From: a virus
Taxonomy: Duplodnaviria > Heunggongvirae > Uroviricota > Caudoviricetes
Strand: one strand, 5' to 3'
DNA length: 36,850 nucleotides
Virus record (IMG/VR): IMGVR_UViG_2778261418_000018
Location: 1 to 36,850 of that record
Both the position numbers and the translations under genes were made by a program. Below, piece by piece: positions 1-36,850 of this stretch; within the stretch, counting starts at the first letter, position 1; each line of letters begins with the position of its first letter. Below the pieces are notes generated by a model that searched no databases, had not been told where the DNA came from, and worked only from the letters and a program-made list of their open reading frames with translations.

Positions 1-151
1 TCGTTTCGGCGTAATTTTCAGCAAACGATCAAAAGTGGTGAAAAATATCGTTGACTCATCGCGCCAGGTAAGTAGAATGCAACGCATCGAACGGCGGCAC
101 TGATTGCCAGACGATAATAAAATCAAGTGATTAACTGATTGCTTGATGAAT

Positions 152-227
<76 letters not shown>

Positions 228-281
228 GTTTAAAAGACATCGGCCTCAAGCGGATGTCTGGCTGAAAGGCCTGAAGAATTT

Positions 282-355
282 GGCGCGTTAACAAAGCGGT
301 TATGTAGCGGATTGCAAATCCGTCTAGTCCGGTTCGACTCCGGAACGCGCCTCCA
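282..355 (+). tRNA. cysT: tRNA-Cys, anticodon GCA
   Basis: GGCGCGTTAACAAAGCGGTTATGTAGCGGATTGCAAATCCG...GCGCCTCCA; anticodon loop ATTGCAAAT; second gene of the glyW-cysT-leuZ operon. Confidence 0.9.
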
Positions 356-367
356 CTTTCTTCCCGA

Positions 368-454
368 GCCCGGATGGTGGAATCGGTAGACACAAGGGAT
401 TTAAAATCCCTCGGCGTTCGCGCTGTGCGGGTTCAAGTCCCGCTCCGGGTACCA
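368..454 (+). tRNA. leuZ: tRNA-Leu, anticodon TAA (long variable arm)
   Basis: GCCCGGATGGTGGAATCGGTAGACACAAGGGATTTAAAATCCC...GGGTACCA; 87 nt with class II variable arm. Confidence 0.9.
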
Positions 455-496
455 TGGGAAAAATAAGCATAAAATCAAAGCAATAAGCAGTGTCGT

Positions 497-521
497 GAAA
501 CCACCTTCGGGTGGTTTTTTT
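497..521 (+). terminator. rho-independent terminator of the tRNA operon
   Basis: GAAACCACC-TTCG-GGTGGTTTTTTT hairpin followed by T-run. Confidence 0.8.
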
Positions 522-654
522 GCATTTGCATTTTCTGCAATGGCTGTAAAGTGGCGATGGTGTGGCGATATGCAGAAACAATGATAGTGCACGTCTGTTT
601 AAACTCTAAGGGTGAAGCAGAACTCTCCAGCAACTCATCTGCATTTCGCATATT

Positions 655-775
655 GAACTAGGGCCTTGGTTAAATCAAAATTTTTTCTGGGGTCTTCCCA
701 CTCAACTTCATTTTTCCTCCTACCACCCGCCAAAAGGTGTCTGCGCTAATCTATCTTTTTTAATCTGACAACATC
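655..775. repeat. diverged direct repeat, copy A (~110 bp)
   Basis: AGGGCCTTGGTTAAATCAAAATTTTTTCTGGGG...CGCCAAAAGGTGTCTGCGCTAATCTATCTTTTTTAAT resembles 1660..1780 (by-eye alignment, roughly 70% identity). Confidence 0.6.
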
Positions 776-993
776 CTGAGAGAAGACAAATTCGTTAGAT
801 TTACTGTTTTTCTGCTGCCTCGAATGCTGATGTCTGCAGCACTGATAATAACTCTATCTCTTTGATATAGATCTTTTTTTTGATGAATTGCACGACATAT
901 TATCGTGATGGCACCTTCTTGTTAAAGGTGTTGTACTCCTCATCTCGATTTTATGATGTGGGCTATGATTGGTTAGTAATAGAGTGTATCGGT

Positions 994-1275
994 ATGCGAT
1001 GTGGTTTATTAATGGCAATCTGCCTTTGTTTGGTATCTTTTAGTGGGTATGCAGCAACAGGAAAGTCAGATGCTCAGATCAAGAAAGAAATAATTAAAGA
1101 ATCCATTGAATCTTATCCAGGCAATTGTGCGTGTCCTTATAATCATGCAAGGAATGGTAGTAGATGTGGTGGGCGCAGTGCATATAGCCGTACTGGAGGG
1201 TATGACGTGGTATGTTATGAGAGTGATGTTACCGATGAAATGATCCGGCAATGGAAGCAGGAGAATGCTGAGTAA
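994..1275 (+). CDS. small secreted cysteine-containing protein (signal peptide MRCGLLMAICLCLVSFSGYA; motif GNCACPY...GSRCGGRSAYSRTGGY...CY)
   Basis: ORF 880..1275; N-terminal part of the long ORF is not protein-like, so the internal ATG at 994 preceding a hydrophobic signal sequence is preferred; own terminator downstream. Confidence 0.45.
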   Translation: MRCGLLMAICLCLVSFSGYAATGKSDAQIKKEIIKESIESYPGNCACPYNHARNGSRCGGRSAYSRTGGYDVVCYESDVTDEMIRQWKQENAE

Positions 1276-1352
1276 TCTCTTTTAACAGGTTTGTTGTGCG
1301 AGCATTATGTGCCGTTAACGGTATACTAGCTAGTGAGAGTTCCAAAAAGAAA

Positions 1353-1380
1353 CCCCGCAGTTTTTACGCTGCGGGTTTGT
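1353..1380. terminator. bidirectional hairpin terminator
   Basis: CCCCGCAG-TTTTTACG-CTGCGGG followed by TTTGTT on plus; A-run upstream gives T-run on minus. Confidence 0.65.
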
Positions 1381-1659
1381 TATTCATGTCTATGAGATAG
1401 GGTGCCTTATCGACCTTACCCTGGCAACCGATTGACGGGGGATTACTCCCCCGTCGCGGTTTCCTTACTGCTTACACTGTAAGAACGCCGCAAACTCCGC
1501 TCCCCAGAAGCTCATCCGTATTTCACACAGCGAACCGTGTAGCATCCAGATGATGAGGATTGCCGTCACGCAGAACGTGATGGCCATAAGCGATTTTTGC
1601 GACATAGCGCTTGCTCCTTTTTTGGGGAGGCGCTAACCTATCACTTGCTAAGGTTAGAT

Positions 1660-1780
1660 GGTCAGGGCCTCGGTTAAACAGAAATGTTTTCCGGGGCCTT
1701 TCCACATCTGGCCTTCGGGCATTCCCTCCGACCATCAGCCGAAAGGCACCCGCGCGTAATCTATCGCTTTTTTGTTACTC
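1660..1780. repeat. diverged direct repeat, copy B (immediately downstream of ogr)
   Basis: AGGGCCTCGGTTAAACAGAAATGTTTTCCGGGG...GCCGAAAGGCACCCGCGCGTAATCTATCGCTTTTTTGTTACT; counterpart of 655..775. Confidence 0.6.
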
Positions 1781-1795
1781 CGGCAATTCTGCCTG

Positions 1796-2056
1796 TTAAT
1801 TCTGAGGTAAAGGCAAACTCATCTGACTGTTTCCCCTGTGTGACGCTGGCAACTCATGCCACGGGATACCTTCTGAAGAGTGAACGCCGGAGGCGTGTTT
1901 TGATGTGAATTTATGGAAAGCTTCCAGTGTTGAGAAGCATACGCCGCATTCCAGGTTGTTACACTGGTAATACTTTTGCCGCACGGTGTTTGAATCATTT
2001 TCCGGACGACTGGTGCGGATACGGGCAGATGCGCCACAAAGCGGACAACGGAACAT
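1796..2056 (-). CDS. ogr: Ogr/Delta-type zinc-finger late transcription activator
   Basis: MFRCPLCGASARIRTSR...YYQCNNLECGVCF resembles P2 Ogr (as recalled) with C-x2-C...C-x4-C zinc finger; RBS GGGAGG upstream of ATG at 2056. Confidence 0.8.
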   Translation of the reverse strand: MFRCPLCGASARIRTSRPENDSNTVRQKYYQCNNLECGVCFSTLEAFHKFTSKHASGVHSSEGIPWHELPASHRGNSQMSLPLPQN

Positions 2057-2098
2057 AGCGACCTCCCTTAACGTGGTGTTGCCGCTATTCTAAGTTGC

Positions 2099-3208
2099 TC
2101 ACTCTGTTTCCGCTATCCATTCCGGGATTTTTGCCTCAAGCTCAAGCTGCGTGGTAAAGCCGCTGTTATCAATGGTGTGCTCGGCTTTTGCAATAATCCA
2201 GTCCTGATTATCAATCTCGCTTTTAAATCCTGTTACCGTGCCATGCATTTCGGGGTAGAGTTCTGCACGTCCACGTGCCAGCGTGATGGAAAATGATGCG
2301 GCTCCGCGTTGTAGCTGCTGCCACTTTGCCGCCGCTGCGCGTCTTGCTGCCTGCTCGTTCTGATAAGTCTTGCGTAACACAAACACGTTGCCTTCCGCAC
2401 CTTCCATATAGTCACCTTCACGGCTGCTGCTTTTCTCCTTTTTAGGTTTTGGCGGTTTGCGGCGTTTCACGCTGACTTTTTTCTTTTTCCCGTAATTAAG
2501 ATCAAGCCAGTAAGCGCGTACCCCCGTATACGCCTCGCGGTCAGCAATGCGGAACTGATGGCGATCGCCGTTGCTGCGGGTGATGGAGAACGATGGCAAC
2601 GGCTGGCCCTGTGCGTTCACGCCACCGCCTGGCATGATGAATAACAGATTGCCGCTTTTTACCGTGGTGATTGCGCCCAGCATTTCCGCCATGCGCGTAA
2701 GGAAGGACATGTCGCTTTCTTCGGTCTGGTCGGCGTGGTCGATTTCGATATCCATCAGCATTTCGCTGATTTGCGGTTTCAGGCCGTACCGATGAGCGAT
2801 GGCGGATACCACGCGCTCAACGGTCACATCGTGCCAGGATACTTCACGTTTAACGTTAAATTCATCCCGAAAATCTGCGCTTCTGGCTGAAACAGTCAGC
2901 CTGTCCGGTGGTCCTTCGTGAGCGATTTCATCAACAATGTAGGTGCCTTTTTCAGTCAGCGGTTCCCCTTTCCAGCCAATGAGAACCGTCAGACGCGCGC
3001 CCCGTGGCGGTAGCTGCAACTGGCCATCGGCATCATCCAGCGTGATGGTGAGCTGGTCCGCCTCAAATCCCCGGTTGTCGGTCAGTGACAGGCTCATCAG
3101 GCGGTCTGCTACGCCGGACAGCGTTTTACCCTCCGCGAGAATATCAAAATCCGGCATTTTCACGGGGTCAGTGCCCTGGCTGAGCAATTGCATGGTGGTG
3201 TCGGTCAT
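2099..3208 (-). CDS. D: tail protein D (late control gene D family)
   Basis: LSLTDNRGFEADQLTITLDDADGQLQLPPRGA...SARSADFR...SWHD typical gpD; start moved to internal ATG at 3208 (MTDTTMQLL) preceded by RBS GGGAGGG. Confidence 0.85.
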   Translation of the reverse strand: MTDTTMQLLSQGTDPVKMPDFDILAEGKTLSGVADRLMSLSLTDNRGFEADQLTITLDDADGQLQLPPRGARLTVLIGWKGEPLTEKGTYIVDEIAHEGPPDRLTVSARSADFRDEFNVKREVSWHDVTVERVVSAIAHRYGLKPQISEMLMDIEIDHADQTEESDMSFLTRMAEMLGAITTVKSGNLLFIMPGGGVNAQGQPLPSFSITRSNGDRHQFRIADREAYTGVRAYWLDLNYGKKKKVSVKRRKPPKPKKEKSSSREGDYMEGAEGNVFVLRKTYQNEQAARRAAAAKWQQLQRGAASFSITLARGRAELYPEMHGTVTGFKSEIDNQDWIIAKAEHTIDNSGFTTQLELEAKIPEWIAETE

Positions 3209-3365
3209 CTGTTCCCTCCCTGTGCGGCATGGTCGCATGTGCGTGCGGAAGGGGTTACTGCTTTTTGTTGTCGCCGTGGCGGGAGAACGGCGCAGGGGTG
3301 AGATTACGCGCGTGGTAGGTGATGATTGTTGCTGAATCATTTAACGGATACAAGGGGCTGAAGCT

Positions 3366-4550
3366 ATGAGTGAAACTCGTTTTCATGGTGCCCGTGTTAC
3401 GGAAAATACCGACCTGGTAACAGCGATTAACGATGTTGATTCCAGCGTTATCGGTATCGTGGCAACGGCGGATGATGCGGACGCGAAGCTGTTCCCGCTG
3501 AACAAGCCCACACTGCTGACCCGCGTTAATGACGTGCTGGGAAAATGCGGGACAACGGGGACGCTTTATCGTGCGCTTAAGGCAATCGCAGACCAGGTGA
3601 GCACAAAGGTGATCGTCGTTCGCGTGGCTGAACACAAAGAAGAAGACGGAAAGACGCAGGATCAACTGGTTATCGGTGGTTCTGAGGATGACGGCAGCTA
3701 TACGGGGATGTATGCGCTGCTTGTTGCAGAGCAGGATGAAAGCATCGGATACCGTCCGCGTATTCTGGCAGCGCCGGAGCTGGACACGGAGGCTGTAACA
3801 AAATCCCTGTGCGTGATTGCGGGTAAACTGCGCGCGTTTGTGTATGCCTCATGTCATGGCTGTAACACGATGGCTGAGGCAATTACCTACCGCCAGAAAT
3901 TCAACGAACGTGAGGTGATGCTCTTATGGCCGGACTTCATCGCCTACAACCCGAAAAGTGGCAAAAACGAAACGTTCCCCGCGCCTGCCTATGCGTGCGG
4001 CCTTCGTGCGTACATTGACCATGAGCAGGGCTGGCACAAATCGCTGTCCAACGTTCCGGTTAAAAATGTGCTGGGGATGTCCAGGCATGTGTTCTGGTCG
4101 TTGCAGGCCGAAGACAGTGATGCCAACAGCCTCAACAACAAAGAAATCACGACCATTATTCGTCGCAACGGGTTCCGCTTCTGGGGCAACCGCACACCGG
4201 AAACGAACGCCTACATCTTTGAGGTGTATACCCGAACCGCACAGGTGCTGGCTGATTCAATTGCGGAAGCGCAGTTTGAAACCATCGACAGTCCACTGAC
4301 GCCTGCGAACGTGAAAGATGTTATCAGTGCCATCAGGGCAAAACTGGATTCACTGGTTACTGCCGGGAAACTGATTGGGGCGTCGTGCTGGTATGACGTG
4401 GTGGATAACGGCACCACGAATTTACGTCAGGGGCGCGTGCGTATTCGCTACAAATATACGCCTGTTCCCCCGCTGGAAGACATGGAGCTTTACCAGTCGT
4501 TTACTGATGAATTCTTTGGTCCCGCATTTGCGGTGCTGGGAGGTGCCTGA
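3366..4550 (+). CDS. FI: tail sheath protein FI
   Basis: 394 aa, P2 FI-like size and sequence (MSETRFHGARVTENTDLVTAINDVD...). Confidence 0.9.
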   Translation: MSETRFHGARVTENTDLVTAINDVDSSVIGIVATADDADAKLFPLNKPTLLTRVNDVLGKCGTTGTLYRALKAIADQVSTKVIVVRVAEHKEEDGKTQDQLVIGGSEDDGSYTGMYALLVAEQDESIGYRPRILAAPELDTEAVTKSLCVIAGKLRAFVYASCHGCNTMAEAITYRQKFNEREVMLLWPDFIAYNPKSGKNETFPAPAYACGLRAYIDHEQGWHKSLSNVPVKNVLGMSRHVFWSLQAEDSDANSLNNKEITTIIRRNGFRFWGNRTPETNAYIFEVYTRTAQVLADSIAEAQFETIDSPLTPANVKDVISAIRAKLDSLVTAGKLIGASCWYDVVDNGTTNLRQGRVRIRYKYTPVPPLEDMELYQSFTDEFFGPAFAVLGGA

Positions 4551-5062
4551 TGGCTGTACCAAAACATCTTCGCTTTTTTACGTTGTTTGTGGATGGTGAA
4601 AACGAAGTGGGTAAAGTGACATCCGTCACGCCGCCCAAACTGACGCGCAAAACCGACAGTTATCGTGGTGGTGGCATGATGGGGGCGGTAAGTATTGATC
4701 TCGGTCTGGACGACTCCGCGCTTGATGCGAGCTTTGTCATGGGGGGAGCTGTTCGTGCACTGTTCCTTAAGTATGGCGGCACGATTGACGGCACGCTGCT
4801 GCGTTTTGCGGGTGAATATTACACCGATGCAGAAAGCGATCTGTATGAAATCGAGATGCGCGGGCGTGTGACGGAAATTGATATGGGGGAGGCCAAACAG
4901 GGCGAAGCCACATCACACACATACGCTGTCAAAAACACCTACTACAAGCTGAGTGTTAACGATCGCCCGCTGTGGGAAATCGACCTGTTGAACCACATCT
5001 ACCGGAAGGACGGCAAGGACATTGTGCCTGACCGCATTCGCTCCGCGCTTGGGCTTGGCTGA
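4550..5062 (+). CDS. FII: tail tube protein FII
   Basis: 170 aa; start overlaps FI stop (TGATG); P2 FII-like. Confidence 0.9.
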   Translation: MAVPKHLRFFTLFVDGENEVGKVTSVTPPKLTRKTDSYRGGGMMGAVSIDLGLDDSALDASFVMGGAVRALFLKYGGTIDGTLLRFAGEYYTDAESDLYEIEMRGRVTEIDMGEAKQGEATSHTYAVKNTYYKLSVNDRPLWEIDLLNHIYRKDGKDIVPDRIRSALGLG

Positions 5063-5117
5063 TAAGTAATATGCAGGCGACGCAGTGCGTCGCCTCTGAC
5101 TGAAAAGGAGACAACTG

Positions 5118-5492
5118 ATGAAAGACATCGATACTGAAACCCGGAATAACACCGTAGCGGATGATGTGACGGCAGGTGAGGATATGGCTGTCGAACGTGG
5201 TGTAAAACTTTCCCGGCCAATTGAGCGTGGTGCCGAAAAAATCACATATGTGGAAATCACCGGGGCTATTGAGCAGGCGGGATCCCTGCGTGGTCTGTCG
5301 CTGTCTGATGTGCTGAATCTGAAAGCGGATACCATGTTCACGCTGTTGCCTCGCGTGACCTCGCCACGACTGGATGAAGTGATGATTAAAAAAATGTCGT
5401 CACGCGATTTTATTCAGTTGTGCGCTGCGGCTGTAAATTTTATGAGCGAGCCAGACTCTGGCGCGAAGAGCGTGCAGGAGACGGCAGCGTAA
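5118..5492 (+). CDS. E: tail assembly chaperone E (0-frame product); E+E' made by -1 frameshift into the frame open 5390..5656
   Basis: Position between FII and T; overlapping -1 frame ORF with no good start; slippery candidates AAATTTT (5435..5441) and A7 (5388..5394). Confidence 0.7.
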   Translation: MKDIDTETRNNTVADDVTAGEDMAVERGVKLSRPIERGAEKITYVEITGAIEQAGSLRGLSLSDVLNLKADTMFTLLPRVTSPRLDEVMIKKMSSRDFIQLCAAAVNFMSEPDSGAKSVQETAA

Positions 5493-5633
5493 TCACCCTG
5501 GTGTGCTTTGAGCACATCGAAGATCTGGTGGCGGATATTGCCGCCATTTTTAACTGGTCGCCCGCCGAAATCTTCATGATGACGCCCGGCGAAGTGGTTA
5601 GCTGGCGTGAGCGGGCGGCACTTCGCAGCGGGA

Positions 5634-8450
5634 ATGCAGATAATGAAGACTCTTGACATCCGGGTCGCTTTCAGCGCCGTTGACAGGCTGACCCGGCCTG
5701 CCGAAAACGCCCGCCGCCTGATGGGGCAGTTTGGTGACTCCATCCAGCGAACGCAGGGGGCGATCAAAAATCTCGAGCGTCAGGCGCGTTCATTTGAGCG
5801 CGCCCGCGACGCTGTCAGTAAAGCGGATGCGGGTATCGTGAAAGCACGACGCCAGCTTAACGCCCTTAATCAGTTACAACGCACGGGTACAGTGCTCAGC
5901 GAAAAACAACAAAAGCTGATGCAGCAGTTAAGCACCCGGCTTGAACGCCTGAATGAATCGCGCACACGGGAAATTCAGAAAATGCGGGAGCTTGGCGGAG
6001 AGCTGAAACGCCACGGCATTTCCCTGACAGGCAGCGATAACACCATCCAGCAGGCCATCAGACGCACCGAACAGTACAACAACCAGCTTGAACGCGAACG
6101 GCAGGCGCTTGCGCGTGTAACGCGGGCGCGTGAGCGGTATTCGCGCGCGCAGGAAACAGCGGGAAAACTGAAAACAGGTGGTGCGCTGGCAATTGGTGCG
6201 GCAGCGGCGGGCGGCTATGCTGCCGGGCGTTTTTTGCAGCCTGCGATCGGGTTCGGGAAAGAAATGTCCCGCGTTCAGGCACTGACGCGAATCGACAAAA
6301 ACAGCCCGCAGTTTAAGGCGCTGCGTGAGCAGGCGTTAAAACTTGGCTCTGAAACGCAGTTCACCGCAGGCGATGCCGCCAGTGGGCAGGCATTTCTTGC
6401 AATGGCTGGCTTCACACCACAGGCCATTCAGGCTGCGCTCCCTGGCGTACTGAGCATGGCAACGGCTGGCGGTATGGACCTCGGTGAGACGGCGGATATT
6501 GGCTCAAATATTCTGACGCAGTTCGGTCTTTCTGCTGACCAGATGGGCCGGGTCGGCGACACACTCACCGCAGCGTTTACCCGTACCAACACTGACCTTC
6601 GCGCACTGGGTGAAACCATGAAATATGCAGGTCCGGTGGCGGGTAAGCTGGGAATATCGCTGGAGCAGGCCGCAGCGATGGCGGGCGTGCTGGCGAATAT
6701 GGGTATCAGGGGGAGTGATGCTGGTACGGCAATGCGTGCCAGCCTGGCTCGTCTGGCATCACCGCCAAAGGCGGCAGCAGAGGCGCTGAAAGAGCTTGGC
6801 GTGTCTGTCTCGGATGCCGGGGGCAAAATGCGCCCGATGGAGGATGTGCTGGCTGACCTTTATAAAGCTACCCGCAAATACGGGGAAGTTGACCGGGTAT
6901 CGTTCTTTAAGGACATTGCCGGAGAAGAGGCTTTCACATCATTTATGGCCCTCGTTGATGCGGCAGGTGACGGCTCCTTACCCAAACTGAGAAAAGAACT
7001 TGAAGGCGCGCGCGGTGAGGCTGAACGCACGGCAAAGGTTATGGCCAACAACCTTGACGGCGATTTGAAATCACTCAGCAGTGCATGGGAAGGGTTGCGC
7101 ATCCGCATTGCAGATCTGATTGACGGTCCGCTGCGTTCTGTCACGCAGTGGCTCACGCGTGTGGTATCAAAGGTGACGGCGCTGGCGCAGGCCCATCCCG
7201 CACTGACGCGCCAGCTACTGATTGCAGGCGGTGCACTGCTGGCAATGACTGCAACGGTTGGCTCGTTGTCGCTGGCTATTGGTGTGCTTGCTGGCCCGCT
7301 GGCAAAACTGCGTCTTGGTTTTTCCCTCCTGACCGGATCAATGAATGCTGTCAGGGTTCTGCCAGCACTATGGGGAATGGTGACGGGTTCCGTTTCTTTA
7401 CTGGGAGGCGCTATCGGGGCGTTGTTCAGTCCGGTTGGTCTTATCGTGGCTGCGCTTGCCGGAGCTGCCGTTCTTATCTGGAAATACTGGGATCCCATCA
7501 GGGCATTTTTTGCCGGGGTGTTCAGCGGGATTATGGAAAGGCTGACCCCGTTGCGCGAAACCTTTGAACGGTTTGGTCCTGTTTTTGACGCAATCGGAAG
7601 CGGGATCAGCCAGGTGTTTAACTGGTTTAAATCGCTGTTGTCACCGATGGAGTCCAGCAAGGAAACGCTGGATAAATGCACCAGTGCTGGCGAGGTATTC
7701 GGCAACGTTCTTGGTGGCGCGTTACAGCTTGTTCTGACGCCAGCAAAAATGTTGCTGGATACGCTGGCGTGGATACTTGAAAAACTCGGTGTGCTTCCGG
7801 ATGAAGCGGAAAGGACGAGAAAGAAAATCGAAGACGCACAGCGTGCGGCCATTCTTCAGGACAAGGTTGCCTTGCTTCAGGGTGACCTGGCGAAAATCAA
7901 TCCGCCGAAGCCTGTGGAAAATGGCAATGGCACCGGAGGTGATAAACCCAAAGACAACAAACCGCTCACAGACAGCAATACCGGTACGCTACGCAGACTC
8001 AGCAAAATTGCTGATAACACAGGTAAGCTGGTTGATGAGACGAAAAAACGCATTGGCCCCGGCGATATTGTCTTTAAGAACCTGCCCCGCGCACTTGCCG
8101 TTCGTGGGGAGTGGCAGGAGCGGAAGATTGCGCAGGTCAGTAAGCCTGCCCCCGCAATTAATATCACGCCTGTGGTTCCGGCCCCGCTGCCTCCGGCGCT
8201 GGTCCCTGTTGTTGCGGCCAGCTCCCGCCCGGTGGCGGAGGCCATACGATCGCCAGTGGCATCAGCCCCAACACCTTCGCGTAACCGGGAACCTGTTGCC
8301 TCAGGATTTGGCGATGAAATTCATGTTCATCTGCATAACGTTGTTACGCAGAATCCCCGCGAACTGGCGAAACTGGTCGGTGAAATGGTCAGGGCAGAAA
8401 TGGAACGGCGCGCCCGTGCTGGGCGTGGCAGTTTTTACGATAAAGATTGA
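5634..8450 (+). CDS. T: tail tape measure protein T
   Basis: ~940 aa, coiled-coil N-terminus, Gly/Ala-rich hydrophobic central region; ORF track start 5607 is GTG, ATG at 5634 or 5643 also possible. Confidence 0.85.
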   Translation: MQIMKTLDIRVAFSAVDRLTRPAENARRLMGQFGDSIQRTQGAIKNLERQARSFERARDAVSKADAGIVKARRQLNALNQLQRTGTVLSEKQQKLMQQLSTRLERLNESRTREIQKMRELGGELKRHGISLTGSDNTIQQAIRRTEQYNNQLERERQALARVTRARERYSRAQETAGKLKTGGALAIGAAAAGGYAAGRFLQPAIGFGKEMSRVQALTRIDKNSPQFKALREQALKLGSETQFTAGDAASGQAFLAMAGFTPQAIQAALPGVLSMATAGGMDLGETADIGSNILTQFGLSADQMGRVGDTLTAAFTRTNTDLRALGETMKYAGPVAGKLGISLEQAAAMAGVLANMGIRGSDAGTAMRASLARLASPPKAAAEALKELGVSVSDAGGKMRPMEDVLADLYKATRKYGEVDRVSFFKDIAGEEAFTSFMALVDAAGDGSLPKLRKELEGARGEAERTAKVMANNLDGDLKSLSSAWEGLRIRIADLIDGPLRSVTQWLTRVVSKVTALAQAHPALTRQLLIAGGALLAMTATVGSLSLAIGVLAGPLAKLRLGFSLLTGSMNAVRVLPALWGMVTGSVSLLGGAIGALFSPVGLIVAALAGAAVLIWKYWDPIRAFFAGVFSGIMERLTPLRETFERFGPVFDAIGSGISQVFNWFKSLLSPMESSKETLDKCTSAGEVFGNVLGGALQLVLTPAKMLLDTLAWILEKLGVLPDEAERTRKKIEDAQRAAILQDKVALLQGDLAKINPPKPVENGNGTGGDKPKDNKPLTDSNTGTLRRLSKIADNTGKLVDETKKRIGPGDIVFKNLPRALAVRGEWQERKIAQVSKPAPAINITPVVPAPLPPALVPVVAASSRPVAEAIRSPVASAPTPSRNREPVASGFGDEIHVHLHNVVTQNPRELAKLVGEMVRAEMERRARAGRGSFYDKD

Positions 8451-8456
8451 GGAGTC

Positions 8457-8951
8457 ATGGCCATGATGATGATCTACGGCATGTTTGTTTTTGAGCTGCG
8501 CACGCTGCCGCATCAGCAGTTACAGCAAAACAAAAGCTGGCGGCATGTGAAAAATGAACGCGTTAACCGTTCAGCAAGCTGGCAGTATATCGGTGCAGGT
8601 GATGATCGCATCGTTCTTTCTGGTGTGCTTTATCCTGAAATTACAGGTGGCGAAGTGTCGCTGTCGCTGCTGACCACGCAGGCGTATACAGGACGACCCT
8701 GGCCTTTGATTGATGGCGTCGGGCAGATTTACGGCATGTATGTCCTGACCGGAACGAATACGACCCGTTCCGAGTTTGATCGCTACGGTAAGGCGAAAAA
8801 GATAGAATTTTCACTGACCCTTGAACGCTGTGATGAGGATTTGCGGGAGCGCCTGCAATCCTCATCGTTCAGTGATATGCTGTCCGGCTTCAAAGATAAG
8901 GTCACATCATCCCTTAACAGCGCGGCCAGCTCCGTTAAAGGGCTGTTTTGA
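8457..8951 (+). CDS. U: tail protein U
   Basis: 164 aa, follows T as in P2 FETUD operon. Confidence 0.8.
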   Translation: MAMMMIYGMFVFELRTLPHQQLQQNKSWRHVKNERVNRSASWQYIGAGDDRIVLSGVLYPEITGGEVSLSLLTTQAYTGRPWPLIDGVGQIYGMYVLTGTNTTRSEFDRYGKAKKIEFSLTLERCDEDLRERLQSSSFSDMLSGFKDKVTSSLNSAASSVKGLF

Positions 8952-8958
8952 TTAACGC

Positions 8959-8988
8959 AAAACCGCTAATGGTCAGATTAGCGGTTTT
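8959..8988 (+). terminator. hairpin terminator after U, overlapping the invertase stop codon
   Basis: AAAACCGCTAAT-GGTCAG-ATTAGCGGTTTT then CATTTTCC; T-run only on the plus strand. Confidence 0.7.
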
Positions 8989-9577
8989 CATTTTCCTGAG
9001 TCTGCCTGGTTGTTTCTTCAGCCTGTATATCGCCTACAGGGTGATAACGATAAATTGTCGATATGCCGATGTCGTAAATGATCGCCAGTTGTTTCCTGTC
9101 ATGACCGTTTTTGATCAGCCTTGCTATTTGCTCATGCTGTTCTTTTGTCAGCTTCGGGCGACGTCCGCCTGTGCGCCCCCGTGCGCGCGCTGCCGCCAGT
9201 CCGGCCAGTGTACGTTCAACAATTAATTCACGTTCCATTTCAGCCAGGGCACCCATCACGTGGAAGAAAAAACGCCCCATTGGAGAAGATGTATCTATGC
9301 TGTCTGTCAGACTGCGAAAATTAATCCCTCGCTCCCGTAGTTCTCCGACGAGAGAAATCAGATGTTTCATGCTTCGCCCAAGGCGATCCAGTTTCCAGAC
9401 AACCAGCGTGTCACCTTTTTGAAGCCGCTTTAAAGCGCGTTTTAATCCCGGTCGGTCTGTCTTTGTCCCGCTTAATTTATCTTCAAATATTTGTTCACAT
9501 CCTGCACAAACAAGAGCGTTTCGTTGCAGGTCTGTATTCTGGTCATTTGTTGATACCCTTACATAACCAATCAGCAC
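8978..9577 (-). CDS. serine recombinase, DNA invertase of the Gin/Hin/Pin/Cin family
   Basis: LIGYVRVSTNDQNTDLQRNAL...GDTLVVWKLDRLGRS...MGRFFFHVMGALAEMERELIVERT; probable GTG start at 9577 giving MLIGYVRVS (ORF track start 9595 is TTG). Confidence 0.85.
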   Translation of the reverse strand: MLIGYVRVSTNDQNTDLQRNALVCAGCEQIFEDKLSGTKTDRPGLKRALKRLQKGDTLVVWKLDRLGRSMKHLISLVGELRERGINFRSLTDSIDTSSPMGRFFFHVMGALAEMERELIVERTLAGLAAARARGRTGGRRPKLTKEQHEQIARLIKNGHDRKQLAIIYDIGISTIYRYHPVGDIQAEETTRQTQENENR

Positions 9578-9631
9578 ACTGAATCTCCCGTCCAAAAGCG
9601 CAAATCATGCCATGCAGGCCGGAAACGGCCA

Positions 9632-9657
9632 TTATCTAAAACCTCGGTTTACAGGAA
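9632..9657. other. gix/hix-like recombination crossover site (left)
   Basis: TTATCTAAAACCTCGGTTTACAGGAA, very close to the Mu gix site as I recall it; part of an ~80-bp inverted repeat with 12621..12701. Confidence 0.75.
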
Positions 9658-9660
9658 ACG

Positions 9661-10638
9661 GTAAATCAGGCTTCTGGCGCATTACAGAAAAACCAGAACG
9701 GCGCAGATATTCCCGATAAAAAACTATTCCTGCGTAATATCGGCACAACAAATTCAACAACCATGTCTTTTAGTGGTGGTGCTGGATGGTTCAAACTGGC
9801 AACTGTAACAATGCCACAAGCCAGTTCCGTGGTTTACATAAGCCTGATTGGTGGCGCAGGGTATAACGTTGGCTCCCCGCAGCAAGCTGGCATATCTGAG
9901 CTGGTTCTGCGTGCAGGAAATGGGAATCCAAAAGGTATTACTGGTGCATTATGGCGACGGACCTCGGTTGGATTTACTAATTTTGCATGGGTGAATACAT
10001 CCGGTGATACCTATGACATTTATGTAGAAATAGGTAATTACGCCACAGGTGTTAATATCCAGTGGGATTATACAAAGGATGCAACTGTACAAATTCATAC
10101 ATCACCAACTTATACAGCGAATAAACCAACAGGCCTGACAGATGGAACTGTATATGTAATTTACAGTTCGCACATTAAACCGACTGCTGCTGATGTTGGG
10201 GCGTTGTCATTATCTGGAGGTCAATTGAATGGTGCACTGGGCATCGGAACATCCAGTGCTCTTGGCGGTAACTCGATTGTTTTGGGTGATAATGACACGG
10301 GCTTTAAACAAAATGGCGACGGTAATCTGGACGTTTATGCTAATAACGTCCATGTTATGCGCTTTGTCTCCGGCAGCATTCAAAGTAATAAAACCATAAA
10401 TATTACAGGGCGTGTTAACCCCTCGGATTACGGTAACTTTGATTCCCGCTATGTGAGAGATGTCCGACTTGGCACACGTGTTGTTCAGACTATGAAAAAA
10501 GGTGTGATGTATGAAAAATCAGGCCATGCAATTACGGGGCTTGGCATTATCGGCGAAGTTGATGGTGATGACCCCGCAGTATTCAGACCAATACAAAAAT
10601 ACATCAATGGCACATGGTATAACGTTGCGCAGGTGTAA
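9661..10638 (+). CDS. alternative tail-fibre C-terminal segment (Sv'-like), promoterless and start-less in this orientation
   Basis: Frame is open from the crossover site; first 18 codons (VNQASGALQKNQNGADIP) identical to the corresponding part of H; C-terminus ...RPIQKYINGTWYNVAQV parallels H ...RPIQYCINGTWYNAGSI. Confidence 0.7.
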   Translation, partial: VNQASGALQKNQNGADIPDKKLFLRNIGTTNSTTMSFSGGAGWFKLATVTMPQASSVVYISLIGGAGYNVGSPQQAGISELVLRAGNGNPKGITGALWRRTSVGFTNFAWVNTSGDTYDIYVEIGNYATGVNIQWDYTKDATVQIHTSPTYTANKPTGLTDGTVYVIYSSHIKPTAADVGALSLSGGQLNGALGIGTSSALGGNSIVLGDNDTGFKQNGDGNLDVYANNVHVMRFVSGSIQSNKTINITGRVNPSDYGNFDSRYVRDVRLGTRVVQTMKKGVMYEKSGHAITGLGIIGEVDGDDPAVFRPIQKYINGTWYNVAQV

Positions 10639-10641
10639 ATT

Positions 10642-11166
10642 ATGCAGCATTTAAAAAACATTAAGTCAGGTAATCCAAAAACAAAAGAACAATATCAGCT
10701 AACAAAGAATTTTGATGTTATCTGGTTATGGTCCGAAGACGGAAAAAACTGGTATGAGGAAGTGAAAAACTTTCAGCCAGACACAATAAAGATTGTTTAC
10801 GATGCAAATAATATTATTGTCGCCATCACCAAAGATGCCTCCACGCTTAACCCTGAAGGTTATAGCGTCGTTGAGGTTCCTGATATTACAGCTAATCGTC
10901 GTGCTGATGATTCCGGTAAGTGGATGTTTAAGGACGGAGCTGTGGTTAAACGGATTTATACGGCAGACGAGCAACAACAGGCCGAATCACAAAAGGCCGC
11001 GTTACTTTCCGAAGCAGAAAGCATTATTCAGCCACTGGAACGCGCTGTCAGGCTGAACATGGCAACAGATGAGGAGCGTAGCCGACTGGAAGCATGGGGA
11101 CGCTACAGTGTTATGGTCAGCCGTGTGGATACGGCAAAGCCAGAATGGCCACAAAAGCCTGAGTAA
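10642..11166 (+). CDS. tail-fibre assembly chaperone (alternative copy, U'-like)
   Basis: 174 aa, clearly similar to 11195..11728 ([22 protein letters not shown]... vs [22 protein letters not shown]...). Confidence 0.8.
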
Positions 11167-11171
11167 AAATT

Positions 11172-11191
11172 AAGGCCCGATATCGGGCCTT
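11172..11191. terminator. bidirectional terminator between convergent assembly-chaperone genes
   Basis: Perfect palindrome AAGGCCCG-ATAT-CGGGCCTT with A/T runs on both sides. Confidence 0.7.
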
Positions 11192-11194
11192 CTC

Positions 11195-11728
11195 TCATTC
11201 TGGTTGTTCTGGAAACGTTACTGGCAGGCTGGAGGTGTCTGTGGATTCGACTTTCTGCGCAAAGAGCATCCACTCTGTTAATTTTTGTTTATTCTCGTCG
11301 GAAATGATGCCCAGCCGTAGCTGTGAGTCCCATAGCTGGGTTTTATCCCTGACGAGCTGTAGCAGGCTTTGCTTTTCATTTTCCGCCTGCTGCCTCTGCT
11401 CTTCCGCGGTATAAGTTCGCTTTACCACTACGCCATCTTTGAACATCCATTTACCCGAAATGTCAGCACGGCGATTTGCTGTAATATCAGGTAATTCAAC
11501 GACGCTTGCGCCTTCCGGATTAATTGCTGAAACATCCTTTTCAATACAAATAATAACGCCGTTATGGTCATAGACCATTTTCAAAGTGTCTGGCTGGAAA
11601 TTCTTTTGTTCCTCATACCAGTTTTTTCCATCATCTGAATAAAGCCATTTGATGTTAAATTGCTTTGTTAGCTGGTATTGCTCTTTTGTTTTAGGGTTGC
11701 CAGCAGTAATGTTTTTTAAGTGCATCAT
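11195..11728 (-). CDS. G: tail-fibre assembly chaperone (expressed copy, P2 G-like)
   Basis: 177 aa directly downstream of H. Confidence 0.8.
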   Translation of the reverse strand: MMHLKNITAGNPKTKEQYQLTKQFNIKWLYSDDGKNWYEEQKNFQPDTLKMVYDHNGVIICIEKDVSAINPEGASVVELPDITANRRADISGKWMFKDGVVVKRTYTAEEQRQQAENEKQSLLQLVRDKTQLWDSQLRLGIISDENKQKLTEWMLFAQKVESTDTSSLPVTFPEQPE

Positions 11729-11730
11729 CG

Positions 11731-13833
11731 TTAAATACTCCCCGCGTTATACCACGTCCCATTAATGCAATACTGAATTGGCCTTGCCTGAGTTGTATCA
11801 ATTAATGCATCACGGTTTCCGTTAACTGAACCCGTAACGACATAACCTGACCTGTCAGACCAGCCGGGGCCATTCCATGTCTGAACAGATGACAGACCGC
11901 CAAGGCGAATACCTGTAATAAACCTTGAGTTACATTCTGCCTGCGTGTATGCACCAACATCTCCCGCAGAGGGTTTGCGGGTCGTGGTGTAAAACTCTGA
12001 CCAGTCAGCCTCAAATCCATAACCATCACGCGCTGAACGATAAAAAATACCGCCGTTCCTGTAATTCACGCGGAACTGTACAGCAGGGCAGCTCCCCGTA
12101 TTCATATTGAAGTGGAGGATTAATGTCGATGCGCCACCAATGTTTGCGTTATAGACCCCGCTATTCCAGTTCCAGCCAACAGCTTTATCATTTCCGACAG
12201 TGCTTCCTGTTTGCCCTAAAGCAAATGCAGGTTGTTGATTTTTCGTGTTGTAGTCTCGTCGCCAGCCAGGAGCGTAAGCATCACCATGATTAATATAAGT
12301 GAATTGAGCGTTATTAATTCCGCCACCGCTGGACGTGCTCGGCGTAGTAACGCGTATGGTCATTGCGCCGCGAGTGCCAATAACTTCCACCACAGCACCT
12401 GCAAGACAAATATTTCCGCAACCTGTATCTGTAATGACCTTATTATTTGCATAAGCCCATGAGCCTTTGCACATCCAGTAAGGATGGTTAAATGCTCCCT
12501 GACTCTCCAGCCACGAAATAAATTGCGCGGTTGTCCAGACCTGACTATCGCCACCAATATTCAGCCATGCGCTATATGCGCGGCAGGCCCCAATATTTTT
12601 GGTGAAGGTATCTTTTCCCGGAATATCTGCGCCGTTCTGGTTTTTCTGTAATGCGCCAGAAGCCTGATTTACCGTTTCCTGTAAACCGAGATATTCGATA
12701 ACAGCGGCAACGGTCGATTTCGCAAGAATATCCCGCCCGACTTTTGTCAGGGTTGCCAGGCTGGCGACATCATTCCCCGTAAAATACGGAAACTTGTCTG
12801 CCGCAGTAGCAAGCCCGGCCAGCGCCGTCAGGGTGGCATCTTTCGGTTGCTTACCCGCAAGCGCGTTAGTCATGGTGGTCGCAAAATTCGGGTCGTTTCC
12901 CAGCGCCGCCGCTAACTCGTTCAGCGTATTCAGTGCGTCAGGTGACGAATCTACAAGGGCGGCAATCGCGGCCATCACATAAGCCGTGCTTGCGATCTGA
13001 GTATTATTAGTACCTTTTGGCGCAGTTGGCGTTGTTGGCGTTCCAGTCAGCGCCGGGCTGTTTAATGGGGCTTTCTTGTTCGTTTCATCCATTACCGCCT
13101 TAACCGCTTTTGGTGTCGCTGCCAGCGTTTCAGACGTGCTGTTGGTTGCATTGCTGAGCTGGACTATCCCTTTTCGTGCCGTCGTGGCGTCCTGAGCGGT
13201 ATATTTTCCGTTAGCCAGGTCATACGCGGCCTTAACCGCTTTCGGCGTTGCGGCCAGCGTTTCAGAATCGCTGTTAGTGGCGCTACTGAGTTGAACAAAG
13301 CCTTTTGCGGTCAGCGAGGCATCCGGGTGACGTCGTGACTGTTCATGCTCTTTCAGTTTGTCATCCACGTAATCCACTGTGGCCATCACCATGGTGTTAT
13401 CCACGGTAAGCGCCACGGTGGCAGTGCTGGATACGGTCAGAATGGTGCGAAATGTTTGTGCACGTCCGGACCCTTCGGCAACGGTTGGCTTGTAACTTTC
13501 GGCAGTATTGCCCACCGCGATTAAATCGCCGTGCTCATCAAATACACCAATTTCCCGGATCCAGAATCCGCCCGTTTCAGGAGGAATAACCAGCTCTGCA
13601 ATAATGCGGTTCTGATGTGTTGCGTCCAGGATGACGCGATTAACAGTATGTCGCCACACCTCATGCACCAGACGGGTCTGCTTACTGTCAGGTGTGGGCA
13701 ATGTACCGCCACCGTCGCCCACGGCCATATGAGTCAGGCGGACAGGCTTACCATCTGGCGCGGCTGCCTGCGCTAATTTTTTTGCACCCGTATCGGTGAT
13801 AACGGTTTTAAATTTTCGTGTTGTGGTACTCAT
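11731..13833 (-). CDS. H: tail fibre protein H (constant N-terminus plus currently joined variable C-terminus)
   Basis: 700 aa; tandem SETLAATPKAVKA repeats; crossover site inside the coding sequence at 12676..12701. Confidence 0.85.
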   Translation of the reverse strand: MSTTTRKFKTVITDTGAKKLAQAAAPDGKPVRLTHMAVGDGGGTLPTPDSKQTRLVHEVWRHTVNRVILDATHQNRIIAELVIPPETGGFWIREIGVFDEHGDLIAVGNTAESYKPTVAEGSGRAQTFRTILTVSSTATVALTVDNTMVMATVDYVDDKLKEHEQSRRHPDASLTAKGFVQLSSATNSDSETLAATPKAVKAAYDLANGKYTAQDATTARKGIVQLSNATNSTSETLAATPKAVKAVMDETNKKAPLNSPALTGTPTTPTAPKGTNNTQIASTAYVMAAIAALVDSSPDALNTLNELAAALGNDPNFATTMTNALAGKQPKDATLTALAGLATAADKFPYFTGNDVASLATLTKVGRDILAKSTVAAVIEYLGLQETVNQASGALQKNQNGADIPGKDTFTKNIGACRAYSAWLNIGGDSQVWTTAQFISWLESQGAFNHPYWMCKGSWAYANNKVITDTGCGNICLAGAVVEVIGTRGAMTIRVTTPSTSSGGGINNAQFTYINHGDAYAPGWRRDYNTKNQQPAFALGQTGSTVGNDKAVGWNWNSGVYNANIGGASTLILHFNMNTGSCPAVQFRVNYRNGGIFYRSARDGYGFEADWSEFYTTTRKPSAGDVGAYTQAECNSRFITGIRLGGLSSVQTWNGPGWSDRSGYVVTGSVNGNRDALIDTTQARPIQYCINGTWYNAGSI
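12676..12701. other. gix/hix-like recombination crossover site (right, inverted)
   Basis: Plus strand TTCCTGTAAACCGAGATATTCGATAA, reverse complement TTATCGAATATCTCGGTTTACAGGAA; inner arm and ~55 bp of adjoining sequence identical to the left copy. Confidence 0.75.
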
Positions 13834-13835
13834 GC

Positions 13836-14366
13836 TTAATCGTCCGGATAAATGGTAATGACTTCACCGTCGTAAGTTGCTGCCGCCGCGAAAATATCTC
13901 CAGGGATCTCCTGAATGATATTCAGCCCTGTCATGTGGCGGCTGACCGGGCGGGCATCAGCAATCAACCGCTCCATTTCCAGATACATTTCCTCCGTCAC
14001 GCCACTGTCCAGTGTGCCGACTTCAACGGTAAATGTTCCCGGTTCTCCGCCGAACTCCCACCATTCAGACACGCGAATGAGGTATCCCAGCGGCTCAATG
14101 GCCCTGCGCAGTGCGCTGATGGTCCCTTTGTGTCGGTGTATCAGCCATGCATCACGAATCACCTGTCGCTTTGTCTCTTCCGGCCAGTTGCGATCCCAGC
14201 GGTCAACGGAAAATGCCCAGGCGAGATAGGGCAGCAGATGCACCGGGCAGGTATCCGGCGACCACAGTGTGTTGAGGTCTACCGGAATGTCTGTAATGCG
14301 TGTTCCGACGGCTTCGGCACAACGCATGAAATTGCTGGCTGATGGTGGTAACAACGAATTACTCAT
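13836..14366 (-). CDS. I: baseplate protein I
   Basis: Start at internal ATG with RBS AAGGTGG gives 176 aa, the size I recall for P2 gpI. Confidence 0.8.
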   Translation of the reverse strand: MSNSLLPPSASNFMRCAEAVGTRITDIPVDLNTLWSPDTCPVHLLPYLAWAFSVDRWDRNWPEETKRQVIRDAWLIHRHKGTISALRRAIEPLGYLIRVSEWWEFGGEPGTFTVEVGTLDSGVTEEMYLEMERLIADARPVSRHMTGLNIIQEIPGDIFAAAATYDGEVITIYPDD

Positions 14367-15255
14367 TGCGCCCACCTTCGCTGATGGTGAATGACTCACA
14401 GCGCGCCGCCTGTATGTCGCTGATGGCCATATTCTGTGTGGGTTCGATTATCTCCACGCGTTGCACACCGTGCACATGCAGTGCGGCAGCAATGGCGGAC
14501 AACGCCACGTCCTGACCGATAAGCCCCTGCTCAGCCAGCCACTTCCTGAACGACGATTCCGCCGCAGCCAGAATAGGTTCGGATTCCGGACCGGGGTAAA
14601 AGTACAGTTTTGCATTCAGCCGCCATGTCACGATTCTGGCGCTCTGTACGGTCAGGCGGTCGGCCACCGGGCGGGTATCCTCTGCATTCAGAACGGCGCG
14701 AACGGTATTAAGCAACGCCTCCGTTGCTGTGCCGTCGCCCTCAGTGGACAGGATGGAAACCGTCACGTTGGCCGGAGACGGGCTGATGGCCCGCGCGTCA
14801 CGCACCAGACCGCTGGCGCTGCGGGCAAAATACTCGTATGCACCTGACGGGCCAGCAACACTCAGGCCGTCGTACGCCCGCTGCGCCCGCAGTCTCAGCG
14901 AGGTGTCGCTCTCCATCACCGCGTCGGTGGTATCCGTTGCCGGAGTGATAACCAGGCGCTTTGTGTTCATATTGCCCGCGAGGTTGTCCAGGTCTGTCCC
15001 GGCGCTGTGGCTTAACATGCAGGCGCGTGCACCCTCATTGACCCGCTGGCGTAACAGCATTTCACGAAACGCTGTTGTCTGGGCGATAACGTTCAGGGGT
15101 TCTGATTCCAGCTCCAGCGCGGCGGAGATGGCTTCACGCTGTTCGGCAGGATAGGACGCAATCATCATGGCCTTTGTGTCAGCCAGAATTGCCTCAAAGT
15201 CAGGCTCCGCGATGATGGCGGGGTCCGGTAACTGTGAAAGGTCAACGGCAGGCAT
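14359..15255 (-). CDS. J: baseplate protein J
   Basis: 298 aa, P2 J-like position and size. Confidence 0.85.
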   Translation of the reverse strand: MPAVDLSQLPDPAIIAEPDFEAILADTKAMMIASYPAEQREAISAALELESEPLNVIAQTTAFREMLLRQRVNEGARACMLSHSAGTDLDNLAGNMNTKRLVITPATDTTDAVMESDTSLRLRAQRAYDGLSVAGPSGAYEYFARSASGLVRDARAISPSPANVTVSILSTEGDGTATEALLNTVRAVLNAEDTRPVADRLTVQSARIVTWRLNAKLYFYPGPESEPILAAAESSFRKWLAEQGLIGQDVALSAIAAALHVHGVQRVEIIEPTQNMAISDIQAARCESFTISEGGRNE

Positions 15256-15258
15256 GAT

Positions 15259-15609
15259 TTACTCCCTCAGCGTGATGGTTAATTCAACATTCTGCATGGT
15301 CTGCATGACAGTGCCCGACAGCGTCACCCCGGCGCGGCCTCCTGCCTTCCAGACAACGTCGATGGCGTCCAGGGCAATGCGGGGTTCCCATCGTGTCAGC
15401 GCAATAACGGCAGCGCTCATGCATTGCAGGCGCGTGGTGTTATTCATGGGTTCGTCAATCAAATCAGGCACAAGGCTGCCATATTCCCGTCGCATAACCC
15501 GGCTTGCCAGCGGGGTGGTCAGGATGTCCCTGACTGACTGTTTCAGGTGCTCCATATCGTTCAGGTTTCCCGTCCCGTCCGGATTCATTCCTGTGTAGCG
15601 GGTTGTCAC
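15259..15609 (-). CDS. W: baseplate protein W
   Basis: 116 aa, P2 W-like. Confidence 0.8.
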   Translation of the reverse strand: MTTRYTGMNPDGTGNLNDMEHLKQSVRDILTTPLASRVMRREYGSLVPDLIDEPMNNTTRLQCMSAAVIALTRWEPRIALDAIDVVWKAGGRAGVTLSGTVMQTMQNVELTITLRE

Positions 15610-16187
15610 TGCGGGCCTCCTGTCGAATCGCTGCCACCTTTAACGCCACCGTGCTTATGCGTATGCACTGTGATGCCGTTTGAGGTGAAATCGCCGCCGC
15701 TGTGCGTGATATTGCCGCTCATCTTTCCCCCTTTTGTGACGTCAAGCGTCGCTGTTCTCAGAAGGTCTGTGCATTCCACGACGGGCGTGTCCAGTTTCAC
15801 GCTGACGGATGCCTGCAAAGTGGCCGTTTTCATGCCGCTGGCGCTCAGTGCGCCTGCGTCCGCGTCGTAGCGGAACGCCGCGCCATCCGGTGCGCTGACC
15901 ACGATTTCTTTCAGGCTTTTGCCGGGGGCCGGACTGGCATCACTCCACAGGCTGCCAATTATCATGGCGGTTTCCGGGTTGCCGCCAATGCAGGCAATTA
16001 CCACCTGTTCGCCGGGTGATGGCGGCAGCCACACATTGAAGGCTCCCGCGCGCGTGGTGTTCCAGCGCAACCAGCCTGTTTCCAGTTCGCCGCTGCGAAC
16101 GCGCACGCGCCAGGACTTCTCATCAACTTCAGAGATGATCCCGGTGCGGATGATATTGCTCAGCAGTCGCATAAGTTCTGCGCTCAC
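15606..16187 (-). CDS. V: baseplate spike/assembly protein V
   Basis: 193 aa, overlaps W start. Confidence 0.8.
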   Translation of the reverse strand: MSAELMRLLSNIIRTGIISEVDEKSWRVRVRSGELETGWLRWNTTRAGAFNVWLPPSPGEQVVIACIGGNPETAMIIGSLWSDASPAPGKSLKEIVVSAPDGAAFRYDADAGALSASGMKTATLQASVSVKLDTPVVECTDLLRTATLDVTKGGKMSGNITHSGGDFTSNGITVHTHKHGGVKGGSDSTGGPQ

Positions 16188-16828
16188 CGTACAGCCTCCG
16201 CAATCCGGCCCAGCACCGTGTTATAAATCAGGCGCTCATCTGCCTGACTGATACCCAGCAGCTCACGTACCGGGTAATCGGTGAAAATGCCCGGCGCAAC
16301 CTGATCGCGTTCACCGAACTGATGAACGCGGGCAATACGTGCGGCCACGCCGCTGTAACCCACCGTCACACCGGAAGCATCTGCACGGGCTTTCAGGTAG
16401 CGGGCGGTGCGCAGTTTTACGAACATGGGGACGCGCTTTGTGCTGTCCTGGTTGATGCGCCGGGTGCGTATTTCCAGAAAACGGTCGATGTCATCCCGGT
16501 AAAACGTGCGGATATTGTTTTTATCCTCATCCCACCCGGTAATGGTTCGCCCGTATTTCCCCGTGTCGTGATGCCAGTTTTTCAGCGTGCGTGCTTCGTT
16601 ATTCCAGATAAAGCGAATGCGCTCCTGTATCCGGGTTACGCGGCGTCTGCGTGGTGTCCATGCAGTTCCGTCCGGCGCTTTCTGTGACCGGATACGTGCC
16701 TGCTGGGCGCGACGTAAATCCTGTGCCAGCTTTCTGGCGATGTTATTGATGGCCTGCTGATTCAGGCTGTCGCGGATAGCCTCAAAGGTTTCATCCACGC
16801 GGGTGAATGCCTTATCCATCGCTTTCAC
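16184..16828 (-). CDS. S: virion morphogenesis / tail completion protein S-like
   Basis: Position between R and V; 214 aa is longer than P2 S as I recall it. Confidence 0.6.
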   Translation of the reverse strand: MKAMDKAFTRVDETFEAIRDSLNQQAINNIARKLAQDLRRAQQARIRSQKAPDGTAWTPRRRRVTRIQERIRFIWNNEARTLKNWHHDTGKYGRTITGWDEDKNNIRTFYRDDIDRFLEIRTRRINQDSTKRVPMFVKLRTARYLKARADASGVTVGYSGVAARIARVHQFGERDQVAPGIFTDYPVRELLGISQADERLIYNTVLGRIAEAVR

Positions 16829-17279
16829 CCCACGTCACATCCTGGAATACATGCGACCAGTCGCCTTCGGAAGAGGGCAGACGGGGTTTTGGCTCCGGCA
16901 GGTGTTCTGCCTGCGGTGTCCCCTGACTGCTGCGCGTGATGCGAACGCGTTCCCGCAGAGGGAGCGTAAACAGGAGATCGGCGCTGTCATCGTCATTGAT
17001 AACGGCGGAGAATTTGATGTCCTGATTACGCTCCGGATTGAGCAACAACTGTGGCTGATTTTCGGATAACCACGCCAGCAGCGGCAGCGTGAGGTCGTCC
17101 AGCTCCCCGGCGTAATCCATGACAAACATCACCATCTGATAGCGGTAAACAAACGAGGGCGTTTCTCCGGTCGTTTCAATGTTGCCGCTCTCCACGAAAA
17201 TGGTGAATTTTTCCGGGTTGGCCTGACACCATCGGCATGAACGGGTCATGGCTTCACGCAGGGAATCAGTTTTCAGCAT
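16812..17279 (-). CDS. R: tail completion protein R
   Basis: 155 aa, P2 R-like size and position. Confidence 0.75.
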   Translation of the reverse strand: MLKTDSLREAMTRSCRWCQANPEKFTIFVESGNIETTGETPSFVYRYQMVMFVMDYAGELDDLTLPLLAWLSENQPQLLLNPERNQDIKFSAVINDDDSADLLFTLPLRERVRITRSSQGTPQAEHLPEPKPRLPSSEGDWSHVFQDVTWGESDG

Positions 17280-17556
17280 GGTTGTTATCCTCGTTGTTCA
17301 GTCGTTGCAGACTGCGCTGTTCCAGTAATTCAATGGCCCGTTTATCAGCGTTACAGGTTTCCAGTGCATCCAGAAGGCGGTCGCCCCATATACCGAGATT
17401 TCCCCATGTGGGAGTGTCAGGGAAGGGGGGAGGTGTTACCGGTATGGTCAGCGTCTGCGGTATAAGCCGGACTGACGGCGCTGGCAGTGGCGCGTTCTGC
17501 GTGCCTGCGCAACCTGTCAGTAAAACGAGCGTCAGGCAAAGCGTGGGCGCATTCAT
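17266..17556 (-). CDS. o-spanin (LysC/Rz1-like lipoprotein) embedded out of frame in the i-spanin gene
   Basis: MNAPTLCLTLVLLTGCAG lipobox followed by Pro-rich segment; start taken at internal ATG. Confidence 0.5.
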   Translation of the reverse strand: MNAPTLCLTLVLLTGCAGTQNAPLPAPSVRLIPQTLTIPVTPPPFPDTPTWGNLGIWGDRLLDALETCNADKRAIELLEQRSLQRLNNEDNNHAEN

Positions 17557-17824
17557 CTTTTGCAATATCGTTGCGTAGCTGTTCACGTCTGGCCTCTCCG
17601 TCCTGATTTCTCTGTTGATTTTCCACGCGGAGTTGCGCCAGCACCTGCTGCATATCCTGTACCCCGGTGCTGATGATATTCAGGGTGTCGACGGTGCTTT
17701 TCAGGGCGCTGGCCTGCGCTTCGTTTCTGGCGTTCTCCCGGCCCAGCGACCACGACAGACGCATGGATGTTCCCCATCCGGCAATCAGAAGGAAAGCGAC
17801 GCCAAGCGTGGGCCAGAGCTTCAT
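17417..17824 (-). CDS. i-spanin (LysB/Rz-like)
   Basis: MKLWPTLGVAFLLIAGWG N-terminal TM then coiled-coil; ATGA overlap with endolysin stop. Confidence 0.6.
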   Translation of the reverse strand: MKLWPTLGVAFLLIAGWGTSMRLSWSLGRENARNEAQASALKSTVDTLNIISTGVQDMQQVLAQLRVENQQRNQDGEARREQLRNDIAKDECAHALPDARFTDRLRRHAERATASAVSPAYTADADHTGNTSPLP

Positions 17825-18213
17825 GCCGGATAGGCTCCGTGTGGCAACTGAAAATGCGGTCCGTCTTTCAGGGTCTTCCAGTCGCCGCCCCATTCCACCG
17901 GAATATTCAGCTCCCGGCTGGCCTGTCTGAATGCTGCTGCGATTTTTTCGTACAGCGGCCATTCCCATGACACCTGGCTGCCGATATAAGCCACAACATC
18001 CACGGCATGCCCCGTAAGGTGGCGGCTGTTCATGGTCTGGCTCTTACCTGTGGCCACAAGTTGCTTCTGGCGGTAACGGCTGCGCAACCCTTCGGTGATA
18101 CCAAAATCCACTTCCGAGATTTCCAGTGCCCGTCGGGTCACTTTCACCAGGTCAGGATTTACGCCCTGCAAATTCTTTTCGCTCCGGCTGCTGAATTTAA
18201 ATGTGTTGCTCAT
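17821..18213 (-). CDS. endolysin, peptidase M15-type (L-Ala-D-Glu endopeptidase fold)
   Basis: 130 aa with H...D...H zinc-peptidase spacing (SRHLTGHAVDV ... GPHFQL) typical of VanY/M15 phage endolysins. Confidence 0.65.
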   Translation of the reverse strand: MSNTFKFSSRSEKNLQGVNPDLVKVTRRALEISEVDFGITEGLRSRYRQKQLVATGKSQTMNSRHLTGHAVDVVAYIGSQVSWEWPLYEKIAAAFRQASRELNIPVEWGGDWKTLKDGPHFQLPHGAYPA

Positions 18214-18533
18214 TCGTCCTTCTCCTTCACCCTGCGATTAAAGGCCGCAATAACCTTGTCGCGTGCTTTCTCTGCGCCCATAAAACCGATTGATGCGCCG
18301 ATAAACGTCACGGCATCTTCAGGAAAACCGAAGAAGCGCAACGACCCGGCCACGGCCATGGCAAGAACGCCGCACGCCAGCGATCCCGTTACGGTCTGAA
18401 CCAGTGTTCGTCCGTCATAAAGACTCATCAGCGCGGAAATGCTGACCGCCGCGCCTACTGCATACACCGTTGGCAGGTGGTCAAAGAGCCACGCAATAAC
18501 CTGCTCTGTGATCCCTGTTTGAATGGTGCTCAC
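18210..18533 (-). CDS. holin
   Basis: GTG start with RBS GGGGGGAG; 107 aa with hydrophobic segments; position before endolysin. Confidence 0.55.
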   Translation of the reverse strand: MSTIQTGITEQVIAWLFDHLPTVYAVGAAVSISALMSLYDGRTLVQTVTGSLACGVLAMAVAGSLRFFGFPEDAVTFIGASIGFMGAEKARDKVIAAFNRRVKEKDE

Positions 18534-18535
18534 TG

Positions 18536-18736
18536 CTACTCCCCCCACAACTGAATCATTTCTCGTTTCTTCTTCTCCGGCTCCGGCATCTCCACTTCCT
18601 GCCCGGCGTCCAGAAATACCTGCTGACAGAGTCCGGGGTTGGCATCCAGCACCTTTTCGGTGACGCCCTGCGTCGTGCCGTAGTACCGGAAACAGAGCGA
18701 ATCCACGGTGTCGCCTTCCAGTGCCTTCACTTTCAT
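18536..18736 (-). CDS. X: tail protein X
   Basis: MKVKALEGDTVDSLCFRYYG...LWGE, close to P2 gpX as recalled. Confidence 0.8.
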   Translation of the reverse strand: MKVKALEGDTVDSLCFRYYGTTQGVTEKVLDANPGLCQQVFLDAGQEVEMPEPEKKKREMIQLWGE

Positions 18737-19239
18737 CAGCACAACTCCGCAAAGATTCGCGGGCGGCACAGAATGTCAGAGATGGCCCAGCTCACATCGC
18801 GCCACAAATCCGATGTCTGTATATCCAGTGCGTCCGCCCGGCGGTCGCCCTTGTCCGTTGTGTCCGCATCGCGGTAACGCTCCAGAATCAGGGCGCGTGT
18901 GGCGGTGTAAACCGCATTGCGCCAGTGCCAGAGATTGACGCTTTCTCCGTTAATTACGGGTGCCGGAACATCGGCCAGCGTCTGATGGCCAGCCGCCTGC
19001 TGTTCCTGCTGCCACGCTTCCAGCTCGCGGGTAACGTGTGCCACGGCCCCGGTGGCGGTATGCAGCAGGCGGGAGGTGGTCACACGGCCCGGCAGTCGTA
19101 TCGCCAGACGCAGTTCACGCAGCACAATATCCGGCCAGAATGCACCTGCTGAAATACGGGTATCACCATCATCGGTATCGGTGATGTCGTCCTCTGCGGG
19201 TCCGGGGTTGGTTCTGGCAACCATACTCATGGGGTTCAC
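18736..19239 (-). CDS. L: capsid completion protein L
   Basis: 167 aa, P2 L position. Confidence 0.75.
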   Translation of the reverse strand: MNPMSMVARTNPGPAEDDITDTDDGDTRISAGAFWPDIVLRELRLAIRLPGRVTTSRLLHTATGAVAHVTRELEAWQQEQQAAGHQTLADVPAPVINGESVNLWHWRNAVYTATRALILERYRDADTTDKGDRRADALDIQTSDLWRDVSWAISDILCRPRIFAELC

Positions 19240-19331
19240 TCCTGAAAAAATCGGGCGGTGGGTGCGCGGTGTAAACGGTCACGGAGTCAAACCGGAACAC
19301 CGCGCACGCCGCCCGCTGACGGGGTCAGTCG

Positions 19332-20132
19332 TTAACCGCGCTTCGCCTTCTGCGTCGCGGTGGTTTTTCGTGTTGCAGGCTTCCGCGTTGTCTTTTTACT
19401 TTTGCTGCTTTCGTCCTGCGCCTGCTGTGTGCTGGCGTCTTCTGGTGCGGCTGCGGAATCGGCTTTTTTCAGGGCGCGGGAAAGGGTTGCAATCTCGCGT
19501 TTCACACCTGCGTTCGGGTTCAGGTGCATTGCTTCGCGCAGCAGCTTCAGTGACAGGGCCATGCTGTCCGCATCACTCAGGCCACGGCGGACAAAGGCGC
19601 ACGCCTTGCATAATTTGGCGCGCACTTCGTCCGGCATGTCCTGGTCGGTGACAATCTCCCGGAGGGTGTCCAGTGGTTCGATAAAGGCGGACAAATCCGC
19701 GTCGGCATCCGTCCCGGCCTGCGTCAGTACCGGATTACAGATTTCTTCGGTCAGTACCGTGGCAGCAGTACGGCCAAAGTTATCCGGCATGATGAGGTTG
19801 TGACGGACCACATACGCGCCGATACGCAGCGCAAGCGGAAGATCGCCACAGTCAATCGCCCACACCATCAGCGTGGCAATCACTTCATCCTGCTGCCCGC
19901 CGTCAGCCTCCAGCGTTCCCTCAATCCAGCCGGAAAAATCCGGCAACAACTCTTTTTTGATGGCGGCTTTCGCGCTTCTGGCCTGTACGCCCTTAAGCCG
20001 GGCCTGTGCCAGACGCAGACGATACAGCACCTCTTCATGCGCGGTACGCGCGGCGTGGTCCACGCCTTCATTCGCCCGGCCTGCGCGCTGTGCCATCACG
20101 TTCTGCCAGTGTTGCTGTGCAGGAGTAATCAT
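19332..20132 (-). CDS. M: terminase small/endonuclease subunit M
   Basis: 266 aa, basic C-terminus, P2 M position. Confidence 0.8.
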   Translation of the reverse strand: MITPAQQHWQNVMAQRAGRANEGVDHAARTAHEEVLYRLRLAQARLKGVQARSAKAAIKKELLPDFSGWIEGTLEADGGQQDEVIATLMVWAIDCGDLPLALRIGAYVVRHNLIMPDNFGRTAATVLTEEICNPVLTQAGTDADADLSAFIEPLDTLREIVTDQDMPDEVRAKLCKACAFVRRGLSDADSMALSLKLLREAMHLNPNAGVKREIATLSRALKKADSAAAPEDASTQQAQDESSKSKKTTRKPATRKTTATQKAKRG

Positions 20133-20177
20133 TTGTTCTCTCCGTTACTGGCGGGCATGATGCCCGCCGTGAGTTGA

Positions 20178-21230
20178 TTAGCTGTCGGCGAACTTCAGGC
20201 CAGTGACCATCGCGCACTTGCCATAGTCTTCAACGACATAAGCGTCATTGATGGACTGGTAGGTGGCGATGCGGTTGTATTCCGGCTCGTCTTTCATCAG
20301 GCGACGCATTGAACCTTTCTGCCAGTAAATCGACAGGTTGTTGAACGAGGTGATCAGCATCGTTGCATCCGGGAAGAACGGCGCAAGGAACACGCCCAGC
20401 CCGCCAATGGTGCGCGATGACAGGATGAGCTGCCCGGCAAGTAATTCCGCATTGGGATTCTGGCCGCTGATGCTGTTCAGCACGGGCAGACGCAGCGAGT
20501 TAAACAGGTTGCGCCCCATAATCACCACAAGGTCGTCAGCTTCCTTGTGCCATTCATCCAGCAGGGATGAGTGTGCGTCCTGTACCAGTGCATCAGCGTT
20601 CGCATACTTACCCGCGTGCGCCACGGTGTTGTCCATGTTGCGGGAGGTCAGCGTCACGTCATTCATAACGCGTTCGCTGGCGTCGGTTCTGATGTGCTCC
20701 AGCCATCCCACGTTAACGTCCTGAAGCAGCTTGTTGGTGCTGAAGTTGGACTCATCCGCGTGAGACGTGCCGTTGAAACCGATCATGATGCGGTCAAGCG
20801 CCACCTGTCGGGCAATCTGTGCGCTGATGCGGGACTGAAAATCAGGATGTGCCGCCCAGGCATCAAGCTGCGGATATGAAATAAACGTGTCGTAGTTCAC
20901 CTGTTCGCACTGGTATTTGCGGTTTTTCAGATCAACCACGTTATTCGGGTTACGGCGTTTTGTGCCGTCATAACTGGTATTCGTGCGTGCAATTGGCCCG
21001 GTGGTGTCCAGGAGGATTTTTTCGCCTTTCTGGTCGGTCACGCCGATCACGTTAATTCTTTTTGTAAATTCGGTGCTTTCCTTTGAGGCGTTTTCAAAAC
21101 GCTGCTGCACCGAGGGTTCCACGGTAAATCGCGATACCAGTGCGGAAACCGGGATATTGTTAAGCGACGCCTGCTGCGCCATATAGCAACCCAGCTTGTT
21201 GCGGGTAATATCTGACATCACCAGATTCAT
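20178..21230 (-). CDS. N: major capsid protein N
   Basis: 350 aa; recalled P2 N similarity (FTVEPSV...VVEDY). Confidence 0.85.
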   Translation of the reverse strand: MNLVMSDITRNKLGCYMAQQASLNNIPVSALVSRFTVEPSVQQRFENASKESTEFTKRINVIGVTDQKGEKILLDTTGPIARTNTSYDGTKRRNPNNVVDLKNRKYQCEQVNYDTFISYPQLDAWAAHPDFQSRISAQIARQVALDRIMIGFNGTSHADESNFSTNKLLQDVNVGWLEHIRTDASERVMNDVTLTSRNMDNTVAHAGKYANADALVQDAHSSLLDEWHKEADDLVVIMGRNLFNSLRLPVLNSISGQNPNAELLAGQLILSSRTIGGLGVFLAPFFPDATMLITSFNNLSIYWQKGSMRRLMKDEPEYNRIATYQSINDAYVVEDYGKCAMVTGLKFADS

Positions 21231-21253
21231 AAAAAATTTGCTCCTTTGTCTTA

Positions 21254-22090
21254 TCAGAAGTCAGCCAGCTGGTCGGAGGCTGCGCCCGTTGCGGTGAAGC
21301 GGTTCTGCGGATCGCCGTCCTGCGTGCGCAGTTTTTCCTTCAGTGCTGTCAGCTCTGTGGTCAGTGACGTGATTTTCTGGCGGTCCTGCTGATGGCGGGT
21401 TTCCAGCACATTAAAACGGTCGATAATGTCGGCCTGTGACGTTGCGACGCCTTCCACCGCTTCCTGAATACGGGAAAAACTGGCGTCATCCGCTTTGCGG
21501 CCACGGCCAATAATCCCCATTACGCGGTTAAACCACTGGGTGCCTTCTTCCTGGCGTTGTTCTGCCATTTCGATGATTTCAGACTCGATGGCTTCGGAGA
21601 TAAGCGGCGCTTCACCCTGGACACTGTTGAACGTCATTACCGCCTGACGTTGCTGTGCCGTGAATTTCAGGCGCTCAGTGCCCAGGCTTGCCGGGGTGTC
21701 GGTCATCGCCAGCCCGACCAGGTAGGCGCGCCCGTTAACGGAGAACTGCGGGTGCAGTTCGATACTGGAATAGATTTTCTTGCCGTCCGCGACAAGCTGC
21801 TTCATGCGCTCGGTCGGTTCGATTTCTGCATACAGCGCAGTACGTCCGGCCAGCGGACCTTCCGTAATGTCTTCCGTACTCAGTGCGGTGACATCGCCCA
21901 TTGCGGAAAATTCGCTTGACGGGCATGGCGAGAGATAGTGCTCAACGTTCACGCGGGCAGCGTAAACATCCGGGTTGAAGTTCTCGGCGGCTTCACGCAG
22001 ATGCACCGGACTGATTTCACGGCCATCAACAGTTGATCCGGAGACAGCCACGCGAAACTTTTTGCGGGATGTCTTTTTTTCATTAGCCAT
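21254..22090 (-). CDS. O: capsid scaffold protein O
   Basis: Start moved to ATG at 22090 (MANEKK) with RBS GAGGGG; P2 O-like. Confidence 0.8.
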   Translation of the reverse strand: MANEKKTSRKKFRVAVSGSTVDGREISPVHLREAAENFNPDVYAARVNVEHYLSPCPSSEFSAMGDVTALSTEDITEGPLAGRTALYAEIEPTERMKQLVADGKKIYSSIELHPQFSVNGRAYLVGLAMTDTPASLGTERLKFTAQQRQAVMTFNSVQGEAPLISEAIESEIIEMAEQRQEEGTQWFNRVMGIIGRGRKADDASFSRIQEAVEGVATSQADIIDRFNVLETRHQQDRQKITSLTTELTALKEKLRTQDGDPQNRFTATGAASDQLADF

Positions 22091-22244
22091 AGTTTTTGCC
22101 CCTCTGACTGGTTCTTCAGTCATGATGGCAAAGCGTAACAGGCTGATACAAAGGGCTTTTGTTGTAAGAAAACGGCCAGAACAGGGGGTTAAGGAGAACA
22201 GTTTCGCGCGCGGGTAATCTTCCTGTAATTACTCAGGGGGAGCA

Positions 22245-23996
22245 ATGATTCAGGACGCTTTTGTGCGCCAGCGTGCGCGGCAACTTTACTGGCAGGGTTA
22301 TCCGCCCGCAGAAATATCACGTCTGATGGGAATAAACCCGAACACGATTTATGCGTGGAAAAAACGCGACCAGTGGGATGAAACGCCACCCGTGCAGCGT
22401 GTCACGCAGTCCATCGATGCGCGCCTCATCCAGCTTACTGAAAAACAGAATAAAACAGGCGGTGACTTTAAGGAAATAGACCTGCTGACCCGGCAGCTTA
22501 AAAAACTGCATGATGGCCAGCCGGATGCGACGGTCACAGGAAAGAAAGGCCGGGCGAAAAAACTCAAAAATCATTTCACGCCGGAACAGATTGCCGCACT
22601 GCGGGAAAAAATCATCAGCAGGCTGGAGTGGCATCAGCGGGGCTGGTTTGACTCCCTGACCCTTTGCAGGGAAGCCGGGATACGTAACAGGATGATCCTG
22701 AAATCCCGACAGATTGGGGCGACCTGGTATTTTGCACAGGAAGCACTGCTGATGGCGCTGCGTGACGATGTGGCGCAACCTTACCAGCGTAACCAGATTT
22801 TTTTGTCTGCGTCGCGTCGTCAGGCGTTCCAGTTTAAAAGCATTATTCAGAAGGCTGCGGCTGAAGTTGATGTGGAGTTGAAAGGGGGTGATAAAATCAT
22901 CCTCTCCAACGGCGCAGAGCTGCATTTTCTCGGCACTTCTGCTGCGTCGGCACAGTCCTATACGGGCAATTTTTATTTTGATGAATTTTTCTGGGTCAGT
23001 CGCTTTGCTGAACTGCGCAAGGTGGCTGGCGCTATGGCAACCCTCAGCGGACTGCGGCGCACCTACTTCTCCACGCCATCCACCGAAACGCACGAGGCAT
23101 ACGCCTACTGGAACGGCGACCGCTGGAACGAGAAAAAGGCCACGCATAAACGCCAGCGTTTTTCTGTGGACTGGAAAACGCTGCATAACGGGCTTATCTG
23201 CCCTGACCGGACGTGGCGGCAAATTGTCACGCTGGAAGATGTGGTTAATCACGGCTGGAAACACACCGATATTGATGAAATTCGTGATGAAAACACCGAA
23301 GACGAGTTCCTCAATCTCTATATGTGTGAGTTTGTCCGCGAAGGGGAATCGGCATTTAACCTGAATATCCTGATTGGCTGCGGCGTTGACGGATACGACG
23401 ACTGGAAAGACTGGAAACCTTTTGCTCCCCGCCCGATGGGAAATCGTCCGGTATGGATTGGGTATGACGCAAACGGCAGCAGTGGCAACGGCGACAGCGG
23501 CGCTGTGTCCGTGGTGGTTCCTCCGGCTGTTCCTGGTGGCCGTTTTCGAACGGTTGAGACGCGACGCGTTCAGGGGCTGGAGTTTGAAGAACAGGCCAGA
23601 GTCATTGAAGAGTTCACGTATCGCTACAACGTGGAACACATCGGCATTGATGTGACGGGCGGGAACGGGGAGGCTGTTTATCAGATAGTGAAACGGTTTT
23701 TCCCTGCAGCTATTCCGTACACCTTCACGCTGTCATCAAAACGGTCGCTGGTACTGAAAATGCTGCAAATAATGCGTGCCGGGCGGTGGGAATACGATCG
23801 CGCCGAACGCGAGCTGGTCGCGGCCTTTAACGCCGTGCGTAAGGTGAAAACACCGGGCGGCTTTATCACTTACGAAACGGACCGCGCGAGGGGGATCAGC
23901 CACGGCGACCTTGCGTGGGCAACCATGCTTGCTGTCATTAACGAACCAATTGGCGGCGAAGGAGAAAACGAGCGTTTCACGGTTATGGAGTTCTGA
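22245..23996 (+). CDS. P: terminase large (ATPase) subunit P
   Basis: 583 aa, divergent from O as in P2. Confidence 0.85.
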   Translation: MIQDAFVRQRARQLYWQGYPPAEISRLMGINPNTIYAWKKRDQWDETPPVQRVTQSIDARLIQLTEKQNKTGGDFKEIDLLTRQLKKLHDGQPDATVTGKKGRAKKLKNHFTPEQIAALREKIISRLEWHQRGWFDSLTLCREAGIRNRMILKSRQIGATWYFAQEALLMALRDDVAQPYQRNQIFLSASRRQAFQFKSIIQKAAAEVDVELKGGDKIILSNGAELHFLGTSAASAQSYTGNFYFDEFFWVSRFAELRKVAGAMATLSGLRRTYFSTPSTETHEAYAYWNGDRWNEKKATHKRQRFSVDWKTLHNGLICPDRTWRQIVTLEDVVNHGWKHTDIDEIRDENTEDEFLNLYMCEFVREGESAFNLNILIGCGVDGYDDWKDWKPFAPRPMGNRPVWIGYDANGSSGNGDSGAVSVVVPPAVPGGRFRTVETRRVQGLEFEEQARVIEEFTYRYNVEHIGIDVTGGNGEAVYQIVKRFFPAAIPYTFTLSSKRSLVLKMLQIMRAGRWEYDRAERELVAAFNAVRKVKTPGGFITYETDRARGISHGDLAWATMLAVINEPIGGEGENERFTVMEF

Positions 23997-25042
23997 TGAG
24001 CAGAAAAAATAAAAAAGTGCGCATGAGTTCACGCATTGATCTCGCTGATGCGCTCAGGAAAGAATCATCGCTCAGTGCATTCACATTTGATGGTCCTTAT
24101 CGCCTGACCGGGCATGACCTGCTGGACAATATGTACTGTGCTGATAACGGGCGGTGGTATGAAACCCCGGTGGACTGGTACGGTCTGGCAAGAGCAGCCC
24201 GGCAAACGTCCTGGCATCAGTCTGCGCTTTACTTTAAGCGCAATGTATTACTCGGTTGCTACATCCCGCACCCGCTGCTTTCCCGGCAGGATTTCTCGGC
24301 GCTGGCGCTGGACTGGTTTGTGTTCGGTAACGCATTCCTTGAGCTTCGAAGCAATATGCTCGGCGAACCGCTTAAATTACGGCACGCACTGGCGAAATAC
24401 ATGCGACGCGGAAGCGATCTTGAATCATGGTGGTATGTGCAGGATGGCAAGGACGCGTTTCAGTTTCGCCCTGGCAAAGTGTGCCACCTGATGAATCCGG
24501 ACATTAACCAGGAAATTTACGGCATGCCGGAATATCTTGGCGCATTACTCTCGGCCAGCCTGTCTCATTCGGCGGACATGTTCAGAAAACTGTATTACGA
24601 CAATGGATCCCACGCCGGGTGCATCATCTACATCGGTGCAGCGCAGGTAAACCGCGAAAGCATGGACTCCCTGAAAGAAACGTTACAGGGGGCACGTGGT
24701 GGTGGTGCGTTTAAAAACGTGCTCATCCATGCGCCCAACGGGGGCAAAGAGGGGGTGCAAATTTTGCCGTTCCAGCAGATCACCGCAAAGGATGAGTTCA
24801 TGAATGTTAAGGCGGCATCCCGTGATGATGTGCTGGCTGCGCACCGCGTTCCGCCGCAACTGATGGGGGCGATGCCGGGCGAAAAAAGCGCGTTTGGTGA
24901 TGTGGAGAAGGCCGCGCGGGTTTACGCAATTAACGAGCTGATGCCCGTCATGGAGGCCATGAAGCACATCAATGACTGGCTTGGCGAAGAGGTGATCTGC
25001 TTTAACCCTTACGCACTGTTAGACACCCAGCCCACATCCTGA
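23996..25042 (+). CDS. Q: portal protein Q
   Basis: 348 aa, downstream of P, adjacent to cos region as in P2. Confidence 0.85.
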   Translation: MSRKNKKVRMSSRIDLADALRKESSLSAFTFDGPYRLTGHDLLDNMYCADNGRWYETPVDWYGLARAARQTSWHQSALYFKRNVLLGCYIPHPLLSRQDFSALALDWFVFGNAFLELRSNMLGEPLKLRHALAKYMRRGSDLESWWYVQDGKDAFQFRPGKVCHLMNPDINQEIYGMPEYLGALLSASLSHSADMFRKLYYDNGSHAGCIIYIGAAQVNRESMDSLKETLQGARGGGAFKNVLIHAPNGGKEGVQILPFQQITAKDEFMNVKAASRDDVLAAHRVPPQLMGAMPGEKSAFGDVEKAARVYAINELMPVMEAMKHINDWLGEEVICFNPYALLDTQPTS

Positions 25043-25069
25043 CGCGCTTCGCTTGTCTGCTGCTTCGCC

Positions 25070-25092
25070 GGGGCATAAAAAATTTATGCCCC
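25070..25092. repeat. perfect hairpin just downstream of Q
   Basis: GGGGCATAAA-AAA-TTTATGCCCC. Confidence 0.5.
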
Positions 25093-25465
25093 GACTCTCC
25101 AGCTCCTGTATCAATCAGATAATTTCACGACGCTTTCCTGCTTATTGCCATCATCGACAGTCAGACTCTTACGCAATCCCACCGCGTTGACTGCATGTTC
25201 TCGCCGTCTCAGTGCGATTTTGACGGCCTTACCTTTCACCCCATCAAATCAAAAGCCCTCACGTCTTTTTCACGCTCAGCGTGAGAAATACAGCCATTCT
25301 GTTGTGTCGCTGCGACATCGTTCAGGGGATGCTATTTACCCCCTGAAACGCGGGCTGTTCCCCCGTCACCTGCGCACAGGAAAAACGCGTTTTTTGTGCA
25401 CGCACGGATCCTTGACGGATCCAGCCGCCATGCGGGCCGGAAGGGCAAAAAGTCGTTCAAAAAAA

Positions 25466-25495
25466 TTGTGCAAATTTGTGCACTTTTGTGCAAAG
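25466..25495. repeat. three 10-bp-phased direct repeats TTGTGCA(A/C)
   Basis: ATTGTGCAAA / TTTGTGCACT / TTTGTGCAAA at 25466, 25476, 25486; a fourth TTGTGCAC at about 25394. Confidence 0.6.
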
Positions 25496-25498
25496 AAA

Positions 25499-25521
25499 TG
25501 CCCCTCAAATTGAGGGGCATT
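25499..25521 (-). terminator. hairpin terminator ending the A / ATPase / protease transcription unit
   Basis: ATGCCCCTCA-AAT-TGAGGGGCAT, followed on the minus strand by TTTCTTTG; 14 nt after the protease stop. Confidence 0.75.
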
Positions 25522-25534
25522 ATGTCTTGAAGGA

Positions 25535-27760
25535 TTACGAACGAATAGGAATTGATGTTTGCGGTTGAATTGGCACGAGCACCTGATTATAAGTACGTAA
25601 AATTTCGTTATACAGGTCTTGGTGCTTTGATGCCTTAATGGTAATTATAAGAGCATACTTGATTTTTTCTGCCTTATGGCTGGCTATGCTTGCACCGGCC
25701 TCACGAGCGTTATAATGAATGTCAAATACAGGATTTTTTAGAGTTGAACCTAGCATGTTCTTCGAATTATGTAAGACGGTCTCCCACTTGCCCATGTCAG
25801 AACGTCGCTCACTTTCAGTTGAATATTTGGCCAGTTCAAAGAATCCCTTGGTTTCAGCATTTTGTTTTCCGTCTTTGATTTTTGAATCATTTGGCCGGAA
25901 TGTCACTTCCAAACCAGCTTTTGTATAGGACGCTGGGTCTTGTGGATCAGTGGTTGTTGCATAACAGAAAGTTGCCGCTAAGTTTATTCTACCTTTCAAG
26001 CCACCTTCAGGTATTGGAAGAGAAGCGCGTAAGTATTTTCCTGGTTTCAATTCACCTTGGTAGACGATACGGGCAACACCATCAGGGCTGACTATAATGT
26101 CGTTCAAGTCTTCAGGCAGTTTTCCCCAGCCAACTTCTGTACAAGGATGATCAAGCTGTTTTGACGCATGAATTAACAAAGCTTTGATTGCTAGTAGGCT
26201 CAAATCGTTCCCTAAAATTGCCCGAACACCAACAGCTGCTCGTAAGGCGTAAGGAGAGGCAAAGCTTGTTCCTAGCTGGGGTATGATTACAGGCTTCTTA
26301 CCTTTACCTAAAACATGAAAGTACTCGTCTGTGTCACCACCAAACGCAACTAAATCCGGTTTCATCACGCCAGGACTTCTGCCTGGCCCAATGGCGCTAT
26401 ATGGTGCTCGTTTCCATTCCGTATCATTAACTGTATCACAAGCACCAACAGCAAGAGCATTAACGCAATCGGCTGGTACTTGAATTCTTGCATTACCAGA
26501 CTTGCGATCCATTTCTCCATTGTTGCCAACAGCAACAGTCATTAATGTTTCACCATCACTTAACAAATCATCAATAACGGAAGTCCATGCATGAACTTCC
26601 GTATCTTCAATTGGTAGGTCTGGACCTAAACTTAGATTGATAAACTGATACTGGCGAGACAACAATACCTCTTCAATAAAGCCCAAAGTTCGATATAGTT
26701 CCAGCGGATCTTCTTGGCAGGTCTTGTTGTCCAAAACTCTTAAGTTATCAATATAAGAGTATGGTCTTTTCGCTTCCGATTTATTACTTATTGGTCCAAA
26801 TAAAAAGGCTGAAGACACAGCTAAACCATGCTCTAAACCGTCTGGATCATCCTCTGCATGATCGTCCAAAACTCTATAGGATTTTAACCATGGCGATATA
26901 GCGTGCTCTGATGGTAAACCACCATCAAGAATCGCAACTTTTATTTCTGAAGATACGGGGCCCTCAGCAGGTAATTTACACTGAGCTAAAGGACCGTAGT
27001 TCCTTTGTATTGGTCTAATCCCACGCAATCTTGGAACCGGTCTTATTACTCGTACAAATGTAAATTTCGCAAGCTTACTAATAGTAATTCTATCGGCCTG
27101 GATTGGCACGAACCATAATGTACCAGCGGTAAAAGCTAATGAAGTATGTACTTTGATGTTCAAATTTGATGCAAACTGAACAAATTGTTGCTGAACCAAG
27201 TCTTGTTCATTATCTGGCAGTAAATGAACACCAACCTCAAAATACGAAGAATCCTGCTCACCAATGGTAATAATACGCTCTTCGGGTAAATAGGCATCGA
27301 ACCGTTCTATGCGTGCAAAATCAATCGCTTCGTCAGAAAACTCTTTGAGTCCTGACACCCAATGAGGTAACTCTTTGAAGGATTCTCTTTTACCAGCAAC
27401 AAACATTTGTGTCGTAGTTACTTCTGACACAGTAACTTTTCGCTTCCAGCTTTGAGGCGTAATTTTTACCGTCCTGCTGCCAATAGACGTTAACCCGGTA
27501 GACTTAAGCATTTTTGCAGGAAAAAAAGAGCGTGCAATATAGCTTGGATTCAACGTCAACTTAGCCACAGCATAATCATAAGGACATGCCTGACTGGGTA
27601 AATCATCAAAATTTTCTATAGTAGATGCAATTTGCGGCAATAAACGTTGTTTCGATTCGTAAAGAGAATAAACCTCAGCTTTTCCGGGCACTCTTTTAGG
27701 ACCAGGAATATCGCTGGTTAATAATTCGCCGCGTCCAATCAGAAAATTAGTTTTCGCCAT
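25535..27760 (-). CDS. S8 family subtilisin-like serine peptidase with large N- and C-terminal extensions (candidate IetS-like)
   Basis: Catalytic motifs in order VAILDGG (Asp), HGLAVSS (His), AVGNNGE (oxyanion Asn), GTSFASP (Ser); RBS AGGAG 8 nt before ATG. Confidence 0.8.
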   Translation of the reverse strand: MAKTNFLIGRGELLTSDIPGPKRVPGKAEVYSLYESKQRLLPQIASTIENFDDLPSQACPYDYAVAKLTLNPSYIARSFFPAKMLKSTGLTSIGSRTVKITPQSWKRKVTVSEVTTTQMFVAGKRESFKELPHWVSGLKEFSDEAIDFARIERFDAYLPEERIITIGEQDSSYFEVGVHLLPDNEQDLVQQQFVQFASNLNIKVHTSLAFTAGTLWFVPIQADRITISKLAKFTFVRVIRPVPRLRGIRPIQRNYGPLAQCKLPAEGPVSSEIKVAILDGGLPSEHAISPWLKSYRVLDDHAEDDPDGLEHGLAVSSAFLFGPISNKSEAKRPYSYIDNLRVLDNKTCQEDPLELYRTLGFIEEVLLSRQYQFINLSLGPDLPIEDTEVHAWTSVIDDLLSDGETLMTVAVGNNGEMDRKSGNARIQVPADCVNALAVGACDTVNDTEWKRAPYSAIGPGRSPGVMKPDLVAFGGDTDEYFHVLGKGKKPVIIPQLGTSFASPYALRAAVGVRAILGNDLSLLAIKALLIHASKQLDHPCTEVGWGKLPEDLNDIIVSPDGVARIVYQGELKPGKYLRASLPIPEGGLKGRINLAATFCYATTTDPQDPASYTKAGLEVTFRPNDSKIKDGKQNAETKGFFELAKYSTESERRSDMGKWETVLHNSKNMLGSTLKNPVFDIHYNAREAGASIASHKAEKIKYALIITIKASKHQDLYNEILRTYNQVLVPIQPQTSIPIRS

Positions 27761-27783
27761 ACATACTCCTTATCTATGCTGTA

Positions 27784-28905
27784 TTACATTTTTTGACTGT
27801 ATTTTCTAATTGTATCCCTACTGACTCCGGTTAAGTCTGATATGGCATGCTGGGATAATTTAGAATTTCTTTTTAGAGTAACTGCAATTTCTTTACGTTC
27901 ATTCCTGTCTAATTCTGATAAACCATCTTTAATGAACGACCCAATCAACTCTTCATCTGAGGAAATACCTAAAGCGACCGAACGTCGGAATTTGTTGATA
28001 GAACGCTCAATATTACTAAAAGATTCATTTTTGAACATAATAGCCAGTAGATCTATCCAACGTGCAAAAATCGCGTAGTCGGGACCCGAAAAGCGTTTAA
28101 TTGCTTCTTTAATACTTTCGCTATCTGGCTTCTCAAAATTGAGCACTAAATCAAAACGTCTCCATAGTGCTGGATCAATCAACTCAGCGAAGTTAGTTGC
28201 AGCAAGTAGCAAACTAGAAGACGGCCATTCGTCAACCTCCTGGAGTATCACGGTAACAAGTCTTTTTAATTCTCCAACATCAGAATCATCACTTCTCTTT
28301 TTGGCGATTGAATCAATTTCATCTAACAGAAGAACGCACGGCCCTTTCTTCGCAAAATCTAGAGCTGCCCGAAGGTTATTTCCGCTTTTGCCCAGATAGC
28401 TGCTCATTACTGCCGTTAAATCAAGAACGTAAAAAGGAACCCCTAATTTCTGAGCTAACCAGCTTGCCGTAAGTGTTTTACCTACACCCGGAGGGCCAAC
28501 AAAAATGGCAGAGCGTGTTGGTTGTAAGCCGAGAGTCTTGAGGCGATCGATGTGCTTCCGCTCAAGAATAATTTGATCCAGTGAGTCTTCTATCTGACTG
28601 GACAGTAGAGGTTTGCTCACAATCTTTTCATTTGGTGCTTTAAGCAAGGTAAGCCTTGACTCCTCGTCCACAGGCATGGTTTGAGGCAGCGCTTGTTTTG
28701 GTGCGGTAACCTTACGCAGGCTTTGTGCAGGCTTTTGCGGTTTATTTCGTAGATAAAGATCAAGCTGCTCGGATAGAGCAGGCATAGTTTCCCGATATTT
28801 ACGCACCAAGCGAGCGACATATAACCGAACGTCATCATACTGTTCAGTTATTACCAGTCTAACTAGTTGGGCTAAATCTGACTGAATACCACCTAAGTCG
28901 CCCAT
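27784..28905 (-). CDS. AAA+ ATPase (classic clade) with possible C-terminal HTH (candidate IetA-like)
   Basis: Walker A GPPGVGKT, Walker B VLLLDEID, sensor-1 LLLAATN, RRFD; C-terminal LSQHAISDLTGVSRDTIRKY. Confidence 0.8.
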   Translation of the reverse strand: MGDLGGIQSDLAQLVRLVITEQYDDVRLYVARLVRKYRETMPALSEQLDLYLRNKPQKPAQSLRKVTAPKQALPQTMPVDEESRLTLLKAPNEKIVSKPLLSSQIEDSLDQIILERKHIDRLKTLGLQPTRSAIFVGPPGVGKTLTASWLAQKLGVPFYVLDLTAVMSSYLGKSGNNLRAALDFAKKGPCVLLLDEIDSIAKKRSDDSDVGELKRLVTVILQEVDEWPSSSLLLAATNFAELIDPALWRRFDLVLNFEKPDSESIKEAIKRFSGPDYAIFARWIDLLAIMFKNESFSNIERSINKFRRSVALGISSDEELIGSFIKDGLSELDRNERKEIAVTLKRNSKLSQHAISDLTGVSRDTIRKYSQKM

Positions 28906-28949
28906 CTTAACTGTAACCTCTTGATTTTAAGTGAATTGAAAAAGCATTT

Positions 28950-28990
28950 AACTGGACTATTTATAGTATTGCACTTTTTTATCAAACAGG
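28950..28990 (-). promoter_or_regulatory. putative sigma-70 promoter for the cargo cassette
   Basis: Minus strand TTGATA - ~15 nt - ATAAAT inside a 180-bp AT-rich spacer between A stop and the ATPase start. Confidence 0.3.
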
Positions 28991-29085
28991 GAAGAGGAAT
29001 ACTATATGAAATTACAGTGTGCCCCATGGAACGTCCTTACCATGTCTAAACTCTACCTTCATACAATTGATGATTTCTTTCTTGG

Positions 29086-31869
29086 TTATTTTTTCTTCTC
29101 GCTATTGCCTTTGTCCTGCAACAGACCCGCCTTGTGACGTGCGCGTTCAGTGGTTTCATTGATTCTCTGTGCGTGCTCTGCGTCACGGATGGCGCGCAGC
29201 ATGTCAGAAAGCACGGTAACGGGGGGGTTCATGGTGTTCTGGTCCTGCTGAAGTGTGGATACCAGGCGTGCGGCGGCTTCGGGGTCTGATGCCCCCAGCT
29301 GTTCCAGATAGCTGGCGACCGGGTTATGGCGGATCTCCGTGCTGCTTACGCCGTGATTACGGCTCAGGCGCTGCCAGAGCTGCGTGATTCGGCTGTCCGG
29401 GCGGGTATCCGGTTTGCGTACAATTTCAAATCCCTGCGGTGCAATGATGCTGCCGTCAACGTACAGGCTGCCGCCCCGTAACAGGTGCTGCATCTGCTGT
29501 TCACCGATATGCAGGCCGAGAGATTCAGCAGATTCCCGCCATTCTTTAGCGAGTAATTCGTGGCTATCAGGCAAAGGCCGCTGCTGTTTGCGGCTCTGTG
29601 TCCAGCTCTGCATTTCATCACTGCTGTTTTTTGCCTGTTTGTCACGCAGCGAACGCATCAGCGCCCGGCGTTCGTGCCGTTTCAGTGAGCGCATCCATTC
29701 ATCCACATCAACGCCGTCAGGAAGCTGCGGCCACGGTGCTGGCCGTTCTTCCGGCTGTTCTGTCCCGTTGTTGTCCGTTTCCTGTACACGGGGACAGTTA
29801 TTGCCACGAGTCCAAGGGGCGGCAGGGCCGCCCTGAAGGTCAAAACCATTTTCGCGGGCGCTGTCTTCCGCTTCCGGTTTACGTCTTACCAGCTTCCAGT
29901 TATCCGGATGTGTGCACACACGGGAAGACTCCCCGATGAGTGGTGACCAGATCCCGTAAATCTGTACGCTCTGTTCGCCGTAATCGTTCAGCTCATCTGC
30001 GAGGTCGTAGGCGGTGCGAATCAGGTAGTCTTTGCGTGGAACAAGTACGCCGCCCTGTTTTTCAATGTAGGAGGCAAAACACCCGGCATCAGCGGCAGCG
30101 AGCACTGCATCCATTGCGTCATCCTTCAGCCGTTGCGGGCCTTCCGGGTTGCGTGCCATCTGGCTGGCAAGGCGGCGCAGTTCACGCCACACCTGACGGG
30201 AGGGGATGCCAAAGAACTGGAACTGGCGGACCCGGTGAAGGCGCGCCCAGCCGATGGCGCGCTCCACGCTCTCGGCCATTGATTTTCCGGTTTCGTGGTC
30301 AACGCGTGGCTTGCCCGTTTTCGGGTCGATACCATCCACGGCGCGGCTGTCCAGGTTCTTTCCGATGTAGGTGGCGATGTAGCTGGTTGGCGTGCCTTTT
30401 GAGCCGTCGACGTACTCCGCTTTAAAACGCGGAGTTATGTCATCGCCCAGCTCGTGGCGGTCTTCCTGAATGGCAATATCGCAGACGTGGGACACGATGG
30501 TTTCAATCTCGTCCGGATGTGCAAAGACCATCATATGCCAGTGCACAGTGCCGTCATGGTGAGGCTCCACCGTGCGGATGCCATACCAGCGAAGACCGTC
30601 GCGGTTCAGTTTTTTGCGGACCGCCGCAAAAAACGTGTTAACCAGGTAATCGCTGGAGTCGCGCATGGTGGCCCCGTTCCATTTGGGATTCGGATGACCG
30701 TTCTCCGTTGTTGCGTGGTATTTTGACGGGCAGGTGACAGTCAGAAACACCGCTCTGTCGCCACGGGCTTCGGCCTGAAGTTCCAGCCCCTTCATGGTGG
30801 CCATCATTTCTGCCTTACGGTGAACCGGGTTACTTACTCCCGCGTAATACACTGTATCGAGATCAATCGTGAACCCGTCTTCGTTTTCCAGCATGAAACT
30901 TTTCAGGAAATCGCGTGTTTTCTCGCGCTGTGCGCGAAACTCGCTTAACGCGTCCTGGCTCAGATAGGGCGATGTTTTTCTGGAAACCAGACAGGCGGCG
31001 CGGAGTTGTTCTTCTCTCCACTTGCAACGTAACAGCCACAGTTTGCGTTTCCACCATTCTGCACAGGTCAGGCGAAGGATTGCGCCCGGCAGCAGCTCCG
31101 TGTCCGGTTCGTTCCTCCGGTCTTTGTCTGTTGTCAGTGCGTCATAATGCGGAGGCATGGCGTGCAGGTGTAACGCCATGCGGGCCAGCATCTGATACGC
31201 CTTCAGCGTTACATCCATGGTCAGCTCGCCATCAGTCGCGCCAAAGCCATCGCAGAGTTTTTCGAAGGTGCTGCTGAACATCGCCGCCGTCATGGTGGCC
31301 AGCGTCTGTATCTGGTGTTTGTTGAGCTGCGGCAGGTAAAGCAAATCATCCAGGCGTTCGCGTCCGGCAAGGGAGCGATAACCCGGTGTCAGCCAGCGGT
31401 GGTCGGTGCGGTCCAGACGTTCGAATATTTTGCGCAGGGTTCCGCGCGCGTAGCGTTCAGCCTGCCAGCTCTTTTTGCCTTTCTGACGATCGGCTTCCTG
31501 CTTCTTGCGCAGAAAAGAGAGGTGGCGGCTCAGAGGTTCACGCAGATAAACGGGAAGCACCTTCAGTGTGGCAAAAGCACGGGCCACCGGGTCTTGTTCT
31601 GTTGCCTGACGCTTGCTGATGATGCTTTGTGTCAGCTTTTCACGCTGTCCGGCTTCCTCAAGGGATGCCATGAGTTTTTTACCCACGGTGGATTGTGCGA
31701 AAAAGGCTTCCTCCTTCGCTTCCTGTTCTTCCAGGGCCTTTTTGTCTGCTTCAAGGTAGTAACGGATGGCGCGTTGCATGTCGGTTTCAGTTTCCTGCCT
31801 GCGCTCCGTAAATCTGGCCGGATCAATGGCTGGCCGTGGTTCATTCCAGCTCCATGCAAACTCACTCAT
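29086..31869 (-). CDS. A: replication initiation endonuclease A (rolling-circle)
   Basis: Large basic protein in the P2 A position; start at ATG 31869 overlapping upstream stop (ATGA). Confidence 0.8.
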   Translation of the reverse strand: MSEFAWSWNEPRPAIDPARFTERRQETETDMQRAIRYYLEADKKALEEQEAKEEAFFAQSTVGKKLMASLEEAGQREKLTQSIISKRQATEQDPVARAFATLKVLPVYLREPLSRHLSFLRKKQEADRQKGKKSWQAERYARGTLRKIFERLDRTDHRWLTPGYRSLAGRERLDDLLYLPQLNKHQIQTLATMTAAMFSSTFEKLCDGFGATDGELTMDVTLKAYQMLARMALHLHAMPPHYDALTTDKDRRNEPDTELLPGAILRLTCAEWWKRKLWLLRCKWREEQLRAACLVSRKTSPYLSQDALSEFRAQREKTRDFLKSFMLENEDGFTIDLDTVYYAGVSNPVHRKAEMMATMKGLELQAEARGDRAVFLTVTCPSKYHATTENGHPNPKWNGATMRDSSDYLVNTFFAAVRKKLNRDGLRWYGIRTVEPHHDGTVHWHMMVFAHPDEIETIVSHVCDIAIQEDRHELGDDITPRFKAEYVDGSKGTPTSYIATYIGKNLDSRAVDGIDPKTGKPRVDHETGKSMAESVERAIGWARLHRVRQFQFFGIPSRQVWRELRRLASQMARNPEGPQRLKDDAMDAVLAAADAGCFASYIEKQGGVLVPRKDYLIRTAYDLADELNDYGEQSVQIYGIWSPLIGESSRVCTHPDNWKLVRRKPEAEDSARENGFDLQGGPAAPWTRGNNCPRVQETDNNGTEQPEERPAPWPQLPDGVDVDEWMRSLKRHERRALMRSLRDKQAKNSSDEMQSWTQSRKQQRPLPDSHELLAKEWRESAESLGLHIGEQQMQHLLRGGSLYVDGSIIAPQGFEIVRKPDTRPDSRITQLWQRLSRNHGVSSTEIRHNPVASYLEQLGASDPEAAARLVSTLQQDQNTMNPPVTVLSDMLRAIRDAEHAQRINETTERARHKAGLLQDKGNSEKKK

Positions 31870-32255
31870 GGCTGGTATCCCGTCACGTGCTGCCACTCCA
31901 GCGAGAAGAGGGTGGAAAGGCGGTTAAATTCAGCGGTGTATTCACTCAGCGAGGCACACCCGCCAGCAGTGCGATGCGCCAGCATTGCCGCAAATATGGA
32001 GGCCGGGGAGTCGTAATACGCCAGCAGTGATTCGCCGTGTGGTGTCAGGCAGTGCAACGCCAGCCCATGTGGTGTGAAGTCCACGCGGTAGCAGTCGTCT
32101 ACTGTGAAATAAAGGGTGTCTGCATTCTCCGGTTTTGTGGTGCGTGCTCTGTTGTCACGACCACGGATGTAGAGATCAAATAATCCCTGAAGAACGGGAG
32201 CCATACGGGTGTCCTGTGTGCGCACCCATCTTGTGAAGTCATGAGCGTCAATCAT
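31866..32255 (-). CDS. hypothetical early protein (129 aa)
   Basis: ORF translationally coupled to A. Confidence 0.5.
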   Translation of the reverse strand: MIDAHDFTRWVRTQDTRMAPVLQGLFDLYIRGRDNRARTTKPENADTLYFTVDDCYRVDFTPHGLALHCLTPHGESLLAYYDSPASIFAAMLAHRTAGGCASLSEYTAEFNRLSTLFSLEWQHVTGYQP

Positions 32256-32363
32256 GCTGCAATTCTCTCTACTAAGGATGTGCGAAGGCTTCCTGCCAAA
32301 AAACTCAGAAGCGGTCGGTTACAGGAATTGGCGTTCTACGAGTAGTTATTGCTGGCTTGAGGT

Positions 32364-32582
32364 TCATTTCTGTTTAATTCCGTGCATGCTGTAGAAGAAA
32401 TCAAAAGTGTTATCTATGCGTATCATGAGCTCACGCTGCATCGCTTCTGGTGTTTCTGGTTCACCTGGTGAGCCAACGCCCGCGAAGAAATCACCGATCT
32501 CGCTTTGAATAAGTACCTTTAGCGTTGCTGAGGAATTCATGCGTGTGCGGTGATGTCTGCGAGTGATTCTTCTACTGCTCAT
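32364..32582 (-). CDS. hypothetical early protein (72 aa, basic N-terminus)
   Basis: ATGA overlap with upstream ORF. Confidence 0.45.
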   Translation of the reverse strand: MSSRRITRRHHRTRMNSSATLKVLIQSEIGDFFAGVGSPGEPETPEAMQRELMIRIDNTFDFFYSMHGIKQK

Positions 32583-32782
32583 TTGCGTGGATCCTGTACC
32601 TGTCGGATAAGATTCACCCGCGCCACATTAGTGGCGCAGAAGTAAGTGCCGTCAGTGAGATAGATGTGGTGTGCATCCTTTTCTGAGCGGTGTTTGTCGA
32701 TTGTGGTAATCAGGCGTTCGTCGACTTCGTATTCACGTCCTCTGGAGGTGAAACGAACGACAGGAAAATGCTTAATTGCCAT
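32579..32782 (-). CDS. hypothetical early protein (67 aa)
   Basis: Strong RBS AAGGAGG before ATG. Confidence 0.55.
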   Translation of the reverse strand: MAIKHFPVVRFTSRGREYEVDERLITTIDKHRSEKDAHHIYLTDGTYFCATNVARVNLIRQVQDPRK

Positions 32783-32889
32783 TACGCCTCCTTGGGTGTG
32801 CGAATACCTCTGCGAATGCAGATTGTGTTCACATTTTCTTATTTAAGATGGGGTTTTATTTACGCTGTTATTCGCCAGTGAAAAAGCGT

Positions 32890-32982
32890 TCAATCTTTTT
32901 TTACTGAATTAATAATTCGCATAATACCAATTGCACAGACCACCGAAATAATCAGAACAATCCATGATATAAATATACTCAT
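32890..32982 (-). CDS. 30-aa hydrophobic membrane peptide MSIFISWIVLIISVVCAIGIMRIINSVKKD (not in the ORF track)
   Basis: ATG overlaps stop of upstream 80-aa ORF (ATGA); single predicted TM helix with basic C-terminal tail. Confidence 0.5.
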   Translation of the reverse strand: MSIFISWIVLIISVVCAIGIMRIINSVKKD

Positions 32983-33221
32983 GCGATATTTCCCAGTTTG
33001 TACGGCTCAATATGCTCCCCGCATTCTGCGGCGCAGATAAGCTCAGAAAGTTCGTTAAGTGCATCCAGATCGTCAGCGTAAAAAGCCACGTCATACAGAC
33101 TCCGGATAGCCCTGGTCAATGAGTCACGGGCTGCACGTTCTGAATGAGCGCCTGATGCGCTTAAGCGAAAATAAAAACGCTCAAGTGCTTTGTTGATGAG
33201 AGTTTTATATTCTTTATCCAT
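32979..33221 (-). CDS. hypothetical early protein (80 aa)
   Basis: ORF in early operon. Confidence 0.5.
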   Translation of the reverse strand: MDKEYKTLINKALERFYFRLSASGAHSERAARDSLTRAIRSLYDVAFYADDLDALNELSELICAAECGEHIEPYKLGNIA

Positions 33222-33232
33222 CGCAACACCCT

Positions 33233-33511
33233 TTAATCTGCTTTCTGAATTTCAGCTTCTGAATCCATGCAGATAATTTCGATATAGGGTTCATCGCCAT
33301 TAACCTGACGAGATTTTTCGGCTTCGCTAATTATTTCGCGAATGGTCTGGTACGGAAGCTCTACAGTCAGGCGTGTACCGTTCAGATAAACGTAGGTAGC
33401 TGCGTTTTTTTCAGATGGAACTACTCCGTCAATAGCTGATGCGCGTAATAACAGTTCACCGCGAAAATCAATAAAGCGGATAAATACACCTTGTGCATGG
33501 TCTTTAGTCAT
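33233..33511 (-). CDS. hypothetical early protein (92 aa)
   Basis: Start at ATG 33511 (MTKDHAQG) with RBS AGGTG. Confidence 0.5.
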   Translation of the reverse strand: MTKDHAQGVFIRFIDFRGELLLRASAIDGVVPSEKNAATYVYLNGTRLTVELPYQTIREIISEAEKSRQVNGDEPYIEIICMDSEAEIQKAD

Positions 33512-33521
33512 AAAGCACCTG

Positions 33522-33872
33522 TTATAAATCAGCCTGTTTAATAAAACTTTGCCCACGAAGCAGACGATCGACTGAGCGCAGTGCTTCGTACAATGTGAAA
33601 TCCTGCCCGAACTGATTATCGCCGCTGCTTAATGCAAAAATGCGGTTTCCGGTAAACGGATTGCGTGGGCATCTGTGAACCACGATTCCAGCTTTCTCAA
33701 TCAGCCAGGTGTGTTCGCCGATTTGTGTTACTGCGTGCCCATCTGGTGTTGCGTGCGTCTCGTTCAGGTTATAGCGACTGTTACTACGTGATGCACTGGT
33801 AGCGACGTGGTGTACATGGCGTTCTACGCCATTACGAAATTTGAAGTATGGATTATTAGCATTTTTTTTCAT
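33522..33872 (-). CDS. hypothetical early protein (116 aa)
   Basis: ORF in early operon. Confidence 0.5.
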   Translation of the reverse strand: MKKNANNPYFKFRNGVERHVHHVATSASRSNSRYNLNETHATPDGHAVTQIGEHTWLIEKAGIVVHRCPRNPFTGNRIFALSSGDNQFGQDFTLYEALRSVDRLLRGQSFIKQADL

Positions 33873-33893
33873 GATGATGCTCTGTTCATTGTT

Positions 33894-34097
33894 TTAGCTG
33901 TTAGCCAAAGCGTCTTTTAACATCGCCACAAGGTTTACTTCAGGCTTTTCCATTTTGGCGCGTTTGGGGCGGATAATAATTCGACCGTCAGCCAACATCT
34001 TTTTGCATGTATTAAAAGGGATACCTGTTATCTCTGCATATTTCTGCAGGGATACATAGGGGGCATTCACATGGATATTGATGGTTATACCTGACAT
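33894..34097 (-). CDS. Cox/Apl-like small HTH DNA-binding protein
   Basis: APYVSLQKYAEITGIPFNTCKKMLADGRI resembles P2 Cox IPYQEFAKLIGKSTGAVRRMIDKGKL (as recalled). Confidence 0.55.
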   Translation of the reverse strand: MSGITINIHVNAPYVSLQKYAEITGIPFNTCKKMLADGRIIIRPKRAKMEKPEVNLVAMLKDALANS

Positions 34098-34113
34098 CCC
34101 ACTAGCCTCGTGA

Positions 34114-34320
34114 TCAGGAAGATTTGTTTTGTTCTTTCTGGGTTAGCTCTAGGCCGCGAAGGAAGATCATGCGCGCCATGTTAGAGGATGAGCGTTGTTC
34201 TTTAGCTGCCATTTCATCAATGACGGCTCGCTCCTCGAGTGACAGCCGAAGTGCCAGTCTTGGACCTGTGGCGGTGTTACGCGGAATGCGTGATCTGGTA
34301 TCGTGAAGAACTTGTTTCAT
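34114..34320 (-). CDS. ribbon-helix-helix type small regulator, first gene of the lytic (early) operon
   Basis: LRLSLEERAVIDEMAAKEQRSSSNMARMIFLRGL fits beta-strand/helix/helix RHH pattern. Confidence 0.5.
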   Translation of the reverse strand: MKQVLHDTRSRIPRNTATGPRLALRLSLEERAVIDEMAAKEQRSSSNMARMIFLRGLELTQKEQNKSS

Positions 34321-34395
34321 AGTGGTATATTGTGATCATCTAATAGCTCGTGAAATCATTTTGGTATCAAAAAAGATACCTGTCAAGGTTTTTGT
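34321..34395. promoter_or_regulatory. immunity switch region with divergent promoters and operator dyads
   Basis: 75-bp spacer between divergent early and repressor genes; dyad GGTATC-AAAAAA-GATACC at 34363..34380, TGATCA palindrome at 34332..34337. Confidence 0.55.
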
Positions 34396-34800
34396 ATGAA
34401 AAATGATATTGGTCAGCGGTTGCGTGAGGAAAGGGAAAGATTGGGACTTAGTCAAGTTGCTATGAGCGACATTGGTGGAGTCAAAAAGCTAACTCAGCTT
34501 AGATATGAGAAAGGAGATAGCTTTCCTGATGCTGCGTATTTGGCAGCGCTGTCTCGTTTTGGCCTTGATGTTCAGTATGTTGTGTTGGGAATTCACTCAC
34601 CTGAAACTTATAACGATGATGAGCAGGAGCTGATTACTCGCTTTCGAGCAGCTTCGTTAGATGTGAAAAACGCCGTGATCGGGGCTTTAAAAGGTGCGAT
34701 CAGTGAAAAGGAAACTCAGCCATCAGGACGTGAGTTAAATATTTCTGGTGGTAATAACCGTATCGCTGGTCGTGACTATAACGAAACTAAGGGTAGGTGA
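34396..34800 (+). CDS. immunity repressor, XRE/CI-type HTH
   Basis: IGQRLREERERLGLSQVAMSDIGGVKKLTQLRYEKG HTH; position upstream of int as for P2 C. Confidence 0.8.
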   Translation: MKNDIGQRLREERERLGLSQVAMSDIGGVKKLTQLRYEKGDSFPDAAYLAALSRFGLDVQYVVLGIHSPETYNDDEQELITRFRAASLDVKNAVIGALKGAISEKETQPSGRELNISGGNNRIAGRDYNETKGR

Positions 34801-34815
34801 TAGTAGGGAGGTGAC

Positions 34816-35466
34816 ATGGCCGTCAACTCAAACGGTTCAAACAATCGCGTTGCTGGACGTGATTTTCACGAAAAGAATATTCAGATAGCGCGATATGATG
34901 GTTCTCATACCGTCAATATCGCAATCCCTTCGAATAATGATGATGACGATCGCCCTTTGCTTAAGGCTCAGCGTAAGGAGTTAAATAGCTTGGTTGCTGC
35001 TATTGCAGAAGCTAGCAATACTGAAGCGTTTATTATTTGGCAAAAAGTACATGCGGAGATTGGTGTAGCTGGTATTGATGATATGGCAGTAAATCAATAT
35101 AAAACAGCGGAGAGTTTTCTGCATGCAATGCTTGAGCGATGTAAAGATCATGATGCCTGTAAGACTCTTGTAAGTTTATTACTACGTAACAGTGAAGACT
35201 GTGGACTTCGACAAAAACTTCTGCGGTATTGCCATATCAATTTCGGTACAGGACGTTTAAACGATCTTACTCGTTCTCAGTTACAGTCTGCATTGTCGTG
35301 GTTAGAGCAACAATCGGTATCAAGCCATACAGAGAATTCGACCTTACCAGAAGTCCGACTTCGTGCTTCAGAATTAATCCGACTTTATCCAAAAGAAATA
35401 ATATTCTTTATCTGCGTAGGGGTTTTGGTAGGCGGTGCCATTTCTAGGGTGTTTTTTAATTTGTAA
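34816..35466 (+). CDS. membrane-anchored protein of unknown function (C-terminal TM helix), lysogenic-operon cargo
   Basis: 216 aa; C-terminus EIIFFICVGVLVGGAISRVFF; N-terminus repeats a motif from the repressor C-terminus. Confidence 0.6.
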   Translation: MAVNSNGSNNRVAGRDFHEKNIQIARYDGSHTVNIAIPSNNDDDDRPLLKAQRKELNSLVAAIAEASNTEAFIIWQKVHAEIGVAGIDDMAVNQYKTAESFLHAMLERCKDHDACKTLVSLLLRNSEDCGLRQKLLRYCHINFGTGRLNDLTRSQLQSALSWLEQQSVSSHTENSTLPEVRLRASELIRLYPKEIIFFICVGVLVGGAISRVFFNL

Positions 35467-35495
35467 TCTTACTTGAGCTAAATTGAGGTAATGAT

Positions 35496-35843
35496 ATGAA
35501 AGTAAAAAAGGTTCAACTATTAGTTACTTTTTTATCTATGTTTTCTTTTTCCGCCGTCGCAATGCCTTTTAAAAATATTGAACGTGAGAGTTTCAATGGG
35601 GTATGGCCATTTAATACTGATGAGGTTCAATTACAGTGTCTTGATGGTAATCCTTATGTGATGAATTTTGACGATAATAAGTTATATGCGCTTACAGGTT
35701 TGGCTCGAATAAAAGGTAAAACATTTGGTGCGTTACCGTTAGATAACAATAATCCATTTTGGCTAGATAATGATGCCGCCCCAGGGTTAAAAAAGAGTCT
35801 GGGGGATGTCACTAAGGCTGCATTTGATTTATGTGATAAGTAA
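35496..35843 (+). CDS. secreted/periplasmic small protein, YebY (DUF2511)-like
   Basis: Signal peptide MKVKKVQLLVTFLSMFSFSAVA; two Cys; W-FN--EV-L-C--GN-YV pattern resembles YebY as recalled. Confidence 0.55.
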   Translation: MKVKKVQLLVTFLSMFSFSAVAMPFKNIERESFNGVWPFNTDEVQLQCLDGNPYVMNFDDNKLYALTGLARIKGKTFGALPLDNNNPFWLDNDAAPGLKKSLGDVTKAAFDLCDK

Positions 35844-35848
35844 CTAAA

Positions 35849-36850
35849 ATGTCGGTTCGTAAGATTCCATCAGGTAAATGGCTTTGCGAATGTTATCCCT
35901 ACGGGGCATCGGGAAAACGCATTCGTAAACAGTTTGCGACAAAAAGTGAGGCGCTCTCTTATGAGCGCCGTTTAATGAATAGTAGAGTTGGAGAGGAGTT
36001 TCAAGATGGTTCTGGTCCTCGTCTTTCTGAGTTGATTGCTCGTTGGTTTGAGATGTACGGTAAAACCTTGTCCTCTGGTGCAGAGCGCAAAGTCAAACTT
36101 GAGGCGATTTGTTCCAGGCTGGGAGATCCATTTGCTTCTCAGTTTGACAAAAATATGTTTGCTACTTATAGGGAAAGAAGGCTATCAGGAGAATGGAATC
36201 CCAAGGGGAAGAAAAAACTTAGTGAAGCAACCGTTAATCGCGAGCAGTCATATCTACATGCTGTTTTTGCCGAACTGAAGCGACTTGGGGAGTGGTCTGG
36301 TGAAAACCCCCTGACTGGTATTCGCAAGTTTCGTGAGGAAGAAAAGGAACTGGCGTTTCTGTATGTAGATGAGATTGAACGCCTTCTGATTGCGTGTGAT
36401 GAGTCACGGAATAAAGATTTGGGGGTTGTTGTCCGTATTGGGCTTGCGACTGGTGCTCGGTGGAGTGAAGCAGAAGGATTAAAGCAATCTCAAGTACTGC
36501 CCGGTCGAATCACATTTGTTAAAACTAAAGGAAAGAAGAACCGCACTGTACCGATTTCACCTCAATTGCAGGCTATGCTTCCTAAAAAACGAGGAGCGCT
36601 ATTTTCACCATGTTATGAGGCTTTTGACGCTGCAATTAAGAGAGCGAAGATCGAGCTTCCTGATGGGCAATTAACTCATGTGCTACGTCACACTTTTGCC
36701 AGTCATTTTATGATGCGGGGCGGAAATATTCTTGTGTTGCAAAAAATACTGGGGCATAGCGATATAAAAATGACTATGCGTTATGCGCATTTTGCTCCAG
36801 GTCATTTAGAGGCTGCTGTTGAATTGAACCCTTTTGACAATAGAGGGTAA
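35849..36850 (+). CDS. int: tyrosine integrase (P2 Int family)
   Basis: 333 aa; catalytic residues in ATGARWSE (Arg), HVLRHTFAS (His-x-x-Arg), MRYAH (Tyr); stop codon at window end. Confidence 0.9.
   Translation: MSVRKIPSGKWLCECYPYGASGKRIRKQFATKSEALSYERRLMNSRVGEEFQDGSGPRLSELIARWFEMYGKTLSSGAERKVKLEAICSRLGDPFASQFDKNMFATYRERRLSGEWNPKGKKKLSEATVNREQSYLHAVFAELKRLGEWSGENPLTGIRKFREEEKELAFLYVDEIERLLIACDESRNKDLGVVVRIGLATGARWSEAEGLKQSQVLPGRITFVKTKGKKNRTVPISPQLQAMLPKKRGALFSPCYEAFDAAIKRAKIELPDGQLTHVLRHTFASHFMMRGGNILVLQKILGHSDIKMTMRYAHFAPGHLEAAVELNPFDNRG

What the first reader, a model, noticed from the sequence alone, without database searches (positions are those of the whole stretch)
34816..35843. Two cargo genes between the repressor and integrase: a C-terminally membrane-anchored protein and a secreted YebY-like protein
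Seen: between the CI-type repressor (34396..34800) and int (35849..) are a 216-aa ORF ending in a TM helix (EIIFFICVGVLVGGAISRVFF) and a 115-aa ORF with a signal peptide and two cysteines. Both are closely spaced, on the repressor strand and AT-rich. Established: in P2 and 186 the repressor is followed directly by int, and genes co-transcribed with the repressor are expressed in the lysogen. Inference: a lysogenic-conversion, superinfection-exclusion or envelope-defence pair; the function is not assignable from sequence.
Basis: partly seen in the sequence, partly recalled or inferred. Interest (0 to 1): 0.7.

Follow-up and report, generated by a model that had tools for sequence, protein, structure and literature searches.

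The report
Repressor-mimicking membrane protein plus cargo gene
Of the two genes between this E. coli prophage's repressor and integrase, the first encodes a membrane-anchored protein that always accompanies the repressor and starts with a copy of the repressor's tail peptide, so it probably belongs to the lysogeny switch, while the second is an exchangeable periplasmic YebY-like accessory gene.

Summary
The window is a P2-like (Xuanwuvirus) E. coli prophage, and the two-gene stretch is present in 511 of 5,426 complete E. coli genomes.

The two genes are not a co-evolving cargo pair.

ORF216 has a disordered head, a Flk_N helical domain and a C-terminal tail anchor. It is tied to the repressor. 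In 38 of 43 non-redundant families of membrane proteins with this head motif, the gene 2-29 nt upstream ends with the same peptide that the membrane protein begins with (…NRxAGRD[YF]xE…). Three of the other five have such a repressor a little further upstream. Mu-like prophages carry different peptide variants, and these also match within each repressor/partner pair (permutation p<5e-5). A repressor without the tail has no such partner.

ORF115 is a secreted YebY/DUF2511 protein with Cys48 and Cys113 conserved. It sits in a variable slot before int that holds 0-3 unrelated genes in related phages. This is the known repressor-integrase hotspot type.

Best reading: ORF216 is a membrane-tethered partner or mimic of the repressor, and ORF115 is lysogen-expressed envelope cargo. 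The mechanism is inferred, not shown. I found no description of the tail/head module in the literature I searched.

The parts
34396..34800 (+). Prophage repressor (134 aa). It has an XRE-type HTH domain (about residues 1-65), two further helices (74-105) and a disordered C-terminal tail (106-134).
   Evidence: Weak Pfam HTH_31/HTH_3 hits and PHROG transcriptional regulator/repressor families. The AlphaFold2 model has pLDDT of about 90 for the HTH and about 48-51 for residues 101-134. It faces a divergent Arc-like and Cox-like early operon.
34735..34797 (+). Tail motif of the repressor: LNISGGNNRIAGRDYNETKGR.
   Evidence: It is conserved at the C-terminus of 49 of the 120 listed repressor homologues and of the repressors in related loci.
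34816..35466 (+). ORF216: a tail-anchored inner-membrane protein with a Flk_N-type helical domain. It is the conserved partner of the repressor.
   Evidence: phrog_5825 at 5.6e-101. Partial Flk hit at 4.9e-16, far below the equivalog cut-off. Homologues carry a precomputed PF27202 annotation, named Flk_N. AlphaFold2 model. Synteny with the repressor.
34822..34884 (+). Head motif of ORF216: VNSNGSNNRVAGRDFHEKNIQ. It is a copy of the repressor's tail peptide.
   Evidence: A degenerate 24-nt pattern for NR[VI]AGRD[FY] matches only at these two places in the window (2 found, 0.00 expected). A looser protein motif also occurs only in these two genes. N10, R11, G14, R15, D16 and E19 are invariant in 20 homologues. 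The head is disordered in the monomer model.
34960..35325 (+). Helical Flk_N region of ORF216 (about residues 49-170), made of two three-helix bundles.
35398..35457 (+). C-terminal transmembrane tail anchor of ORF216 (residues 195-214).
   Evidence: Hydropathy 2.36 and helix 192-214. Homologues end right after the hydrophobic stretch. Flk itself is cytoplasmic with a C-terminal anchor (PMC13344023).
35496..35843 (+). ORF115: a secreted YebY/DUF2511-family protein. It occupies a variable cargo slot.
   Evidence: Pfam PF10709 at 28.1 bits against a cut-off of 21. phrog_2950 at 1.7e-39. Matches solved YebY 7n0j at E=0.0038 over residues 35-113. C48 and C113 are at the positions of the YebY disulfide (PMC8689200). 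It has the lowest GC in the region, 0.353. The slot is variable.
35496..35564 (+). Predicted signal peptide of ORF115 (MKVKKVQLLVTFLSMFSFSAVA, followed by MP).
   Evidence: Read from the sequence and the hydropathy profile. No dedicated signal-peptide predictor was available.
35849..36850 (+). Tyrosine integrase. It starts 5 nt after the ORF115 stop codon and bounds the slot.
   Evidence: Pfam Int_N at 5.2e-32 and Phage_integrase at 2.4e-22.

Best explanation
The interval holds two different things. (1) ORF216 is not cargo. It is the second gene of a conserved two-gene immunity module, made of a repressor and a membrane-anchored partner. It sits in the inner membrane by a C-terminal tail anchor, with everything else in the cytoplasm. 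Its first ~20 residues (GxxNRxAGRD[FY]xE) copy the peptide at the end of the repressor's disordered tail. I infer that the two peptides either pair with each other or compete for the same binding site. Either way, the membrane protein would tether, titrate or protect the repressor and so tune immunity or the lysis-lysogeny switch. This is the same principle as SinI/SinR, where an antagonist shares the repressor's interaction segment, but here the partner is membrane-bound. (2) ORF115 is an exchangeable accessory gene in the hotspot just upstream of int. It encodes a disulfide-stabilised periplasmic YebY-family protein, made in the lysogen from the repressor transcript. It most probably acts in the envelope, either in superinfection exclusion like the periplasmic Glo of phage K139, or in binding a peptide antibiotic or metal as proposed for MlbQ and YebY. 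Shown here: the anatomy, the synteny, the shared and co-varying peptide, and the variability of the slot. Inferred: physical interaction, direction of regulation, and the function of ORF115.
For: Coupling to the repressor. All 9 species-level loci from the genome collection have an HTH repressor ending in …SGxGNRxAGRD[FY]NENKK directly before the ORF216 homologue. So do the viral-contig loci that could be scored. A motif-only scan of viral contigs found the same head on membrane proteins of other architectures: zinc ribbon plus 2 TM, or 2-3 TM without Flk_N. These also sit just after a repressor with the motif tail. Of 43 families (80% identity) of motif-headed membrane proteins, 38 have a motif-tailed ORF ending 2-29 nt upstream. 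Three of the other five have such a repressor 97-150 nt or two genes upstream.

Co-variation. Repressor homologues in Mu-like prophages have different tails (FNGDISGQFAGNQIINN; FHGAVSGGVAARDIINN; FHGSVGQSVAGSITN; GEGQIAGGNIYT). The membrane protein next to each begins with the matching variant. The mean tail-to-own-head score is 52.0 against 35.7±2.6 for shuffled partners. For nine different motif classes it is 43.6 against 27.8±3.2. Both give p<5e-5. A related repressor without the tail (P0378) has no motif-bearing neighbour.

Selection on the protein. The two copies are 10/21 identical in amino acids but only 35/63 in nucleotides. Six of the 10 identical residues use different codons, and there is no DNA repeat.

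Disordered peptides. Both peptides lie in regions of low model confidence, as expected for short linear motifs. The helical domain resembles peptide- and protein-binding three-helix modules.

ORF115. It is YebY-like. The slot is variable. A cI-int hotspot and a minor int-to-primase hotspot are described in P2-related phages (PMC9122126 and PMC13586616). The K139 lysogenic operon is cI-orf2-glo-int, and Glo is annotated there as periplasmic and involved in exclusion.
Against: No result here shows binding, membrane recruitment or any phenotype. The monomer AlphaFold2 models leave head and tail unstructured, and no complex could be predicted. Within the NRxAGRD class there is no residue-by-residue matching between tail and head: a Y tail often goes with an F head, and V with T or I. 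The co-variation is therefore at the level of motif classes. The permutation test does not correct for shared ancestry of the whole module. A shared third partner, such as a protease or antirepressor, would explain the data about as well as direct pairing. Co-transcription is inferred from spacing and the absence of a predicted terminator. For ORF115, no defence family matches and there is no homology to Glo. Chromosomal YebY has been linked to copper delivery, not to phages (PMC8689200).
Confidence: 0.45

Rival explanations
1. Decoy or shared-ligand model. The repressor tail and the ORF216 head do not touch each other. Both are recognised by the same third factor, for example a membrane or AAA+ protease (as the C-terminal tail of lambda CII is recognised by FtsH) or a phage antirepressor. 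ORF216 would then act as a competitive decoy that stabilises the repressor or sets an induction threshold.
For: The same peptide occurs on two co-expressed proteins, both times in disordered regions near a terminus. The membrane location would put the decoy next to membrane proteases. The partner architectures differ, yet the head peptide and membrane anchoring are always kept.
Against: The peptide differs between phages of the same host group: Pectobacterium carries both NRxAGRD-type and GQFAGNQIINN-type tails. It matches within each pair. A conserved host reader would not drive that; a phage-specific reader would be needed, and none was identified. There is no convincing SOS box and no recognisable antirepressor gene in the window.
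Confidence: 0.2
2. ORF216 and ORF115 act together as a lysogen-expressed envelope pair, one membrane protein and one periplasmic protein, for superinfection exclusion or lysogenic conversion. Their similarity in operon position to lambda cI-rexA-rexB would be the guide.
For: Both lie in the repressor transcription unit. Every prophage YebY-like gene examined follows a Flk_N gene, in E. coli, Klebsiella, Citrobacter and Rosenbergiella. K139 has a periplasmic exclusion protein at the same position.
Against: ORF216 homologues are far more widespread (at least 186 clusters) than ORF115 homologues (18 clusters). Most ORF216 homologues are followed by unrelated genes or none. ORF216 exposes essentially nothing to the periplasm, because its anchor ends at the C-terminus. 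Direct contact with a periplasmic protein is therefore unlikely. There are no PADLOC hits.
Confidence: 0.12
3. ORF216 is a stand-alone Flk-like effector. Like Flk (Fluke), it would act on the flagellar type III export gate and alter motility or flagellin export in lysogens. The motif shared with the repressor would be incidental.
For: Significant partial similarity to Flk residues 20-152 (E=4.9e-16). It has the same topology as Flk, cytoplasmic with a C-terminal anchor (PMC13344023). A profile search links the family to Flk-like proteins of 320-430 aa.
Against: The score is far below the Flk equivalog cut-off (58.9 against 353 bits). Partners in other phages keep the head peptide and membrane anchor but lack Flk_N altogether. 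Flk proteins lack the head motif. Strict linkage to repressors is unexplained by this model.
Confidence: 0.05
4. The tail/head similarity is a non-functional relic. It would come from a junction duplication when an ancestral gene was split, or from occasional gene conversion. ORF216 would then be an ordinary membrane moron of unknown role.
For: The two copies are adjacent and in the same orientation. In this window they are even in the same reading frame, separated by TGA TAG TAG.
Against: The motif residues are invariant across genera in both proteins, while synonymous sites differ and no DNA repeat remains. Divergent motif classes still match within pairs, which needs selection or repeated conversion. 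The frame relationship is not conserved in other loci.
Confidence: 0.1

Closest known systems
SinR/SinI (and SlrR/SlrA) of Bacillus subtilis
   Same: An XRE-type HTH repressor whose C-terminal interaction segment is also present in the product of the adjacent gene. That product binds the repressor through the shared residues and cancels its DNA binding (PMC3163267).
   Different: SinI is small and soluble, and the shared segment forms helical hooks. Here the partner is membrane-anchored and the shared segment is a short peptide predicted to be disordered, not helical. No sequence homology and no evidence of binding.
Vibrio phage K139 lysogenic operon cI-orf2-glo-int, and the cI-int hotspot of K139-like phages
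   Same: A P2-related phage with two genes between repressor and integrase, transcribed from the lysogenic promoter. The gene next to int encodes a small periplasmic protein annotated as involved in phage exclusion. The interval is described as a defence hotspot (PMC9122126).
   Different: K139 cI is a CI-family repressor with a Phage_CI_C domain and no tail motif. orf2 is a BRCT protein, not Flk_N. Glo has no detectable similarity to ORF115. BRCT proteins do occur as alternative slot genes in relatives of this window.
Lambda cI-rexA-rexB, and sie genes of P22
   Same: Membrane or exclusion proteins co-transcribed with the repressor and expressed in lysogens (my own knowledge).
   Different: No homology (PADLOC negative). 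Rex proteins share no peptide with CI. Rex is dispensable cargo, whereas ORF216-type genes are as conserved as the repressor.
Flk (Fluke/RflH), regulator of the flagellar export switch
   Same: [quoted passage not shown]
   Different: Flk is 333 aa, chromosomal, and lacks the NRxAGRD head. ORF216 scores 58.9 bits against an equivalog cut-off of 353 and is prophage-borne and linked to a repressor.
YebY (E. coli AZY operon) and MlbQ (lantibiotic self-resistance), family DUF2511/PF10709
   Same: ORF115 passes the Pfam threshold, aligns to solved YebY, and has a signal peptide and both disulfide cysteines at positions 48 and 113. The occurrence of yebY homologues between an integrase-type recombinase and a CI-type HTH gene in Enterobacteriaceae was already noted (PMC8689200).
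   Different: It is not in a yobA-yebZ-yebY operon and is only distantly related to chromosomal YebY (E=0.0038). No function has been shown for the prophage subfamily.
Repressor plus 'membrane protein' gene pairs annotated in Burkholderia P2-like phages (KS5 genes 11 and 12, phiK96243)
   Same: Same gene order, repressor followed by a putative phage-encoded membrane protein on the same strand (PMC3091744).
   Different: Annotation only, with no analysis of a shared peptide. I did not check these sequences for the motif.

Membership tests
DUF2511 / YebY family (PF10709) - for ORF115 | Profile match above Pfam's gathering score | tested here: met
   28.1 bits against a cut-off of 21, E=2.7e-6, profile positions 3-87 of 87. 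Homologues are annotated PF10709/YebY.
DUF2511 / YebY family (PF10709) - for ORF115 | Two strictly conserved cysteines (Cys48-Cys113 disulfide in E. coli YebY) | tested here: met
   The only two cysteines of ORF115 are C48 and C113. Both align with YebY's cysteines in the 7n0j alignment. Formation of the bond itself cannot be tested here.
DUF2511 / YebY family (PF10709) - for ORF115 | Extracytoplasmic location via a signal peptide | tested here: inconclusive
   The N-terminus has basic, hydrophobic and AVA|M features, read by eye with a hydropathy profile. No signal-peptide predictor and no experiment.
DUF2511 / YebY family (PF10709) - for ORF115 | Fold: four-stranded antiparallel sheet surrounded by four helices | not tested
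Chromosomal YebY orthologue (AZY operon) | Encoded in a yobA-yebZ-yebY operon | tested here: not met
   The neighbours are a Flk_N protein and a phage integrase.
Flk (NCBIfam PRK10715 equivalog) - for ORF216 | Full-length match above the curated cut-off | tested here: not met
   58.9 bits against a cut-off of 353. Only residues 37-169 match Flk positions 20-152 of 339.
Flk_N domain family (PF27202) - for ORF216 | Presence of the Flk_N domain | tested here: met
   The 98%-identical cluster representative, and nearly all homologues, carry a precomputed PF27202 annotation, named Flk_N. The model is absent from the local Pfam copy, so it was not rescanned directly.
Flk-like topology - for ORF216 | Cytoplasmic protein with a single C-terminal membrane anchor | tested here: met
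   One hydrophobic segment at residues 195-213 of 216. Helix 192-214 in the model. Homologues end at the hydrophobic stretch. The orientation is inferred from Flk (PMC13344023).
SinR/SinI-type repressor-antagonist pair | Adjacent genes; the repressor's C-terminal segment is shared with the partner | tested here: met
SinR/SinI-type repressor-antagonist pair | The shared segment forms helical hooks that build a heterodimer and block DNA binding | tested here: not met
   The shared segments are non-helical and of low confidence in the monomer models.
Known anti-phage defence or exclusion systems (PADLOC; K139 Glo) | Homology to a described defence or exclusion protein | tested here: not met
   No PADLOC hit for ORF216 or ORF115. 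ORF115 against Glo gives E=7.2.
Repressor-integrase variable hotspot of P2-related phages | Conserved flanks with unrelated, exchangeable genes between them | tested here: met
   Between the Flk_N gene and int there are about ten unrelated gene families and 0-3 genes per locus. Literature: PMC9122126 and PMC13586616.

The most novel reading that the evidence does not exclude
Many temperate phages of Proteobacteria, both P2-like and Mu-like, would use a previously unrecognised two-component immunity module. It consists of an XRE repressor with a disordered C-terminal address peptide and a membrane-anchored protein that displays the same, phage-specific peptide at its cytoplasmic N-terminus. Through homotypic peptide pairing or competition, the membrane protein would sequester or release the repressor. 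That would link the lysis-lysogeny switch to the state of the cell membrane, or provide stoichiometric titration that sharpens the switch.
Probability: 0.3. Interest if true: 0.8.

Novelty: new variant of a known kind. Interest (0 to 1): 0.6.

Why it matters
About 9% of complete E. coli genomes (511 of 5,426), including O26 and O103 strains, carry this two-gene stretch, annotated only as 'membrane protein' and 'DUF2511'. If the membrane protein really works with the repressor, then a large group of non-SOS P2-like and Mu-like prophages has a switch component that current models (C/Cox, CI/Apl/Tum, Mu c/Ner) do not include. It would give a concrete handle on how such prophages are induced or stabilised. 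The matching-peptide rule also offers a simple sequence signature for finding and pairing these modules. It separates a conserved regulatory gene from the true cargo slot, which matters when mining prophage hotspots for new defence genes. The prophage YebY subfamily gives a second, phage-related context in which to study the function of DUF2511.

Tried and rejected
1. AlphaFold2 on the natural in-frame repressor-to-ORF216 translation, to see whether tail or head docks on the helical domain. No multimer prediction is available.
2. Fold search against afdb50. The library is not installed. The BFVD search gave only weak matches (best E=3e-3, ORF6C, Bro-N-containing and RecT proteins).
3. Profile search of ORF216 against PDB sequences found nothing significant.
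4. PADLOC on ORF216 and ORF115 gave no hits.
5. Homology of ORF115 to the K139 exclusion protein Glo: none.
6. A DNA-level explanation for the duplicated motif, such as a repeat or recombination substrate, was rejected. No direct repeat was found, and identical residues mostly use different codons.
7. Read-through or frameshift fusion of repressor and ORF216 was rejected. There are three consecutive stops here, and the frame relationship is not conserved in other loci.
8. Search for an SOS box or antirepressor. The single CTGT-N8-ACAG match lies inside gene A and is at chance level.
9. Residue-level co-variation within the NRxAGRD class was not evident by inspection. Only class-level co-variation is supported.
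10. The original K139 control-region paper (PMC93736) is not held. I relied on the GenBank annotation and on papers that cite it.
11. Literature searches for a described repressor/membrane-partner module, or for Flk-like prophage proteins, found nothing relevant. The search covered only the held library.
Full report
**Context.** The window is a P2-like prophage of E. coli. It is 98% identical over the immunity-integrase end to Escherichia phage 520873 (Peduoviridae, Xuanwuvirus). It lies between the glyW-cysT-leuZ tRNA genes, which are at the left end of the window, and yecA. On the + strand the order is repressor (34396-34800), ORF216 (34816-35466), ORF115 (35496-35843) and int (35849-36850). 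On the other strand an Arc-like gene and a Cox-like gene begin the early operon.

**Checking the observation.**
- ORF216 has one hydrophobic segment, at its very end (residues 195-213).
- ORF115 has a signal-peptide-like N-terminus and two cysteines, C48 and C113.
- The genes are 15, 29 and 5 nt apart. No terminator-like site was found on the + strand, and the only promoter-like match there is weak and lies inside ORF115.
- GC falls from 0.442 (repressor) to 0.407 (ORF216) and 0.353 (ORF115), then returns to 0.446 in int. The window average is 0.513.
- The two-gene stretch occurs in 511 of 5,426 complete E. coli genomes, including O26:H11 strain 11368. There it is annotated 'membrane protein' and 'DUF2511 domain-containing protein'.

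**ORF115.** It passes Pfam's DUF2511 threshold (28.1 bits against 21). It aligns with the solved E. coli YebY structure 7n0j (E=0.0038). Its two cysteines are at the positions of the YebY Cys48-Cys113 disulfide.

[quoted passage not shown] The family assignment and the genomic context are therefore not new. The function is unknown.

**ORF216: the protein.**
- It belongs to phrog_5825.
- Residues 37-169 match the N-terminal part of Flk (E=4.9e-16), far below the Flk equivalog cut-off.
- Its homologues carry Pfam PF27202, named Flk_N.
- The AlphaFold2 model (mean pLDDT 72) has a disordered head (1-45), two three-helix bundles (50-110 and 112-170), a variable linker and a terminal TM helix.

**The unexpected feature.** The head of ORF216 (VNSNGSNNRVAGRDFHEKNIQ) repeats the end of the repressor (LNISGGNNRIAGRDYNETKGR).
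- A degenerate DNA pattern for NR[VI]AGRD[FY] occurs exactly twice in the 36.8-kb window, against 0.00 expected.
- A looser protein motif finds only these two genes.
- The similarity is maintained at the protein level. The copies are 10/21 identical in amino acids and 35/63 in nucleotides. Six of the ten identical residues use different codons, and no DNA repeat is detectable.
- The motif residues are invariant in 20 ORF216 homologues from many genera and are conserved at the C-terminus of the repressor family.
- The repressor model shows an HTH domain, two further helices and a low-confidence tail from about residue 106 that carries the motif.

**Comparative evidence: the repressor and ORF216 form a module.**
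- In all nine species-level genome loci a motif-tailed HTH repressor immediately precedes the ORF216 homologue.
- The same holds in the viral-contig loci that could be scored.
- A scan of viral contigs for the motif alone, with no reference to ORF216, found it at residues 8-20 of many membrane proteins. These are of three architectures: Flk_N plus tail anchor, zinc ribbon plus two TM, and two or three TM only. Nearly all sit just downstream of a motif-tailed repressor.
- After clustering at 80% identity, 38 of 43 such families have a motif-tailed ORF ending 2-29 nt upstream. Three of the five exceptions have one slightly further away.

**Comparative evidence: the peptide co-varies.** Repressor homologues with different tails occur in Mu-like prophages of Pectobacterium, Gilliamella and Pseudomonas and in metagenomes. 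In each case the next gene encodes a membrane protein, usually with Flk_N, whose N-terminus carries the same variant. Examples:
- tail …FHGAVSGGVAARDIINN with head MQEFQGNVDGGVAGRDIVN
- tail …FHGSVGQSVAGSITN with head MSQDFHGEVGQAAGGDINN

Own-partner similarity exceeds shuffled-partner similarity: 52.0 against 35.7±2.6 for 22 pairs, and 43.6 against 27.8±3.2 for nine motif classes. Both give p<5e-5. A related repressor that lacks the tail has no motif-bearing neighbour. The permutation test is not phylogeny-corrected. Within the main class I saw no residue-level matching.

**The slot before int.** The gene between ORF216 and int is exchangeable. Depending on the phage, the slot holds one of the following:
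- a DUF2511 gene
- a ~100-aa acidic protein
- a BRCT/WYL-like protein of ~290 aa
- a different ~292-aa protein
- two-TM proteins of ~243 aa
- a zinc-ribbon protein plus a coiled-coil tail-anchored protein
- other small secreted proteins
- nothing

Other E. coli alleles of ORF216 are followed by an acidic protein or by no ORF. Conversely, prophage YebY-like genes in Klebsiella, Citrobacter and Rosenbergiella all sit in this same slot. This matches published descriptions: a cI-int defence hotspot in K139-like Vibrio phages (PMC9122126) and a minor int-to-primase hotspot in P2-like phages (PMC13586616). K139 itself has cI-orf2(BRCT)-glo-int, transcribed from the lysogenic promoter, with Glo annotated as a periplasmic exclusion protein. 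Glo is not homologous to ORF115.

**Interpretation.** ORF216 is best read as the membrane-anchored second component of the immunity module, not as cargo. A phage-specific peptide shared between a repressor's disordered tail and the cytoplasmic head of a co-expressed membrane protein suggests two possibilities. The two peptides may pair, which would tether or titrate the repressor. Or they may compete for one ligand, which would make ORF216 a decoy.

The nearest mechanistic precedent is SinI/SinR, where the antagonist shares the repressor's interaction residues (PMC3163267). The structural details differ, and nothing here demonstrates binding. The pair-specific variation argues against a conserved host reader and slightly favours direct pairing or a phage-encoded reader. 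I found no SOS box or recognisable antirepressor gene.

ORF115 is most simply a lysogen-expressed periplasmic accessory protein. By analogy with Glo and MlbQ, an envelope-protective role is the best guess, held with low confidence. That role could be exclusion of incoming phage DNA or binding of a peptide toxin.

**Novelty.** The YebY-like gene and the hotspot are members of known kinds. The repressor/membrane-partner module with matching tail and head peptides is not described in anything I could find. The bare gene order 'repressor, membrane protein' has been annotated in Burkholderia P2-like phages (PMC3091744). I rate the whole finding as a new variant of a known kind, with moderate to high interest that depends on experimental confirmation.

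Noticed in passing
window 25535-28905 (- strand): An IetA (AAA ATPase, 373 aa, PADLOC 1e-77) plus IetS (subtilase, 741 aa, PADLOC 2.9e-51) defence pair. It occupies the classical P2 hotspot between the portal/terminase genes and replication gene A.
   Followed up: partly
L001 (Escherichia phage 520873, NC_049344) 4500-6542: In the only closely related phage record, ORF216 is broken into three pieces and int is annotated as two fragments. ORF216 and ORF115 are not annotated at all there. This is probably due to sequencing frameshifts.
   Followed up: no
L220 767-2801 (Salmonella enterica contig): Three tandem paralogous HTH repressor genes precede the Flk_N gene. Two have the NRVAGRDYNEKK tail and one has a truncated tail. 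A 440-aa gene and int follow.
   Followed up: no
L208-L219 (Pectobacterium, Gilliamella, Pseudomonas aeruginosa, metagenomes): The same repressor plus motif-matched membrane partner module occurs in Mu-like transposable prophages, which have an rve transposase, a small Ner-sized gene and holin/SLT genes nearby. The module therefore crosses phage families.
   Followed up: partly
L055, L068-L070, L006, L072 slot genes; L226 2194-3099 (K139 orf2): BRCT-domain proteins recur as alternative occupants of the slot before int, some with a weak WYL-like match or a PADLOC PDC-S48 match. K139 orf2, at the equivalent place, is also a BRCT protein.
   Followed up: partly
window 880-1275 (+ strand): A 131-aa ORF with a TTG start and an internal signal-peptide-like stretch (…LLMAICLCLVSFSGYA) followed by a cysteine-rich part. 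It lies between the tRNA genes and the ogr-like zinc-finger gene (1796-2056, - strand). It has no Pfam hit, and may be another moron at the attachment-site end.
   Followed up: no
window 34798-34815: The repressor and ORF216 are in the same reading frame, separated by three consecutive stop codons (TGA TAG TAG) and GGA GGT GAC. The frame relation is not conserved in other loci.
   Followed up: yes
window 35841-35851: int starts 5 nt after the ORF115 stop codon, with no obvious Shine-Dalgarno sequence. Integrase translation may therefore be coupled to whichever gene occupies the slot.
   Followed up: no
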